From an uncultured Planctomycetota bacterium (lineage in GTDB: Bacteria > Planctomycetota > Phycisphaerae > Tepidisphaerales > Tepidisphaeraceae): a stretch of DNA of 64,000 nt. This document shows positions 1-64,000 of the stretch, piece after piece. Under the pieces are notes generated by a model. That model had not been told where the DNA came from. It searched no databases and saw only the letters and a program-made list of their open reading frames with translations. The first letter of the stretch is position 1. Each line of letters starts with the position of its first letter. Position numbers and translations under genes: made by a program. The stretch spans positions 1,568,001-1,632,000 of the forward strand of contig CAWJEN010000006.1 in the NCBI GenBank assembly GCA_963841915.1, in the 5' to 3' direction.

Positions 1-1
1 C

Positions 2-766
2 TATCTGCACGGGGCACACGTCACGCACTACAAGCCGGTCGGCGGGAGCGATGTGCTGTTTTTGAGCGAAAGGGCGGTTTTTGCCGACGGCGAAGCGATC
101 CGCGGCGGCATTCCGGTTTGTTTTCCCTGGTTTGCCGACAACAAGCCGGCGGCCGACGCTCCCAAGCACGGCATCGCCAGGACGCGTCCGTGGCAGCTCG
201 TCGAGGCACGTCGCGAGGGTGGCGACGCGGTCGTCGTGCTTCGGCTGAAGGACGATGCGACCAGTCGCCGATGGTGGCCGCACCGCTTCCGTTTCGACCT
301 GACGGTGCGGGTTGGCGCGACACTTCGCCTGGAAGCGAAGGTGACGCACCTAGGCGACGACTCGTGCAGGTGTGAGTTGGCGTTGCACACGTACTTCAAG
401 GTCACCGATGCAGAGAGCGTGAAGCTGAACGGCTTCGACGGCTGCAGCTACATCGACTCGATCGACGGCGGCCAAGTCAAAACGCAGCAGGGCGAACCGA
501 CGATCGATGGTGAAGTCGATCGCATCTACCAGGCACACGTCGGCGAAGTGACGATCAACGACGGCCAGCGCACGCTCGTCGTCAGCAAGAGCGGCAGCAA
601 CAGCACGGTGTTGTGGAACCCGCACGTCACCAAGGCGGCGTCGATGAGCGACTTCGGCGACGACGAGTGGCGTCACATGCTCTGCGTCGAAACCGCAGCC
701 ATTGGTGACCACGCCATCCACCTCGCCGGCGGTGAGACGCACACGATGAGCTTGACGATCGGCTGA
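2..766 (+). CDS. D-hexose-6-phosphate mutarotase (aldose 1-epimerase family), 5'-truncated by window edge
   Basis: Frame open from base 2 (YLHGAHV...). Motifs [28 protein letters not shown] and MLCVE are typical of YeaD/glucose-6-phosphate 1-epimerases. Confidence 0.9.
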
Positions 767-773
767 ACCCCGA

Positions 774-789
774 TGTTCCACGTGGAACA
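774..789. promoter_or_regulatory. parS site (ParB binding)
   Basis: Perfect 16-bp palindrome TGTTCCACGTGGAACA in an intergenic position. Confidence 0.85.
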
Positions 790-830
790 GCCGGTGGCAC
801 AGGCCGACAGGGCTCGTAGAGTGCCCGCCT

Positions 831-1730
831 ATGAGCATCCTGGTCAACAGCGACACCAAAGTCATCTGCCAAGGCATCACCGGTTCGGCCGGGGCTTTTC
901 ACACCAAAGGCTGCCTCGAGTACGGCACGAAGATGGTCGGCGGCGTCACGCCCGGTAAGGGCGGCACGAAGGACGACAACGGCTTGCCCATCTTCAACAC
1001 GGTGCAGGAAGCCGTCGACGCCACAGGGGCCGACGCCACGATGATCTTCGTGCCGCCACCGTTCGCAGCCGACGCGATCATGGAGGCGGCAGACGCGGGC
1101 GTGAAGCTTATCGTCGGCATCACCGAGGGCATACCGGTGCTCGACATGGTCAAGGCCAAGGAGTTCCTCAAGAGCACGCCCGGCGTGCACCTCATCGGCC
1201 CCAACTGCCCGGGTGTCATCACGCCGGGACAGTGCAAGATCGGCATCATGCCCGGCTACATCCACAAACCGGCAGGCGAGGCCGAGAGTGGTAAGAAGGT
1301 TGGCATCATCAGCCGGTCGGGCACGCTGACCTACGAAGCGGTCTGGCAGTGCGGCCAACGCGGCATCGGCCAGACCACCGCCGTCGGCATCGGTGGCGAC
1401 CCGGTGAAGGGACTCAACTACATCCAGCTGCTGCAGATGTTCCAGGACGACCCGGAGACGGACGGCGTCATCCTGATCGGTGAGATCGGCGGCACCGACG
1501 AAGAAAATGCCGCCGACTGGGCCAAGGAGCACATGTCCAAGCCGCTGGCTGCGTTCATCGCGGGTCGCACGGCCCCTCCCGGTAAGCGGATGGGCCACGC
1601 CGGCGCGATCATCTCCGGTGGCGAAGGCGACGCCGAGAGCAAGATCGCCGCCCTCAAGGCCGGCGGCTTCGAGGTCGCCATGTCGCCCGCCACGATGGGT
1701 GAGGCGATGGCGACTGCGCTCGGCTTGTAA
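831..1730 (+). CDS. sucD: Succinate--CoA ligase alpha subunit
   Basis: MSILV...QGITG...[23 protein letters not shown] and the MGHAGA phosphohistidine motif. Confidence 0.97.
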
Positions 1731-1790
1731 TCGACGGTTGGTGCCACTGCAAAGGTGCAGTGCCACCGGCTTTGGGTGTACAATGTCTCC

Positions 1791-2450
1791 ATGCCGTTGC
1801 TGGACACGCCACCGCAGATGAAGACGCCGCGTCGGCCGTCGCTGCCCGACTACATCCCGTCGTTGCAGAACGGCGACCACCTGTCGCACGCCGAGTTCAT
1901 GCGTCGCTACGAAGCCATGCCCGGCGTGACGGCCGAACTGATTAACGGAACCGTCTACATGGCCAGCCCCGTCCGACTCACCCAACACGGCAAGCCGCAC
2001 GCTCACCTCGTCGGCTGGCTCGTCGCCTACTGCAGCCGACATCTCGACGTCGAGATCGGCGACAACGTGACCGTCGTTCTCGGTCAGGACACCGACCCGC
2101 AACCCGACGCTTGCCTCCTGCTCCCCGAGTCCCGCGGCGGGCGGGCCAAGCTCGTCGACGGCTACGTCCACGGCCCGCCGGAGCTGATCGTCGAAGTCGC
2201 CGCCAGCACCGCAAGTCTCGACGCCAACGCCAAGGCCGAGGCCTACCACGCCGCCGGCGTCCGCGAGTACCTGCTCTGGCGGACGGAAGAAGAACGCATC
2301 GACTGGTACGAACACACGGGCGACCGCTACCTCGCCATGACCCCCAATGCCGACGGCCTTGTCGAAAGCAACCTCTTCCCCGGCCTGATCCTCGACCCCG
2401 CCGCCCTGCTCCGCGGGGATCTGGCGACAGTGCTTGCGCAACATTCCTGA
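1791..2450 (+). CDS. Uma2 family (DUF820) putative endonuclease
   Basis: LQNGDHLSHAEF, ELINGTVYMASP, PQPD, PELIVEVAAST, GVREYLLW. Start chosen 6 nt after TACAAT. Confidence 0.9.
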   Translation: MPLLDTPPQMKTPRRPSLPDYIPSLQNGDHLSHAEFMRRYEAMPGVTAELINGTVYMASPVRLTQHGKPHAHLVGWLVAYCSRHLDVEIGDNVTVVLGQDTDPQPDACLLLPESRGGRAKLVDGYVHGPPELIVEVAASTASLDANAKAEAYHAAGVREYLLWRTEEERIDWYEHTGDRYLAMTPNADGLVESNLFPGLILDPAALLRGDLATVLAQHS

Positions 2451-2453
2451 CTA

Positions 2454-3698
2454 TTAAACGTTACCTTGGGGCGCGATCGCCTGTTCTTTGCCCGACGTTT
2501 CAGCATCGGCGTGGTCTGAAAAGTGCTTCGCCAAGGCTGCGGTAATCTTCTGTGACTGGGCCTCAAAGCCGTCAAGGTGCTTGCGAATCGCCGCCATGGC
2601 CCCTTCAGCGTCGGTAGGTAAACCCTGGTCCAATGGTACCAGCCGCTTCGTCATTAAACGGGTCCACTTTCCCGTCACGTTGGATCCTCCGAGCTTAAGG
2701 CCGAGGTCGTTATCAGGATGTGTCAGGGCTTTGATCAATGTGTTCCGTGCTTCCTGATCGTCCGTTGGTCCCACTTGGACATAGAACCGTAGATGGTTCT
2801 TCCCTGCATCGAAGTAGACACGCAGCCACCCGGTCGGCTTGAACTGGGCGATGGACCCGATGGGCGGTAGCAGATCAGCCCAAGCCGCAGGCTGACAGTC
2901 CACACGCCTGCCGGTCACGTTTAACACGAGCCAACTGCCGCGCGACTCAAGCTCGCCGCGGATGTCTGAGAGCAGTCCGCGACCCTGCTCCTTGATGCGA
3001 GCGAAGATGAGGTCGAGCGCCTGCCGGTGGTTCGCGTACAGGCGGTCGCAGAGCGCGTCTAGATCGGGATCGGGCATGTAGCGGGTGGCGACAAGACGAA
3101 GGTAGTGGCGGACGAAGGCGGCGACGTCGGCGTTCATCGACGTGGCGTTGATTTCCGTCGCCCGTGAGAGGATGCGGTAAAGGTCGCTGTAGCCGTAGGC
3201 AACCCACTCGTCATCGCTCGGAACGTCACCGTCAGGGGTGAGGAAGACGAAGAGCGGCTTCAGACCCGGAAACTCCGTCAGCACCGTCTGCCGGTAGCGG
3301 GCGAGTTGATTCGAGTGTTCCCCCGAGAAGACCTTGTTCTCGACCGCGATCACGAAGTGGGGTGGATGACGATGCACGAGCAGCAGGTCGATGTTTCGCC
3401 ACTCTCGTCGCACCTCGACATCCCCGAGCGGCTCACCGTCGACCTCTGCCGGGCTCAGTGGTCGCGTCGTCGGATCGACCCGCCGCAGTACGTCCATCAG
3501 CACCGGCCGAAGGAAGGCGGCACCCAGTCCGTGAGTCTCGGATGGGTTGAGGAGCCAGGCGAGGAAGTTGCTGTGCCGGATCTCAGCCGTCGCGACGCCA
3601 AGGGCATCAAAGACATTGAACCTCCCGACCCGCGCCTCGAGCACGCCGAGGTCGTCGTTGTCGCAGACGAAGCGGTCCAGCGCCTCAAGATCAGTCAT
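2454..3698 (-). CDS. PD-(D/E)XK nuclease family protein (PDDEXK_4-like)
   Basis: EIRHSNFLAWLLNP, REWRNIDLL, IAVENKV, QLARY motifs; C-terminal domain unassigned. Confidence 0.85.
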   Translation of the reverse strand: MTDLEALDRFVCDNDDLGVLEARVGRFNVFDALGVATAEIRHSNFLAWLLNPSETHGLGAAFLRPVLMDVLRRVDPTTRPLSPAEVDGEPLGDVEVRREWRNIDLLLVHRHPPHFVIAVENKVFSGEHSNQLARYRQTVLTEFPGLKPLFVFLTPDGDVPSDDEWVAYGYSDLYRILSRATEINATSMNADVAAFVRHYLRLVATRYMPDPDLDALCDRLYANHRQALDLIFARIKEQGRGLLSDIRGELESRGSWLVLNVTGRRVDCQPAAWADLLPPIGSIAQFKPTGWLRVYFDAGKNHLRFYVQVGPTDDQEARNTLIKALTHPDNDLGLKLGGSNVTGKWTRLMTKRLVPLDQGLPTDAEGAMAAIRKHLDGFEAQSQKITAALAKHFSDHADAETSGKEQAIAPQGNV

Positions 3699-3716
3699 CG
3701 ACTGTAAAGATAGTCA

Positions 3717-3811
3717 CGTAGGGTGGGCCCCGGCCCACCTCTGGAAGACCGGAAAAAGACGCGAGTCGGAAGAAGACGCCGACCGGATGGTGGGTCGGGG
3801 CCCACCCTACG
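3717..3811. repeat. Inverted pair of GTAG-type REP-like palindromes (REPIN-like)
   Basis: CGTAGGGTGGGCCCCGGCCCACC (3717-3739) and its near reverse complement GGTGGGTCGGGGCCCACCCTACG (3789-3811). Confidence 0.75.
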
Positions 3812-3856
3812 CGTCTCACGCCCGGTGCCACGACACAGCGTGTAGTAGGGTTGCCT

Positions 3857-3974
3857 GGTGCCACGGCTTGAGCCGCCGTCTGCGGCGGGCAAGCCGTGTC
3901 GGTGACGTCGTGCGCCGCAACACGGTTCCGGACACGGGTTGCCCGCATCGGAATGCGGCTCAAACCGTGGCACC
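3857..3974. repeat. MITE/REP-like element with 20-bp terminal inverted repeats
   Basis: GGTGCCACGGCTTGAGCCGC (3857-3876) and GCGGCTCAAACCGTGGCACC (3955-3974), one mismatch. Confidence 0.65.
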
Positions 3975-3993
3975 AAGCTGCATTCTCTTCTTG

Positions 3994-4140
3994 TTCCCGC
4001 GCAAGTCTGGTTCGTGGTCGAACAAGGTTGGCTCCTGATCGCGCAGAATGAGATGTGGGTCGCGCAAGTCGGGATGTTGATCGCGCCCGAAGGAGTCTTG
4101 ATCGCGCAAGATTGAATCTTGATCGCGCAAGATTCGATTT
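3994..4140. repeat. Degenerate 21-bp tandem repeat, about 7 units
   Basis: Core TGATCGCGCAAG or variants start at 3994, 4015, 4036, 4057, 4078, 4099 and 4120. Confidence 0.7.
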
Positions 4141-4383
4141 TGCGCTACCGCGTGGGGAGGTTGTCGGACGTGATACCGCGTTTGCCGTGCGTCAGGGGCG
4201 TTCGGGGCCGTCGGCGGTGGAGGGAGGTCCGGGAAATGCGGGTGTCGGGGGTGTTGGGGGTGTGTGGGTTTGGGACGGGGTGTGAGGGGGGGAAAGCGGG
4301 TGGTGAGCGAAAAACTTCAGCTCGTCTTCAGCGGTGTCGGGGCGGGGTCGATGAGGCGGGTGAGCTTGGCCGGGGACGTTTGC

Positions 4384-4443
4384 GTCCCCCGTCCCCCGTC
4401 CCCCGTCCCCCGTCCCCCGTCCCCCGTCCCCCGTCCCCCGTCC
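4384..4443. repeat. Perfect heptamer tandem repeat (GTCCCCC)8
   Basis: Eight exact units at 4384-4439 plus a partial unit. Confidence 0.95.
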
Positions 4444-4644
4444 GCTCGACGGCCGTCGGCCCGTGGGCGACGTTCGAGGTTTGCTTCGGCGTGGCGACAC
4501 AAGCCCCCGCCCAGGCCACGACCGCGACGGTGACCGAAGAGAACGAGGGCCTGCGGATCGCCGCATAAGGCGTCCCCCCCCCCCCCACCCACCTTCACCC
4601 CCCTGATCCCTGCGCCCCTGCGTCCGCTGTGCGGGCGCAGGGGT

Positions 4645-6498
4645 TCAAACGTCTTGCACCCGACGGCGGAGCAGGAGCAGGCCGCCCATGGCGACAACGC
4701 CGGCCGTCGCGGGTTCGGGGACGACGCTGGCGGCCCAGGCGTCGGCCATGGCGAGGTCGGAGGCGCTGACGCTGTTGCCGAAGTTGCCGCGGAGGATGGC
4801 GAAGTCGAGGATGGAGACGACGCCGTCGAAGTTGAAGTCACCGATGGACGCGCCACTCAGGCCGATTTGGCCGAAGTTGCTGCGAAGCACCGCAAAGTCG
4901 AGGATGCTGACGGTGCCGTCGTCGTTTGCGTCGCCGGGGTTGGAGAGGTCGGGGTCGAGCGTCAGGATCGACAGCGAGTAGCCGGGCAGGAGACTGGAGA
5001 GCTGGCCGCTTGTGATGCTGCCTGCTGCGTTGCCGAGGAGGAGCGTCGGATCGAACGGGGCGTCGTCTTGCGCCCAGATCGGCAGGGTCAGGTTGACGGC
5101 AGTGAGGCCGTTCGCGTCGGCGTCTTCGGCGAGGTAGGTCGTCCTGTCCCGCACGTCGTAGCTGGAAAGGCCGTCGAGGTTGAAGGCTTGTTCGCCGTCG
5201 TCACGGTTCATGATGAGGAAGACGAGCGAGCCATCATCGTTGCGCAGGGCAGCGGTTTGGAAGACGCCGGGGTCGACAAGGCCTTCGATGTCGAAGCCGA
5301 GCGACGGGTTGCTGTCGGGCTCGACTTCCACGACTTGCTTGGCTTCTCCGGTGAGGTGGCTCAGGTGGGAGAAGATGACACCCGCCGGGCTGACGAGGCC
5401 GCTCGTGGTGCCGACGGAGTCGCCCAACGCCCAGCCGTTGCCGCCTTCGACGGCGTGGAAGTTCATCACTTCGATGTCATCGGGCCGTTGCAGCGCGGTG
5501 AGCAGGAAGCCGGCGGTGTAGAGGGCGTTCCAACCGGTTTCTTCCGTCGAGCGGATGAAGGCCTCGTTGGGGCGGTTCACCGGTGAGTTGTCGCTGTAGG
5601 CGATGACGTTGTATTCGGTGATCCAGATCGGCAGATCGTCGTAAAGCTGCTCGATGATGTTGGCAGCGCGGCCGATCGTGACCTGCGGGAAGGCGAGGAA
5701 AGCACCGCGGGCGTCGGCTGCCGCGTAGTTCTCGAGGGCGTCGCCGTTCATCTCGTAGTGGTGGAGAATCAGGGCGTCGAACGCCGGCCGGCCGGGTGTG
5801 TTGCGGGTGGCCCAGACCTCGTCGTTCCAGTTGTCGGTGCGACTGTTGCCGGTGATCTCGCCACCAAAGAGGAACTCGGTGCGGAAGTTCGCCCCGATTT
5901 TGGCATTGGGGGCGGTTGTGCGGATCGATTGGGCGAAGTCGCCGATGCGGTTGCCGTAGCGACCACCTCTGCCGCCGAGCCACTCTGCGGTCCAGAAGTA
6001 GGCTTCGTTGTCGGCCTCGATGTAGGTGACGTCGCCGCCATCAAGGTTGTCGACGAAACTGATCATGTCGTCGGCATCGTTCTCGCGGGTCGTCAGGTTG
6101 ACGACCCACTGCTGTTGCACGCCCGCACGGGCGGCGAAGTCGACGAAGCGGTCTGTCGTGAACGTGCCGGCAGGTCTTGCGTTAACCCAGTCGTTGGCCC
6201 CGTTGTTGACGAACCACGGCTGCGACCAGATGTTGGTGATCTCGTTCTCAGGAATGAAGCCACCGGCCTGCCAATCCCAGAAGCTGCTCGGGCTGCCGCC
6301 GATGTAGCGGAGGTTCTTGACGCCCAGAGCACCGACAAGGGCCTCGTGCGCCGGGCTGTTCATGAGGTTGTCGTAGTTGGCGTAGTTCTGATTACCGCCG
6401 AACCACATGTCGTTGATGGCAGCCGTCTGGCCGTTGTCAGCGACGGCCAAAGTAGAACAAGTCGCCGACACGGCAACCGCGAGGAGAGGGTAGCGCAT
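4645..6498 (-). CDS. Secreted clan-A glycoside hydrolase-like protein with dockerin-like repeats and PEP-CTERM
   Basis: Signal peptide; LRYIGGS, DNE and WITEYN catalytic-like motifs; two GDxNxDGxVSILDF repeats; VPEP + TM + RRR tail. Confidence 0.75.
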   Translation of the reverse strand: MRYPLLAVAVSATCSTLAVADNGQTAAINDMWFGGNQNYANYDNLMNSPAHEALVGALGVKNLRYIGGSPSSFWDWQAGGFIPENEITNIWSQPWFVNNGANDWVNARPAGTFTTDRFVDFAARAGVQQQWVVNLTTRENDADDMISFVDNLDGGDVTYIEADNEAYFWTAEWLGGRGGRYGNRIGDFAQSIRTTAPNAKIGANFRTEFLFGGEITGNSRTDNWNDEVWATRNTPGRPAFDALILHHYEMNGDALENYAAADARGAFLAFPQVTIGRAANIIEQLYDDLPIWITEYNVIAYSDNSPVNRPNEAFIRSTEETGWNALYTAGFLLTALQRPDDIEVMNFHAVEGGNGWALGDSVGTTSGLVSPAGVIFSHLSHLTGEAKQVVEVEPDSNPSLGFDIEGLVDPGVFQTAALRNDDGSLVFLIMNRDDGEQAFNLDGLSSYDVRDRTTYLAEDADANGLTAVNLTLPIWAQDDAPFDPTLLLGNAAGSITSGQLSSLLPGYSLSILTLDPDLSNPGDANDDGTVSILDFAVLRSNFGQIGLSGASIGDFNFDGVVSILDFAILRGNFGNSVSASDLAMADAWAASVVPEPATAGVVAMGGLLLLRRRVQDV

Positions 6499-6642
6499 CC
6501 TGTAATGTTACAGCATTCGCGTCGCTGATGAAGGTGGATTGCGCAAAAACCGGCGGGTGAAGCACTCGTGGCAAATATGCGGTGGTAACGCCTCTCGCCT
6601 CGACGCCACGAGCGGCACCACTTGCAACGGCGTCGTCAACGT

Positions 6643-8778
6643 CTACGCCGCAACGTTCTCGGCCAGCTGATCGGCTGACCGTTCGGTTTGCAGCTCGACC
6701 ATGCGTGCGTAGCGGCCCGACGTGGCGAGTAGCTCCTCGTGCGTGCCAACCTCTGCCAGACGACCGTCGACCAGGACCGCGATGACGTCGGCATTGCGAA
6801 TCGTGCTGAGGCGGTGGGCGATGACAAAGCTCGTCCGGTCCTTCATCAGGCCGCTCAGGCTCGCCTGGATCAGTCGCTCGCTTTCGGCGTCAAGGTTGCT
6901 CGTCGCCTCATCGAGGATGAGAATCTTGGGGTCGGCCAGGATCGCACGGGCGATCGTGATGCGTTGACGCTGACCGCCTGAAAGCTTGACGCCGCGCTCG
7001 CCGATGAGCGCGTCGTAGCCGCCTTCGAGCTTGGCGATGAAGCCGTCAGCATTGGCGAGTTTGGCCGCCCGCTCGACGTCTGCCTGCGTTGCCGTCCGGT
7101 TGCCGTAGGCGATGTTCTGCGACAGCGTGCCGTCGAAGAGGAACGTGTCCTGCTCGACGATGGCCAGCAGGCCACGGTAGTCGTCGACGTCGTAATCCCG
7201 CACGTCGCGACCGTCGAGCAGAATGCGTCCGCTCGTCGGGTCGAAGAAGCGGGCAATGAGGTTGCACAGCGTCGTCTTGCCCGCACCACTCGGGCCGACG
7301 AGCGCGACCGTGGTGCCGGGTGGCACGTCGAGGGTCACGCCCTCCAGAACAGGGTCGCCCAAGCCGGGTGCCTCGTCGCCCAGATCACCCGACTGCAGCG
7401 GGTAGGCGTAGCCGATGTTATCGAGCTTGATGTTGCCGACGACGGTCTCGCGGGCGATTGGCACGCCCGGGTTGTCGCTGTTTCGCCCGAATTCGGGCGT
7501 TTCGTTCATAAGGTCGAGTGTGCGGTCGAGGCCGGCAAGCTGGTTCTGCAGGGCGGTCGCACTAGTCGCCAGCATCGCGATCGGCTGAAGCAGGCCGAGC
7601 AGGAAGGCGATGAAGGTCGTGAGGTCACCGGCGGTCATCCCGGGGTTGCCGGCCTCGTCCAGTTGCGTACCGAGGATGCCGCCGTACAGCAGCAGGCCGG
7701 CAAGGGCGACGGGGATGATGATTTGCCACGCGCTGTCGATGCCACGCATCCACCACCAGGTGTACATCTCCTGGCGGGCCATGAGGTGGTTGTTGGCGGC
7801 GAAGCTGACGGCCTCACCGCGCTGACGATTGAACGTGCGGACCACCCGCATGCCGCCGAACGACTCGGTGGCGTGTGAGTCCGTAATCTGCCGTGTCGAG
7901 CGGATGTCGCGGAACAGCGGGCGGATGCGGTTGATCCATGTGCGGTGCGTCACCCAGACAACCGGAATCACGACAAGAACACTGAGTAGCAGCTCCCATT
8001 GGATCCAAACGAGCGCTGCCAGCGACAGAACGAGCTGCACGATCGCTTTGACCGGGTTGTAGAGAATCGAGAAGACGAGCTCGCCGACATTGCCGGCGTC
8101 GTCGCGAAGGATGCTCGCTACACCGCCGGACTTGATGTCCTGGACACGGTGCAGCGGCAGGCGGACGGCGTGGTCGAAGGCGATCCGACGGGCGTGCACG
8201 CTCGTGCGCTTGCTCGCAAGCGTCGCCTGCCAGCGACTCCAAAGCGTCAGAGGAAGCGTGACAAGAGCGATGAGGACGCTCAGGCCGACAACCCAGTAGA
8301 GCAGGCCCAGACGGCTGTCGGCTGAGAGGCCGACACTGGTGAGGAAGGTCCGAAGAATGGCGGGCCGCGCCTCGCCGGCGTCGGTGCCGCCGAGGATGAC
8401 GTAGTCGATGACAACCTTCGGGGCGAAGTTCGGCGCGAGCGCCATCGCGGTGCCGATGGACGTGATGATCAACGCGGAGATGACGCGTCGCTTCTGGTCG
8501 TTGAGGATGCTCCAGAACTGCTTAAGCAGCTCCCCGACGCCGCGGTTGCGTTTGCCGCTGCGTCGGCGGCTGACGATGACGCCTTCGCGTGTCGATTCTT
8601 TCCGCTTCTCGTCAAGCTTTTCCTTGAGCTGATCGTCGGAGAGGTCCTTTTGCCGACTGGCCTCGTCGAGCTCGCGAGCGGTCTGCCGGTACTTGCGGTA
8701 GCGGCGTCCTGAGGAACGGCGGAAACGGATCGAACGCTCATCCGGCAGCACGTCGGCCGGGTTGTCAACAACTGTCAC
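6643..8778 (-). CDS. ABC exporter, fused permease/ATPase
   Basis: TM domain followed by GPSGAGKT, LSGGQRQR, ILDEAT and IAHRL. Confidence 0.95.
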   Translation of the reverse strand: MTVVDNPADVLPDERSIRFRRSSGRRYRKYRQTARELDEASRQKDLSDDQLKEKLDEKRKESTREGVIVSRRRSGKRNRGVGELLKQFWSILNDQKRRVISALIITSIGTAMALAPNFAPKVVIDYVILGGTDAGEARPAILRTFLTSVGLSADSRLGLLYWVVGLSVLIALVTLPLTLWSRWQATLASKRTSVHARRIAFDHAVRLPLHRVQDIKSGGVASILRDDAGNVGELVFSILYNPVKAIVQLVLSLAALVWIQWELLLSVLVVIPVVWVTHRTWINRIRPLFRDIRSTRQITDSHATESFGGMRVVRTFNRQRGEAVSFAANNHLMARQEMYTWWWMRGIDSAWQIIIPVALAGLLLYGGILGTQLDEAGNPGMTAGDLTTFIAFLLGLLQPIAMLATSATALQNQLAGLDRTLDLMNETPEFGRNSDNPGVPIARETVVGNIKLDNIGYAYPLQSGDLGDEAPGLGDPVLEGVTLDVPPGTTVALVGPSGAGKTTLCNLIARFFDPTSGRILLDGRDVRDYDVDDYRGLLAIVEQDTFLFDGTLSQNIAYGNRTATQADVERAAKLANADGFIAKLEGGYDALIGERGVKLSGGQRQRITIARAILADPKILILDEATSNLDAESERLIQASLSGLMKDRTSFVIAHRLSTIRNADVIAVLVDGRLAEVGTHEELLATSGRYARMVELQTERSADQLAENVAA

Positions 8779-8827
8779 GTCCGATCATAGCAGCGGCAAC
8801 CGGGGTGCTTTCGGAAGCTGCTGCGGC

Positions 8828-9994
8828 TCACCGCCGACTCACGCCACGGCGGATGGCGTCTTTGCCGAGTTTGTCACGGATCTTGTCGAGCGTCTGATCG
8901 ACTCGCCGGTCGCGGCCATCAGTGCCGGAATCGAAGAGATCGAGCTGTGGGGCGGCAGGTGGATCACCCAGATCCCCCAGCGAAACGCCCAGAAGTCGCA
9001 GCGGGCGGAGCTCGCGGGTGGCCCAGGCGTCGAAGAGATCGCGGGCGGCGTGCCAGAGTTGCAGAGTCGCGTCAGTCGGCTTGTCGAGTGTCGAGCGGCG
9101 GGTGAAGGTGACGAACTCGCGATACGTGCCGCCGTGACGAAATTTGACGGTGACGCACCGCGACATGCGGCCCGTCCTGCGGAGGCGGCTAGCGACGTGC
9201 TCGACCTGACCCAGCAGGACGTCCCGCAAGACATCTGCGTCACCGATGTCCTGGCCGAATGTGTGCTCATTGCCGATGCCTTTGGCCTCGCGTTCGGGTA
9301 CGACAGGTCGATCGTCGAGGCCGAGCGCGAGTCGCCTGAGACCTTGCCGTTCGGCGAAGAACTCGTCGGGCATGGTCATCACGTCACCGACGGTTTTGAT
9401 GCCGAAGCGAGCGAGCTTCTTCTGGGCCGCCGGTCCGATGCCGGGAAGCGTGCCGATCGGCAGCGGGTCGAGGGTGGCGCGGACGGCGTGCGGCTCGATG
9501 ACCACGAGCGCGTCGGGTTTCCTCAAGTCGCTGCCGAGCTTGGCCAGAAACTTGTTCGTCGCTACGCCGACGCTGCAGTTGAGGTTGACGGTCTGGCGGA
9601 CACGTCGGCGGATATCGGTAGCGATGGTCGGGCCGTCGCCGAACAGGCGTGTGCTGCCGGTGACGTCGAGGTACGCCTCGTCAAGGCTGGCGGGTTGAAC
9701 AAGCGGCGTGTAGCTCCGCAGAATGGCGAAAACCGCATCGCTCACCTCGCGGTACTTGGCGAAGCTGCCGCGGACGATGCGGGCGTGCGGGCACAGGCGA
9801 AGCGCTTCGCCCGTGGGCATCGCGCTGCGACACCCGAAGACGCGTGCCTCGTAGCTGGCCGCCTGCACCACGCCTCTTGGCGGTCGACCGGCGACGAGCG
9901 TCGGCACGCCCCGCAGTGACGGATCGTCACGCTGCTCGACCGACGCGAAGAAGGCGTCCATGTCGACATGCAGCACCGTTCGCGGCCAAGTCAT
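8828..9994 (-). CDS. dinB: DNA polymerase IV (Y family)
   Basis: HVDMDAFFASVE, SYEAR, SLDEAYLD, NKFLAKLGSD. Confidence 0.95.
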   Translation of the reverse strand: MTWPRTVLHVDMDAFFASVEQRDDPSLRGVPTLVAGRPPRGVVQAASYEARVFGCRSAMPTGEALRLCPHARIVRGSFAKYREVSDAVFAILRSYTPLVQPASLDEAYLDVTGSTRLFGDGPTIATDIRRRVRQTVNLNCSVGVATNKFLAKLGSDLRKPDALVVIEPHAVRATLDPLPIGTLPGIGPAAQKKLARFGIKTVGDVMTMPDEFFAERQGLRRLALGLDDRPVVPEREAKGIGNEHTFGQDIGDADVLRDVLLGQVEHVASRLRRTGRMSRCVTVKFRHGGTYREFVTFTRRSTLDKPTDATLQLWHAARDLFDAWATRELRPLRLLGVSLGDLGDPPAAPQLDLFDSGTDGRDRRVDQTLDKIRDKLGKDAIRRGVSRR

Positions 9995-10743
9995 TCGTCC
10001 ACTTTGAAGCGGTCGCCGAGCTTGCGGATCGAGTCGGGCTCAGGGAACTGCTGATCGAGCAGGTTTGCTAAAGTTTCGGTTCGCTTTCGCTCGTCGGTCT
10101 CTTCGAGCAACGCCTGCTTCTCGTCAATGTCGTCGAGCAGGTCGAAGGCGAGTACATCGGCGAGCCTGGCGGTCGGCAGTGGTGAAGCAAAAAGCTTTTC
10201 GAGTTGGCCGGCGACAGGCGTGCCCAGGATTGGTGGGCGCCGGCACAGCCGCTGCATCCGCTCGCGGACGTCGCCAAGGTCGATCTCAAACGCCCGCCGG
10301 CTGCCGATAACTTGGAGGTCGGCTCGGCGGTACATGATGGGCTCGCCACCGTAGATGTCTTCGCCGACGTCGAGCTCACCTTCAATCTTGATGCGACAAA
10401 CGCCGCGGACGAGCACGTTGTATCTGCCGTCAGGAAGGCGTTGGTGGTCGACGACGGTGCCGACGCAGCCGTGTTGGAAGAGCGCGGGTCCGTCCTCCAT
10501 CGGGTCGACGCCTTCTCGGATGCGGCAGATGCCGATGAGTTTGCGGCCGTCGTACTCACCTTCGACGCTGTGCCGGGTCATTTGGCGGTAGCGACGCTCG
10601 AAGACGTGCAGCGGCAGGATCGCGCCGGGAAAAAGGACAACACCCGGCAGCGGGAAGAGTGGAACGGCATCAATGCGTTCGCCGTCGGCGTAGCCTTCGT
10701 CGTCGCGGTGTGCAGAGTCACCGTTGTCGCCGCTGGACGCCAT
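9991..10743 (-). CDS. LON peptidase substrate-binding domain protein
   Basis: PLFPLPGVVLFPG...LHVFERRYRQM, DGRYNVLVRG; 4-nt overlap with dinB. Confidence 0.9.
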   Translation of the reverse strand: MASSGDNGDSAHRDDEGYADGERIDAVPLFPLPGVVLFPGAILPLHVFERRYRQMTRHSVEGEYDGRKLIGICRIREGVDPMEDGPALFQHGCVGTVVDHQRLPDGRYNVLVRGVCRIKIEGELDVGEDIYGGEPIMYRRADLQVIGSRRAFEIDLGDVRERMQRLCRRPPILGTPVAGQLEKLFASPLPTARLADVLAFDLLDDIDEKQALLEETDERKRTETLANLLDQQFPEPDSIRKLGDRFKVDE

Positions 10744-10795
10744 GACACGAACGCTAGGGCCGCGACAGGCGGGTAGGTGTCTAAGCTGAGGTTGA

Positions 10796-11290
10796 ATGAT
10801 TTGTAACGTCCACCGACGACCCGCCGCGCATCGCTACGCCGTCATGGCGATGATGCTGTTCGCAACGGCCTGCACGGCCGACGTACCCGCACGCGAGCCG
10901 CCGATGGTTCAGGTCGAGGGCGTGCTGAGCGTGCCGGTCATGAAGGCGAGCGACCAGGCGAAGCTGGCCGAACACATGAACAAGAACGCCGTCGTGGTCG
11001 GTCGCATCGCCACCGCCGAGTGGAGCGCGAGCGGCAAGGTGATGATCGTGACCTTCGAAGGCGTCGACGAGAAGAAGTTCTCGATCGCGACATTCGAGCG
11101 GACGAAGAAAAGTTTCAACGACGCCTTCGGTGGCGACTTCAGGAACGCAGTCATCGGCAGCGACGTGCGACTCTCCGGTGAAATTCAGCCCTACGGCGGC
11201 TACGACAAAGACGAACCCGGCAACGAGGGACGGTTGCAGATGCTGCTCGTCAGCGCGCGGCAGGTCACGATCACGAAGCTCGCCGCGTGA
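10796..11290 (+). CDS. Hypothetical exported or lipoprotein, probable OB-fold
   Basis: Hydrophobic N-terminus with Cys (FATAC); beta-rich pattern VVVGRI...VTF...VRLSGEI; coupled to next gene by GTGA. Confidence 0.55.
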   Translation: MICNVHRRPAAHRYAVMAMMLFATACTADVPAREPPMVQVEGVLSVPVMKASDQAKLAEHMNKNAVVVGRIATAEWSASGKVMIVTFEGVDEKKFSIATFERTKKSFNDAFGGDFRNAVIGSDVRLSGEIQPYGGYDKDEPGNEGRLQMLLVSARQVTITKLAA

Positions 11291-11688
11291 GTGACCTCGA
11301 CCTCACGATCCGCCGAAGCAAACGGCTCGAGCGTCGCCTGCGGGACGGCCTGAACGCCACCGGTAAGGGGCTTCATGAGCTGACAAGCTCCGTGCAGAAG
11401 CGTCTGCCCCGCGAAACGGTCAAAAAGCTCAGGTTTGTTGCAAGTGTTCGCAACGCGATGGTGCATGATCTCGACGTGACGAAGCTCGACGACAAGCGCG
11501 GCTTCGTGCAGGCCTGCGACGCCATCGAACGCGAAATCGACACCATTGCCGGCCCCGGCAGGCGTGACTCGTGGCGGCTGACGCTGATCGCAGTGGCCGT
11601 GATCGCTCTGTTCATCATCGTCGGCATCGCCGTCGCCATCTTCATGATGAACGAGCGCGGCATCAGACTGGAGTGGTCGTTCGGCTAG
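11287..11688 (+). CDS. Small HEPN/DUF4145-like protein with C-terminal TM helix
   Basis: RNAMVH (R-x4-H) motif in a helical domain; hydrophobic C-terminal segment. Confidence 0.6.
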   Translation: MSDLDLTIRRSKRLERRLRDGLNATGKGLHELTSSVQKRLPRETVKKLRFVASVRNAMVHDLDVTKLDDKRGFVQACDAIEREIDTIAGPGRRDSWRLTLIAVAVIALFIIVGIAVAIFMMNERGIRLEWSFG

Positions 11689-11698
11689 ACGCAGCTAC

Positions 11699-11726
11699 AA
11701 GAAAACCCGCAGGCAGAGCCTGCGGG
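11699..11726 (-). terminator. Intrinsic terminator
   Basis: CCCGCAGGC-aga-GCCTGCGGG stem with a U-tract on the minus strand. Confidence 0.7.
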
Positions 11727-11756
11727 CGTGTGCTTGTTAGCAACATGTCGCCCGAT

Positions 11757-12089
11757 TCACTTGACATCGACGAAGCTGGCGACGCTTCGCAGGTCGAGAG
11801 CGTGCTGGCTGGTCGACTTGATCTTGGCCTTTGCTCCGACAACGAGCTCGGGGTGGACCTTGCGGGTGTACTTCACGTAGATCCGGCCGCCGCGACGCTT
11901 GGGGCGGTCACTGTGGTTCTTCTCACGGGCAGCAATAGGAGCACGGAAGACCGGGTCACCCATGAACAAACGCTCGAGCGTTTTGCGGGCACCCTCACGG
12001 TTGATGCTCTTGGTGATCGTGACGTCGAACATCTCGCCCGGGCGGACGGTGGGAAGGGCGGCAGTCGATGAGGCGCTGGTGTCGGACAT
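11757..12089 (-). CDS. Small basic protein, possible divergent ribosomal protein uL30
   Basis: 110 aa, own GGAG RBS and terminator. Ends resemble uL30 (see findings). CDS likely, identity tentative. Confidence 0.6.
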   Translation of the reverse strand: MSDTSASSTAALPTVRPGEMFDVTITKSINREGARKTLERLFMGDPVFRAPIAAREKNHSDRPKRRGGRIYVKYTRKVHPELVVGAKAKIKSTSQHALDLRSVASFVDVK

Positions 12090-12132
12090 AGGTCGGCTCC
12101 GGGTGGCCGCCACACTAGGCGCGGCTACCTGC

Positions 12133-13548
12133 TCATGACAAGCTGGCCATCTTCGCTGCGACCTGGCGCATGTCGCCGACAAACTCCGCCCGTGCCCGCT
12201 CGCGATCGGCATCGCTCGGTATCCGCAGGATTGCCGACGGGTGGATCGTGGCCATGAACCAAGGCGCGTAGGTCGACTCCATCGGCTCGCCACGGCTCTT
12301 CGTGACGCGAAAGTCCCGGCCCATCAGCGCCTGGGCCGCCGTGCTGCCGAGGGCCACGAGCATCGGCGGCTTGATCGTTTCCAGCTCCGTCTCAAGCCAC
12401 GGCCTGCACGCGGCTATGTGCCGGGCCATGGGCTTTTGGTGCAAACGGAACTTGCCCTTGTCGATGAAGTGAAAGTGCTTGACCGTGTTCGTCACGTACA
12501 CCTGGTCGCGGTCGACGCCCGCCTCGTGCAGCATCTCGTCCATGAGCTGACCGGCCGGTCCGACGAAAGGCTTGCCGGCTCGATCTTCATTGTCACCCGG
12601 CTGCTCGCCCACGAAGACGCATCGTGCGTCGCTCGGCCCTTCGCCGAAGACCGCCTGCGTCGAGCCGTTGTCGCACAACTCGCAGCCGCGACACGTTTGC
12701 ACCGCCTCCCGCATCGAGCCGATCGTGTGGTCGGGCGGGATGAAGGCAGATGCACCCTTGGGTTTGCTCGCAGCCATGGCTGCCGTTCGAGCAATCATCG
12801 TGCCTGCCCGAGCGGGTGCTTCGCGGAGCAGGTCCGGAATGATCTGCGTCTCAGGCAGCGTCCGCCAATGCCGCACGTTCATCTCTGCCTTCATGGCCTT
12901 CACCTTCGGCCGGGCGGGGTTGAAAATGTTGGCGTAGTAGGTCCGCCAGACGTCTTCAAGCTCGTCGCTGTCCGGCGCTGCCGACGCCGGGACGCCGGGG
13001 CCGTAGGCGAGTTGCTTGCCGTTCCATGTGGCCGACGCGTCGGGCGTCAGGATGGTCCACCGCATCGAGCCGAACCGCTCGCGGAAGAAAGGCGTGCCGC
13101 GTCGAATGATGTGATGGTCGGGCCGATGGAAGGCGACGTAGTGCTCGCGCTCCTCCTCGACGATCTTCCGGAACCGCACGAACGCGTGCATCTTGTGTAC
13201 GTCGCGGCGGATCATGGAGCAGCGACGGTCAAGTTTGACCACATCTGCGTCAGCCGGGTTGCCCATCAGTGTCGGCTCGCTTCGCAACCGCCAGAGCATC
13301 GCATACAGGAAATGCCAGCGGTCATCCGCGCGAAAGTCGGCGGCGATCTCGGCCTGCTTCACGAATCGCGGCGGCACCTTGAACACGCCGGCCGGTGTCG
13401 CTTCCGGGGCTTCGTCGGCAAGGCCCGGCAGAAGCGACTCGCTGCCGTCGTCGAACGTGACGTCTTCGGGCGACACCTCGGCAAGCACCAACCGCCTCGC
13501 CGCCCTTCGCCAGGCGTCGAACGTGGGCTCGATGACGACACGCCGCAT
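12133..13548 (-). CDS. udgX: UdgX family uracil-DNA binding protein fused to N-terminal DUF4130-type domain
   Basis: N-terminal WRRAAR...RDVHKMHAFVRF...YYANIFNPAR; C-terminal family-4 UDG with CRGCELC, GEQPG, KHF, GKFRLHQKP (His loop) and HPS. Confidence 0.9.
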   Translation of the reverse strand: MRRVVIEPTFDAWRRAARRLVLAEVSPEDVTFDDGSESLLPGLADEAPEATPAGVFKVPPRFVKQAEIAADFRADDRWHFLYAMLWRLRSEPTLMGNPADADVVKLDRRCSMIRRDVHKMHAFVRFRKIVEEEREHYVAFHRPDHHIIRRGTPFFRERFGSMRWTILTPDASATWNGKQLAYGPGVPASAAPDSDELEDVWRTYYANIFNPARPKVKAMKAEMNVRHWRTLPETQIIPDLLREAPARAGTMIARTAAMAASKPKGASAFIPPDHTIGSMREAVQTCRGCELCDNGSTQAVFGEGPSDARCVFVGEQPGDNEDRAGKPFVGPAGQLMDEMLHEAGVDRDQVYVTNTVKHFHFIDKGKFRLHQKPMARHIAACRPWLETELETIKPPMLVALGSTAAQALMGRDFRVTKSRGEPMESTYAPWFMATIHPSAILRIPSDADRERARAEFVGDMRQVAAKMASLS

Positions 13549-13577
13549 AAGTCGACTTTAGGATGTGCCACAACGCA

Positions 13578-14221
13578 TCATCGCCCGCCACGCAGCGACA
13601 GCATTGCCGCCACGAGTGCATCGGCATCGGTCGGTCGATCGTCCCGCTTGCGAACCCGATCCAGAAGCGTCTCGGCGTCGACGCGCTTCTCACCCAACGC
13701 TACGAGCGCGTCGACGGCGTCGGCTTCGCCGGGCGTGAGTGAGCCGATGGTCGACTGGGGTTTGGCGGGTGTCTGCTCGGTCGGCAGCGACAGGCCTGCG
13801 AAGCGGCCAACCTTGCCGGCGAGCTCGGCGATGATCGTTTCTGCCGCCCGTTTGCCGATCTGCGGGAGCTTGATAAGAGCCTTCGTGTCCTTGTTCTCGA
13901 TCGCGGCGGCCACGTCGGCGGGTGGGACGGCCAGCGCCGAAGCGCCTTGCGTGGGCCAATGCCTTTTACCGTAATGAAAGCGTTGAAAAAGCCTTTGTCC
14001 TCGACGCTGGCGAACCCGATCAGCCGCGGCGTCAGGTTCCCGCCCGACGCGTCACCTTCGAGGTAGAAGATCGTTTGCAACGTGATCTCCTGCCCAACCC
14101 GCTGCTCGAGCGACGGCACGTCACCGGCCGGGATGAGCACCTCGATCGCCAGCGGGCCGTGCGTGATCGTTACGCGATCTTCTATCACGGCATCCAACGT
14201 CCCTGTCAGGCGAGCGATCAC
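13578..14221 (-). pseudogene. ruvA: Holliday junction branch migration protein RuvA, frameshifted (probably sequencing error)
   Basis: VIARLTG...VKGIGPRKAL in one frame; AAAIENKD...LPQIGKRAAETII...ALVALG in another. One extra C at 13937-13938 joins them. Confidence 0.9.
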
Positions 14222-14260
14222 GCCGCAGCTTAGCGGGGGACGAGTCGCTAGCCTGTGGTC

Positions 14261-16213
14261 ATGGAGGACCAGTCTCAAACCTTGTTTAACCCGCCAGAGT
14301 CGTTCCAGCGGCAGGCCCGTGTGCAGTCGATGGAGGAGTACCGCCGCCAATGGCAGCGGTCGGTCGACGATCCGGAGGCCTTCTGGGCACAGGCGGCCGA
14401 TGAACTGCGGTGGTTCAAGAAGTGGGACAAGGTCCTGGAGTGGAACGAGCCTTACGCCGAGTGGTTCAAGGGCGGGCACATCAACGCAAGCGTCAACTGC
14501 CTAGACCGCATCGTCGACAGCGGTCGCGGCGAGAAAACTGCAATCCTTTGGGAAGGCGAGCCGGTCGAAGACGACAACCAAACCCCCGCCACGCCGCGTG
14601 AGGTTTCGCGGATCAGCTACCGCGACCTGCTGGCCGACGTGTGTCGCTTTGCTAACGCGCTCAAGGTGCAGGGTGTACAGCGGGGCGACATCGTCACGAT
14701 CTACATGCCGATGGTGCCCGAGGCCGTCGTTGCGATGCTGGCGTGTGCGAGAATCGGTGCGCCCCACAGCGTCATCTTCGGCGGCTTCAGTTCGGCCGCC
14801 ATTGCCGACCGCCTAGCCGACGCTAAGAGCAAATTCGTCGTCACCGCCGACGGTGGGTGGCGGCGCGGCAAAATCATCCCGCTCAAGGCCAATGTCGACG
14901 AAGCCGTTCGGCAAAGCGAGGGCGTCGAGAAGGTCATCGTCCTCAAGCGGTGCGATAATGACGTGACGATGGGCGAACGCGACGTCTGGTGGCACGACGC
15001 CGTCGCCGACATGACTGACCGGTGCGAGCCGGCGTCGATGGACGCTGAAGATCTGCTGTTCGTCCTCTACACCAGCGGTTCGACCGGCAAGCCCAAAGGC
15101 ATCCTGCACAGCACTGCCGGGTACCTGCTGCACACGTACCTCACGTGCAAGTACGTCTTCGACCTCAAGGACGAAGATGTCTACTGGTGCACGGCCGACG
15201 TCGGCTGGATCACCGGGCACAGCTACATCACCTATGGCCCGCTCGCAATGGGTGCGACCGTCCTGATGTACGAAGGTGCCCCAAACTTCCCAGACTTTTC
15301 GCGGTTCTGGCAGATGGTCGAGCGGCACCGCGTGACCGTCTTCTACACGGCACCCACTGCCATCCGCGCGTTCATGAAGGCCGGACGCAACCTGGTCGAC
15401 GCCAGTGACCTGTCGAGCCTGTCGCTCCTCGGCACCGTCGGCGAGCCCATCAACCCCGAGGCGTGGCGGTGGTACCACGAGGTCATCGGCGACGAGAAGT
15501 GCCCCATCGTCGACACCTGGTGGCAGACCGAAACCGGCGGCCACATGCTCAGCCCGCTGCCCGGTGCGACGCCGGCGAAGCCCGGCAGTGCAACGCTCCC
15601 CGTCTTCGGCATAGACGCCGCCGTCGTCGACCGCGACGGCAAGGAGGTCCCGCAGGGCGAGACCGGATTGCTCGTCATCCGCAAGCCCTGGCCTTCGATG
15701 CTCCGCGGCATCCTCGGCGACCCGGAGCGGTACGTGAAGACCTACTGGAGCGACGTCCCCGGCATGTACTTCAGCGGCGACGGCGCCCGCCGCGACGCCA
15801 ACGGCTACTTCGAAATCACCGGCCGCATGGACGATGTCCTCAACGTCAGCGGCCACCGCCTCGGCACCGCCGAAGTCGAAAGCGCATTGGTCGCCCACGA
15901 GTCCGTCGCCGAGGCGGCCGTGGTGGGCGTGCCGCACGAGGTGAAGGGCGAATCGGTCGCCGCCTTCGTGATCCTCCGCGAGGGCTTCGAGCCCGGCGAC
16001 GATCTCAAGGCCGCACTGCTCAAGCAGGTCGCCACCGAGATCGGCAGCTTCGCCCGCCCCGACAACCTCACCTTCGCCGACGGCCTGCCCAAGACTCGCT
16101 CGGGCAAGATCATGCGCCGCCTCCTCCGCGAAGTCGCCGCCGGCGGCGAGGTGAAGGGCGACGTCACGACGCTCGAGGACATGAACGTCGTCAGCAAACT
16201 CCGCGAGGGGTGA
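14261..16213 (+). CDS. acs: Acetate--CoA ligase
   Basis: [44 protein letters not shown]. Confidence 0.97.
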
Positions 16214-16481
16214 GCCCGACGGCGGGCACGACGGTCTGGCTGTCGGGCTTCAACGCCAACGTCAATGGGCAGACGGGCCCGGCCTGCCTGCCGATCTCGA
16301 CCAACCTGCCCGGCGGCGCCTCGACCGTCCGGACGGACGTCGCGGCCCCGGTGAAGGAACTCCGCATCGCGGCGTGATCGACGAGACGCGTTCCAGTTGA
16401 AGGCCGGGCCCGCGAGGGCCCGGCCTTGTCGTTTGCGGAAAGCATGCGTGCTTGCAGTCGCGCGTTGTGCTGAAGCACGAC

Positions 16482-16766
16482 CTACTTCGCTAGATCACGT
16501 CTGCCTACAGACGCCAAAACGTAGAGAACTGGGGCGAAGATGATCAGCATGCAAGCGCCCTGCCCATCAACGACGATGTGGGCGCACATCGCACCGATAG
16601 CTCCTAAGAATGACACCACCCAGATAGATGAGAGCGACTTACAAACGAAGCGGCCAACCAGTACCGCAAGCAACATCGAACCGAGTTGGCCGATGAGCGA
16701 CAGCGTGTCTGAATCGATTGGCATTGCCATCTTCGATATCTTTGTGTGCAGTCCGCGATTGATCAT
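16482..16766 (-). CDS. Small hypothetical membrane protein
   Basis: 94-aa hydrophobic ORF in a lower-GC patch; start uncertain. Confidence 0.4.
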   Translation of the reverse strand: MINRGLHTKISKMAMPIDSDTLSLIGQLGSMLLAVLVGRFVCKSLSSIWVVSFLGAIGAMCAHIVVDGQGACMLIIFAPVLYVLASVGRRDLAK

Positions 16767-16777
16767 GGACTAGCCAA

Positions 16778-16821
16778 GTAGGGTGGGTGCCACGGCATGA
16801 GAGAACGGTTGCCGTGGCACC
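16778..16821. repeat. REP-like hairpin related to the 3857-3974 element
   Basis: GTAGGGTG then GGTGCCACGGCA...TGCCGTGGCACC. Confidence 0.6.
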
Positions 16822-16842
16822 ACGCCTTTCCGTTACGCCGCC

Positions 16843-17322
16843 TCACGACTTCCCGAACCCCGCCGCGTGGCGCCAGCGGGCGAGTTGGCCGAGGTGGTAC
16901 GCCTCGTGCGGGATCAGCATGAACGTCACGAAGTGCCCGGCCGACTTGGACATGCCCTCGATCGACTTCGGCGTCGCGGCGAAGTCGGCGTCGCTCGCCT
17001 CGCGGACGGCATCGACCAGGTCGGCGTGGACGTGGTCGAACATCGCGACGAGCTCGGCCTTGGGCGGGTAAATCGAGCGGTCGGCGGTCGGGGTCGTGTC
17101 GGGGCCGGCGAAGGCCTTGTAGTCCATCATGCACATCGGCTCGCGGCCGAGGACGAAGCGGGCGTAGTCGAGGGCCCCGCACAGGTGGGCCAGCGTCCAG
17201 GCCGGGTGGTTCGGACAGCCGGCGGGCTGCTCGGCCCAGCGGTCGTCGGGCACGTCTTCGACAGCTTCGCGGACCCACTGGTGGGAGTCGGCGGACAGGT
17301 CGAGCAAGATGTCGCGGTTCAT
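16843..17322 (-). CDS. DinB/YfiT family metal-binding protein
   Basis: NHPAWTLAHL and HEAYHLGQL His motifs. Confidence 0.88.
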   Translation of the reverse strand: MNRDILLDLSADSHQWVREAVEDVPDDRWAEQPAGCPNHPAWTLAHLCGALDYARFVLGREPMCMMDYKAFAGPDTTPTADRSIYPPKAELVAMFDHVHADLVDAVREASDADFAATPKSIEGMSKSAGHFVTFMLIPHEAYHLGQLARWRHAAGFGKS

Positions 17323-17399
17323 GGGCGGCAGGATAATGTTCGGAAGATGGTAAAGCAATGGTGGCGTGAACGGCGGCCAGCGTCCGATACCATTCGATA

Positions 17400-19919
17400 A
17401 TGACCGACCGACCCGGAGCACTGCGCACCGCGGGCTGGCTGAGTGCCGCCGCTCTTTGGCTGTTCTGCGCGATTGCGGTGGCCGACTTTTCTCCGCTGGA
17501 TTGGCCGACGCACGCGGTGCGGCCGGTGCCACAGGACGTGACGAACGTCGCCGGCAGCGTCGGGGCATTCGTCGCGTACCACCTTGTCGTTGCCATCGGT
17601 CCGGCCGTCTGGCCGCTATTGGCGGCGACGGGCGTGCTGTGCGCCTTCGGCTTTGCAGGATACAAGCTGAGCGACCTGTGGCTGCGGGCGCTGGGGCTGG
17701 TCGTGCTCGTCGCGGCTGTCGGCGGGATCACGACGCAGTTCGGTCTGGACGTTTACCGCCTGCCCGAGGGTGACGGCGGCGTCGTGGGTCTGGCTGTCAG
17801 TCACCACCTCGGTAATCACTTCGGCGTCGCCGGGACGAGGTTGGCGCTGCTGGTTGCAACGGTGGTGGGGCTGTTGCTGATGGCCGACGAGGTGTTCCTG
17901 CACTGGCCGGCGAAGGTGCTGGCCGGCTTCCGCAGTGCACGGGAGAAGGCAGAGGGCAAGACGCCTGTCGTGGTGACGGTGCCGTCGATCCCGCGGCCGA
18001 CCATGCCGAAGCTGTCGATGCCGACGTTGCCCCGGTTTCGGCTGAAGTTTGCGGAGAAGAAGGAGAAAAAGGTCGTCGCCGTCGCAGATACCAAGCCGAA
18101 GCGGAACCGGTTTGCCGACGATGACGGGCCTGCCCCGGACGCTCCAGACGTCGAGGCCGAGCTGCCGGACATCATCGCGCAGGAGGACGCACTCGAAGAG
18201 GAAGACGAGGCCGAGCTGCCAGAGGCACCGGAGACGGACGTCGAAGAAGCGCCCGGCCCGCCCAAGCGCGACCTGTCTAAGATCAAGGTGCGTCTGGCCA
18301 AGAACAACGTGCCCAAGCAGACGGCCCCAGTGCAGCAGGAGCTCGACGACTACGAGCTGCCCGATTGGGAAGATCTGGCCGAGCCGGAGAACGACTTTGC
18401 GGACAAGCAGGAAGAGTTTGTCCGCGAGAAGGCGGCCCAGCTCGAGGAGGCGTTCGAGGAGTTCAATGTCGACGCCAAGGTCGAGGCGATCGACACCGGT
18501 CCTGTCATCACGATGTACGAGATCAGCGTGGCCAAGGGCACAAAAGTCGCGCAGATCACCGGCCTGTCGAACGACCTCGCCCGCACGCTGTCAGCCGAGT
18601 CGATTCGCATCGTCGCCCCGATTCCCGGAAAGAACACGATCGGCATCGAGGTGCCAAACCAGGACAAGGAGAAGGTCCGGCTCAAGGACCTCATGCAGCA
18701 GGCGCCTGCCAAGACGCAGAAGATGCACATTCCGATCTTCCTGGGCAAGGATTCCCAGGGAAATCCGCTTATCGACGACTTGGCCCGGATGCCGCACTGC
18801 CTGATCGCGGGCACGACGGGCAGCGGCAAAAGCGTCTGCATCAACACGGTGATCATGTCGATCCTGTTCACGCAGCGGCCTGACCGTGTGAAGCTGATTC
18901 TCGTCGACCCGAAAGTGGTCGAGATGGCGCCATTCAAGGACGTGCCGCACCTGATGTGCCCGGTAATCACCGACGCCGCCAAGGCGGCGGGCGTGCTGGA
19001 GTGGGCGTGCACGAAGATGGACGAGCGTTACGAGCTGCTTGCCGAGGCGGGCGTTCGCAACATCGCTGGCTACAACGCGCTGGAGCGCGACGAGCTCATC
19101 GAGCGGATGGATCCGGCCACGCCTGAGGAAGAGGCCAAGATTCCCAAGCACATGCCGTACGTCGTCGTCATCATCGACGAGTTGGCCGACCTCATGATGA
19201 CCGGTGGCAAGGAAGTCGAAGCGAGCATCGTCCGCATCGCACAGAAGGCCCGAGCCGTCGGTATCCACCTGATTCTCGCGACACAACGGCCGCAGGCGAA
19301 TGTGGTGACGGGGCTTATCAAGGCGAACATGCCGAGCAAAATCGCCTTCCGCGTGAGCTCCAAGATGGACAGCCGCATCGTGCTCGACCAGAACGGTGCC
19401 GACCTGCTGCTGGGCCAGGGCGACATGCTCTACCTGCCACCCGGTGCGGCCCGGCCGATGCGAAGCCAGGGCACGTACATCGACGACAACGAGATTCGCC
19501 TGAGCGTCAAAAAGGTCAAAGCGTTGGCCGACGCCCAGTACGAGCCCGAACTCGTCCAGATCAAGAACGGCGTCACGGTCGACTCAGACGAAGAACGTGA
19601 CGAGCTGTACGAAGACGCGGTCCGCGTGGTCCTCGAAACCAAACGCGGCAGCGTGAGCCTGCTGCAGCGCAAGCTGACCATCGGCTACGCCCGGGCCTCA
19701 CGCATCATCGAAGCCATGGCCGCCGACGGGTTGGTGGGCGAGTACAAGGGTGCCCAAGCCCGTGAGGCGACGGTCACGCTTGAAGAGTGGGAACAGCTCA
19801 AAGCCGAGCAAGCCTCACCTGACGACGCTGTAGAAGACGCTGACGAGGAAGACCTTGAGGAGTACGAGGACGAGGCGTACGAAGAGGACGCCGACAACTC
19901 GACGCGCGAGGCGGCCTAG
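17400..19919 (+). CDS. ftsK: DNA translocase FtsK
   Basis: 4TM N-terminus, acidic linker, GTTGSGKS, IIDELADLMM, ATQRP, gamma domain SLLQRKLTIGYARASR. Confidence 0.96.
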   Translation: MTDRPGALRTAGWLSAAALWLFCAIAVADFSPLDWPTHAVRPVPQDVTNVAGSVGAFVAYHLVVAIGPAVWPLLAATGVLCAFGFAGYKLSDLWLRALGLVVLVAAVGGITTQFGLDVYRLPEGDGGVVGLAVSHHLGNHFGVAGTRLALLVATVVGLLLMADEVFLHWPAKVLAGFRSAREKAEGKTPVVVTVPSIPRPTMPKLSMPTLPRFRLKFAEKKEKKVVAVADTKPKRNRFADDDGPAPDAPDVEAELPDIIAQEDALEEEDEAELPEAPETDVEEAPGPPKRDLSKIKVRLAKNNVPKQTAPVQQELDDYELPDWEDLAEPENDFADKQEEFVREKAAQLEEAFEEFNVDAKVEAIDTGPVITMYEISVAKGTKVAQITGLSNDLARTLSAESIRIVAPIPGKNTIGIEVPNQDKEKVRLKDLMQQAPAKTQKMHIPIFLGKDSQGNPLIDDLARMPHCLIAGTTGSGKSVCINTVIMSILFTQRPDRVKLILVDPKVVEMAPFKDVPHLMCPVITDAAKAAGVLEWACTKMDERYELLAEAGVRNIAGYNALERDELIERMDPATPEEEAKIPKHMPYVVVIIDELADLMMTGGKEVEASIVRIAQKARAVGIHLILATQRPQANVVTGLIKANMPSKIAFRVSSKMDSRIVLDQNGADLLLGQGDMLYLPPGAARPMRSQGTYIDDNEIRLSVKKVKALADAQYEPELVQIKNGVTVDSDEERDELYEDAVRVVLETKRGSVSLLQRKLTIGYARASRIIEAMAADGLVGEYKGAQAREATVTLEEWEQLKAEQASPDDAVEDADEEDLEEYEDEAYEEDADNSTREAA

Positions 19920-19984
19920 CCGGTCGGTGCCCACGGGGGCGTGCGTGACCTGCTGTCGTTGCCGCTCCGGTGGTAGAATCGGTC

Positions 19985-21286
19985 ATGCCCGATGCCACCG
20001 CACCTCAGATGAACGGCCTGTCGACCCGCTCGCTCCACGCCGGCCACGTGGTCGACGAGCAGAAGTCGCGGGCGGTGCCGATCTACGCGACTTCGAGCTT
20101 TACGTTCGATAGCACCACCCACGCGGCCGAGTTGTTCGGGCTCAAGAGCTTCGGCAACATCTACTCGCGGCTCATGAACCCGACGGTCGACGTGCTGGAG
20201 AAGCGCGTGGCTGATCTCGAAGGCGGGGCGGCGGCGCTCGGTTTTGCCAGTGGCATGGCGGCCATCCAGGCGGCGATCTGCACGATCTGCCACAGCGGGC
20301 AGAACTTCGTCTCTGCCACGAGCCTCTACGGCGGCACGCACTCGCTCTTTTCTCACACGCTCAAGTCGCTCGGCATCGAGGTCCGTTACTTCGACCCGAC
20401 AAAGCCCGAAGAGATCGACGGACTTGTCGATGAAAACACGCGGTGTGTCTACGCCGAAACGATCGGCAACCCGAAGTGGGACGTGCCCGACCTCAAGGCC
20501 TTGGCCGAACGGGCCCACGCTTTCAAGTTGCCGCTGATCGTCGACAACACGAGCGCGAGCCCGGCCCTGTGTCGGCCGATCGAGCACGGGGCGGATGTCG
20601 TCGTTCACTCGACTACAAAATATCTCGGCGGACACGGCACGCACGTTGGCGGCATCGTTGTCGACTCTGCCAGCTTCGCCTGGGCAGACAATCCTGAGAA
20701 GTGGCCGGAGTTCTGCTCGCCCAACCCGGCCTACCACGGCATGGTCTTCGAAGAGTCCCTACGCGGGATCGGAAACGTGGCGTACATCATCCACATGCGG
20801 ACCAACTGGCTCCGCGACACCGGGGCAGCAATGAGCCCGTTTGCCGCCTTCCTGTTCATCCAGGGCATCGAGACGTTGGCCCTTCGCATGCGGGCCCACA
20901 GCGATAATGCGATGCGGGTGGCCCAGTGGCTCGAGGACCATGACGCGGTGGAGTGGGTGAACTACCCGGGCCTGCCGTCACACGCACAGCACGAGGTGGC
21001 CAAGCGGATGCTCGCCGATGGCTGCGGCGGATTAATGTCCTTCGGCGTCAAAGGCGGGAAAGAGGCGGGCGAGAAACTCGTCAACGCGGTGAGGCTCATC
21101 AGTCACCTCGCCAACATCGGCGACGCCAAGACGCTGATCATTCACCCGGCAAGCACGACGCATGCTCAGCTCGCTGAAGACGAACAACGACGCGCAGGCG
21201 TGTCACCGGAGACGGTGCGGCTGAGCGTCGGCATCGAAGACTTTGAGGACATCGTCGCCGACCTCGATCAGGCGCTGAAGGCCTGA
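19985..21286 (+). CDS. metY: O-acetylhomoserine aminocarboxypropyltransferase / cysteine synthase
   Basis: GNIYSRLMNPT, HSTTKYLGGHG (PLP lysine), HLANIGDAKTL. Confidence 0.92.
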   Translation: MPDATAPQMNGLSTRSLHAGHVVDEQKSRAVPIYATSSFTFDSTTHAAELFGLKSFGNIYSRLMNPTVDVLEKRVADLEGGAAALGFASGMAAIQAAICTICHSGQNFVSATSLYGGTHSLFSHTLKSLGIEVRYFDPTKPEEIDGLVDENTRCVYAETIGNPKWDVPDLKALAERAHAFKLPLIVDNTSASPALCRPIEHGADVVVHSTTKYLGGHGTHVGGIVVDSASFAWADNPEKWPEFCSPNPAYHGMVFEESLRGIGNVAYIIHMRTNWLRDTGAAMSPFAAFLFIQGIETLALRMRAHSDNAMRVAQWLEDHDAVEWVNYPGLPSHAQHEVAKRMLADGCGGLMSFGVKGGKEAGEKLVNAVRLISHLANIGDAKTLIIHPASTTHAQLAEDEQRRAGVSPETVRLSVGIEDFEDIVADLDQALKA

Positions 21287-21459
21287 CAAACCTCTGCGAA
21301 CGCGAGCGACGTGAGGGGTTCCAGACGCCTCACGTCGAAAGGTGCACTCCTGTTCCTTTGCTCGTCCGATTCGTCAATCCGTTGAAGTGCCTCGACTGCG
21401 CTCGGGATGATGGATGAACTCGCTACAGGAAAGCCAGCTCTAACGGCTACGCGCCAGCT

Positions 21460-21825
21460 CTAATTGCTGCGCGTAACGAGCCACAGGCCGTAGATGATCG
21501 CGAGCAGGCCGGCGACGTCGAGGCCGACCATGAACCACATGCCGCCCTTGCCGCCGAGCGCGTGCTGTGTGTCGACGACGGTCGACACAGCCATCAGCGG
21601 GGCCAGGGCGACGAGGGCGAGCCACCACCAACCGCTCATGCCACCCGAGCGAAGCAGCCACGCAGCAGCGAGTCCGACAGCGCCGCAGACGAGCCAGGCG
21701 ACAGGCCACGCCCACAACACCGTCTGGCCCTTCCACTTGAGGTAACCGAGCAACGCTGCCGACAGCGGATACGTCGCACCCACGATCAGCAGAATCATCC
21801 GGCCGGCGGCAACCTGTTCGTTCAC
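21460..21825 (-). CDS. Hypothetical multi-TM membrane protein
   Basis: Hydrophobic ORF with GTGA overlap with the upstream peptidase stop. Confidence 0.65.
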   Translation of the reverse strand: MNEQVAAGRMILLIVGATYPLSAALLGYLKWKGQTVLWAWPVAWLVCGAVGLAAAWLLRSGGMSGWWWLALVALAPLMAVSTVVDTQHALGGKGGMWFMVGLDVAGLLAIIYGLWLVTRSN

Positions 21826-24674
21826 TGGGCGGTCCGGGCCAGTGGCATCGGGACGACGGTCACCTCGCCGAACTCGGACAGCTGTTCCTCGACGATGTCC
21901 GCCGGAGCGACGACGACGATCGAGAAGTTCTCCGGATTGCCGTAGGTCGCAACGACGTTCTGGACGTCTTGGGCCGTGACTGCACTGATCTTTTCGCCGT
22001 AGGTGTTGTAGTAGTCGAGCGGGTAATCGTTCAGCAGGATGCTCGACCGAAGGCCCGACAGCTGGCCGACGGTCTGCTGGCTCAGCACGAGGCTGCCTGC
22101 GACGCGACGTTGCGCGTCGAGTAGTTCGACCTCGGTGACGGGCTCGCTGGCCATTGTTTTGAGCACGTCGAAAGCCGTGGTGATGGCCTCGGCTGTCGTC
22201 TCGGGTTTCGTGGCGAAGCCGACGGCGAAGTCGCCGCTGTGACGGCTCGGGCCAAAGCGCCCGCCAGCCCCATACGTCAGACCCTTCTCGGCCCGCATCG
22301 CACGGTTGAGTCGTGACTCAATGCCACCCGACAGAATTTGGGTCGCCACGCTGGCAGCGTACTTCTCATCGGAATCAGACTTAAACGAGCGATTGCCCAT
22401 GCGGACGGCCGCCTGACCGCCACCGGGGTTATCGACGAGTAGAATCTTCGGCTGGTAGTCGCCCAACGTGTACGTTTCGTCGGCGATCGCGTCGACGTCG
22501 GCAGACGTGACGTCGCCAAGCATCTTATTCGCAAAGGCTTCGGCCTCGTCACGGTTCATGTCACCGGCGAGGATCAGCGTGCGCTTCGGGTTCTTGTAGG
22601 CGGTGTCGGCGTAAGCGACGGCGTCATCAAGGCTGAGCCCGGCGATGACAGCGGGTGTGGCCGATCGACCTGCCGGCGCGTCACCGAACAGCAGCGTGTC
22701 GAACTCTCGAGCAGCGACGCCTGACGGGTCGGACAGGGCTTGCTGCAGTCCGCCCGCCGCTCGGGCTCGCAGGTTCATGAACTCGCGCTCGTCGAAGTTG
22801 GGTTGCGTCAACAACTCGCTGACGAAGTTGGCGGCCTCTTCGGATGCTTGTTTCGGGAAGCTGGCATTGACGCTCGTGTGGTCGCCGCCGTCACCGGCTG
22901 AGAGACTGATGCCAAGCGCATCGAGCTGCTCGTTCTGCTCGGTGGCGCTTCGGCCGGCCGAACCACGCGTCAGCAAATCGGCGGCGAGGCTGGCGAGGCC
23001 GACCTTGTTGTCAGGCAACGCGTCGCCACCAAAGCCGTTCATGATCAACGTCATGCCCACCAGCGGCAGACGCGTGTCTTGAATCAGGATCACATCCGTG
23101 TCGCCGACGGCGAACTCTTCACCCGTGTTGAAGTCAGCCGAAATGGTCTCGGTAGGGATGGGCGTCTTGGTCGGGTACGACTCAGGGAAGTCGAGCTTTG
23201 CGGCGTCCGACATCGGCTGCGTGCTCGGCGCTTCTTCGGCTGCCTCCATGCCCTCGACGGCAGCCTTGACCTGCTCGTCGGCTGTGTCGCCACCTTCGGG
23301 GTCACGACCGGGCAAGTATGTCAGGGTCGAGACCTTGCTGTCCTTGAGGTAGTGCTTGGCGACGCGGGCAATGTCATCGCTTGTGATGGCGTCGATCTTG
23401 TCTGCCTGGTTGTTCGCGTCCTGCGGGTCACCGCCAAATGCCCACGCCTCGGCGAGGCTACCGGCGACGCTGTCTGCCGTCTGCTGGCCACGCAGGATGG
23501 CGAGCTTCATCTGTGTCTTGGCCTTGGCGAGCTCTTCGTCCGTGACGCCTTCTTCGGCGACGCCGTTGAGCACGTCCATCGTTGCCTTCTCGACGGCCGC
23601 GGGATCCTGACCCGGGAGTACGAAGATGCTGGCGAACATGAGGCCTGCATCCTCGAGCCGGTACATGCCGGCCGACGCCTGCTGGGCGAGCGGCGGCTTG
23701 CCATCTGCACCGGCGACAAGCGCCTGATACATGCGGCTGGACCGGCCTGTGCCGAGGATGTTGCCGAGCACTTCCAGGGCGATCACGTCATCATCCGCCC
23801 AGCCGCCCGCCTTGAAGGCGAGCGTCAACGATGCAAGCGGGGCACGCTCGACATAGACGGTCTTTTCTTTCCGCTCGGTCTGCTCCGGCTCCGTCGGGCT
23901 CGGCCGCGGCACGTCGGCGCCGCGGGGAATCCAGCCGTAGTAGCTCTCGACCCACTCCTTGGCCTCATCGACGTCGAAATCACCGGCAATAGCCAGGACC
24001 GCATTGTTGGGAACGTAGTAGAGGTCGAAAAAGTCTTGCAGCTCTTGCGGCTGAGCCTCAAGCAGCTGATCCATATCGCCGATGGGCGTCCACTGGTAGT
24101 GCGACTCGTCGAAGGCGAGGTTGAAGAAGTCGATCGACTGCTTGCCGTAGGGCGGGTTGGCGACGCGGAGCAGGTACTCCTCGTTGACGACGCTGCGTTC
24201 GGTTGTGAACTTCTGTGCATCAACCTTGAAGGACGCCATGCGGTCGGCCTCGAGGTACAGGGCCATCTCGAGCGCGTTGCTCGGGACGGTGTTGACGTAG
24301 GCCGTCTGGTCGAACGAGGTGAAGGCGTTCGAGTTGCCACCGACGCCGTTGACAGAGGCCATGTGTTCTTCATTGGCCACGTGTTCACTGCCGCTGAACA
24401 TCATGTGCTCGAATAGGTGAGCAAAGCCTTGGCGATTGGGCTGCTCGTCCTTGGAGCCGACGTGGTAGAGGACGCGGACGTGGACGACGGGGGCATTGTC
24501 CATCGGCGCGTAAATGACGCGCAAACCGTTGTCGAGCGTTTGAGTCGTAAAGTCGATGTCGGGAACCACGATGTCGACGCTAACGGCGTCTTCCATTTGT
24601 GTCGCCGGCGAATCGGCAAGAAGCGTCGCGGCGGGCAGGGCGACAGCGAGGGACAGCAGCGGGGCGATGCGCAT
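21822..24674 (-). CDS. M16 (pitrilysin family) zinc peptidase, secreted
   Basis: Signal peptide; HLFEH (HxxEH); NAFTS; second lobe with RAEKGLTYG. Confidence 0.93.
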   Translation of the reverse strand: MRIAPLLSLAVALPAATLLADSPATQMEDAVSVDIVVPDIDFTTQTLDNGLRVIYAPMDNAPVVHVRVLYHVGSKDEQPNRQGFAHLFEHMMFSGSEHVANEEHMASVNGVGGNSNAFTSFDQTAYVNTVPSNALEMALYLEADRMASFKVDAQKFTTERSVVNEEYLLRVANPPYGKQSIDFFNLAFDESHYQWTPIGDMDQLLEAQPQELQDFFDLYYVPNNAVLAIAGDFDVDEAKEWVESYYGWIPRGADVPRPSPTEPEQTERKEKTVYVERAPLASLTLAFKAGGWADDDVIALEVLGNILGTGRSSRMYQALVAGADGKPPLAQQASAGMYRLEDAGLMFASIFVLPGQDPAAVEKATMDVLNGVAEEGVTDEELAKAKTQMKLAILRGQQTADSVAGSLAEAWAFGGDPQDANNQADKIDAITSDDIARVAKHYLKDSKVSTLTYLPGRDPEGGDTADEQVKAAVEGMEAAEEAPSTQPMSDAAKLDFPESYPTKTPIPTETISADFNTGEEFAVGDTDVILIQDTRLPLVGMTLIMNGFGGDALPDNKVGLASLAADLLTRGSAGRSATEQNEQLDALGISLSAGDGGDHTSVNASFPKQASEEAANFVSELLTQPNFDEREFMNLRARAAGGLQQALSDPSGVAAREFDTLLFGDAPAGRSATPAVIAGLSLDDAVAYADTAYKNPKRTLILAGDMNRDEAEAFANKMLGDVTSADVDAIADETYTLGDYQPKILLVDNPGGGQAAVRMGNRSFKSDSDEKYAASVATQILSGGIESRLNRAMRAEKGLTYGAGGRFGPSRHSGDFAVGFATKPETTAEAITTAFDVLKTMASEPVTEVELLDAQRRVAGSLVLSQQTVGQLSGLRSSILLNDYPLDYYNTYGEKISAVTAQDVQNVVATYGNPENFSIVVVAPADIVEEQLSEFGEVTVVPMPLARTAQ

Positions 24675-24700
24675 GATCGCCAAGGCTACGCACGCAAATT

Positions 24701-24733
24701 AAGAAGAAGCCGGCCACCCAAGGGCGGCCGGCT
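24701..24733 (-). terminator. Intrinsic terminator
   Basis: GCCGGCCACCC/GGGCGGCCGGC stem with a U-rich tail on the minus strand. Confidence 0.65.
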
Positions 24734-24760
24734 CCGGAAGCGTTGAAGATGCGAATGGTC

Positions 24761-25501
24761 TCAGGCCGTGACCTGCCGACGGCGCAGGCCGACGAGCGAG
24801 AGCAGCGAAAGGCCGGCCATTGCGGCCATGGGCTCCGGAATGACGACACCGATGGCTTCAACAGAAGCAACCAACTCGCCTGTTGGAACTGTCGTGGCAT
24901 CTAAAAGTTCGAGCCGAACCGTGTATTCGCCGGGACCAAAGTCGGGAACCAGAAAGCTCGCGGCAGCAACTGCCGTCAGGTTCACCGAATTTGAAATGAC
25001 GAATTGAGCATCGCTTGGTGAGTAGCCGCTTGTAAAGAACCCGTCACCGTCATCTAGGCTCTGATCAGACGAGAGAGTGTTGGCATCGGTGACTCTGAAC
25101 GCAGTCTGGTTGAAGGCAGTTGCAGAGGTTGGATCGATGTCAATCAGGAAGCGAATGAAGAAGTCGTTGTACGCTCCAGCATTAGAATTTCCGGGTGTAA
25201 ACTGGTAGTCAAACTGGAAATCGTCACTGTTTCCGACCACTCCGTCATCTTCGCGGATCGTGTATCGGTTGCCACTGACGCTACCAAGTGGCGGAAAGCG
25301 GTTCCGAATCTTCAACGCAAGCTGATCATTCGTCGTTTCATTTGTGGTGATGACGAAGTCAGTCCCTGGTATGCCGCTGCCCGCAAGAAACTCACTCGAC
25401 GTCCCCGTCTTAAATGGAGAAATCGTTGTTTCGGTGACGGTTCCAGCGCCAACTGGTGCAGCAGCAGCCGCAACAGCTGTGGCCATTAAGATGTGTTTCA
25501 T
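24761..25501 (-). CDS. PEP-CTERM sorting domain protein
   Basis: Signal peptide; IPEP + TM + RRR; lower-GC body. Confidence 0.85.
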   Translation of the reverse strand: MKHILMATAVAAAAAPVGAGTVTETTISPFKTGTSSEFLAGSGIPGTDFVITTNETTNDQLALKIRNRFPPLGSVSGNRYTIREDDGVVGNSDDFQFDYQFTPGNSNAGAYNDFFIRFLIDIDPTSATAFNQTAFRVTDANTLSSDQSLDDGDGFFTSGYSPSDAQFVISNSVNLTAVAAASFLVPDFGPGEYTVRLELLDATTVPTGELVASVEAIGVVIPEPMAAMAGLSLLSLVGLRRRQVTA

Positions 25502-25567
25502 TGGTATTGATGTCTCTTCCCTGCCGCCTTGACCCCCCGGGACCATCCCAAGATTAAGGCAACGTAA

Positions 25568-26650
<1,083 letters not shown>

Positions 26651-26658
26651 GCATCTGA

Positions 26659-26730
26659 AGCGAGCCCCTATCGTCAGCGAGGGGTCTTGATCGGTCGTCC
26701 AGAGACCCTCCCTCACGGTCGGGGCTCGCT
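26659..26730. repeat. REP-like inverted repeat pair between convergent genes
   Basis: AGCGAGCCCC...GAGGGGTCT / AGACCCTCCCTCACGGTCGGGGCTCGCT long imperfect stem. Confidence 0.6.
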
Positions 26731-26741
26731 CTGTGCGGGAC

Positions 26742-27164
26742 TCATCCGACCACGGGCAAACGACCTTTCGGGATCTTGTCGCGTTCGATCATCGACTTTC
26801 CGAGCACATCGTCGGCGTGCTTGCGGAGCTGCTCGGCACTCGTAAACAGGTGGTCGTACTCGTACTCGCCGCCGTGCCATTCGCAGCCGTCGGTCGTGTA
26901 AGTACGGCAAATTCTCGGCCGCGTCTCGTAGACGCCGCAGCGATTGTCGTCCTGCAAATGCTTGCATTTGCTGGCGAATGCGAGGTACCATTGGCCGTCT
27001 TCGACGAAGACGTGAACCGCCTCGTGCATGAGGTACCACCGGATGTTGTCGTAATCGTGGGCCGTCTCGGGGTTGTCCAGCGGCAGGGCAACTTGGCGGC
27101 AGCAGAGGGCTGCGCACTTGGCGCACAAGGGCGTGACGACTTTGCTGTCCTTGGTCTTCGACAT
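26742..27164 (-). CDS. YkgJ family cysteine-cluster protein
   Basis: CAKCAALCC...CKHL...CGVYETRPRICR. Confidence 0.9.
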   Translation of the reverse strand: MSKTKDSKVVTPLCAKCAALCCRQVALPLDNPETAHDYDNIRWYLMHEAVHVFVEDGQWYLAFASKCKHLQDDNRCGVYETRPRICRTYTTDGCEWHGGEYEYDHLFTSAEQLRKHADDVLGKSMIERDKIPKGRLPVVG

Positions 27165-27213
27165 CGACCTCCACCATATCGGCAAGCCCCTGCCGACGCG
27201 CCAAGGCTCACGC

Positions 27214-28332
27214 ATGACGCCGAAGCTGCTGGCCGGGTTGCCCAAAACCAACATGTCGCTGTTTCACCGCTGCCGCTTCGCCGTCGGTGATCCGGCGGCA
27301 TGGCTGGAGCTGCCGGGCGAGACCGTCTTCATCTGCCGCGACATCGAAGTCGACCGGGCCAGGCAGAACGTCAAGGCCGACCGCGTGCTATGTCCGGCCG
27401 ATGTTGTCGATTGCGAGCAACTCAGCGGAGAGCGAGATGTTGCAACCGCTCAGGCCGTCGCGGCCTTGCTCACAGCGGCGGGGCAGACGGTCGTCTTCGG
27501 CGACCGATCGCTCGGACTCGTCTACAGCGACGTGCTTGGCGAAAGCGGCGTCGAGGTGAAGCTCGACCCCGACCTCGGCATTTCAGACCGCCGCAGCAAG
27601 TCAGCCGAAGAGATCGAGCGGCTGACGCATTGCCAGTCCGTTGCGGAAAAGGCGATGCAATATGCCGGCGACATCATCCACTTGGCGGGCGTCGACGGCC
27701 GTGGGCGGCTGACTCACGAGAGCGATTGCCTCACGAGCGAGCGGCTCAAGGCGATGATCGAGATCGTGTTGCTCTCGCACGGCTTTGCCAGTGACGGCGG
27801 CATCATCGTCGCCGGCCCGCCGGCCAATCACGATTGTCATGACGCGGGAACCGGGCCGTTGCTGGCAGACGATCCGATCATCGTCGACATCTTCCCCCGC
27901 GACCGGTCGTCGCTCTATTGGGGCGACGTGACGCGGACGTTCGTCCATGGCACGCCGAGTAAAGAGCTGCAAGAGATGCACGCGGCGGTTTGCCAGGCCA
28001 AGGCCGCGGCCATGGCCGTTGTGCGGCCGGGGGCGACCGGTGCGGACGTCCATGCTGCGACGGTCGCGACGCTTGAAGAACACGGCTTCCGTTTCGGCCC
28101 GGCCACTGATGACGAGCCCACCATGCCTCACGGCACCGGCCATGGCATCGGTCTCGAGGTTCACGAAGCCCCACTTCTGGACGGCAGGGGCGGGCCGCTC
28201 GTCGAGGGTGATGTCCTGACGATTGAGCCCGGCCTTTACGGCAAGCGGGCGGGTGGCGTCCGTGTCGAAGACATGGTTGTCGTCACCAGCGACGGGTGCG
28301 TCAACCTGAACATGCTGAGCGAGACGTTGTAG
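27214..28332 (+). CDS. M24 family Xaa-Pro peptidase
   Basis: DIFP, GDVTRT, HGTGHGIGLEVHE, TIEPGLY, GVRVED. Confidence 0.92.
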   Translation: MTPKLLAGLPKTNMSLFHRCRFAVGDPAAWLELPGETVFICRDIEVDRARQNVKADRVLCPADVVDCEQLSGERDVATAQAVAALLTAAGQTVVFGDRSLGLVYSDVLGESGVEVKLDPDLGISDRRSKSAEEIERLTHCQSVAEKAMQYAGDIIHLAGVDGRGRLTHESDCLTSERLKAMIEIVLLSHGFASDGGIIVAGPPANHDCHDAGTGPLLADDPIIVDIFPRDRSSLYWGDVTRTFVHGTPSKELQEMHAAVCQAKAAAMAVVRPGATGADVHAATVATLEEHGFRFGPATDDEPTMPHGTGHGIGLEVHEAPLLDGRGGPLVEGDVLTIEPGLYGKRAGGVRVEDMVVVTSDGCVNLNMLSETL

Positions 28333-28340
28333 AGTGCGTC

Positions 28341-28880
28341 GTGCGAATCATTGCGGGCGAGTTTCGCGGGAGAAAGCTTCTCGGCCCAGCCGATCAGGCG
28401 ACGCGGCCGATCACTGATCGGGTCAAGCAGGCGATGTTCGACACGCTTATGCCTTACCTGGCCGGGGGTGGCCACGTTTACGACGTTTTCGCCGGCACCG
28501 GTAGTTTTGGTCTGGAATCGATGAGCCGCGGCGCCAGTGGCTGCACGTTTTTCGAACGGCACAAGCCTGCCCTCGAACGGCTACGACGAAACATCGAGAC
28601 GCTCGGCATTGTTGCCGACTGCACCATCCGCGTTCGCGACATCTACAACGGCGAGTTCCTCGATTTGCCCGAGGCTGACGTGATCTTCCTCGACCCGCCT
28701 TACGAGCATGTTCGCAAGCGGACGGACGACGTGCAGCGGCTCATCGACAAGTTAAGCGAGCGGCTTAGGGGTGACGGCGTCATCGTGTTTCGGCACGACA
28801 AGGCCGACGACGACGTGTTCTTCGAGCGGGAGCAAAGCCGACGCTCCTGGGGCGGCATGACGGTCCGGCTGTGCCGCTAG
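28341..28880 (+). CDS. rsmD: 16S rRNA m2G966 methyltransferase
   Basis: RIIAGEFRGRKL, RPITDRVK, DVFAGTGSFGLE, FLDPPY. Confidence 0.92.
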   Translation: MRIIAGEFRGRKLLGPADQATRPITDRVKQAMFDTLMPYLAGGGHVYDVFAGTGSFGLESMSRGASGCTFFERHKPALERLRRNIETLGIVADCTIRVRDIYNGEFLDLPEADVIFLDPPYEHVRKRTDDVQRLIDKLSERLRGDGVIVFRHDKADDDVFFEREQSRRSWGGMTVRLCR

Positions 28881-28893
28881 AGGAAGCGGCGAC

Positions 28894-30627
28894 TTACGCG
28901 TTGCCGATGCGTGGGCCGGTCTGCACGAACTTCAAGAGCGATCGCCAATCGGCGAATGTCGCGACGCTGGCGAAGAGCACTTCTGCAGCGGTCGTTGCGA
29001 CGCGGAGCAGCAGGGACAGGAAGAACAGGAACGCCCACCAGGCGTCCTGCCACTGGACCGGGTTGAACAGGTCGAAGAAGCCCGTCGGATTCTCGAACTC
29101 GCGGGCCATGGCAGTCTGGCGAAAACCCTCAATGGCAGCCTCCTTGACGTCTTCTGGGAGGAGCAGTGCTAGCGCGCCGACGAAGACAAGCTCGCGAATG
29201 CCGATGCCTGCCGGCGCGAACTTGGCGAGGTGCCCGACTGAGAATGCGAGCGCCCAGGCGGCCAAGACCGGCATGAAGACGTGGCCCCAATCGTCAGGCG
29301 CAAGCGGTCCACTGATGAGCAACCAGACGGCGGTGCCTTGCCAGGCGACGCCTGCGGTTTGCCACAGCGCCAGCGGCAGCAATCGACCGCCGGCCAGTCG
29401 AGTGCGGCCGCCGCGACCGATGAGGGGCATCAGCCGGTAGAACACCTTCGGCGAGGCCAGAATGAGGTTAGCCGGCACCAGCGCCAGCAACGCCATCCAC
29501 AAAGGTCGCCACGCCGGGGCGTCGGTCCATAGCGACCACCATGCTCCGATGCAGGCCACGATGAGAGCACCGACCAAAGCGAGCCCACTCTCGGTTCGGC
29601 CGGCCGCGTGGGCTTGTGGGCCACTGGCGCCATAGGGCCGCACGAGTTCCATCCGCAGCACAACAAAGGTGCGGCCCGGCACGATCCGCGCCAGGTGACC
29701 CAGCGACCAGATCCTTGTCGCCGGCCGCACCGGCATCGGCCGTCCAAGGCCGCGTAACACCTGCCACCACGTCGAGGCCCGGAACAATAACAAGCCGAGC
29801 GCGAACATGGTCGTGCCGAGCACGATCGACAGGACGTCGAGTTGCCCCAGCCGATCCTCGACCGACTGCCATTCGTCCACCACCGGCTCGACGACGAAGA
29901 AGAGCACGCCCATCGTCAGTGTCACGACGACGAGCCTGCGGAACCACGGCGACAGCTGCCTCGCCAGACGAACGAGCTTTTGCCGCTGTGTCGCGTCGAG
30001 ACCGATGATCTCGTCGCTGACCATTTCGGTCGCTCCGCCGATGCGTCGCCTGCGGGTCGGCAGCAGGCGGACGCCGTATTTGCGAAGCGTCTTGCGGAGG
30101 AACTTACGGATCGGCGGGACCCAGCGGGTCAAGACGATGTTGAGCAGCCACAGGCCGACCCAGGTGACGCCCATCGTGACCGGTGCCGCCAAGGCGGTGA
30201 TGCCGACCAACTTGGCGACGGTGCCGACGCCGTAGTCCTGAAGCGGCAGTCGGGCGACGATGCGCTCGTAGTAGTGCCACGCCGCCCACATCAGGCCTGC
30301 CGTGACGAGCACACTGAAGAAGGTGATGAGCCCGGTAAAGAGGGTCGACTCGATCGGCAGGCGTCTGCCGCGGAAGACGTGCGTTGTGATCTTCCGCTTC
30401 CCCGGCAGCGTCACAAGGGCAAAGCCGACGATGAACAACGGAATCCCACCCGGACCGGGGAGCAGCACGCCCAGGATCGGGCTGGCCAAGATAAATACCC
30501 AGCCGACCACGTTCTTCAGGACGAAGACGAGGTAGTTGCGGACGACGCGGTCGAACCACGAGAGCTCACTGACTGGCGTTCTACGCTCACGCGGCAACGT
30601 CGGCTTGTTCGTCTCGACGTCGTCCAC
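28894..30627 (-). CDS. Polytopic membrane protein (PGPGG motif plus lysylphosphatidylglycerol-synthase-like TM domain)
   Basis: LPGPGGIPL; SLGHLARIVPG; APAGIGIRE motifs. Confidence 0.7.
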   Translation of the reverse strand: MDDVETNKPTLPRERRTPVSELSWFDRVVRNYLVFVLKNVVGWVFILASPILGVLLPGPGGIPLFIVGFALVTLPGKRKITTHVFRGRRLPIESTLFTGLITFFSVLVTAGLMWAAWHYYERIVARLPLQDYGVGTVAKLVGITALAAPVTMGVTWVGLWLLNIVLTRWVPPIRKFLRKTLRKYGVRLLPTRRRRIGGATEMVSDEIIGLDATQRQKLVRLARQLSPWFRRLVVVTLTMGVLFFVVEPVVDEWQSVEDRLGQLDVLSIVLGTTMFALGLLLFRASTWWQVLRGLGRPMPVRPATRIWSLGHLARIVPGRTFVVLRMELVRPYGASGPQAHAAGRTESGLALVGALIVACIGAWWSLWTDAPAWRPLWMALLALVPANLILASPKVFYRLMPLIGRGGRTRLAGGRLLPLALWQTAGVAWQGTAVWLLISGPLAPDDWGHVFMPVLAAWALAFSVGHLAKFAPAGIGIRELVFVGALALLLPEDVKEAAIEGFRQTAMAREFENPTGFFDLFNPVQWQDAWWAFLFFLSLLLRVATTAAEVLFASVATFADWRSLLKFVQTGPRIGNA

Positions 30628-30716
30628 GGGCGCGGCAGCATAGAGGACAAGCAGCCCGGTGCGTCGACAACCCTTCGAGAACCCGCTCGTGCCTCCATAG
30701 CGGTCCTGCCCACGCG

Positions 30717-31130
30717 TCAGGCGTCACTGGAGGAAAATGCATTCTCATAGTGACGCACCACGGACTCGGCCCCACCCGGCAGCACGACCGCCACGATGTC
30801 GAATCTGACGACCGGGTCGTCATCAAGCGTCCGACGGTGGGCGGCGGCGACCTTGAGGATCTGGCGTCGCTTGTGGTGCCCGACGCGAAGTTCCGGCTGA
30901 CTGTCGGCCCGTTCGCCCGTCTTGACCTCGACATAGACGATCTGGTCGCCGGTTCGGCAGATCAGGTCGAGCTCGCCGCTCGGGCAGGACCAATTGCGGG
31001 CCACGATGCTGTAGCCGAGCTTGCGGAAGAATTGTGCAGCAACGTCTTCGCCACGACGACCGAGTTCGTGATGCTTGCCGCGACGGACGGTCGGGCGTTG
31101 TAGGTGCGAGACGAGCTTGCGGAGCCACAC
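30717..31130 (-). CDS. YraN (UPF0102) family protein
   Basis: LGRRGEDVAA, RNW, GELDLI, YVEVKT, RFDIVAV. Confidence 0.92.
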   Translation of the reverse strand: MWLRKLVSHLQRPTVRRGKHHELGRRGEDVAAQFFRKLGYSIVARNWSCPSGELDLICRTGDQIVYVEVKTGERADSQPELRVGHHKRRQILKVAAAHRRTLDDDPVVRFDIVAVVLPGGAESVVRHYENAFSSSDA

Positions 31131-31277
31131 GGGCCGACTGTAGAACCGTCTTTGAGCGGCCTGTGGGATTGCGAGCGTTGCCGCGGCCGATGAAGGGGCT
31201 ATAGTGCCGGCCCGACTTGGCCGGCGTGGCCTTGTCCCCATACGCACTGCCCCTAGATAAAGCTCCGACTTCCTCAG

Positions 31278-31613
31278 ATGGCTGTTAAGATTCGCCTTAC
31301 TCGCATGGGCCGCCGGCACCGCCCGTTTTACCGGGTCTACGCCATCAACGACCAGAGCAAGCGCGACGGCCGTCCGCTCGAACAGCTCGGTCACTACGAC
31401 CCGCTCGAAGCTGATCAGGACAAGCAGTTTGTTTGCGACCTGGACCGTGCCAAGTACTGGCTCGGCGTTGGCGCAATCCCCAGCGAGACGGTCAGCACCT
31501 TGCTCAAGAAGGCCGGTGTCGAGCACAAAATGCTCCGCCTGCCCAAGCCGGGTAAGCCCAAGCCGGTTGAAGGTGAAGAGGCCAAGGGCGAAGAAGCCAA
31601 GGCCGACGCCTGA
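31278..31613 (+). CDS. rpsP: 30S ribosomal protein S16
   Basis: MAVKIRLTRMGRRHRPFYR...GHYDP...WLGVGAIPSETV. Confidence 0.97.
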   Translation: MAVKIRLTRMGRRHRPFYRVYAINDQSKRDGRPLEQLGHYDPLEADQDKQFVCDLDRAKYWLGVGAIPSETVSTLLKKAGVEHKMLRLPKPGKPKPVEGEEAKGEEAKADA

Positions 31614-31636
31614 GGCCAATGCTTTAAGTGAACGAG

Positions 31637-31679
31637 ACGACGGGAGACGAGCCACCGGCTTCGTCTCCCGTTGCTTTGT
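31637..31679 (+). terminator. Stem-loop between rpsP and trmD (terminator or attenuator)
   Basis: GACGGGAGACGAGCC / GGCTTCGTCTCCCGTT followed by GCTTTGT. Confidence 0.65.
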
Positions 31680-31717
31680 GTCGTCTCGGTGACGCTGCTC
31701 GCCAATGCCCGCTCCGC

Positions 31718-32407
31718 ATGCTCCGCATCGATGTTGTCAGCCTCTTTCCCGAGATGTACGCGGGCGTGCTCGGCACCTCGATTCCCAAGCGAGCGGCCGA
31801 CAAAAGGCTTGTCGAATACGCGCTGACCGACATCCGCCCATTCGGTGAGGGCAAGTATGGCAAAATCGACGACCGCCCGTTCGGCGGTGGGCCCGGCATG
31901 ATCATGATGCCGCAGGTGCTTGCCGCGGCGACCGATCACGCGCTGGCACTTGACGCCAGACCCGCCCGGCGGCTGCTAATGACACCGGTCGGTAAGCCAT
32001 TCGACCACGCCACCGCCGCCAGCCTTGCGTGCGAGGAGCGTCTGCTGATCTGCGCGACGCACTACGAGGGCTACGACGAACGTTTCCGCGAGGCGTACGA
32101 CTTCGAAGAGATCAGCCTCGGCGACTTCGTTCTCAGCGGCGGTGAGTTGGCGGCGATGGTGGTCATTGATGCCGTAGTACGTCTCATTCCCGGCGTACTC
32201 GGGCACGGGGAGGGCAACCAGCACGACAGCTTCGCCGACGCCGCCGACGGGTTGCTGGAAGGACCGCAGTACACGCGGCCGAGGTCGTGGAAGGGCCGTG
32301 AAGTGCCGGAGATCTTGATGAACGGCGACCACAAGAAGATTGACGCTTGGCGGCATGAGCAGCGTCTGGAGCGGACGAGGCAGCGTCGACCAGACCTGCT
32401 GAAGTGA
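31718..32407 (+). CDS. trmD: tRNA (guanine-37-N1) methyltransferase
   Basis: DDRPFGGGPGM, YEGYDER, SLGDFVLSGGE, PQYTRP. Confidence 0.97.
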   Translation: MLRIDVVSLFPEMYAGVLGTSIPKRAADKRLVEYALTDIRPFGEGKYGKIDDRPFGGGPGMIMMPQVLAAATDHALALDARPARRLLMTPVGKPFDHATAASLACEERLLICATHYEGYDERFREAYDFEEISLGDFVLSGGELAAMVVIDAVVRLIPGVLGHGEGNQHDSFADAADGLLEGPQYTRPRSWKGREVPEILMNGDHKKIDAWRHEQRLERTRQRRPDLLK

Positions 32408-32493
32408 CCGCAACTGCGGATCGCAGCTTTGCGTTTCACTTTCGGCAGGTGGTCGGCCTACAGTGCCCGCCCGACCCGACGGAGACGCACGCC

Positions 32494-32913
32494 ATGATTC
32501 ACCCTCTCATCCAGGCCGCCGAGGCCGCGACCCTCAAGGTTTCCGACGCTGTCCCGCAACTTGCGGTGGGTGACGACGTGGACGTCAACTACCGCATTGT
32601 CGAGGGCAAAAAGGAGCGCGTCCAGCGTTTCAGCGGCGTGGTCATCTCGATCAAGGGTCGCGGCCCGACGAAGGTGTTCACCGTCCGTCGCCTCGTCGCT
32701 GGCCAGGGCGTGGAGCGTATTTTTCCGTTCCACTCGCCGAACGTGACCGAGGTCAAGATCCGTCGCAGCGGCCGCACCCGGCGTGCCCGGCTTTACTACC
32801 TGCGCGACCGCGTCGGTAAGGCCACCCGCCTTGCCGAGAAGAAGGACCCTTCCCTCCTCGCCAAGCAGGCCGAGAAGAAGGCCGCCAAGGCTGCCAAGGC
32901 TAAGGCGAACTAG
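32494..32913 (+). CDS. rplS: 50S ribosomal protein L19
   Basis: EGKKERVQ, FTVRR, GVERIFP, RRARLYYLR. Confidence 0.97.
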   Translation: MIHPLIQAAEAATLKVSDAVPQLAVGDDVDVNYRIVEGKKERVQRFSGVVISIKGRGPTKVFTVRRLVAGQGVERIFPFHSPNVTEVKIRRSGRTRRARLYYLRDRVGKATRLAEKKDPSLLAKQAEKKAAKAAKAKAN

Positions 32914-32936
32914 ATCTTTTGAAATCAACAGCATTC

Positions 32937-32969
32937 ATGGCACGGCCGATCGGCCGTGCCATCTTTGTT
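32937..32969 (+). terminator. Intrinsic terminator
   Basis: Palindrome ATGGCACGGCCGATCGGCCGTGCCAT followed by CTTTGTT. Confidence 0.7.
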
Positions 32970-33009
32970 GCTGCGGGACAGCATCGGATTGTTCGGGTAG
33001 AGTAAGGGC

Positions 33010-34116
33010 GTGCAGGAATCGTACGAGTATGCCGATGCGTTACCTGATGGCTTGGCCCGTCGGCGTGGCTCGGGTCTCAACCCGGCCAATCGGTTTCAAC
33101 CGCACCGCTTCCACCTTGACGGCGACTGGCTCGACGAGCAAGAGCCGCAAGATCACCCCAGGCGGGTGCCACTCGAAGTCATCGCTGACCACACGCGGCG
33201 AGTCATCCATCGCGTGCAGGCGACGAGCGATGTGCCGTTCAACTGGACGCTCAATCCTTACCGCGGCTGCGAACACGGCTGTGTCTATTGCTATGCGAGG
33301 CCTTGGCACGAGTACCTCGGTTACTCGGCCGGCCTCGATTTCGAGACGAAGATCGTCGCTAAGCACGAAGCACCCGACCTGCTGCGGCGAGAGCTGGCCA
33401 GCCCGTCCTGGCGTGGTGAGCCGATCGTCATGTCGGCCATCACCGACGTGTATCAGCCTATCGAGGCAAAGCTGGGCATCGTCCGCCGCTGCCTGGAGGT
33501 GCTGGCCGAGGCGAACCAGCCCGTGAGCACGATGACCAAGGGCAGCTTGGTGCTTCGCGATCTCGATCTTTGGGAGCAGCTTGCCTCCAAGAAGGCGGCG
33601 CGGGTGACGGTGACGCTCGTGACGCTTGACGATCAGCTGGCCAAGTCGCTCGAACCACGGGCGGCGTCACCAAAGCGTCGGTTGCGGATGATCCGCGAGC
33701 TCACCGATGCTGGCGTGGACGTCGCGGTCAATGTCGCACCGGTTATTCCCGGTCTGACCGACCACGAGGTGCCCCAAATCGTTGAAGCGGTGGCCGATCA
33801 CGGGGCGAAGTCTGCGTCCTGGGTGCTACTGCGGTTGCCTTGCCAGCTCAAGGCTATCTTCCTCGATTGGCTGCAACGGTCGGTTCATCCGTCTCGGGCC
33901 AGGAAGGTCGAGTCGCTGCTCCGCCAAGCCCGCAACGGCAAGCTCTATGACGCCGAAACACGATGGGATCCGCAGGGGCCGCTGGCGAAGCAAACGGGGC
34001 AAGTCTTCGACGTTTTCTGTAAAAGGCACGGCATGAGCGTCGAGCGTCAGCCGCTCGAGAGCCAGCACTTTCGGCCACCTGTGCCGCGTGGTGGGCAGTT
34101 CGGCTTGTTCGGCTGA
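33010..34116 (+). CDS. PA0069 family radical SAM protein (spore photoproduct lyase-like)
   Basis: NPYRGCEHGCVYCYAR, GLDFETKI, TDVYQPIE, C-terminal QFGLF. Confidence 0.92.
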   Translation: MQESYEYADALPDGLARRRGSGLNPANRFQPHRFHLDGDWLDEQEPQDHPRRVPLEVIADHTRRVIHRVQATSDVPFNWTLNPYRGCEHGCVYCYARPWHEYLGYSAGLDFETKIVAKHEAPDLLRRELASPSWRGEPIVMSAITDVYQPIEAKLGIVRRCLEVLAEANQPVSTMTKGSLVLRDLDLWEQLASKKAARVTVTLVTLDDQLAKSLEPRAASPKRRLRMIRELTDAGVDVAVNVAPVIPGLTDHEVPQIVEAVADHGAKSASWVLLRLPCQLKAIFLDWLQRSVHPSRARKVESLLRQARNGKLYDAETRWDPQGPLAKQTGQVFDVFCKRHGMSVERQPLESQHFRPPVPRGGQFGLFG

Positions 34117-34124
34117 CGCGAGTT

Positions 34125-35087
34125 TCAGATGGCACTGCGGTCGGTGCGGTACTGCGAGGGTGTGACGCCGTGATGTCGACGGAAGCTACGGATGAAGCTG
34201 GCGTGCGACTGAAAGCCCATGTCGAAGGCAATGTGCTTGATCGGTTCGTTGCCGCCTCGGAGCCGTCGGCTGGCTTCCTGCAGCCGGAGTTCAAGCAGAA
34301 ACTGGTGAGGCGGTACGCCGTAATGCCGTTTAAATGCACGCGTCAGGTGTTCGCGGCTGACGTCGTGCAGTGCGGCTAAGTCGGCAACCGTCCAATCACG
34401 GCGGATGTCGTTCCGCAGACTCGCCTCTGCCGCCAACGCAAGGTCTGGCGTGACCTTGCCGCGACTGGCGGCACCCGATTCGGCCACGCTCAGCAATGCC
34501 TCAAAGACATCGTCTGCCAGTCGCAGGGCGGCGGCGCCGGACATTTCAGTGACGTGATCTGGTGAGCGTGAGACCTGCTGAAGTCGACGGACGAGCAGAT
34601 GATCAAGCCCGAGTCGGTAGACCCGTCCGTATCGCTGGACGAGCGACTTGGCGGTGGTCACCGCGACGCTGCCGTTGAGGATGAGGCCGATAAACTCCCA
34701 CGGCCCCCGGTGGGCGGGGTGATAGGACTCCCAGATGCCGTCATTTTCCTCGACAAATCGCAGGACGGCCTCGCCCGGTCTGAGCTGCCAGAGTGGCCCG
34801 CTTTTGGACCGCCCGACGGCACCGCCGGCAGTGAGTGAGATCTTAACCACGACGTGATCCGGCATGGGTGTCTGGCGGACGTGGTCGATGTCGTATCGCG
34901 GCGACAACGCCTGGCCGCGGCCGACATAGTGCGGCGCAGGCAGATCGGGTAAGCGATCCCGCACCCGAAACCACGTGTAGTCGAGCATTCGATACGACTT
35001 GTCGGCCAACTCGAGCGAGCGGTCGGGCGGAAAGGCGTTGGCAGGCTCCGGCGGAGCGACGCGAATGTGTGCTGCAACGTTGGACAT
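34125..35087 (-). CDS. AraC family transcriptional regulator
   Basis: WTVADLA...SREHLTRAFK...IAFDMGFQSHASFIRSFRRHHGVTPSQYR; start uncertain. Confidence 0.92.
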   Translation of the reverse strand: MSNVAAHIRVAPPEPANAFPPDRSLELADKSYRMLDYTWFRVRDRLPDLPAPHYVGRGQALSPRYDIDHVRQTPMPDHVVVKISLTAGGAVGRSKSGPLWQLRPGEAVLRFVEENDGIWESYHPAHRGPWEFIGLILNGSVAVTTAKSLVQRYGRVYRLGLDHLLVRRLQQVSRSPDHVTEMSGAAALRLADDVFEALLSVAESGAASRGKVTPDLALAAEASLRNDIRRDWTVADLAALHDVSREHLTRAFKRHYGVPPHQFLLELRLQEASRRLRGGNEPIKHIAFDMGFQSHASFIRSFRRHHGVTPSQYRTDRSAI

Positions 35088-35108
35088 CGGGTTGGCCTGC
35101 TGGGCGTG

Positions 35109-35172
35109 GTCACATCTCGGCAAGCCATGTCACAAGAACAGGCTTGGCGTCGGCATCATAACCGTTTAGTCT
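35109..35172 (+). promoter_or_regulatory. Promoter with upstream GTCACA direct repeats (putative AraC sites)
   Basis: GTCACA at 35109 and 35129; TTGGCG-17 nt-TAGTCT. Same layout recurs at 36341-36405. Confidence 0.6.
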
Positions 35173-35188
35173 AAGTCTTGCAGCCGAA

Positions 35189-35270
35189 CTCGTCGCGGTC
35201 GGCCGCATCACACCCGCTTTTGCACGACCGTGCCACCGCGGGTGGCGAGGAGTCGCGACACCCGGCTGAT
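35189..35270 (+). ncRNA. Candidate structured 5'-leader RNA, copy 1
   Basis: Stems GTCGCG/CGCGAC and CACCCGC/GCGGGTG; conserved with covariation in copy 2. Confidence 0.45.
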
Positions 35271-35363
35271 GATCTAGGTCATGGCCGGTAGATTCAGTCC
35301 ATGCTGCCAGACACGTGCAGCAACGCCGGCAAAGAGCCGGCACCCTAAGGAGCAGGAGCCACA

Positions 35364-36206
35364 ATGAAAAAGTTCACCACGACCGTCGCCCTCGGTGCGG
35401 CAACCGTTTTCGCCACCGCCGCGATGAGTGCAGCTCAAACGGTGCTGTACAGCGATTCCTTCAACCGTACGAGCGGAATGGGTGACGCCACCGGTGGCGT
35501 TGGTGACTCCGACTGGGGCATGAACGACAACGCCCTCGGCGGTTCGCTGCAGTCGACCTATTTCGTCGGACCTGAGCGTGCAGGTGGAGCGAACCAGGTT
35601 GTCAACCAGGAAGGCGTGCTCGTCGACGGCGGGGCCTTCTTGAACCTCGACGCCAGCGTGGGGTCACCACTCGGCTTTACCGTCGCGTTTGACTTCGACC
35701 GCTTCTACAACAATCCCGCCGGCCAAGGCAACGGCTTCATTGCTGTCGGCCTCGGGGTCGATGCCACCGCAACCGATGCCACCATCGGCGGCTCTGGATT
35801 CGTCGTCAATAACTCCGACACCGCAGTGCTGTTCCAGCAAGGTGCCGGCGGCAACGTCGGTAACGGCCAGGTCTTCACCGATGACAGTGCGGCACCCGCC
35901 TTCGGCAACGCATTCGACTACGGCGACCCGACGGCCGTGCACAGCGTGCTGCTGACGGTCGTTCCACAAATAGCCGGCCTGTACGGATCGGCTGACCTGG
36001 TCGACATCAACGTTACGGTCGACGGCAACAGCCTTTTCGACTACACAACGCTCGGCGGTGACAACTTCGGCAGCTTTGCTGTCAGCAGCAACTCTTTCAC
36101 TGCACGATCGATTGACAACCTCGTCGTCAGCTCGATCGTCCCGGAGCCGACGAGCCTTGCCCTGATCGGACTCGGTGGCCTGGCAGCGTTGCGTCGCCGC
36201 CGCTGA
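35364..36206 (+). CDS. PEP-CTERM protein (paralog of next gene)
   Basis: Signal peptide; VPEP-TM-RRRR; AGGAG RBS. Confidence 0.9.
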   Translation: MKKFTTTVALGAATVFATAAMSAAQTVLYSDSFNRTSGMGDATGGVGDSDWGMNDNALGGSLQSTYFVGPERAGGANQVVNQEGVLVDGGAFLNLDASVGSPLGFTVAFDFDRFYNNPAGQGNGFIAVGLGVDATATDATIGGSGFVVNNSDTAVLFQQGAGGNVGNGQVFTDDSAAPAFGNAFDYGDPTAVHSVLLTVVPQIAGLYGSADLVDINVTVDGNSLFDYTTLGGDNFGSFAVSSNSFTARSIDNLVVSSIVPEPTSLALIGLGGLAALRRRR

Positions 36207-36262
36207 ACGGGTGATCTGTTACAACCGCTGCGAGCGTCACAAGGTCGCCCGCTTCAAGCTCT

Positions 36263-36299
36263 GGCCCCGCCGCGGAACAGTTCGTGGTGGGGCCGTTTG
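36263..36299 (+). terminator. Intrinsic terminator
   Basis: GGCCCCGCCGCG / CGTGGTGGGGCC stem then GTTT. Confidence 0.55.
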
Positions 36300-36340
36300 C
36301 GTGTACGGCAAGGCCCGGGACGGCGGCGGGTTCGATTGCA

Positions 36341-36405
36341 GTCACAAGAGGCGAATCCTTGTCACATGCCACACCATTGGCACGAGCATCATAAGCGATT
36401 ATGCT
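36341..36405 (+). promoter_or_regulatory. Promoter with upstream GTCACA direct repeats (putative AraC sites)
   Basis: GTCACA at 36341 and 36361; TTGGCA-17 nt-TATGCT. Confidence 0.6.
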
Positions 36406-36421
36406 CGCTACTGCCGTCGAT

Positions 36422-36507
36422 CTCGTCGCAGTCGGCGGCATCACACCCCGGTCAGTTTCCCATTGCGGAGCCGATGGTGTCGAGGAGGTGCGACGACCCG
36501 GCCCGAC
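36422..36507 (+). ncRNA. Candidate structured 5'-leader RNA, copy 2
   Basis: Stems CGTCGCA/TGCGACG and ACACC/GGTGT; shares loop sequences with copy 1. Confidence 0.45.
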
Positions 36508-36586
36508 AGCGCCGGCTTCACAGTTATCCATCACACTCGCAGTGTGACCGCCCGTGCTGCACGGGCAACCAGGAGCAGGAGAAAAC

Positions 36587-37672
36587 ATGAACAAGCTCAA
36601 CCTCGCGGCCGCCGTTGGCGTCGCCACCCTCTTTGCCACCGCCAGCTTCAGCAGCGGTCAGATCCTCTTCAGCGACTCCTTTAGTCGGACCACCGGCATG
36701 GGTGGTCCCGTCAACGACACTGTCGGTGACTCCGATTGGGGTGCCAACGACAACCTGCTCGGTGGGTCGCAGTCGGCCACGTACCTCGTCGGCCCGGAGC
36801 GCGGCGGCGGTGCAAACCAGGTCGTCAATCAGGAGGGCTTCACCATCGAAGGTGCCGCGTTCCTGCCGCTCGATGCCGCCGCTTCTTCGCCGATGGGCTT
36901 CACGGTCGGCTTTGACTTTGACAGATTTGCCGGACCCAGTGATGGCGGTGACGGCAACGGCTACATCGCGATCGGCCTCGGGGCCGACCTGTCGCTTGAC
37001 CAGTCCGCCCTGGGCGGTGCTGCTTTTGCACTCAACAACACCGACACAGCCGTCTTGTTTCAACAGGGCGTTGACGGCAACGTCGGTAACGGTCAAGTCT
37101 TCACCAACGACGGCACGATCAACATGCCGCCGGCGTTTCCCGCCGCCTTCGACTACGGCGACCCGACCGCCTCGCACAGCGTCGTACTCACAGCCGTCCC
37201 GCAGGTCACCGGTCTCTACGGCGACAGCGACCTCGTCGACATCAACGTCACCGTCGACGGCAACAGCCTCTTTGACTACACGACCAACGGCGGCACCGAC
37301 TTTGGCACGTTCTCCGTCAGCAGCAACGGCTTCGTCTTCCGCTCGATCGATAACCTCGTCGTCGAAGCCATCATGGATGATGTCCGCCTGCCCGGCGACG
37401 CTAACGGTGACGGCACCGTCTCCATCCTCGACTTCGCCATCCTGCGGGCCAACTTCGGCAGCAACATGGGCACCTTCGAGACCGGCGACTTCAACGAAGA
37501 CGGCCTTGTTTCCATCCTCGACTTCGCCATCCTTCGCGCCAACTTCGGCACGAGCCTGACGCCGGCCCAGCTTGCAACGGTCGACGCCTGGTACGCCAGC
37601 GTCGTCCCCGAGCCGACGACCGCCGCCCTGCTCGCCCTTGGCGGACTGGCGATGCTGCGTCGTCGCCGTTGA
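36587..37672 (+). CDS. PEP-CTERM protein with dockerin-like repeats
   Basis: Same domain as the 35364 gene plus two GDxNxDGxVSILDFAILRANFG repeats and a VPEP tail. Confidence 0.9.
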   Translation: MNKLNLAAAVGVATLFATASFSSGQILFSDSFSRTTGMGGPVNDTVGDSDWGANDNLLGGSQSATYLVGPERGGGANQVVNQEGFTIEGAAFLPLDAAASSPMGFTVGFDFDRFAGPSDGGDGNGYIAIGLGADLSLDQSALGGAAFALNNTDTAVLFQQGVDGNVGNGQVFTNDGTINMPPAFPAAFDYGDPTASHSVVLTAVPQVTGLYGDSDLVDINVTVDGNSLFDYTTNGGTDFGTFSVSSNGFVFRSIDNLVVEAIMDDVRLPGDANGDGTVSILDFAILRANFGSNMGTFETGDFNEDGLVSILDFAILRANFGTSLTPAQLATVDAWYASVVPEPTTAALLALGGLAMLRRRR

Positions 37673-37701
37673 GACGTTGCGGGGTCTCGTCTCAGCGTAA
37701 A

Positions 37702-37740
37702 GCGGCTCCGCCCCTGATGGGTCGGAGCCGTTCGTCTTTC
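37702..37740 (+). terminator. Intrinsic terminator
   Basis: CGGCTCCG...CGGAGCCG stem then TTCGTCTTT. Confidence 0.65.
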
Positions 37741-37768
37741 TGCTTCTTCCACCACAAACCGACTGCTC

Positions 37769-40700
37769 ATGGTTTCTCTTCGATTTCCTTGGTGTTTTCG
37801 CACCTTTACCGTGGCCGCGGGCCTTCTACTCGGGGTGCAGGGGGTGTGGGCACAGGACGCCGCGCCGGCCACGCCAGTCCCAGACTCCGGGTTGAATGCC
37901 GAGAGCGACCGCGGCGTGGGCGTGGCAGGTCGTCCGGCTGCTGTTGACGATCTGGTGGGTCAGGCCGGTGAGACGGCCGACATCCTGCCGGTCGTCCGCC
38001 TGACACCACGTGACGTGCGCGTGCCCGGTGGCATCTGGCGAGGCAAGCACAGCCTGACAGGCGAATGGACGTATCAGCCGAAGGTGCCCGATAGCTTTGA
38101 CGGCTCTGCCGCGAGCCTGGGCGACGGCACGACGAAGCTGCAGATCCCGGGGCACCCGATGATGCACGGCTTCGACAAGCTGACGAAGGAGACAGGCCAC
38201 GCCGTCGGCTGGACACGGACCTTCGCCGTTCCCGACGCTTGGAAGAACGACGAGACCGTCGTCCGCGTCCGCTTCGAGTCGCTCGACGGCCTCAACACCG
38301 TCTACGTCAACGGCCAGGAGGTCGGTCGCAGTGAGCGGGTCAATCTGCCCAGCGAATTCGACATCACCAGCGCCCTCGACAAGAACGGAGACAACGAGAT
38401 CACGATTTCGCAGGAATGGTCGCTGGCCACGCATTGGAGCAAGCGAAACCTCGGCACGATCGCCCGCGACGTCTACCTGCAGGCGCTGCCACCGGTGAAC
38501 ATCGCACGGCTGCACGTCGACACGGATCTGTCGGACGATCTGACGTCGGCGATCGTCAAGGCACACCTGCGGATCGCCAACGACGCCGACGAACCCGTGG
38601 CCGACCCGCACGTGCGTCTGACGCTCATGGGGCCAGGCGAGGAGCGCGTACCGGTCGCGCTCGACAGCCGAGACATTCCGCTACCCGCCATCGCGGCACG
38701 GCAGATGCTCGAGACCACGATCCCGTTCCCTGCGAGCGGTTTCGAGACGTGGGATGCAGAGAACCCCAACCTCTACCACCTCAAGGCGGAGCTGATTCTC
38801 GACGCCGAGCCGGTGATGGAGGCGACGCAGCGGTTCGGCTTCCGCAAGATCACGACCGACGGCCGCGGTCGTCTGCTGGTCAACGGCTCACCGATCAAGC
38901 TGCGGGGCACGAACTACCACATGAGCTGGCCGGGCGTTGGTTACTTCGGCACACCGACGCAGGCGCGGCTGGACTTGGAGCGGTGGCTCGACGCGAACAT
39001 GAACGTCCTGCGGGTCCGACCAACGCCCATGATCGAGTACGTCGAGATGTGCGACGAACTGGGCATGTACACCACGATAGAGGCGATGTTCACGCTCATG
39101 ATGTACGACAAAGGCCCACTCGGTGACCGCGGGGCTGACCCGAGCATCGCGCCCGGCGTCCGCGAGCACATGGCGGCCATGATCGAAAGCTACCGCAGCC
39201 ACCCGTCGGTCCTCATGTGGGGCCTCGGCAACGAATGCCCGTACTACGACTACTTCAAGACGGCTGCACTGGGCATGAAGAATACCGGCATCGCCGAGCC
39301 GCTCTTCTTCGGCAGCGACGACCGGCTCGGCGTCGGCATCGACTTCATGGACGTCAACGACGACCACTACCCACGCCTCGGCGACGCCAACTTCAGCGAC
39401 CTCTCCAAGATCGAAGGCGTCGGCTGGGACTACCCCAAGAACCGGCCCAACATGTTCACCGAGTGGTGCCACATCCCGGCTAACAACATCAAGGAGATTC
39501 TGTTCGATCCGGGCATCGACGACTACTGGGGCTGGTACGCCCAGCTGCACGCCGACTGGATGGTTGCTCCTGAAAACGAGCACATTGCAGGCGGATTTCT
39601 GTTCCTCGGTGCGCCGGAACGCAAGCTCGGCTCGACCTTCCCGTGGCGTGGCTTCTTCGATGCCTACCGGCGTCCGTACGACATGGCGTGGCACGTCAAG
39701 AAGAGTCACTCGCCCGTCCGAATCGCAAAGCCCGACGGCATCCTCGATGGTGACGTCGTCACCGTCGCCGTCGACAACCGCTTCGACTTCCGCAACTTCA
39801 GCGACATGACCATCCGCTGGCAGCAGGGCGACCGCTCCGGCACAATCAAAGCTGACGTCGAGCCGCACGCGACCGGCACGCTCGACGTGCCGTTCCACGT
39901 GGAACACGACGAGCCGACGCAGCTCAGCTTCATCGATCCGAGCGGCCGCGTCATCGACATCTACGAGATCGGACAGACGCACCTGAAAAGGGACGAAGCA
40001 CCTTCGGTCGCTTCGGAAACGCTGACGGTCGAAGAGGCCGACGACAGGATCACGGTCACGGTCGGCGAGCAGACGTTCGTCCTGACCAACGGCCTGATCA
40101 CGTCGGCAACAATTGACGGCCGCGAGGTGCTTGCCGGTCAGCCGGAACTGGTGATCAGGCCGACGCAGTTCGTAAACTTCCGGGGCAACCAGAAGCTATC
40201 GCTCGTCAACCAGGCCATCGACTGGCAGGCCGACGACGTGAACGTTCAAGAGGAGCGCGACCGTGTCGTCATCACCGCCGCCGGTAAGTACACGCACGCC
40301 GAAGGTCGGTTCGTCACGACGATCGACGACACCGGGGCCGTCAGCGTCAGCTACGACTTCGGCTGGACGAGCGACTTGTCGTTCAACTGCTTCTCGTGGG
40401 GCTACGCGCTGCAAGTCGCAGAGCCTGTGGACACGCTCGTTTGGGAGCGTGACGCGCAGTGGAGTGCGTACCCCAGCGACCACATCGGCCGCCGGGCGGG
40501 GACCGCGCCGGCTCGGGGTGATCCGGCCTACGCGTCAGCCCGCGCCGCCGCTGCGTCACCGGTCGACGGCTCGCTCATGGCCGACATGGACCGCGCGTTG
40601 CCGTGGCCCTGGTCGCAGGACATCGTCTTTGGCAGCTTCGTGACCAACGACTTCCGATCGACCAAAATGCACTACCGCACGGGTGGTTTGGTCGACAAGG

Positions 40701-40975
40701 ACGGCGTCGGTGTCAGGCTCATCGGTGACGGCACCTCGCACGTCCACGCTGTGCCCGTCAACGACACCATCAACGGCGAGACGTTCGAGACCGAATTCCA
40801 TCCCGACTCGCCGCAACGCCAGACCGGCCGATGGTTCCTGCAGGACCTGATGTTCTACCAAGGCTCCAGCGAACCGCACCTGACGAAGTCGATCAAGTTC
40901 GACGCCCTCCAGGTCGACCGTGGCACACGCTTCAACGGCACCGTCAGCTACCGGCTGACGGATGCCGATGAGTGA
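37769..40975 (+). CDS. Glycoside hydrolase family 2 (beta-galactosidase-like), secreted
   Basis: Signal peptide; WDAENPNLY, FGFRKI, CDELGMY, HPSVLMWGLGNE, FTEWCH. Confidence 0.9.
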   Translation: MVSLRFPWCFRTFTVAAGLLLGVQGVWAQDAAPATPVPDSGLNAESDRGVGVAGRPAAVDDLVGQAGETADILPVVRLTPRDVRVPGGIWRGKHSLTGEWTYQPKVPDSFDGSAASLGDGTTKLQIPGHPMMHGFDKLTKETGHAVGWTRTFAVPDAWKNDETVVRVRFESLDGLNTVYVNGQEVGRSERVNLPSEFDITSALDKNGDNEITISQEWSLATHWSKRNLGTIARDVYLQALPPVNIARLHVDTDLSDDLTSAIVKAHLRIANDADEPVADPHVRLTLMGPGEERVPVALDSRDIPLPAIAARQMLETTIPFPASGFETWDAENPNLYHLKAELILDAEPVMEATQRFGFRKITTDGRGRLLVNGSPIKLRGTNYHMSWPGVGYFGTPTQARLDLERWLDANMNVLRVRPTPMIEYVEMCDELGMYTTIEAMFTLMMYDKGPLGDRGADPSIAPGVREHMAAMIESYRSHPSVLMWGLGNECPYYDYFKTAALGMKNTGIAEPLFFGSDDRLGVGIDFMDVNDDHYPRLGDANFSDLSKIEGVGWDYPKNRPNMFTEWCHIPANNIKEILFDPGIDDYWGWYAQLHADWMVAPENEHIAGGFLFLGAPERKLGSTFPWRGFFDAYRRPYDMAWHVKKSHSPVRIAKPDGILDGDVVTVAVDNRFDFRNFSDMTIRWQQGDRSGTIKADVEPHATGTLDVPFHVEHDEPTQLSFIDPSGRVIDIYEIGQTHLKRDEAPSVASETLTVEEADDRITVTVGEQTFVLTNGLITSATIDGREVLAGQPELVIRPTQFVNFRGNQKLSLVNQAIDWQADDVNVQEERDRVVITAAGKYTHAEGRFVTTIDDTGAVSVSYDFGWTSDLSFNCFSWGYALQVAEPVDTLVWERDAQWSAYPSDHIGRRAGTAPARGDPAYASARAAAASPVDGSLMADMDRALPWPWSQDIVFGSFVTNDFRSTKMHYRTGGLVDKDGVGVRLIGDGTSHVHAVPVNDTINGETFETEFHPDSPQRQTGRWFLQDLMFYQGSSEPHLTKSIKFDALQVDRGTRFNGTVSYRLTDADE
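39891..39906. promoter_or_regulatory. parS-like site inside the GH2 gene
   Basis: CGTTCCACGTGGAACA, 15/16 match. Confidence 0.7.
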
Positions 40976-41043
40976 CATTGGCGGAATTGCGTGTTGCGCG
41001 ATGGCGGCCGCCGGGGGTTTGGGATTGGTCGGCGGGCTCGGAA

Positions 41044-41059
41044 TGTTCCACGTGGAACA
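41044..41059. promoter_or_regulatory. parS site
   Basis: Perfect TGTTCCACGTGGAACA at the centre of a 38-bp perfect palindrome (41033-41070). Confidence 0.85.
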
Positions 41060-41116
41060 TTCCGAGCCCGTTTTGCATGACGCCAGTGGGGATTCGGCCT
41101 CGCCGCCGGTTGCCGA

Positions 41117-41132
41117 TGTTCCACGTGGAGCG
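41117..41132. promoter_or_regulatory. parS-like site
   Basis: TGTTCCACGTGGAGCG, 14/16 match. Confidence 0.6.
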
Positions 41133-41356
41133 CGAGTCATCGTCGGCGAGTGCGTCGGCGGGTCGTACGCCGTGCGGGCAGACGCGGCTGTGTGTCGTCG
41201 GCCGATTGCGGTCGGGCGTCGGTGTTGTGCGACAGGGGTCGGCGCGACTGCGTCCGCCGATGCATTGCGCCGCCGCGGCCGCCTTTGCGCAAAAGGACAG
41301 GCGGATCGCACGATGCGATCCGCCTGTCACCGACGTGGAGGAGGTTCAGGAAAGCG

Positions 41357-42288
41357 TTACCACTCGTCGATCACGACCTGTTCGACAAGGGCGAGATCCC
41401 AGAGCTGGTGGTGCGGCTTTTCCCAGATCCGGAAAAGGTTGGTCACTGTCTCCGCATGACCATCGGCGAATGCCATGTTGACGCCTTTGTTGTGGCGTGA
41501 GAGGAAGAAGCGGTTAATTTGGTTAGTGTCGTTGTTAGCCTCAGGAAACGGATTGTCCGACGAACTGGCAGGCAAAGTATTCTCGAGGCGAATGACTCGC
41601 TCCACACCCCGTCACCAAGAAACGGCACATTTGTCGAGTCGCGGACGTTGCCGAGCTTGTTGAAGAACATCTTGCCTGGAAGCGGGTTGTTCCGAAGGTT
41701 GCGAGAGCCTGGAACATCGGACTCGATGCGGTCTCCCCGAGTCCTGTAGTTCGCCGTCGGATCATTCGATCGATAAACGGCCCAGCCGTTGTAGGTGTAG
41801 CTGCCTTCTGTATCCCACTCATTCCGCTCCTCATCGGTCATGGCGATAAAAGAGGGGGGCATGCGACGCCACGCTGTGGTCGAGGTGCCGGTGACGGCGT
41901 CACCAATACTGGTGCTCCACACGCTGTTCCGACTTAACTCTGCTGCCGAAGGACAAATTTGGATCTCCGGATCCTTCGTCAGGTCAATGTAGCCGCCTTC
42001 GCTGATAATGCGGTTGACCATGCCGCCGCCGAGTCCTGACGGTCCTTCGGTCTGACGAACAAAGGCCCCGTCATTGTCGTTGACGAACTGAAAGAACGCC
42101 TGCGTGATCGAGCGTTGGTTGCTCAAACACTTGACGCTGTTGGCACTCTCCCGCGCCCGGCTCAGCGTCGGCAGCAGAATGCTGATCAGCAACGCGATGA
42201 TGCCGATGACGACGAGAAGCTCGACGAGCGTGAACGCGCTGGCGCGGCGCGAGGTCGGGCTACGGCTTGGTTGGGGGCGGTACTTCAA
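41357..42288 (-). pseudogene. Prepilin-type/DUF1559 protein with H-X9-DG C-terminus, frameshifted (probably sequencing error)
   Basis: [14 protein letters not shown]...C.SNQR at the N-terminus; RHNKGVNMAFADGH in a second frame. One extra G at 41587-41588 joins them. TTG start after GAGGAG. Confidence 0.85.
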
Positions 42289-42606
42289 TGGGACTCCTCG
42301 TGTATAGTCGGTGGTTTGCAGACACCGGTGCCGTGGGTCCGGGCGACGCAACTGTCACCCCGGCGGCTTCCTCCACGTGTCGATCCACACTGTGGCGGGA
42401 AAATCTCGATTACACAATCAGCGAGATGTCACATCGATTCACACAATGTGATCCCGCTGACCTTTTACCCCGTCAACGGCTTTTGCACGAACCACCCGGC
42501 AAAGTATTGTCGACGCTCGCCCCGACACGGAGCGGTGTGATGCGACAGAGACTCGGCCGCCCGCATCGGTGAGCGGGTCCGATTCCAGTTGCGACGGCGA
42601 TTCGAG

Positions 42607-45147
42607 ATGCCCCTTTGGCCCCCGCTTATGGACCCTGCACAGGCTGCTCACTCCCTCGCAACCCTCTGTGCCGCCCAGGCCGATCCGGTCGCGGCGCTAC
42701 GCCAGGCTCAGTGGATCTGGCCCGCCGCCGTCTACGCGCCGCTGCGCAACGTTGTCGCCGACTTCGTCCTCGACCTCGATCTGGAGGCCGACGACCTGTC
42801 TGGTGTTCGCCTGGCTGTCACGGCAGATGCGAACTACGTCGCGTGGATCAACGGCCGGCACGTCGGTCGAGGCCCGGCACGTGGCTGGCAGAGCCAGTGG
42901 CCGTGCGACGACTACGACGTGACGCGTCACCTCAAGCCGGGGCGTAATCGCCTGGCCATGCGCGTTTACAACCCGGGCCGCGACACCTTCCGTTACGTCC
43001 ACGCCAACGCTGCCGGCTTGCTTGCTGCGCTCGTCACGGAAAGCGGCCGCATCCTCGCCGCCTCGGGGCCCGGTTGGCAGTGTCGCATCAGTCCGTCGCG
43101 GTCGCGACTGACGCCGCAGCTTTCGATTCAGCTCGAAGATCAGGAGCACATCGACCTTCGCCGCGACGAGTCGGCATGGCGGCTACCGGTCACCACGCTG
43201 GGCGACGACTCTGATCTGCCCGAAGCTGACCACGTCGACGCCGCCGGCACGCTCGGAACTGAGCTGCGTTGGCACGAGCCGCGACAGATACGCGTCGCCG
43301 GTTCGCCGCCCTGGAACAACCTCGAAGCGCGAAGCTTGCCATCGGTGACGTCGACGCTGCGGGACTTCAGCCGTGTCGTCTCGCGTGGCGTCGGCCCGGT
43401 CGCCGTCACGCAATCACCGAATCCACCGGCCGACCTGCGACGGGCGACGCCGTCGGTCGTCTGGTCGTTGGCGTCGGCCGATGCCGAGCCGAAGCAACTG
43501 ACGCTTTCGCGTGTCGACGCGGGCGAAATGAGCGTCGTCATCCTCGACGTCGGTGAGCCGACGATCGGCACCGTCGTACTCGACATCTCAGGCGGCACAC
43601 GCGGCGGACGGCTCGACGTCGTTCCCTTCGAAGCGTGCAGTGACGAAGGCCAACCGCAGTTGCCCGACCCGATTCAGGAAGGCCGCGTGGCCGTCGGTTT
43701 GCGACTGACGCTGTCGGGTGGCAAGGACTCGTTCGAGTCGTTCCACGCGTACGGCTATCGCTACCTGGCACTCGTGCTCCACGGCCCGGCCGGCGACGTG
43801 CACGTTCGGCCGCGGATGCGGGAGACGCTTTACCCGGTGAGCGAGGTCGGCTCGCTTGTGTGTGACGACGCCGAGCTGGGCGATGTCCGGCGTGTCTGTG
43901 CCCGCACGCAGCGGATCGCGATGACCGATGCGTACATCGATGCGTGGCGAGAGCAGGCCCAATGGTGGGGCGACGCCCGCGTGCAATTCGCCAATCACCA
44001 GGCGATGGAGTGCGACGACCGCCTGTTCGCCCGCGGGATTCGGCAGATCGCAAGCCAGCGGCTGCCGAACGGCCTGACCTACGGCCACGTGCCGACGGGC
44101 GCGCACACCTGCGTGCTTCCGGACTTTTCGCTGATGTGGTTGCTTTCGCTGGTCGACCACTGGTGGCAGACGGGCACGACGGAGCTTGCCGAGACGCATC
44201 GCGACGACGCTTGCCGCGTGCTGAACTACTTCCGCACCGAAGGCCGGGGGGCGAGCGGGTTGCTGTGCAATGATCCGCGGTACTGGTTGTTCCTCGACTG
44301 GGCTGATATTCCTAAGCAAGGGTGCCCGACGCTACTGAACCTGTGGCACGTTCACACGCTCGACAGCTTGGCCGACGTGTACGAAGCGGCGGGTGACGCG
44401 TCGGCAGTGAGGCTTCGGCAGGAGGCGGCGGACGTGCGTGCCCGTGTCTGCCGGCTGCTGTTCGACGACGCCGAAGGCTTGTGGCGAGACGGCTTCGACA
44501 CGAGCGGCAAGCCAAGGCAGACCTACGGCACGCACGCGCAGGCGCTGGCTGTGCTGGCCGGCTTCGCCGTCACGCCGCAAATGACTCGGCAGATTCAACG
44601 TGCGTTGTCTGCGGCGGTGGATGACGATCCTGCCGAGCCGTCGCCGTTCTGGATCGGCTTTCTGTTCGACGCCGCGACGCGACTGGGCATGAAGGCACAG
44701 GTGCTTGCGTGCATCCGCCGCAGGTGGCGACCGATGGTGCGGCAGGGATCGACCTTCGAAGTCTGGCGACCGACGCTGCAGGAAAGCCGATCGCATGCGT
44801 GGTCGGCTCATCCGCTGACGCATCTCAACCGCATCGTCGCCGGTGTCACGGCAACGACGGCGGGCTGGCAAGACGTCACAATCGAGCCGTTGTGGAACGA
44901 CAGGATCATCAGCCGATGTGACGCTGTGATCCCGACGCCACGCGGGTTGATCAAGGTGCGGTGGTCGCAGGAAGCGAGCGAGGCGCGGCTGGACCTTGTG
45001 CTACCGATCGGCGTGCAGGCGACGGTGCGACTGGCCGACGCGACCACCATTGCCGGCGTCACCGGGACACGATCGTTCAGCACGACCAAGCCCGTCCACA
45101 CGACGAGCCGCCTGTCACCCGTCACCGCAACGGTCGATGCTGCCTGA
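42607..45147 (+). CDS. Alpha-L-rhamnosidase-like glycoside hydrolase (GH78)
   Basis: TADANY.AWING..VGRGP, GYRY, REQAQWWGD, FLDW, TFE.W, SRSHAWSAHP, PTPRGLIKVRW. Confidence 0.85.
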   Translation: MPLWPPLMDPAQAAHSLATLCAAQADPVAALRQAQWIWPAAVYAPLRNVVADFVLDLDLEADDLSGVRLAVTADANYVAWINGRHVGRGPARGWQSQWPCDDYDVTRHLKPGRNRLAMRVYNPGRDTFRYVHANAAGLLAALVTESGRILAASGPGWQCRISPSRSRLTPQLSIQLEDQEHIDLRRDESAWRLPVTTLGDDSDLPEADHVDAAGTLGTELRWHEPRQIRVAGSPPWNNLEARSLPSVTSTLRDFSRVVSRGVGPVAVTQSPNPPADLRRATPSVVWSLASADAEPKQLTLSRVDAGEMSVVILDVGEPTIGTVVLDISGGTRGGRLDVVPFEACSDEGQPQLPDPIQEGRVAVGLRLTLSGGKDSFESFHAYGYRYLALVLHGPAGDVHVRPRMRETLYPVSEVGSLVCDDAELGDVRRVCARTQRIAMTDAYIDAWREQAQWWGDARVQFANHQAMECDDRLFARGIRQIASQRLPNGLTYGHVPTGAHTCVLPDFSLMWLLSLVDHWWQTGTTELAETHRDDACRVLNYFRTEGRGASGLLCNDPRYWLFLDWADIPKQGCPTLLNLWHVHTLDSLADVYEAAGDASAVRLRQEAADVRARVCRLLFDDAEGLWRDGFDTSGKPRQTYGTHAQALAVLAGFAVTPQMTRQIQRALSAAVDDDPAEPSPFWIGFLFDAATRLGMKAQVLACIRRRWRPMVRQGSTFEVWRPTLQESRSHAWSAHPLTHLNRIVAGVTATTAGWQDVTIEPLWNDRIISRCDAVIPTPRGLIKVRWSQEASEARLDLVLPIGVQATVRLADATTIAGVTGTRSFSTTKPVHTTSRLSPVTATVDAA

Positions 45148-45182
45148 TCGGCACGACGACGGTTCTGCAGTAACCTCGCCGC

Positions 45183-46601
45183 ATGGACGCCCCGACTACT
45201 TCACCCGCCGGCCGACCCAATGTCCTGCTGATTCACAGCGATCAGCACCGCTTCGACTGCGTCGGCGTCAACCAGCCGCACACACCCGCCGGGCCGGGTA
45301 GGCTCGTCAAGACGCCCCACCTGGATCGTCTGGCCCAGCAGGGGACGAACTTCACGAGCGCTTACACGCCGATCCCGCTGTGCACGCCGGCCCGGGCGTC
45401 GCTGTCGACAGGTAGCTGGCCGAGTCGGCACAACAGCTGGGTCATTCCCAATACACTCGGCTACCGACCGGCCGACGGGTCGCTGCCGAACCTGTACCGG
45501 TTGTTGAGCGACGCCGGCTACTACGTGGCACATCTGGCCAAGTATCACCAGGAACTGGCCGGTACGCCGACGGATCACGGGGCTGACCGTTTTGAGCCGG
45601 AGACGGCGTACGACCCGTGGCGAGAGCAGCAGGGCTTGCCACCGCGGCCGATGACGAACGGGTTCTTCGGTGAGGTCGACGACATCGAGCCTGAGCAAGG
45701 CCGCATCGCCTGGGGTGCCGACCACACGATGGCTGCGCTGCGCGAGGCCAAGGCTGCGGGGCGGCCTGCGTTTGTGCGGTGGGATCCGAGCGAGCCGCAC
45801 CTGCCGAACGTGATTCCCGAGCCGTGGGCGTCGATGGTGGATCCGGGTGACGTGCCGCCTTGGGCGAGCTTTGCCGACACGCTCAAGAACAAGCCGATCA
45901 TGCAGCGAAAGACGCGGCAGCGGTGGGGCTGCGACGACTGGACGTGGGCTGACTGGCAGCCGATCGTGGCGCGGTATCTGGGTGAGGTGATGTTGCTCGA
46001 TCACCACGTCGGCCGCGTGCTGGCGACGCTGGACGAACTCGGCATGGCTGACGACACGCTCGTCATCTACAGCACCGATCACGGCGACTTCTGCGGCGGG
46101 CACGGCATGACGGACAAGCACTACACGGGCTACGACGACATTCTGCACGTGCCGCTCATCGCCCGCTGGCCCGGCCACCTGGAGGCGGGGGCAACGTGCG
46201 ACCGGTTCGTGATTCACGAGCTCGACCTCGCCAGGACGATCATCGATGCCGTTTTAGGCGAAGCGCCAGAGACCTTCGCCGGCCGCAATCTGATCGACGA
46301 AGCAGCCGGCACGTCGGCGGAGCGGGACGACGTTTTCGTGCAGTACTCCGGCACGCAGCAGGGCCGGTGCGACCAGCGGTACCTGCGGACGCGGCGGTGG
46401 AAGTACGTCTACTGCCCGACAAGCGAAGACGAGCTGTACGACCTTGACGCTGACCCGGGCGAGTTGGTGAACGTGATCGACGAGCCGCAGCACTCGGGGG
46501 CGTTGCTCGAGGTTCGCCAGCGGATGATGACGTGGCTGGCCGAGACGGGTGATCCGCTGACGGGGCCGCTGTGGACGTGGCCGGCGCGGATTCAGCCGTA
46601 G
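45183..46601 (+). CDS. Sulfatase (Cys-type, formylglycine-dependent)
   Basis: PNVLLIHSDQHR, CTPAR (CxPxR), STDHG, ELYDLDADPGE. Confidence 0.93.
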   Translation: MDAPTTSPAGRPNVLLIHSDQHRFDCVGVNQPHTPAGPGRLVKTPHLDRLAQQGTNFTSAYTPIPLCTPARASLSTGSWPSRHNSWVIPNTLGYRPADGSLPNLYRLLSDAGYYVAHLAKYHQELAGTPTDHGADRFEPETAYDPWREQQGLPPRPMTNGFFGEVDDIEPEQGRIAWGADHTMAALREAKAAGRPAFVRWDPSEPHLPNVIPEPWASMVDPGDVPPWASFADTLKNKPIMQRKTRQRWGCDDWTWADWQPIVARYLGEVMLLDHHVGRVLATLDELGMADDTLVIYSTDHGDFCGGHGMTDKHYTGYDDILHVPLIARWPGHLEAGATCDRFVIHELDLARTIIDAVLGEAPETFAGRNLIDEAAGTSAERDDVFVQYSGTQQGRCDQRYLRTRRWKYVYCPTSEDELYDLDADPGELVNVIDEPQHSGALLEVRQRMMTWLAETGDPLTGPLWTWPARIQP

Positions 46602-46663
46602 CGGGTAGTGGACGGTGGCGTCCGAACAGAGTCCTAACTAGCATGGTGGCAGCCGAGCCTGCC

Positions 46664-49600
46664 ATGCCAGACGAGTCGCAACCAAAGTCCAAGATACACC
46701 CGTTCAAGACGAAGCGTCATCACTGGACGCGGGCCAAGGAAGTCGCCGCGTCTGAGGCGAACAAGAAGACGCCCAAGTGGCAGCAGGGTTGGGGCGGCTT
46801 CAAGGACAAGAAGGGCCGGGCCAAAGAATTGCTCGAGATCTCGCCACCACCGGCGATCATCAAGGCCGGCAGCGTCGTCACGTTTGCCGAGCTGTGTTGC
46901 ACGAGCAACTTCACGTTTCTGACCGGGGCGAGTCACCCCGACGAGATCGCCCGTCGGGCGGCGGAGCTCGGCTACGACGCGTTCGGCGTGTGCGACACGA
47001 ACACGCTGGCCGGTGTAGTGCGGGCGCACGTCGAGGCCGAACGCCAGGAGATTCGCCAGGTCGTCGGTAGCCGCGTCGAGCTGTCGGACGGTCGTGGCAT
47101 TTATGTCTGGCCGACGAACCTCGCCGCGTACGGCAGGCTCGCCACACTGCTGACCGTCGGCAAGATGCGGGCCAGCAAGGGCGAGTGCTTGCTTGGCCTG
47201 TGGGACTTGCTGGAGTACGCCGAGGGTCAGATGCTCGGCATCGAGGTGCCGACCGTCATCGACAATGGTTTTGTCGCGATGCTCCGCACGCTGCAGGATT
47301 GGTGCGGCGGGACGAACGCGTTGTCGCTGCTGGCTGCGCGCGACTACGGGCCTGATGACGAACAACGGCTGCGCAACATCGCGCGATTGTCGGCAGAAGA
47401 GCACGTGCCGATGCTGGCGACGAATCGGCCGCTTTATCACGTGCGAGGCAGGCGGTTGATGCAGGACGTCGTCTCGTGCATCCGTCGTGGTTGCACGCTC
47501 GACGAAGCAGGCCTGGCCCTCGAAGCGTCGGCCGAGCGGCACATGAAGGTGCCCGAAGAGATGGACCGGCTGTTCTCGCGTTACCCGAACGCGATCGCCC
47601 GCACGATTGAGGTTGCGTCGCGTTGCCGCGAGTTTTCACTGAACCAGCTCAAGTATCAGTACCCCGACGAGGTTGTGCCCGACGGCTCGACGGCAATGGA
47701 GCACCTCGAACAGCTCTCGCGGGCCGGGCTGCAAGGGCGTTTCCCCGACGGCGTGCCGGAGAAGGTGCGCACGCAGTTCGAGCACGAGTTGGTGCTCATC
47801 GGGGAGTTGAAGTTGCCGCACTATTTCCTGACGGTCGAAGACCTTGTGCGGTGGAGTCGCCAGCAGGGCATCTTGTGTCAAGGCCGCGGCGCGGCGGCGA
47901 ACAGCGTCGTCTGCTACTCGCTGGGCGTGACCGACGCCGACCCGACGCGGATCAACACGCTCTTCGAACGGTTCATCAGCCGCGCCCGCAACGAGCCGCC
48001 GGACATCGATGTCGACTTCGAACACGAACGACGCGAAGAGGCGATTCAGTACCTTTACCGCAAGTACGGCCGTGACCGGGCGGCGATGACGGCCAACGTC
48101 ATCACCTACCGCGGCAGAAGCGCCGTCCGCGAGGTTGGCAAAGTCCTCGGCTTCGGCGCCGACACCATCGACCGCCTCGCCAAAGGTATCAACTGGTGGA
48201 AAGGCGGCCCGGTCGAAGAAGACGAACTCGCCGCCCAGAAGCTCGACCACGCCGACGTTGCTACCGGGCACCTCGTCTACCTCTCGCAGGCCATCCAGGG
48301 ATTTCCCCGACACCTCAGCCAACACCCTGGCGGCTTCGTGCTGACACAAACGCCGCTGCATCAGCTCGTGCCAATCGAGAACTGCGCGATGGAAGCCCGC
48401 ACCGCCATCGAGTGGGATAAAGACGACATCGACGCCCTTGGCTTCATCAAAGTCGACGTGCTGGGGCTTGGCATGCTGACGTGTATGGCCAAGGGGTTTG
48501 AGCTATTAAAAGGCACAAAGGCACAAAGGCACGAAGGCACGAAGGGCTTGACTTCGGACACTCATGAGCGAGATCAAGACATATCGAGATCTGGTGGCGT
48601 GGCAGAGAGCTATGCAGTTGTGTCAGGCGCTTTATTGACAGACGAAGGCAATGCCGGCCGAAGAGCGTTTTGGGCTGACGAATCAGATGAGGCGTGCGGC
48701 CGTATTGATTCCGTCGAACATCGCAGAAGGATTCGGCAGGCAGAGCCGCGCCGACCACTTGAAGTTCCTGAAGATCGCACGCGGATCGTTGATGGAGCTT
48801 CAGACGCAGTACGAACTGGCGTGGTCGATGGAGATGATCCCCCGGAACGAGGAGCTGCATACATTGCTGATCGAGAGCGACCGCATTCTGCAGGGTCTCA
48901 TTCGCAGCCTGATGCGTTAGCTCCGGCATCTGCCCCTTCGTGCCCTCGTGCCTTTGTGCCTTCGTGCCTAGCCGAGGTGCTTCAGCCGCCGGACGATCCT
49001 GTGGTCTTCGACATGATTTGTCGGGCCGACACGATGGGGACGTTTCAGATCGAAAGCCGGGCGCAGATGACGATGTTGCCGAGGTTGCGGCCGCGGTGCT
49101 TTTATGACCTGGTGGTCGAGGTTGCCATCGTGCGGCCCGGGCCGATTCAGGGTGGCATGGTCCACCCCTATCTCAAGCGGCGCAGCGGCGAAGAGCCGGT
49201 GCCGGACTTTTCTGACGGGCCGCTCGGGTGGATTCTGGCCAAGACGTTCGGCGTGCCGATTTTCCAGGAGCAGGCGATGCTGATGGCCGTCCACTGCGCG
49301 GGCTTTTCACCCGACGAGGCCGACGGCCTCAGGCGTGCGGTCACCGGCTTCCGCCGCTTCGGCGACATCGACGACTACGAGTCGAAGATTGTCGAGGGCA
49401 TGGTAGAGAACGGCTACGAGCGTGACTTTGCCGAGCGGTGCTTCAAGCAAATTCAGGGGTTTTCAACCTACGGATTTCCGGAGAGCCACGCTGCCAGCTT
49501 CGCGCTGATCGCGTACGCGAGCAACTACTTCAAGTGCCACTGGCCGGGCGTCTTTCTGGCGGCCATTCTCAACAGTCAGCCGATGGGCTTTTATAAACCG

Positions 49601-50416
49601 GCCCAACTCGTGCAGTGCGCCCAACGGCACGGCGTGACCGTGCTGCCGGTCGACGTGATGCACAGTGACTGGGATTGCACGCTGCCACCGACGCAGGATC
49701 ACATGACGGTCCGGCTCGGGATGAGATGCGTCAAAGGAATGAGGCAGGACGACGCCCAGCGCATCATCGCCGCACGCGGCAAGGGCGTTGTCAGCATCGA
49801 GCAACTTTGGCACCAAAGCCGCTGCTCGGCGAGGGCGATGAAGTGTCTGGCCAAAGCCGACGCCTTCGGCTCGCTCAACGGCGGCCTCGATCGACAGTCG
49901 GCGCTGTGGCACGTGGGTAAACTCCGTGACGACGACACGCCGTTGTTCGATCACGTGCACGAGCCCGAGCCCGTCGTCGCGCTGCCGACGCTCGCGCCGC
50001 TTCGGCATGTATTGGCCGATTACACGCACACAGGTCTGTCGCTCAAGGACCACCCGATGCGATTGCTTCGTGGCGAGCTGCCGGGCGTGACGGTGGCGGG
50101 TGACCTGGCCGACGAGGAGCGGTTTCCGTCCGGTCGGAACGTGACGGTGGCCGGCATCTGCCTCGTCCGCCAAAGGCCCGGCAGCGCCAAGAGCATCACG
50201 TTCCTCACGCTCGAGGACGAGACAGGCATGAGCAACCTGGTCGTTTACCCTAATATCTTCGACCGATGGAAGCGCATCGCCCGCGACAGCCGCACCATGC
50301 TCGTCCGCGGCCGCGTTGATCGGCAGGGCGAAGTCGTGCACGTCATCGCGACGACCTTCGAGTGCCTCGACGGCAAGCTCGACGCGTTGCGTGGCATGTC
50401 GCGAAACTTCCACTAG
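46664..50416 (+). CDS. dnaE2: Error-prone DNA polymerase DnaE2 with an in-frame ~153-aa insertion
   Basis: PHP domain SNFTFLTGASHP; PPDIDVDFEH; KVDVLGLGML; FQIESRAQM; C-terminal SRNFH signature. Start uncertain (46643 or 46664). Confidence 0.95.
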   Translation: MPDESQPKSKIHPFKTKRHHWTRAKEVAASEANKKTPKWQQGWGGFKDKKGRAKELLEISPPPAIIKAGSVVTFAELCCTSNFTFLTGASHPDEIARRAAELGYDAFGVCDTNTLAGVVRAHVEAERQEIRQVVGSRVELSDGRGIYVWPTNLAAYGRLATLLTVGKMRASKGECLLGLWDLLEYAEGQMLGIEVPTVIDNGFVAMLRTLQDWCGGTNALSLLAARDYGPDDEQRLRNIARLSAEEHVPMLATNRPLYHVRGRRLMQDVVSCIRRGCTLDEAGLALEASAERHMKVPEEMDRLFSRYPNAIARTIEVASRCREFSLNQLKYQYPDEVVPDGSTAMEHLEQLSRAGLQGRFPDGVPEKVRTQFEHELVLIGELKLPHYFLTVEDLVRWSRQQGILCQGRGAAANSVVCYSLGVTDADPTRINTLFERFISRARNEPPDIDVDFEHERREEAIQYLYRKYGRDRAAMTANVITYRGRSAVREVGKVLGFGADTIDRLAKGINWWKGGPVEEDELAAQKLDHADVATGHLVYLSQAIQGFPRHLSQHPGGFVLTQTPLHQLVPIENCAMEARTAIEWDKDDIDALGFIKVDVLGLGMLTCMAKGFELLKGTKAQRHEGTKGLTSDTHERDQDISRSGGVAESYAVVSGALLTDEGNAGRRAFWADESDEACGRIDSVEHRRRIRQAEPRRPLEVPEDRTRIVDGASDAVRTGVVDGDDPPERGAAYIADRERPHSAGSHSQPDALAPASAPSCPRAFVPSCLAEVLQPPDDPVVFDMICRADTMGTFQIESRAQMTMLPRLRPRCFYDLVVEVAIVRPGPIQGGMVHPYLKRRSGEEPVPDFSDGPLGWILAKTFGVPIFQEQAMLMAVHCAGFSPDEADGLRRAVTGFRRFGDIDDYESKIVEGMVENGYERDFAERCFKQIQGFSTYGFPESHAASFALIAYASNYFKCHWPGVFLAAILNSQPMGFYKPAQLVQCAQRHGVTVLPVDVMHSDWDCTLPPTQDHMTVRLGMRCVKGMRQDDAQRIIAARGKGVVSIEQLWHQSRCSARAMKCLAKADAFGSLNGGLDRQSALWHVGKLRDDDTPLFDHVHEPEPVVALPTLAPLRHVLADYTHTGLSLKDHPMRLLRGELPGVTVAGDLADEERFPSGRNVTVAGICLVRQRPGSAKSITFLTLEDETGMSNLVVYPNIFDRWKRIARDSRTMLVRGRVDRQGEVVHVIATTFECLDGKLDALRGMSRNFH
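48511..48969 (+). mobile_element. Intervening element bounded by inverted octamer-repeat arrays
   Basis: Left (AAGGCACR)4-AAGGGC at 48510-48547; right GCCCCTT-(YGTGCCYT)~4 at 48932-48969; encloses a four-helix-bundle gene. Confidence 0.8.
48564..48920 (+). pseudogene. Four-helix-bundle protein (23S rRNA IVS protein/Avd-like family), nested in +1 frame of dnaE2, internal TGA
   Basis: MSEIKTYRDLVAWQRAMQLCQALY*QTKAMPAEERFGLTNQMRRAAVLIPSNIAEGFGR...FLKIARGSLMELQTQ; TGA at 48636-48638. Confidence 0.9.
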
Positions 50417-50472
50417 CGGCTCTGACGCAAGAAGTTGCTGCCGCTCGGGCGGGCGCGGTACAACCCCAAGCG

Positions 50473-52284
50473 ATGCGGGACTCGGGGAAGATCAAGGTCT
50501 ACACGACGATGGCCGCAACGGTGTGCGCGTTGACCGCGCTGCCGCTCGGCGTGCTGGGCTACGTCGCGGCCGGTGAGTCGTTGCTCAACGGCTTCTACAT
50601 GACGCTGCAGTTCTTCGCCCTGGGCGATCCTTACCCGGACGCGGCCAAGAACTTCATGCTCCACGTCGCCCGCCTGCTGGCCGCGGCGGCGGTGTCGCTG
50701 GCGGTGGTCATGACGGTGATGTCGCTTTGTGCCGACGTCTCACGACGATACTTTGCCCAAAGCTGGCGCAACCACGACATCGTCTGCGGCCTTGGAAATC
50801 GGGGCATCAACCTTGTGCACCAACTCGCCGCGACGCATCAGTGCGAGAGTGTCAAGGACCGCATCAAGGCCGCGATGTGGGGCGACCGCGCCATCGTCGC
50901 CATCGAACGCAACGAGCAGAACCCGCACCTCCAGACGGCGAGGCGGGCGGGCGCATTGGTCATCGTCGGCGATGCGACCAACCCCAATGTGCTCCACGAC
51001 GCGGCCGTGCGATCCGCGGCTCGGCTGTTCTCGTGTTGCGGCAAGGACGACGACACCGACGTCGCCGTCACCCTGGCGGCGGTGGACGAGGCGGCGAAGT
51101 CGACGCGTACCAAGCAGCTTCACATCTGCCCGGAGATCAACGATCCGACCATCCGCACGCTCATTCGGCAGTACGCCGCCCGGCAGAAACACGAAGGGCG
51201 TTCGGTGCTCGTGCACCCTTTCGACAACAACGAGCTCTCTGCTCGACGCCTGCTCGCCGACTACCCGCTCGACCATGATCGACAGCTCGGCCTTACATCG
51301 TTCAAGCACGCCCAGCTCGTCATCATCGGATTCGGCCCGCTCGGTCAGGCGGTGCTGTTGCAGGCGATGCACGTGGGGCACTTTGCCAATCGCAGTGTGT
51401 TGCGCGTCACGCTGATCGATCCGGACATTGACACACTGTATCGCCGATTTGTGGCGGCCCATCCGAACCTCGGCCGCAGAGGGTTGCAACGGCCCGCACG
51501 CATCCGCCGCCGTGGCATGCACCCGCTGGACCCGCGGCTGTGCATGTTTCTCAACGACATCGCCGACAATCCCGAAGCAGTCGTAACCGTTGTCGTGTGC
51601 CTCGGCGTCGCAACAGAGGCGGTCCGACTGGTCGACCAGACTCGTCGTGCCACTGCGGCGGACAACGTCAGGTTGCTCGTCCGCGTTCCGAACAATCGTG
51701 GGTTCGGCCGCTTGCTTCACCCCGAAAGCGAGGCGAATCGTGAGGTGGACGGCGTCGCCTTTCCAAACGTGTACGACTTCAGCCCGGCCACTGACATCGA
51801 TCCCGCGGCCATTCGCGACGAGCATCATGACAAGCTGGCCCAGGCGATTCACCACGCATATCGCACCAGGACCACATTCGGCGAGAACCTACCCGATGCA
51901 AAGCCGCAGCAGCGGCCTTGGAACGAGCTCGACGAGATCTTTCGCATTTCCAATCGGGCGGCGGCTGACTTTGTGCCGTTACTCTGGCGGACGTTCGGCT
52001 TTGAGATCATCGCCGCAAAGTCTGCGGATCAAAGAAATCGGGTGAAGGAGGTGCCGTCGCACTTGCACGAGGTCATGGCCCAGCTCGAACACGAGCGCTG
52101 GTGCAGCGAGCGGTTCTTGTCCGGCTGGCAGCGCGACGCGGTTCGCGACGACTCGCGTCGGCGGCATCCGGATCTGGTCCCGTGGGCCACGCTCGACGCA
52201 GCGTCGAAGCAGCACAATCGGGACCAAGTCAGCTCGCACGTCACCATTCTCAGCCAGATCGGCTATGTCGTCCTCCCAGCCTGA
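50473..52284 (+). CDS. Membrane protein with 2TM/pore-like segment, two TrkA-N/RCK domains and C-terminal RyR domains
   Basis: TM-YMTLQFFALG-TM; HDIVCGLGNRG...VGDAT; LVIIGFGPLG; LAQAIHHAY...WNELDE...SNR; MAQLEHERW...GW...HPDLVPWATL. Confidence 0.85.
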   Translation: MRDSGKIKVYTTMAATVCALTALPLGVLGYVAAGESLLNGFYMTLQFFALGDPYPDAAKNFMLHVARLLAAAAVSLAVVMTVMSLCADVSRRYFAQSWRNHDIVCGLGNRGINLVHQLAATHQCESVKDRIKAAMWGDRAIVAIERNEQNPHLQTARRAGALVIVGDATNPNVLHDAAVRSAARLFSCCGKDDDTDVAVTLAAVDEAAKSTRTKQLHICPEINDPTIRTLIRQYAARQKHEGRSVLVHPFDNNELSARRLLADYPLDHDRQLGLTSFKHAQLVIIGFGPLGQAVLLQAMHVGHFANRSVLRVTLIDPDIDTLYRRFVAAHPNLGRRGLQRPARIRRRGMHPLDPRLCMFLNDIADNPEAVVTVVVCLGVATEAVRLVDQTRRATAADNVRLLVRVPNNRGFGRLLHPESEANREVDGVAFPNVYDFSPATDIDPAAIRDEHHDKLAQAIHHAYRTRTTFGENLPDAKPQQRPWNELDEIFRISNRAAADFVPLLWRTFGFEIIAAKSADQRNRVKEVPSHLHEVMAQLEHERWCSERFLSGWQRDAVRDDSRRRHPDLVPWATLDAASKQHNRDQVSSHVTILSQIGYVVLPA

Positions 52285-52296
52285 TCGGAGACTTCC

Positions 52297-53190
52297 TTGA
52301 GCACAGCGATAGACGAAGTGGCTCGACAAGCCGCCTCCGAAGAAGCCAGGCAGGCCCTCATCAACGGGCAGCCGTACGAGGCGTTGTCGGCAATCTGCCG
52401 GGCCATCCGGCTGACGCCGCGAACGGCCCAAGGCGACGACGTCCTAGCAAGCAAAGTTGCGGCATTGAAACATTTCGCCGAGATACACCCGCAGACGCAA
52501 GGGACCATCTGGTGTCAGTGGGTCTTGACACTCGCCATTGCCGTACGCCGACTCAGCGACGGGGCGACGGACGTACCCGCCGACGTGAAGGTGCTCGCCG
52601 GCAAGCGTGTGACCGGCCCGATCATGTTTGTGGCTGGCGGTTGCGAGGATGCGCATTCTGTTGAGTGGGCACGCCTCGTCGATCTGCTCGATGGTGCGCT
52701 AGGCGACGTTGAACGCACGCTTGTGTCCGGCGGCACGAGGTCGGGCGTGAGCCAACTTGTAGGCGATCTAATCGAGCGACGCCCGCACTGCCGCCGTGGC
52801 ATGTGCTGGCTGCCGGACGAGATGCCTTCGGACGTGAGTATCGATGAGCGGTACGAGGACCGCCGGGTCAGCGAGGTCGGTGACGGTGCGTCGGGCTTTA
52901 CACCTGCCGAGCCGCTGCGATCTTGGATGACGGTGCTCGCCTCGGGAATTGCGCCGGCCGATGTGGTGCTGCTCGGCATCAACGGTGGTCGCATCTCTGG
53001 CTTCGAATACGAGCTGGCTGCCACGCTTGGCGCTCGCGTCGGACTGCTGCATCCGACGGGTCGCGCGGTGGACGCGCTGCACGCGCAGCGTCATCGCCTT
53101 GAGCAGCCGAGTGTGGAGTTTCTTCCGCTCGAACAGGCTCGAATCGCCGCCTTCGTCTCGCGTGATCAATTCGGAGTCGAGGCATCGTGA
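52297..53190 (+). CDS. SLOG-superfamily nucleotide-binding domain protein with helical N-terminus
   Basis: FVAGG, LVSGGTRSGV, GINGGRISGFE (cf. LOG GGxGTxxE); TTG start after GGAG. Confidence 0.7.
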   Translation: MSTAIDEVARQAASEEARQALINGQPYEALSAICRAIRLTPRTAQGDDVLASKVAALKHFAEIHPQTQGTIWCQWVLTLAIAVRRLSDGATDVPADVKVLAGKRVTGPIMFVAGGCEDAHSVEWARLVDLLDGALGDVERTLVSGGTRSGVSQLVGDLIERRPHCRRGMCWLPDEMPSDVSIDERYEDRRVSEVGDGASGFTPAEPLRSWMTVLASGIAPADVVLLGINGGRISGFEYELAATLGARVGLLHPTGRAVDALHAQRHRLEQPSVEFLPLEQARIAAFVSRDQFGVEAS

Positions 53191-54269
53191 AGCGCATCAT
53201 CAGCATCGACGGCGGTGGCATTCGCGGCGTCTTTTCGCTGCAGATTCTGAAGCGCATCGAGCTGCTTTATCGAGAGCGACACGCCAAAGCCGATCTCGTG
53301 TTGGCGGACGTCATCGACTTCTTCGCCGGGACCAGCACCGGCGCGATTGTCGCGACATGTTTGAGTTGGGGCATGTCAGTCGACGAGGTCGAGCGGCTGT
53401 ATGTTGAAGAGGGCGGGCGCATGTTTTCAAGAGCCGGCGTGCTGGAGCGGTGGTGGTCAAAGTACCGGCCGCACGCGTTGGCGGACATGTTTCGTGAGCT
53501 GTTCCTGGAAGATGACGGTGCACCCGCTGATCTTGGCAGCGGCAAGCTGCGGACGCGACTGCTCGTCGTGATGCGAAACGCGACGACCGGTTCGCCCTGG
53601 CCGATCACGAACAATCCGGAGGCGTTGTTCAACGACGAGTCGCTGGCCGACTGCAACTTGCGGATCCCAATCTGGCAGTTGCTTCGGGGCAGCACTGCGG
53701 CACCGACTTACTTCGAACCCGAGCGCATCGTGCTCGGCAGTCAATGCTTCCTCTTCGTCGACGGCGGCGTGACGCCTTACAACAACCCGGCGATGCTGGC
53801 AGTCCTGAAGGCGACGCTGCCTTGCTACCGGATGAACTGGCCGACCGGCGTCGACAAGCTGCACGTGACCTCCGTCGGCACCGGGAGCTTTCGCAGCGTG
53901 CTCGGGAAAACCCGCGCCAGCCGCCTGCGACGCATCGGCCTTTTGGACCAGCTCAAAGTTCTTCCCAACGCGTTGCTCGGATCGGTCTCTGACCAGCAGG
54001 ACCTGATGTGCCGCGTCATGGGTAACTGCATCCACGGGCACCCGATTGACAGTGAGATCGGCGACCAAATCGAGCGAAGCGACGACGCGCCAACACGCAA
54101 GCAATTCACGTACGTCCGCTACAACCGGCGTCTTGATGTTGTAGACGCGACAACGACGCTGCCGCCGTTGCTCGACGCGACGCTCGATAACCTGGCCCTC
54201 ATTCCGCGGCTGATGGAACTCGGCCACGCGTACGCAGAAGCGTCGGTCGAGGAACGGCATCTGCTGTGA
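53187..54269 (+). CDS. Patatin-like phospholipase
   Basis: IISIDGGGIRG, GTSTG, AAPTYF, VDGG; GTGA overlap with upstream gene. Confidence 0.93.
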   Translation: MKRIISIDGGGIRGVFSLQILKRIELLYRERHAKADLVLADVIDFFAGTSTGAIVATCLSWGMSVDEVERLYVEEGGRMFSRAGVLERWWSKYRPHALADMFRELFLEDDGAPADLGSGKLRTRLLVVMRNATTGSPWPITNNPEALFNDESLADCNLRIPIWQLLRGSTAAPTYFEPERIVLGSQCFLFVDGGVTPYNNPAMLAVLKATLPCYRMNWPTGVDKLHVTSVGTGSFRSVLGKTRASRLRRIGLLDQLKVLPNALLGSVSDQQDLMCRVMGNCIHGHPIDSEIGDQIERSDDAPTRKQFTYVRYNRRLDVVDATTTLPPLLDATLDNLALIPRLMELGHAYAEASVEERHLL

Positions 54270-54275
54270 GCCAAC

Positions 54276-55613
54276 TCACTGCATGGCGGGATCGGGGCGG
54301 AAGCCGACGAGCTTCATGCTGCGCTGCAGGTCGGGGTCCTGCATGCTCGTTCGCCAGACGGCACCATCGCGGTGGTTCTCGATCATGAGCATTGTGATGC
54401 CGACGTCGATGCCGATGACGTCGGGTGCGACCCAGCCCTTGGCGTCGTCAGGCCCGAGCGTCGGGTCCGGGTAGAAGGAGTCGACGAAGCCGTAGTGCTG
54501 CCAGATGGTGTCGCCGTACTGGTCGTACATTGCCCGGATGGCGGCGGTGCACTCTTCAGGTGCGAAGACGATCGAGCCTGTCGACGCACAAGGTGTGAGC
54601 AGGCCGTCGATCTTGTCGATGAGTGCCGGCCCGCCCATCCAGCCGCGGTAGCCCTCTGGGCCGTCGCACGACGTCAGGCCCCAGATGTTCTCGCCCCAAC
54701 CAGGGAACCGGTCGGCGTAGTCGATGCACATCTGCCGCTGGGCCAGTGTGGCAATTCGCGAGTTCTCAAAGTAGTTGATGTAGTCGTCCCGCTTGTCGCG
54801 CAGGTCGAGCCACGCCATCGCGTACTGGTGCGTGAACAGTGCGTGACACTGCAGGTAGGTGTAGTCGCCGTAGGTGATGTTCGGCTCGCGACTGAACGCG
54901 TCCCACGCCTCGGGCGGCAGCGGGTGGGTCGGCGAGCCGATCGCCATCAGCAGCATGTGCTTTAACTCGGAATAGTGGTCCCAGCGATACTCGATAAAGC
55001 CAGTCTCCGGCCGCCAACCCATCGTCAGCGTCGCCTCGCCGTTGGTCATCCAGGGCCAGTCGATACGCTCGTAAATCTTCGTTGCAAGCTCGTCTATCTC
55101 GGCGTCATCGAAGTACGCCCGCGTGTGCAGTACGCCCGCCAGCAGCAGGGCCGTGTCGATGCTGGACAATTCGCAATCCCAAACGCGTTCGCCGGTGTTG
55201 CTGTCGACGAAATGGTAGAAGAAACCCTTTACGTGCGGCAGGTCGTTGTAGATAAATCGCAGCGTCTTGAGCACGCGATCGCGAGCCTGATCTTCTTCGA
55301 GCCAGCCACGTTCGTCGGCGACGCACAAGGCAGTGAGGCCGAATCCCGTCGACGCAATGGAGGCGACATCGTATCGCGTCGAGCCGTCCGCGCGAGCGCG
55401 GTCGGCGACAAGGCCGGTCCGCTCATTGGCCTGCTCCCAAAAGAACTTAAATGACCGCTTCGACAGCTCGTTGAGCAGAGCCGCGTCCGACTGCAGCGCC
55501 GCTTCGACGGCTGCCTGCTGCTGCTGCGGCTGCGGCAGTGGCTCGGCGGTGGTCTGGCAACCGCTAAGGGCAATGCCGAGGACGAGCCAAATCGGGTAAA
55601 AGTACTTGTTCAT
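54276..55613 (-). CDS. Glucoamylase-family (GH144-like endo-beta-1,2-glucanase) lipoprotein
   Basis: Lipobox LSGC; GLVADR, SIASTGFGL, GFFYHF, ELSSIDTALL, LFTHQY, WGLT, IGIDVG. Confidence 0.85.
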   Translation of the reverse strand: MNKYFYPIWLVLGIALSGCQTTAEPLPQPQQQQAAVEAALQSDAALLNELSKRSFKFFWEQANERTGLVADRARADGSTRYDVASIASTGFGLTALCVADERGWLEEDQARDRVLKTLRFIYNDLPHVKGFFYHFVDSNTGERVWDCELSSIDTALLLAGVLHTRAYFDDAEIDELATKIYERIDWPWMTNGEATLTMGWRPETGFIEYRWDHYSELKHMLLMAIGSPTHPLPPEAWDAFSREPNITYGDYTYLQCHALFTHQYAMAWLDLRDKRDDYINYFENSRIATLAQRQMCIDYADRFPGWGENIWGLTSCDGPEGYRGWMGGPALIDKIDGLLTPCASTGSIVFAPEECTAAIRAMYDQYGDTIWQHYGFVDSFYPDPTLGPDDAKGWVAPDVIGIDVGITMLMIENHRDGAVWRTSMQDPDLQRSMKLVGFRPDPAMQ

Positions 55614-55686
55614 GTGAAATGCACCTACACAAACGCTTAGCAAGTTCCCGAGCCTGCTCAGCGAGATACGGCGATGTGGTATGGGT

Positions 55687-56460
55687 TCAATAGGTGACGG
55701 CAACGTTCTGCTGCGTCAGCTGGCCGATCTTCAAGTTCTCGGCGTGGCCGTCGTGGAAGACGACGTTGGCAGAGCCTTGCGTCTCGCTGACACTGCTGCC
55801 GTGCCGGTACCGGAACGCGCCTGGTCGACCGACGATGTCGACGTTATTGACCGTCGGCAACGGGGCGCTCGCGTCAATTTCGGACACCTCGTCCGGCTGA
55901 TAAACGAAGCCGTCGGGTGCCGCATTCGTCAGGTCGGTGAAGTAGACGAATTCGTGGCTGCCACCGTTGGGATTGCCGCCGGTTTCTTTCACCTGATTGA
56001 CATCGCCAAAGGCAAAGATTTCCGTCGACCTCGGTACGCTGCTGATCTTCTCCGTCGGCCTGGGCGGCACAACGTAGTCAGGTGAAAAGATGAAGGTGCC
56101 GAGGTTTACGCCGTATGTAGTGAAAAACGGCTCAGTCTCCTCGATAAGCGCAGCCGGGCATTGCGACGCCTCGGCTATGCTGCCCCGTTTCTCATCCTGA
56201 TTCAGGTACAGTCGCAGTGTCCGGTTCACGAGCTCGTTGTTGGGTGCCCACGCGTACGGCAGGCTTGAGTCGTTGTCCGAGACGTAAAGCAACACGCTCG
56301 TAAACACCTGCTTTTGGTTAGACAGACACTGAACGCTCCGCGCCGAGGCGCGGGCGCTGTTGAGCGTCGGTAGCAAGATGGCCACCAACGTGGCGATGAT
56401 GCCGATCACGACAAGTAGTTCGACCAGCGTGAAGGCAGTCCGGCAAGTTGTGTGGGCCAT
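55687..56460 (-). CDS. Prepilin-type/DUF1559 protein with H-X9-DG motif
   Basis: [26 protein letters not shown]...[11 protein letters not shown]. Confidence 0.9.
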
Positions 56461-56506
56461 CGGTTGCTCCTCCAGAAGAAAGCGTACGGAAAGGCATTTG
56501 GATGCT

Positions 56507-57136
56507 TTAGCGGCGACGGCGTGTTGCCATGCCCAGCAGCGCGACAAGACCAGCCGCCGCCGATGTCGGCTCCGGAACGACTGAGATCGAGAAGTCGTCG
56601 AAGATCAGGAAGTCGGTGTCGTTGAACGTCGCACCGGCTGGAATGAAGACGACGCCGCTGATTTCGATGGCTTCGGTGCCGAAGGGCACCACCGCCTCAG
56701 GCGTGGTCATCTGCATGAACGGCTGGTCACTCGTCACTGCAGGCGACTGAACGCTCAAGAGGGTTCCGCCGGCGGCATCAAGGTACTTGAGCTGGACGAA
56801 AGATTCCGAAGCCTCGTTGGCTGCAGCAGCAAGGAAGGCGCTGGCCGTGTACGTGTCGCCGACGGAGAAGCCGTCGTCAAGAACCTGTGCCACACCGCGA
56901 AAGGCGTCCGATGTTGCGCCCGGAAGCACGTCGTTGACTGCGCCTGCAATACCCGAGTTGGCATCGCCCGGCCCACCGATCCGCCAGCCTTCGCCGAAAG
57001 TGATCCAGTCGGTGAAGCCGTCAACCGGCGCTTCAAAGCTCGGGTTGCTGACGATGGGTGCGGCATCCACTGCACTGGCAGCGATGCCCAAGGTGGCCAC
57101 CGTCGCAGCAACGACTACATGTTTGGTCAGATTCAT
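56507..57136 (-). CDS. PEP-CTERM protein with CBM-like beta-sandwich
   Basis: Signal peptide; NPSFE...FDDFS; VPEP-TM-RRRR. Confidence 0.88.
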
Positions 57137-57205
57137 AGTTTCTCCTCAGAAGTTGAAGTCCGCTAACTCGCCAGGCGACGTTGCCAGGCGGGCGGCGGTC
57201 TGTGT

Positions 57206-57781
57206 CTATTGCTTTTGCTGATTCCAACGCACGTCGTCGATCAGGAACGCGCCGCCTGTAGGTGCGTCGCCCGCTCGAAGCGTGATGACAATGCGGACTC
57301 GGTCGGCCCCTTGCGGCGCTGTCGCAGGGAGCGTCATCGTCGTCCATTCGTCGGCGGGTAGCTCCTGGCCCCAGTCTCCCGAGTAGCTGCGGCCGACTTC
57401 TTCGTTGCCTCGAAGCCACTCCAGGGAAAGCTGCCCGCGGACCGTGCCGCTCAGCGGGTCGGCCATGTCGTTCTGGACCTGGGCAGTCAGCACGACGGGC
57501 TGACCTGCCGTAACGGCGACGACCTGCGAGAGGCCATGAAAGCTGCCGGGCTTGTCGCGGCTCGAGAATCGGCACGCCTGCTTGCCGTCGATGGCGGCAG
57601 TGTCGACAACGCCGACCTCGACGGGATCGGTGTCAGAGGTGAAGAGGTTCCAGTCGCTCGGCAGAACGACGATGCCGCCTCGACTGTCCGGGCCGGGTTG
57701 CTCAAAGCTCGCGTTATCAATGGCTGCCGCTTGCGACACAAGCAGAATTGTTCCGAGCAGGGCGTGGCGTAGACCATTCAT
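57206..57781 (-). CDS. Secreted CBM-like beta-sandwich protein
   Basis: Signal peptide; NASFE...W...IDDV pattern similar to the neighbouring gene. Confidence 0.7.
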   Translation of the reverse strand: MNGLRHALLGTILLVSQAAAIDNASFEQPGPDSRGGIVVLPSDWNLFTSDTDPVEVGVVDTAAIDGKQACRFSSRDKPGSFHGLSQVVAVTAGQPVVLTAQVQNDMADPLSGTVRGQLSLEWLRGNEEVGRSYSGDWGQELPADEWTTMTLPATAPQGADRVRIVITLRAGDAPTGGAFLIDDVRWNQQKQ

Positions 57782-58806
57782 GAGCGTGCTCCTGTGGTGG
57801 ATTGGCGGACGATGAGTTCACAGTCGAGCACCTGCGGCGACATCGAAACGCTCTGCCCCCTCGACAACGCAACAGCCGTCCGGCAAGCGCGACGGCCCAT
57901 TTCCCGCATAGGCGAACGCACGGTCGTCATCTGCAAGTGCCGTGTGGCTGAGATGTCATCAAATCCGACGAGCAGGACGTCGCCCGGGATCTCAAGTCCG
58001 GTCTCGAGAATGGCTTGGCGTGCACCGAGGGCCATGTCGTCGTTGAGAGCAAAGATGGCGTCAGGCCGGTCGCCCTCCGCAAGACGTCGGCGGGTCTCCT
58101 CGAGTGCGAGGGACTCTGAAAATGCACCTGGCCACACAGTAAGCTCGACGTCTTTTGCCGCGGCAGACCGCATGACACGCTTACAACCGCGAAGGCGTTG
58201 CTGGGCGTCGTAGTTGTCCTTTGGCCCGGCAATGACAGTAATGTTCTTGCAGCCGGCCTCGATGAGGTGTGCGAACGCTGCCTTAGCCGCGCCGTAGTTG
58301 TCGACAACGATGGCCGGTATGTGCTCGTCTTTCACCGGGCGGTCGAGGACGACGAGCGGGACTTGCTGCTTGAGGGCCGTCTGGATAACAGAGGCGTCGA
58401 GCATGACATTCATGACCATCACCGCCGCCGCCCGGCCGTCGCTGAGGCATTGCTTGAGAAGGTTCTGCTCGTCTGCCCGGTGACGGGTGAGCAGCGTGTT
58501 GACCTGGAAACCGGACGCCGCCGCCTCTTCGTCGATGCCGTCAAGCACCTCGGCGAAGAAGCCGCTGGCCACGACGGGGAAGACCACCGTCAGCACGGTC
58601 GAGCGGCCACCTGCAAGGGCCCGGGCGGCCTGGTGCGGAACGTAGTTGAGTTCCCGGGCGGCCTGTGTGACGCGGAGCAGCGTCTCGGGCCGAACACTCG
58701 GATGGCCGTTGAGCGCCCGCGACACCGTCGCCGGCGAGAGGCCAGCCCGCTGCGACACCGCGTGGAGCGTGGCAGGCTTCTTGCTGATGAAAGCGCTTTC
58801 ACCCAT
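57778..58806 (-). CDS. LacI family transcriptional regulator
   Basis: TLHAVSQRAGLSPATVSRALN HTH; YVP; AIFALND; GFDD; TTVR. Confidence 0.95.
   Translation of the reverse strand: MGESAFISKKPATLHAVSQRAGLSPATVSRALNGHPSVRPETLLRVTQAARELNYVPHQAARALAGGRSTVLTVVFPVVASGFFAEVLDGIDEEAAASGFQVNTLLTRHRADEQNLLKQCLSDGRAAAVMVMNVMLDASVIQTALKQQVPLVVLDRPVKDEHIPAIVVDNYGAAKAAFAHLIEAGCKNITVIAGPKDNYDAQQRLRGCKRVMRSAAAKDVELTVWPGAFSESLALEETRRRLAEGDRPDAIFALNDDMALGARQAILETGLEIPGDVLLVGFDDISATRHLQMTTVRSPMREMGRRACRTAVALSRGQSVSMSPQVLDCELIVRQSTTGARS
58788..58801. promoter_or_regulatory. LacI-type operator
   Basis: Perfect palindrome TGAAAGCGCTTTCA just inside the lacI-family gene. Confidence 0.75.
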
Positions 58807-58812
58807 TGCTGC

Positions 58813-58840
58813 AATGTACAACACGCCAGCCGTGTGTCAA
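58813..58840 (-). promoter_or_regulatory. Sigma70-type promoter, probably leaderless
   Basis: TTGACA-16 nt-TACATT, 6 nt before the ATG at 58806. Confidence 0.7.
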
Positions 58841-58887
58841 CCTCACTTCGCGGCAACTCCGCGTCGTTCGACGGCGTGGCAGTGGCT

Positions 58888-60087
58888 CTAGCCCTTCACC
58901 GCACCGGCTGTCAGGCCCGCGATGAACTCTTTCTGCAGCATGAGGAACAGCACCAGCACCGGCGTGATCGCGACGAGCGTGCCGGCCATGATGAGGCCGT
59001 AGTCGATGCCATACACGCCGCGAAGTTGGCTGATCCAGACGGCCAGCGGAAACTTGTCCGGCGTCTGGAGCACGATCTGCGGGCCGATGAAGTTGTTCCA
59101 CGCGCCGAGGTATGTGATGAGCAGAAACGCACCGATCATCGGTCGGACCATCGGCATGGCCATCTGGAAGAACATGCGGATCTCGCCGCACCCGTCGATG
59201 CGGGCTGCTTCCATCATCTCGTCCGGCACGCCGCCAATCATCGCCTGGCGGAACAGGTAGACGCCAAACGCCGGCGCAAGTCCGGGCAGGATGAGACCGA
59301 GGTATGAGTCGAGCAGGCCAAGCCAATAGAGCAACTGGTAGCTCGGCGCGATGAGCAGGGCACCTGGAATGACAAGTGCTGCCAACACGGTGTTGTCGAC
59401 GAGGTTTCTGCCGCGAAAGCGAAGCTTGGCCAAGGCATAACCACCCATGGCCGCACCGAGTGTGGCCAACACTGCGGTGACCGACGCGTAGTAGAAGCTG
59501 TTGGCTAGCGCTCGAATGACGCCGGTGGAAATGCGCTTGTCGGCCATGCCGTCGCCGTCGGTGTCCTGCGGGACGCCGTTGATGAGTCGGTCAAAGTTGT
59601 CATCAGTTAGCAGGCCCCAGGCCACACCGGCAAAGCCTGAGTCGTTACCGCCGACGACGGCGTAGATGGGCGTGCCTGCATCGGGGGCATCGTCTATGTC
59701 GGCAGGTATTACGCGGCCCAGTGGCGAGCCGACGACGGGTTCGCTTGGAATAACAAAGTCAGCGTCTTGCGTTTGCCAGCCGATGGTAATCGCTTGGCGG
59801 CCAGCCTCGACGCCGCCGTACATCGTGCCGACCTCAATGTCGTAGATGCGTGACTCGTCGACGGGCGGGAGCAGGGTGATGTCGCCCATCGACAAGTCGG
59901 CCGTGCCAGGGTCGAGCTGGAACAACGGCGTGTCGGGTAGGAAGGGCGAGCTGAAGAAGACGCTCTTGGGTTTGATCGACGAAGCCGCCATGTAGGCGAA
60001 CGGCACGAGCGTGACGATCGACCAGAAGATCAGGGCCGTGTACAGCAGGATACTGTTGATGCGGGCAGAAGCAGGTTTGACGCTCAT
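58888..60087 (-). CDS. Carbohydrate ABC transporter permease (MalG-like) with large loop insertion
   Basis: NS...GYALAK; EAARIDG; WNNF; QKEFIAGLTAGAVKG. Confidence 0.92.
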   Translation of the reverse strand: MSVKPASARINSILLYTALIFWSIVTLVPFAYMAASSIKPKSVFFSSPFLPDTPLFQLDPGTADLSMGDITLLPPVDESRIYDIEVGTMYGGVEAGRQAITIGWQTQDADFVIPSEPVVGSPLGRVIPADIDDAPDAGTPIYAVVGGNDSGFAGVAWGLLTDDNFDRLINGVPQDTDGDGMADKRISTGVIRALANSFYYASVTAVLATLGAAMGGYALAKLRFRGRNLVDNTVLAALVIPGALLIAPSYQLLYWLGLLDSYLGLILPGLAPAFGVYLFRQAMIGGVPDEMMEAARIDGCGEIRMFFQMAMPMVRPMIGAFLLITYLGAWNNFIGPQIVLQTPDKFPLAVWISQLRGVYGIDYGLIMAGTLVAITPVLVLFLMLQKEFIAGLTAGAVKG

Positions 60088-61031
60088 CGTGCCTCCGTTC
60101 GTCCGGCCCACTTCTGGATGATGGCAAAGGCGAAGAGGATCATGGCCAAGACCCAACCAATGGCCGACGCATAGCCGAGATCACCGAGGCGGAAGCCTTT
60201 TTCGTAGAGGTACATCACGACGGTGAGGCCGCTACGCCCTGGGCCACCGTTTTCGCCAAGAAGCAGGTAGGGCAGCTCGAAGAGCTGCATGCTGCCGATG
60301 ATCGACAGCAGCACGACAAAGGTCGCGACAGGCCGAATGGCGGGAATAGTGACATGCAGGAACCGATCCCAAGGTCCGGCACCATCGATTTCCGCCGCCT
60401 CGAGCAGCTCGCGGCTGACGTTCTGCAACGCCGCCAGGAAGTAGACCATGTTGAACCCGACGTAGAGCCAGAACGAGGCGATGATGAGGGCCGGCATCGC
60501 GTACTGCTGGAGCCACGGGAAGTTGATGTCCCACACGCCACCGGTGATGTTCGCCAGGAAGACGTTCAGCAGGCCGGTGCCTTTGTTGAAGATCAGCCCG
60601 AACAGGATCGCGACGAACGCCAAGCCGATCAGGACCGGGGCAAAGAAGATCAGCCGGAAGAACGCACGCCCCCGCAGCTCCGGGCGATTCAGCAGCAACG
60701 CCAGACCAAGCGACGCCGGCAATTGCACGAAAACGGAGCCGGCGGCAAAGATGAATGTGTTGCGGAGGGCGATCCAGAACTCGCCGTCGCTTAAGAGCCA
60801 GCGAAAGTTATCGAAGCCGACGAACGTCGTCACGGCCGGTCCGCTGTTCTGCTGGGTCGACATCACGACCGAGTAGGCCAGCGGGTAGACCGTGAAGATC
60901 AGAAACAGCAGGGCAAAGGGCGCGATGAAGAAGTACGGCGCCCACCAAGCGTGCGGCTGCAACGAGTTGGCCGGGTCGTCGGTGGTCCTGACGACACCAG
61001 CGGCGGCGGCGGTGGTCGAAGGGCTACTCAC
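60084..61031 (-). CDS. Carbohydrate ABC transporter permease (MalF-like)
   Basis: FVGFDNF; EAAEIDGA; GYASA. Confidence 0.93.
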   Translation of the reverse strand: MSSPSTTAAAAGVVRTTDDPANSLQPHAWWAPYFFIAPFALLFLIFTVYPLAYSVVMSTQQNSGPAVTTFVGFDNFRWLLSDGEFWIALRNTFIFAAGSVFVQLPASLGLALLLNRPELRGRAFFRLIFFAPVLIGLAFVAILFGLIFNKGTGLLNVFLANITGGVWDINFPWLQQYAMPALIIASFWLYVGFNMVYFLAALQNVSRELLEAAEIDGAGPWDRFLHVTIPAIRPVATFVVLLSIIGSMQLFELPYLLLGENGGPGRSGLTVVMYLYEKGFRLGDLGYASAIGWVLAMILFAFAIIQKWAGRTEAR

Positions 61032-62463
61032 GCGTGCCTCCTTCGCGCTCTGCTGCCAGGAAGCGGTTTCGGCTCATCTCCTGACGAACCAGCGTCGCAG
61101 CTTCCTTCAGGAGCTCTCGGGCACGAGGTTCGAGCTGGGCTGCGGTGATGGTCGCGGTCGGGCCGAACGCGCCAGATTCTGCCTCGTTGTAGAGCTTGAC
61201 CGAGACTTCACCGATTCGCTGCATGGCCGTCCTGTGGTACGGGTTGGACGAACGGAAGGGAACGTCTGGTGCCTGCTCGATGTAGAGCGTGCCGCTCGGC
61301 TGATTGGCAAAGTACGGGTCGGGCTCGTGGTAGTACGGGGCATCCCAGAACGACAAGACGGGCGAGATGATGTTGTTCGTTTTGAAGAGGCGCTCAGCAA
61401 GTTCCGGCGACAAATACAACTGTTTGGCGGCTGACCATGCCCGCTCGAAATCATCGGTTGCTTTAGGTATTCCCATCATCGTTCCGCCCCAGACGCTCGT
61501 CCGTCGGCCGCCCTCGTCCCAGGCGGGAAGCGGCATCAGCTTGTACTTGCCAGACAACTGCGGCAGGTCGAGTTTGTACACGCCGGCCAGCCAGTCGGGC
61601 ATGATCTGGCAGATCACCTTGCCGTCGATTCGCATCTGGTTACCCATCGGGTCAAAGTCAGGCGCGTCGATGGCGATCCGCGACGGCCCCACCATCCAAG
61701 CGATGCACTGTGCCAGCACCCGCACATTGGCGTCGCTGTCGACGAGCAGATCGTCCTGCTCGTCAAACGTCCCGCCACCCGCCTGAAGGAGCAACGCCTC
61801 CAGGCCGTCGTTCCGCGTGTACCACATGCTTAGCAGAAACCGGTCGTTTCGACCGTCACCGTCGAGGTCGGCGACGAGTGGTCGCATCAACCGCTCGAAG
61901 TCGTCCCACGTCTTGATCTGTGACACGTCAATGCCGGCCGCTTCGACGAGGTCGGCCCGGTAGCACAGCAGCACCGGATGCACGTCGTGCGGCAACCCGA
62001 AGATCCGGCCGCGGCTCGTCCACGGGCCGAATGACGCCGGGTTGATGATCTTGTCGAGGCCCTCAGACTTGATGCGGTCGGTCAGGTCCGTGAAGCCGAC
62101 ATGCTCGAGCGGGCCAGTGACAAAGTTGCTGATCGCGTTGCGCTCGACCTCGATCAGGTCGGCCAAAGGCGTTCCTGACCAGAAACCAGACAGAGTCCGC
62201 CGTTCGAGCGCGATGCCGTCAATCGTATAGACGTCCAGCGGCACAGCCCCCGGCTCATTGGCCGCCTCTGCGGATAGCTGCTGGTACAACTCGCTGTGAT
62301 TTCGGGCAAAGGTCCATAGCTCCAAACCTTCGGATTTCGAGATCGGCCAAGCGTTGACGACGACGGTCGACACCACGGCGATGATCAGAATGATCCACGT
62401 GCCCGGCGAAAGCACGTCGAACGGCCGCCACGCAAAGCGGGAAGTGTCAGTCGTCTTGTCCAA
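61024..62463 (-). CDS. Carbohydrate ABC transporter substrate-binding protein
   Basis: N-terminal TM; DLTD, GRIFGLP, YRADL, TWDDF, WGGT. Confidence 0.88.
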   Translation of the reverse strand: MDKTTDTSRFAWRPFDVLSPGTWIILIIAVVSTVVVNAWPISKSEGLELWTFARNHSELYQQLSAEAANEPGAVPLDVYTIDGIALERRTLSGFWSGTPLADLIEVERNAISNFVTGPLEHVGFTDLTDRIKSEGLDKIINPASFGPWTSRGRIFGLPHDVHPVLLCYRADLVEAAGIDVSQIKTWDDFERLMRPLVADLDGDGRNDRFLLSMWYTRNDGLEALLLQAGGGTFDEQDDLLVDSDANVRVLAQCIAWMVGPSRIAIDAPDFDPMGNQMRIDGKVICQIMPDWLAGVYKLDLPQLSGKYKLMPLPAWDEGGRRTSVWGGTMMGIPKATDDFERAWSAAKQLYLSPELAERLFKTNNIISPVLSFWDAPYYHEPDPYFANQPSGTLYIEQAPDVPFRSSNPYHRTAMQRIGEVSVKLYNEAESGAFGPTATITAAQLEPRARELLKEAATLVRQEMSRNRFLAAEREGGTRE

Positions 62464-62585
62464 ACGTTCCTCCTCAGGGTGGTTCGACCAGATGTGCCCG
62501 GCGTCTCGTCTTCATCATATCAAGCATGCTGCTGTGGCAAGCTCGACATCGGCGTCGTCATTGTCGCTACGGTAGCACCGCCCGC

Positions 62586-62601
62586 ATGAAAGCGATTACA
62601 T
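62586..62601. promoter_or_regulatory. LacI-type operator upstream of the ABC operon
   Basis: ATGAAAGCGATTACAT, imperfect copy of the 58788 palindrome. Confidence 0.65.
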
Positions 62602-63214
62602 CCACGCCCATGTTTCTTGCTGAGAAGACGTCATGTATCGCTGGAACGGGGCTGAGCAGAAGGTCGATGGCTATTAACGCGGCAACGCCCCCGAAAGCGT
62701 CGCAGGCTCACAACGACGTTTACTGGTCATGTTGTCGAGGTCGATCGGGCCGTCAGCCTGCCTCATCTGCGACCGCAAGGGCCGGCGAGTCAAGGCGGTG
62801 ACTTTGTGCGTGCAGATCGTATGTACCGCCTATGCGCTCGCTAGAACAGCTTCCTTGGCAGGTCTTACACGGTGCCTAGATACTTCGCACTCTGCCGAAT
62901 CCGCCTCAACAAGGAGGGGCTCGTCAAGGGTCCGCACAAGCGATTGGGCGAGAGAAGATGCCGCCGATTGTCGAACCTGATCAAGAAGTCGAGATGATGC
63001 GAATCGCTTTCCTCCCATTGAGCCCGGTCCTGGAGAGCCGAACCGCATCACGCTCCTCTGCTAGCCCGACCCATTTTGCCTGACTCGTCCGCAGACAACT
63101 GGATCCTGCCGGCCGCCGCGTTGGCAGACGCAAAAAGGACCCTTTGAGCCTGTGCCTTCATGTTCGCCATCGATCGAATGCCGACCCGTGGGACGACCCA
63201 GTGTGTCAAGCGAC

Positions 63215-64000
63215 TTACTCGGCGTTTGGGGCGTCGGCATCGGGAATGTGCTCCCGAAGGCGGTCGCGCTGACCGGCGGCGGCGGGATCGTCAATACGGT
63301 TGGTGAAGGCGTGCGGGTCGGCTTGTAAGTCGTACAGCTCCTCCTTCATGTTGGCGTAGCGGATCAGCCGCCAGTCGTTGGCGCGGACGGCGTGGTGTCC
63401 GCGGCCGCTCGTCGTGACGACGGGCTGGTCCCAGTCGGCGTCGTCGATCTTGCCGGTGATGAGGCCGGCGAGTGACAGGCCGTCGAGGCCGCGGCGCGGG
63501 GGCAGGCCGGTTACGTCTAGCAGCGTCGGGTAGAGGTCGACAAGACTCACGGCGACGTCGACTTGCTTGCCCGCCGGTACGCCGGGACCGCGAATGAATA
63601 GCGGGGAGCGCGTCGACTCGTCCCAAAGCGTAAATTTTCCCCAGTGCTGCTTTTCTCCGAGATGAAAGCCATGGTCGGAGACAACGATCACAAGCGTGTT
63701 TTCAGCATGGCCTGACTCCTCCAGCGCATCCAGCACGCGGCCGATTTCGTGGTCGGCGTAGCTGACGCACGCCAGATACGCCCGCACGAGCTCGCGAGCT
63801 TGGCCGCGCATCCTGATGGTGTCGTCATAGTCGAAGTTGCGGAAGGCATCGAGACCCCAAGCGATCGAGGGGATGTCGTTGCGGTCTTCTTCGCAGACCA
63901 CGGGCATCGTAATGTCGTCGAGCTCGTACTGGTCGAAGAATTGCTGCGGTGCGTAGAACGGCGCGTGCGGCTTCAGGATGCCAACGGCCATAAAGAATGG
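63215..64000 (-). CDS. Sulfatase (iduronate/choline sulfatase-like), 5'-truncated by window edge
   Basis: KPHAPF, AYLACVSYAD, SDHGFHLGEK, ELYD. Confidence 0.9.
   Translation of the reverse strand, partial: PFFMAVGILKPHAPFYAPQQFFDQYELDDITMPVVCEEDRNDIPSIAWGLDAFRNFDYDDTIRMRGQARELVRAYLACVSYADHEIGRVLDALEESGHAENTLVIVVSDHGFHLGEKQHWGKFTLWDESTRSPLFIRGPGVPAGKQVDVAVSLVDLYPTLLDVTGLPPRRGLDGLSLAGLITGKIDDADWDQPVVTTSGRGHHAVRANDWRLIRYANMKEELYDLQADPHAFTNRIDDPAAAGQRDRLREHIPDADAPNAE

Follow-up and report, generated by a model that had tools for sequence, protein, structure and literature searches.

A stem-bounded cassette with a nested gene inside dnaE2 of an uncultured Planctomycetota bacterium

There is a 459-nucleotide cassette within the gene for the error-prone DNA polymerase DnaE2 of an uncultured Planctomycetota bacterium, and the polymerase reading frame runs through it without a stop codon. 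The cassette occupies positions 48511..48969 (plus strand) of the window, by which we mean the whole 64,000-nucleotide stretch of DNA that was analysed. It is bounded by inverted repeat arms and encloses a gene in another frame. Judging from sequence comparisons, this observation is real, selected and recurrent. The explanation that we prefer, with a probability of roughly 0.7, is a selfish stem-and-gene cassette of the type found as intervening sequences (IVSs) in 23S rRNA, which resides in a tolerant loop of C-family polymerases and is translated through.

Under this explanation, DnaE2 would be translated straight through the cassette, which would place some 150 extra residues, as a disordered loop, between two Pfam domains. 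The cargo would have an internal start of its own on the dnaE2 mRNA and be translated separately. Less firmly, the cassette may persist mostly by inheritance with dnaE2, and its repeated loss may leave gene-less hairpin relics. Occasional moves would probably come about when repeat arms that it has in common with gene-less hairpins at other genomic sites undergo recombination or template switching, a route that would need no transposase and would leave no target duplication. That the cassette moves through exchange between arms, and that a cargo pentamer binds the repeats, are both speculative.

The host gene, the repeat arms and the nested gene

The dnaE2 gene extends from 46667 to 50416 on the plus strand and encodes 1249 amino acids from the ATG at 46667. 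Its open frame, which spans 46571 to 50416, is free of stops including the insert, as the earlier note on this DNA had stated. The product scores 1273 bits against the profile NF004225 (cut-off 939), and the aspartates of the PPDIDVD and KVD motifs are invariant in a 45-row alignment. The cassette lies between the DnaE2 blocks LGLGMLTCMAKGFELLK and AEVLQPPDDPVVFDM. Its polymerase-frame peptide is rich in G, R, A, D, S and P and is predicted to be disordered. This peptide matches none of the Pfam families, those of inteins included, in agreement with the earlier remark that intein motifs are missing. The same holds for target-site duplications, none of which is found at the outer arm ends in the flanks inspected. 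An Rfam scan yielded three weak unrelated matches, none of them inside the insert, and no group I or group II intron ribozyme core, and there is no rRNA match at 46000-51000. Neither tblastn nor a TIGR02436 search found a second TIGR02436 gene in this genome (G000), which thus carries one copy only.

On its two sides dnaE2 is bordered by a sulfatase-like gene and a TrkA-N/RyR gene; imuB is not among its neighbours. Positions 50473-54269 of the window hold the gene for this TrkA-N plus RyR-domain protein, a gene for a 297-amino acid protein and a gene for a patatin-like phospholipase. There is a weak PF00817 match, possibly imuB, on another contig (G000:C5:268238), and a strong, dinB-like PF00817 match is located at window positions ~9527-9967 on the minus strand.

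The left arm (48511..48546, plus strand) is composed of about four AAGGCAC(A/G) 8-mers, and the right arm (48934..48969, plus strand) is its reverse complement, also with about four units. Each arm is 36 nucleotides in length and the two are 94% complementary. The cassette region folds with a z-score of -4.78 as RNA and -5.41 as DNA, with 0 of 100 shuffled sequences folding as well in each case, and the stem dominates the predicted fold. The capacity for a stem of some 35 base pairs, proposed previously, is therefore upheld. Arrays of AAGGCACR also occur alone in this genome, at C6:380150 and C6:1648011, and one of these contains at least 12 copies; neither has a partner arm within 1.2 kb. A run of GTCCCCC heptamers begins in the window at ~4382, likewise with no partner arm within 1.2 kb.

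A survey of such arms was given 33 loci, one of which missed a motif, leaving 32 for analysis. Their units comprise at least 10 different 7-8-mers, most of which are 8-mers that start with a purine followed by A and G. When each arm was scored against its own partner the median was 28, versus 8 for arms paired across loci. These comparisons show that the two arms stay complementary while the repeat unit changes.

The nested gene (48564..48920, plus strand, 118 codons) lies in the +1 frame relative to dnaE2 and belongs to the four-helix-bundle family TIGR02436/PF05635. With X read at an internal TGA, its product scores 111.9 bits for TIGR02436 (cut-off 24) and 112.2 bits for PF05635 (cut-off 33.8). 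This TGA is codon 25 of the gene (48636..48638, plus strand) in the assembly sequence; at this position all 38 other cargos in the comparison have a sense codon. The cargo of this genome is therefore probably a pseudogene. The family and frame given in the earlier note are correct, but the TGA had gone unmentioned there. Internal stops are present in 2 of 39 dnaE cargos and in none of the other 37. Identity in the cargo frame is 0.64, 0.70 and 0.42 at codon positions 1, 2 and 3, respectively, which is a coding signature; across the aligned loci, this frame is shown to be under purifying selection. A word resembling a Shine-Dalgarno sequence precedes 29 of 39 cargo starts, a count with no baseline that we place outside the evidence.

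The cargo alignment matches a solved relative, 2GSC, with an E-value of 3.5e-32, and this protein (Xcc0516) is a homopentamer (PMC4990558). The family is also homologous to Avd, an accessory protein of diversity-generating retroelements (DGRs) (PMC10053308). As for the two relationships previously claimed for the cargo, membership in the protein family of 23S IVSs stands, but the link to Avd is only distant. The candidate function of an avd accessory gene was rejected, since the cargo scores 21.9 bits for NF033474 (cut-off 80) and no match to the reverse transcriptase family PF00078 was found in this genome, which is 93.8% complete. Genes with a PF05635 match are common, being present in all 41 family genomes searched, a tally that includes G006. 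We know of no function for them.

Selection for an open host frame across the cassette

Loci for comparison were chosen by similarity of the cargo protein alone. The best 80 of at least 591 loci in genome contigs and the best 80 of at least 595 in metagenome contigs gave a combined sample of 160. There are 24 loci with dnaE flanks, a few of which end at a contig edge on one side: 20 in this same DnaE2 loop, two in other DnaE2 loops and two in DnaE1. At every one of the 24, the cargo is in the +1 frame and the host frame crosses it without a stop. With one duplicate removed, the host frame is open at 23 of 23 dnaE loci versus 5 of 62 GC-matched controls (6 of 129 when all controls are counted). 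Five long non-dnaE host-frame loci, which were recognised because they are open, were left out of both the test and the controls, as were two control duplicates.

The same pattern is evident at codon junctions. A T preceding AA, AG or GA, which a host-frame stop requires, occurs at 0 of 570 junctions in the dnaE loci versus 147 of 1531 in controls. Permutation of synonymous codons predicts 3.7 open frames among 23, and for the copy in this genome gives P = 0.007. The dnaE loci are related to each other, and these counts are thus not independent events. However, four-fold degenerate sites are near saturation (0.366 versus 0.334 expected), and so the open frame reflects upkeep through many substitutions and not shared recent ancestry.

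The host-frame peptide is 29% identical among dnaE copies, close to the 26% of six non-dnaE copies from the same cargo clade, and an alignment of 42 such peptides has no invariant column. This suggests that selection keeps the frame open and does not preserve the sequence of the peptide. Taken across these alignments, the host frame is shown to be under selection to stay open over both the cargo and the arms.

The arms offer a second view of this constraint. In five loci the repeat unit (GGATT-unit arms) contains TAA or TGA. The copies that fall in the host frame read TTA or TCA instead (5 of 5), whereas off-frame copies keep TAA or TGA (14 of 15); the facing arm is unchanged, and one base pair is lost. 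These five loci are close kin and may represent as few as two changes. In these arms an open host frame appears to prevail over pairing of the stem. Because all 24 dnaE frames are open and the arm repeats depart from their unit exactly where it would create an in-frame stop, it is most likely that ribosomes read straight through the cassette.

The earlier note had viewed the element as a transposase-free unit that survives in coding genes either as a translated loop or through removal or bypass at the RNA level. The first half of this proposal agrees with the open host frames, with the occurrence of empty, filled and relic alleles, and with the use of several sites. The second half is unsupported because host-frame stops have been purged throughout the cargo and the arms.

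Alleles at the insertion site and cassettes elsewhere

Orthologs of this dnaE2 include empty, filled and relic alleles. Empty alleles in four genomes of the same genus have 60 amino acids from KVD to RAQ, versus 206 here. The net gain is therefore 146 codons, which implies that about seven host codons were replaced and that the insertion was not clean. The length of 459 nucleotides given previously is right, but the gain of 153 codons is not. More broadly, empty alleles range from 56 to 68 amino acids and relic alleles with a gene-less hairpin from 79 to 145. Most genomes lack the cassette altogether. Among 401 genomes of the class, the filled query had matches in 21, a number that includes this genome, and the cargo was seen in 20; the host-frame peptide served as the query, and the search is thus biased toward open frames. 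A phylum-wide search of 401 genomes at E-values up to 1e-25 returned only G000 and G060, with none outside the class among those searched.

The site corresponds to residues ~574-588 of the E. coli Pol III alpha subunit, between the matches to PF07733 and PF17657, which we take to be the junction of palm and fingers. When the region around the site was modelled from the 45-row alignment, the predicted structure retained the fold of Pol III alpha (TM 0.64 to 2HPI). The insert, residues 299-433 of the model, has pLDDT values below 50, such as a thin alignment also gives. The model is consistent with an insert of some 150 residues that forms a disordered loop and separates the two Pfam domains. 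Gene-less inserts with other types of repeat occupy this DnaE2 loop in L014, L015, L024 and L249, and the loop therefore collects more than one family of insert.

Perhaps there was a single old insertion into dnaE2 that was inherited and lost many times, with little or no mobility at present. We consider this unlikely, though it is the best of the alternatives to our preferred explanation. All dnaE cassettes fall within one cargo clade, one DnaE2 host clade is filled in 13 of its 14 rows, gene-less relics exist, and to the right of the site the empty allele of G051 still resembles its filled relatives. However, five empty alleles near this genome have in common an ordinary loop that simple deletion of a cassette would not restore, and the same cargo clade is found in other DnaE2 loops, in DnaE1, in a kinase gene and at operon junctions. 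The DnaE2 gene of L254 (G634:C4:158000-167500) also argues against a single insertion. It has 1748 codons and contains two full cassettes plus several gene-less inserts, with different units and all in frame.

To explain the filled state on a tree of 55 DnaE2 alleles, 12 changes are required, and well-supported branches force at least five of them. Windowed identity of the copy in this genome resembles empty alleles at the left junction and filled alleles at the right junction, which suggests that the allele is a mosaic. For this genome's group, AU tests of gain against loss are borderline (p-AU 0.047 and 0.060) and the trees are poorly resolved; hence, we make no claim of a recent gain. No close pair of strains with a clean empty and a clean filled site was found.

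A quick tree of 108 cargos contains one clade of 51 (SH-aLRT 96) that unites all 43 dnaE cassettes with eight from elsewhere, including operon junctions and a kinase gene. It is built from 120 columns with most forks open, its controls were filtered for score, GC content and length, and duplicates were left out. The abundance of this clade is biased because the query belongs to it, though the hosts were not chosen.

There are three distinct DnaE1 alleles with a cassette in the same loop (L082, L258 and L259), and L082 scores above the cut-off of the replicative profile PRK05673. In each of their genomes no DnaE1-type copy was found besides the one with the cassette, any other DnaE copies being of the DnaE2 type, where these counts rest on incomplete assemblies (G717, 96% complete; G763, 97%; and a third genome, G795). 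Two further replicative DnaE1 genes (L273 and L275) have gene-less repeat relics in this loop, which could be landing pads or remains of lost cassettes.

Other host genes are known as well. Cassettes in the +1 frame are located in genes for DNA methyltransferases, Eco57I-type enzymes and protein kinases (L087, L093, L101, L118, L056 and L146), where the host frame is also open across the cargo. Among the listed TIGR02436 loci from genomes of the same taxonomic family, of which 30 were fetched, most have such arms, often extending from the stop of one gene to the start of the next. A profile of 42 host-frame peptides matched 868 proteins at E-values up to 0.001. From the best 150 of these, the 68 with at least 300 amino acids were scanned, and they comprise nine DnaE proteins, 28 DNA methyltransferase or restriction-modification enzymes, nine others and 22 with no Pfam match. 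Thus 37 of the 46 long hosts with a Pfam match, again among the best 150 of 868, are DnaE or DNA methyltransferase/restriction-modification enzymes, a spectrum biased by a profile built from 36 DnaE, five methyltransferase and one kinase copies. Short matches to the profile may be shadow ORFs.

A more ambitious and rather doubtful possibility is that these elements form a transposase-free, IVS-type lineage that has become specialised for genes of C-family polymerases and favours enzymes that act on DNA. Such a lineage would find the same loop in DnaE2 and in DnaE1, which are ~30% identical, its +1-frame gene would keep the polymerase readable, and the pentamer on the paired arms together with host DNA enzymes would copy it. 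If true, the element would be a parasite of coding sequence that persists with no need of splicing or an intein.

Possible functions of the stem, less probable accounts and known systems

Read-through does not explain why the stem is retained, and cutting by RNase III is the leading candidate for its role. One possibility is that the polymerase is made by read-through while the stem serves as an RNase III site on untranslated mRNA, where the enzyme would cut the dnaE2 message and free the cargo RNA. This might damp the mutator polymerase or feed the spread of the cassette, and it is compatible with the explanation that we prefer. In the IVS of helix 45 of Coxiella burnetii 23S rRNA there is a comparable build, with a 28-base pair stem, tandem heptamers and an RNase III cut within the stem (PMC4990558). 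An RNase III gene (rnc) is found in the present genome, and arms remain paired across at least 10 repeat units. However, the arms sacrifice pairs to avoid stops, and the cassette is also present in the replicative DnaE1, whose message should be costlier to lose. On balance we think it less likely than a single old insertion that this cutting accounts for the element.

A domesticated cassette, whose cargo protein or loop peptide regulates the polymerase for the benefit of the host, is improbable. Long persistence, purifying selection on the cargo and the strong link to dnaE would fit such a role. The scarcity of the cassette would not, with 20 filled alleles in 401 class genomes, and here the cargo is broken. 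In addition, the loop peptide lacks conservation, and members of this cargo clade also occur in other places.

We give still less credence to the proposal that the insert must be removed by splicing with ligation, or jumped by ribosomes, to yield a working DnaE2. A long stable stem would bring the two host halves together, and arms at operon junctions often span the stop of one gene and the start of the next. Nevertheless, purging of stops would then be needless, yet there are no host-frame stops. The distances bounded by arms fall in all phases (14, 9 and 9 of 32 loci with remainders of 0, 1 and 2 modulo 3), a weak argument given that arm ends are heuristic and a cut could fall within the stem. 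Excision of all 459 nucleotides would leave a loop three amino acids shorter than that of the shortest empty allele seen, and no Rfam intron family is represented. Obligatory splicing or bypass is therefore disfavoured by the comparisons made here. Translational bypass of the T4 gene 60 type involves a stop codon directly after the take-off site and a non-coding gap. An element of this kind was considered and rejected, as the host frame is stop-free here and at all 24 dnaE loci.

A chimeric assembly or a dead dnaE2 can practically be dismissed, because dozens of independent assemblies show this arrangement, the contig has a length of 1.7 Mb and neither the DnaE2 frame nor its catalytic motifs are disrupted, even though no read set covers the insert with its junctions and TGA (the two listed DNA read runs contain 5-6% of its words and, at 80% likeness, give scattered coverage that is mostly from other organisms and bridges neither junction).

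The closest known relatives are the 23S IVSs that carry S23p. Both are ~450 nucleotides long and have a terminal stem (28 base pairs in Coxiella and 36 here) whose loop contains a PF05635 gene; short tandem repeats precede the start codon of this gene, and some copies have a decayed cargo (PMC4990558). Genes for IVPs are described within inserts of both 16S and 23S rRNA (bioRxiv 2024.02.27.582315). The present cassette differs in its location (a protein-coding gene, dnaE2, and not an rRNA gene), in its 8-mer units and in being read in two frames; moreover, it is apparently translated through instead of cut out.

Other systems are less similar. Rickettsia palindromic elements (RPEs) and in-frame MITEs are also in-frame palindromic elements that add a peptide to a host gene, but the cassette is three times longer, has a conserved gene in another frame and tandem-repeat arms that vary between copies, and lacks a target duplication (PMC10969869). 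By the criteria for these elements, it has terminal inverted repeats, while a target-site duplication and many genomic copies are absent. Inteins occur in DnaE and are likewise selfish in-frame inserts in C-family polymerases (PMC3919608). However, the cassette has no intein match, its host-frame peptide is unconserved and its site is a variable loop rather than a conserved motif. Orphan heptamer repeat arrays resemble the arms in being short tandem 7-8-mers beside start codons and inside genes, although a term search of their description finds no mention of four-helix-bundle genes or intervening sequences (PMC4679880). We found no account of such cassettes in protein genes or mRNA in a literature search whose coverage excluded most subscription papers and all supplements.

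The origin and spread of IVSs are open questions (PMC4990558). An IVS-type element in protein genes, including what is apparently the only replicative polymerase of its genome, makes selection on two frames measurable and provides a natural test of the purposes of the stem and the pentamer. The cassettes also mark a loop of Pol III alpha that tolerates at least 150 residues, and they suggest a route by which long overlapping genes could originate. Single-frame annotation hides the nested gene, and DnaE2 entries in databases contain the insert as unexplained sequence; a candidate for a filled allele among them is P0004, named 'Error-prone DNA polymerase [Phycisphaerae bacterium RAS1]'.

There may be other inserts of a comparable nature in this bacterium. 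On the minus strand at G000:C3:46778-49990 (L292), a Y1_Tnp-like domain (PF01797, E 8.8e-7), one of two such matches in the genome, is in frame within a gene that, by its motifs, we presume to encode a valyl-tRNA synthetase-like protein. The domain is flanked by palindromic repeats that read SPDREGG...PLPDGRGS, gene-less copies of which are present in other loops. The locus appears to represent another type of in-frame insert, distinct from the cassette in dnaE2.

Follow-up and report, generated by a model that had tools for sequence, protein, structure and literature searches.

A one-off trio of RCK-RyR channel-like, TPR-SLOG and patatin genes as a possible receiver-only remnant of a Thoeris-like network

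We analysed a 64,000-nucleotide stretch of DNA (the window) from an uncultured Planctomycetota bacterium of the Tepidisphaeraceae, in which three adjacent genes encode a channel-like protein with RCK and RyR domains (G1), a TPR-SLOG protein (G2) and a patatin (G3). The trio is a pared-down arrangement found only here, not a conserved three-gene system. With a probability of about 0.5, we read it as what remains of a TIR/NLR-linked, Thoeris-like network: its receiver side only, gained by horizontal transfer, with the signal coming in trans because the locus is without a synthase. An original prediction, made from the sequence alone, had proposed an undescribed, nucleotide-gated defence or stress system. 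Each gene does come from nucleotide-signal conflict contexts, but a conserved three-gene system is unsupported. The domains that had suggested a new system are present; G2, however, is only part of a RelA/SpoT-TPR-SLOG-RyR protein, and the locus lacks the genes that usually stand on the signal side (TIR/DUF4062, RelA/SpoT, Nudix).

Results

A coupled locus between dnaE2 and sugar genes

The features of the locus, in window coordinates, are as follows.

50473..52284, + strand: G1, 603 aa, 2TM/pore-RCK-RCK-RyR (Repeat12 pair) channel-like protein
50485..50763, + strand: TM1, pore helix and TM2 of G1 (aa 5-97), with ALGDP at the filter position
50770..51792, + strand: tandem RCK domains of G1 (aa ~100-260 and ~279-440), with GxGxxG at 106 and 286
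51820..52281, + strand: RyR repeat pair of G1 (aa ~450-603), with H540, W543, R558, H565 and N582 in the second repeat
52287..52290, + strand: GGAG ribosome-binding site, 6 nt 5' of the TTG of G2
52297..53190, + strand: G2, TTG start, 297 aa, terminal TPR hairpins (aa ~2-87) and LSDAT/TRPM-type SLOG (aa ~105-290)
53187..54269, + strand: G3, GTG start, 360 aa patatin, S50/D192 dyad motifs intact

All three reading frames are open and co-oriented. The GGAG lies within the 12-nt gap between G1 and G2, and G2 and G3 overlap by GTGA (53187-53190), confirming the coupled layout first described. The end of dnaE2 is 56 nt upstream of the trio, and a glucoamylase-family gene, convergent with it, lies 6 nt downstream. 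Enrichment in defence islands had been proposed as a test; these flanks of dnaE2 and sugar genes form no such island, which weighs against the remnant reading. No convincing boundary repeats were found around the trio. Codon use is host-like in G1 and G3, while adaptation is lower in G2 (14th percentile).

As had been noted at the outset, no TIR or CD-NTase-type gene is seen in the window. The locus itself holds no TIR, DUF4062, RelA/SpoT or SMODS gene, which also counts against a remnant, and a Nudix gene is absent from it. Across the 3.63-Mb genome (93.8% complete), DUF4062, RelA/SpoT and SMODS, the sole CD-NTase-related model used, gave no match and neither did ThsB_TIR (0/1 genome); TIR_2 matched once, on another contig (C5, 566142-567011) and unlinked to the trio. 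A Nudix gene 3 kb from this TIR gene was considered as a system part and left out because a congener has a match beside the same downstream gene.

None of G1, G2 and G3 was found in four congeners, a distribution that supports the remnant reading. The dnaE2 gene is split here from the upstream DNA that it adjoins in 4/4 congeners, and the DNA 3' of it differs in each congener.

G1 combines an RCK channel fold with an RyR pair

Pfam matches (TrkA_N, E 3.5e-11; RyR, E 5.5e-15), a single-chain model (pLDDT 85.7; helices 5-32, 37-50 and 61-97) and structure comparison of that model agree with the 2TM/pore, double GxGxxG RCK and RyR architecture originally predicted for G1. The best folds were GsuK (Z 18.3), DMI1/CASTOR rings (Z 16.5-17.4) and RyR3 Repeat12. 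As modelled, G1 carries TM1, a pore helix and TM2 plus RCK gating domains, and it shares a 2TM pore and two RCK domains per chain with GsuK, MthK, BK and plant CASTOR-DMI1 (Z 16-18). It differs from these in its lack of TVGYG, its added C-terminal RyR pair and its sporadic distribution. No GYG or GFG K+ filter occurs in its first 100 aa, ALGDP standing at the TVGYG position, and the pore-segment consensus of the family is LQLFxLxSGxV.

In phages, RyR domains use an H/W/+25H/+42D set to bind or cleave 2'/3'cADPR (10.64898/2026.05.28.727677; 10.64898/2026.06.04.730250). H540, W543, R558 and H565 of G1 match the spacing of this pocket, their roles being assigned by spacing from those preprints rather than by alignment to RyDEP. 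Judged by this spacing, most of the RyR residues with which phage proteins bind cyclic ADP-ribose signals are retained in G1, and they speak for the remnant reading. Position 582, on the other side of the balance, is Asn in G1 and Asp in 25/30 relatives, as compared by alignment (a regular expression missed 13/33 proteins). The His/Asp dyad of RyDEP-type glycosidases, 42 residues apart, is incomplete in G1 because N582 replaces the Asp. PF02026 and the H/W/R(K)/H spacing are common to G1 and the phage RyDEP and RyR Tad proteins (10.64898/2026.05.28.727677; 10.64898/2026.06.04.730250), whereas G1 is host-encoded, fused to a channel and has Asn for the catalytic/binding Asp.

Besides this genome, only ~9/370 genomes of the class have full-length channel-RyR matches. 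The two closest relatives of G1 (29% identity, same family) stand alone amid housekeeping genes, and a TIR-like gene is present at only 4/18 channel-anchored loci; both observations count against a remnant. Solitary relatives would suit a G1 that is a domesticated nucleotide-gated channel for ion or redox homeostasis, its RCK domains binding NAD+/ADP as in GsuK and its RyR pair ATP/ADPR, with G2 and G3 as passengers or lipid-turnover genes. That GsuK is the best full-length fold, that both GxGxxG motifs are intact and that Repeat12 binds ATP in RyR point the same way. We nevertheless consider this improbable, given the rarity of the full-length protein in the class, the absent K+ filter and the recurrent linkage of relatives to RelA/SpoT-SLOG, TIR, SIR2-like and restriction genes.

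G2 derives from a larger RelA/SpoT-TPR-SLOG-RyR protein

Against Pfam, G2 gave only LSDAT_prok (E 0.0039), below the cut-off that many of its relatives exceed. Its model (pLDDT 90.6) has a predicted SLOG Rossmannoid fold with glycine-rich loops and matches the SLOG protein TM1055 (Z 17.4) and TRPM2 MHR1/2 (Z 15.6), bearing out the earlier call of a helical domain plus a SLOG-like fold; a sequence-profile search of the PDB listed no SLOG structures. The presence of TRPM2 MHR1/2, which binds ADPR, among the closest solved folds favours the remnant reading. A word-indexed homologue search found no match besides G2 itself, and a full HMMER search found 786 homologues. ESM Atlas matches were all <0.9 and comprised LSDAT clusters and one RyR+LSDAT cluster, a lead only.

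By score, the helical part of G2 matches the final TPR hairpins of related proteins. G2 as a whole corresponds to aa ~410-690 of ~830-aa RelA/SpoT-TPR-SLOG-RyR proteins and lacks both the alarmone-synthetase domain at their N-terminus and the RyR pair at their C-terminus. Because its SLOG nests among the full-length relatives in the tree (100/97), G2 is, by its sequence, a truncated offshoot of this uncharacterised protein. Among the 149 top hits of the family, 63 of which were checked with Pfam, RelA/SpoT is present in 97/149 and the RyR pair in 107/149.

Counted over the SLOG domain alone, G2 keeps 33/44 conserved columns, as few as only 2/147 relatives, and it has lost a 97%-conserved Gly. 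This erosion, like the low codon adaptation, weighs against the remnant reading, and decay is a real rival because nearly all relatives are less eroded than G2. The trio would then be leftovers of a larger island, or a chance assembly, that lost its sensor, synthetase and Nudix genes at a rearrangement junction, its genes no longer cooperating and G2 drifting. Consistent with this, a gene that lacks both synthetase and RyR groups with full-length relatives, dnaE2 is cut off from the upstream DNA seen in the congeners, the DNA 3' of it varies from congener to congener, and the trio is found at no other locus. Yet the three frames remain open, with a ribosome-binding site and GTGA coupling; G2 has a confident fold and has kept its glycine loops as well as E237 and R256; and of the 11 positions at which it deviates, its nearest relatives share 4. 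Stand-alone TPR-SLOG genes moreover recur (L061, L106, L134 and L135), and host-like codon use in G1 and G3 also argues against decay, which we hold to be unlikely. At L061 the same pairing of a channel and a stand-alone TPR-SLOG protein occurs, a point for the remnant reading.

G3 belongs to a TIR-linked patatin clade

G3 matches Patatin (E 1.9e-21), and the patatin phospholipase motif set GGGxRG, GxSxG and DGG is complete (GGGIRG 9, GTSTG 48, DGG 192), as predicted. The clade independently adjoins TIR, TPR-S or SLATT/SLOG genes: among 15 G3-relative loci, TIR_2 occurs at 8, TPR-S at 5 and SLATT at 3, and, with a weak YpsA-type SLOG counted as well, 12/15 have at least one such neighbour, which supports the remnant reading. 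The best-scoring patatin relative (L208) has no TIR, TPR-S, SLATT or SLOG-type neighbours in 12 kb, which counts against that reading.

Patatins had been likened to the CBASS effector CapV. The fold and catalytic motifs are shared, but CapV is CD-NTase-linked, whereas this genome has no SMODS match (0/1), no CD-NTase lies among the flanking ORFs and G3 relatives adjoin TIR/TPR-S genes instead. G3 also falls below the NCBIfam cut-off for the CBASS lipase (110.9 vs 200 bits). Novelty was to be gauged by a lack of PADLOC hits. For G1 and G2 no PADLOC or NCBIfam model rose above noise, PADLOC giving one weak off-target match only, but PADLOC's CBASS phospholipase models do match G3 (E 4.7e-38). 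PADLOC on 18 relatives returned single shared domains only.

The pair recurs across phyla and the trio does not

Co-occurrence across phyla had been put forward as a check, and it holds for part of the trio: a G1-type gene is present at 32 of 106 non-redundant G2-relative loci, spread across phyla, a patatin at 1 and both at 0. The full trio was found elsewhere at 0/106 SLOG-anchored, 0/18 channel-anchored and 0/15 patatin-anchored loci, a uniqueness that tells against the remnant reading. Of the 34 non-redundant G2-family loci flanked on each side by 4 kb or more, 33 had a fused RelA/SpoT, 25 a Nudix gene, 22 a TIR/DUF4062-like gene and 14 a G1-type gene. The parent protein of G2 usually accompanies a Nudix gene, a channel and TIR/DUF4062 NLR-like genes. 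TIR/DUF4062-like genes at 22/34 relative loci, set against one TIR_2 match in this genome, support the remnant reading.

These neighbourhoods also bear on whether the trio could be self-contained, as the original prediction had suggested it might be, the SLOG of G2 acting as an N-glycosidase that makes a signal from NAD+/AMP once the TPR senses infection, with G1 and G3 as effectors. The SLOG of most relatives fits a receptor, being joined to a RelA/SpoT domain that looks intact and situated close to TIR genes. G2 is left with the last TPR hairpins only, the trio does not recur, and we regard a self-contained system as quite improbable.

Discussion

Relation to described systems

A Thoeris preprint predicts 29 types, among them ones with channel and phospholipase effectors, and its main text contains 0 mentions of RyR or RCK (10.64898/2025.12.03.692087). 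The trio shares a SLOG receptor fold with Thoeris (type I SIR2-SLOG ThsA, type III SLOG effector; type X pairs TIR with an ion channel). Relatives of all three trio genes adjoin TIR genes, and the predicted SLOG fold and RyR pocket residues are candidates for a domain of the kind with which Thoeris effectors bind a TIR-made ADPR derivative. The TIR protein ThsB, however, is encoded in the effector operon, whereas the trio locus has no TIR, and G2 matches ThsA at only Z 11, being TRPM/LSDAT-like. In TRPM2, MHR1/2 (SLOG) is combined with Nudix and a channel, as in the parent bacterial loci; the bacterial parts are separate proteins, the pore is unrelated and the trio has no Nudix.

In TPR/TIR NAD+-signal assemblies, patatin and LSDAT are among the named partners (Burroughs and Aravind 2020, as cited in 10.1101/2023.05.26.542521). 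G3 relatives often adjoin TPR-S genes, as in those assemblies, but the trio lacks the TPR-S core gene, and the passages that describe them in the citing paper do not mention an RyR channel. The literature searched holds no description of the wider RyR/SLOG/TIR family; Burroughs et al. 2015, Burroughs and Aravind 2020 and Figure 1 and the supplements of the Thoeris preprint could already list these architectures.

A possible mechanism

From domain content, folds, the gene neighbourhoods of relatives and patchy distribution, we infer how a receiver-only remnant might act. An unlinked TIR protein, the only one encoded in this genome being the obvious candidate, would make an NAD+-derived signal of the cADPR/gcADPR type. 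The signal would bind the RyR Repeat12 pocket of G1, shift the RCK gating ring and open a non-K+-selective pore. G2, cut from its RelA/SpoT-TPR-SLOG-RyR ancestor, may bind or turn over the same signal class via its TRPM2-like SLOG, and G3 would be an interchangeable membrane-lipid effector taken from that same pool of genes. Depolarisation and membrane damage would follow, amounting to abortive infection. It is rather unlikely that the trio is instead a working, sensor-independent effector cassette that hears any TIR-made cADPR-type signal in trans, through an RyR-Repeat12-gated non-selective RCK channel and a TRPM2-type SLOG licensing the patatin.

The literature searched contains no host RyR Repeat12 signal receptors, the 2026 preprints covering the phage side only. 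If the trio were such a sensor-independent cassette, it would parallel in bacteria the gating of ryanodine receptors by cADPR and of TRPM2 by ADPR, and it would offer a small model in which to test whether Repeat12 is the long-sought cADPR site. An RyR-gated bacterial channel would let the action of cADPR on ryanodine receptors be tested directly and would give Thoeris-like immunity a further class of channel. The trio is a weak specimen for such a test because its synthase is absent and its SLOG gene eroded; complete loci, which include L035, L067, L072, L079 and L108, are better suited. What the trio does illustrate is modularity: the SLOG is separable, and a patatin of the same TIR-linked pool is insertable.

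The operon and its insertion site

The three ORFs form a real operon of real parts, and their coordinates, spacing and overlap agree with the original prediction:

50473-52284, ORF of 603 aa, RCK/RyR channel-like gene (G1)
52297-53190, ORF of 297 aa, SLOG gene (G2)
53187-54269, ORF of 360 aa, patatin gene (G3)

G1 begins 56 nt after the end of the upstream dnaE2, 12 nt containing GGAG separate it from G2, a GTGA overlap joins G2 to G3, and a convergent glucoamylase-family gene lies 6 nt downstream. The GC level is flat over the region, and codon use is host-like in G1 and G3 (51st and 44th percentiles) and lower in G2 (14th).

Four genomes of the same genus (80-98% complete) carry dnaE2 at 74-78% DNA identity; none yielded a match to G1, G2 or G3, and the sequence following dnaE2 is different in every one. 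The patatin was found in none of 57 genomes of the family at E <= 1e-45. The DNA just upstream of dnaE2 (46571-50416) in the four congeners matches 268-270 kb of another contig, C5, in the source genome. This parting of dnaE2 from its usual upstream neighbor marks the site as a rearrangement junction. Following its dnaE2, one congener carries a KAP NTPase, a gene of no assigned family, and QueC-like and TatD genes (L165:3604-8308), a layout that we take to be QatABCD. The window's dnaE2 itself contains an in-frame insertion of ~500 bp (~48510-49005), missing from that of the four congeners and edged by 36-bp inverted repeats. Within it, on the strand of dnaE2 but in a different frame, lies a gene for a four-helix bundle (23S_rRNA_IVP, E 1.1e-24), interrupted by one internal stop close to its beginning.

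Domains of the channel and SLOG proteins

The reading of G1 as a 2TM/pore protein with RCK and RyR domains is borne out by Pfam matches to TrkA_N and RyR and by a structure model (37-row alignment, pLDDT 85.7) in which TM1, a pore helix and TM2 are followed by a pair of Rossmann domains and then a helical tail. Foldseek placed GsuK first, then TrkA, RyR Repeat12 and CASTOR, and VIA-align gave Z 19.6 for KtrA, 18.3 for GsuK and 16.5-17.4 for the DMI1/CASTOR rings. The TVGYG filter is absent from G1 and all 30 aligned relatives, which makes K+ selectivity unlikely.

Two preprints from 2026 (10.64898/2026.05.28.727677; 10.64898/2026.06.04.730250) show binding or cleavage of cADPR isomers produced by TIRs in RyR domains of phages; the residues given are H75, W78, H100 and D117 for RyDEP in the former and H129, W132, K147, H154, K170 and D171 for RyR Tad in the latter. 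Mapped onto these by spacing rather than by alignment to the phage proteins, G1 has H540, W543, R558, H565, H581 and N582. H540 is invariant among the 30 relatives, of which 26 keep W543 and 25 have Asp at position 582; RyR1 too has Asn opposite N582. So mapped, the predicted pocket is mostly intact but without the RyDEP dyad.

Despite a weak Pfam match of its own (LSDAT_prok, E 0.0039), G2 has the SLOG fold proposed for it: the model (pLDDT 90.6) is clearly SLOG, scoring Z 17.4 against TM1055, 15.6 against TRPM2 MHR1/2, 13-14 against LOG-type folds and 11 against ThsA. HMMER with G2 returned 786 representatives at E <= 0.001; among the 149 listed (G2 excluded), purpose-built HMMs, with Pfam run on 63, place an N-terminal RelA/SpoT domain in 97 and a C-terminal RyR pair in 107. 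The typical relative among these is ~830 aa, RelA/SpoT-TPR-SLOG-RyR, and the family consensus keeps what are presumably the synthetase motifs; G2 aligns only with aa ~410-690. Among those listed, eight begin with Nudix, and there are a few cyclase- or TIR-STAND fusions. The TPR-SLOG module is fused to adenylate-cyclase-AAA or TIR-NACHT proteins in relatives P0053, P0121, P0147, P0149, P0154 and P0107.

A tree built from 97 SLOG domains (the 50 best hits, every hit lacking RelA/SpoT, and 12 loci) groups G2 with two SLOG-RyR pieces and two full-length proteins as a clade of five rows (support 100/97; bootstrap not settled), apart from other stand-alone TPR-SLOG forms. This placement most simply suggests an independent truncation. 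G2 retains 33 of the 44 SLOG columns conserved at at least 80%, a count that just 2 of 147 relatives share or fall below. Of the 11 positions where it deviates, 4 deviate also in its nearest relatives, and it still has E237, R256 and the glycine loops. Decay of the trio would fit the losses better than the retained motifs, and we regard it as somewhat unlikely.

Neighborhoods of the three genes

SLOG loci were drawn from loci that align with G2, 30 in genomes and 80 in metagenomes (the best 80 of 245), and from 20 additional stretches from the phylum; 119 stretches with a SLOG hit gave 106 non-redundant loci, whose named records are from Planctomycetota, Actinomycetes, Gemmatimonadota, Chloroflexota-type and Bathyarchaeia. 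RelA/SpoT is fused at 84 (33 of the 34 loci flanked by 4 kb or more on each side) and RyR at 83 (31); Nudix occurs at 54 (25), a TIR/DUF4062-like gene at 45 (22; TIR-like profile purpose-built, seeded on Pfam-confirmed stretches), a G1-type gene at 32 (14) and a patatin at 1 (1). The G1-type genes, 20 full-length and 12 partial, are on the same strand at 30 of the 32 loci, and channel and patatin occur together at none of the 106. One locus, L061, has the channel and stand-alone TPR-SLOG pair as here, without a patatin; another, L106, has AAA-RyR, TPR-SLOG and DUF4062-WD40.

Eighteen channel-anchored loci, including two near-duplicate pairs, hold a TIR-like gene in 4, a RelA/SpoT-SLOG protein in 1, a SIR2-like gene in 2 and a patatin in none. 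The two closest relatives of G1 (29%) are solitary, with housekeeping genes around them, as a domesticated channel might be; set beside the G1-type genes at SLOG loci, domestication seems quite unlikely here. At L202:339-6256 and L203, an RyR-RCK channel is convergent with a 1,413-aa SIR2-like protein, and at L206:8266-10758 purpose-built HMMs find an N-terminal TIR and a C-terminal RyR pair in one protein, a fusion linking both domains.

G3 relatives number thousands, the best at about 60%. Fifteen patatin-anchored loci carry TIR_2 (8), TPR-S (5), SLATT (3) or a weak YpsA-type SLOG match (2), with at least one of these at 12 and none at 3; a RelA/SpoT-SLOG protein occurs at 1 and a channel at none. 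From the counts around all three anchors, G1 and G2 are therefore a recurring pair and G3 is drawn from the same pool. The predicted co-occurrence thus stands for the pair, while the trio was seen at no other locus examined.

A reduced arrangement of a Thoeris-like family

The domains, folds and neighborhoods suggest, with a probability of about 0.5, that the trio is what remains of a TIR-linked network, its receiving side only. In this model, a signal derived from ADPR and produced in trans would bind the RyR pocket of G1 and the SLOG of G2, the G1 pore would open, and the G3 patatin would attack membrane lipids; this ligand and gating are putative, and so are any action of G2 on G3 and any effect against phage. 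The source genome (93.8% complete) has a single RyR gene and a single TIR_2 gene, the latter on another contig (C5:566142-567011; L193:11143-12012 in our extracted stretch). Its 289-aa product has a hydrophobic segment and an N-terminus resembling TIRs beside RyR/SLOG loci, and as a query it was not found in the four congeners. DUF4062, RelA/SpoT and ThsB gave no match in the source genome. The SLOG protein might instead produce its own signal, which we consider distinctly unlikely; PMC9503650 takes SLOGs to be proteins that sense ADPr derivatives or act on them as enzymes.

As a receiver of a TIR-made signal, the trio would work like Thoeris, but it lacks the TIR in cis; nor is it CBASS, SMODS having no match in the source genome. 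A Thoeris survey (10.64898/2025.12.03.692087) predicts 29 types, with channels and phospholipases among the effectors, and has no RyR or RCK in its main text; another study names patatin and LSDAT as partners of TPR/TIR assemblies (10.1101/2023.05.26.542521). Neither RyR-RCK channels of hosts nor RelA/SpoT-SLOG-RyR proteins were found described in the literature searched, two Aravind-group surveys falling outside its scope. The trio is a unique, reduced arrangement of a wider RyR/SLOG Thoeris-like family, apparently undescribed and better studied in complete loci than in the trio.

Two genomes carry a further operon of TIR-nSTAND1, patatin and SLATT-bearing (YpsA-like SLOG) genes (L182:1989-13861 and L209:7065-12987), a candidate TIR-patatin-SLATT system; the L182 operon includes a tandem pair of patatins as well as TIR-TPR and HsdM genes.
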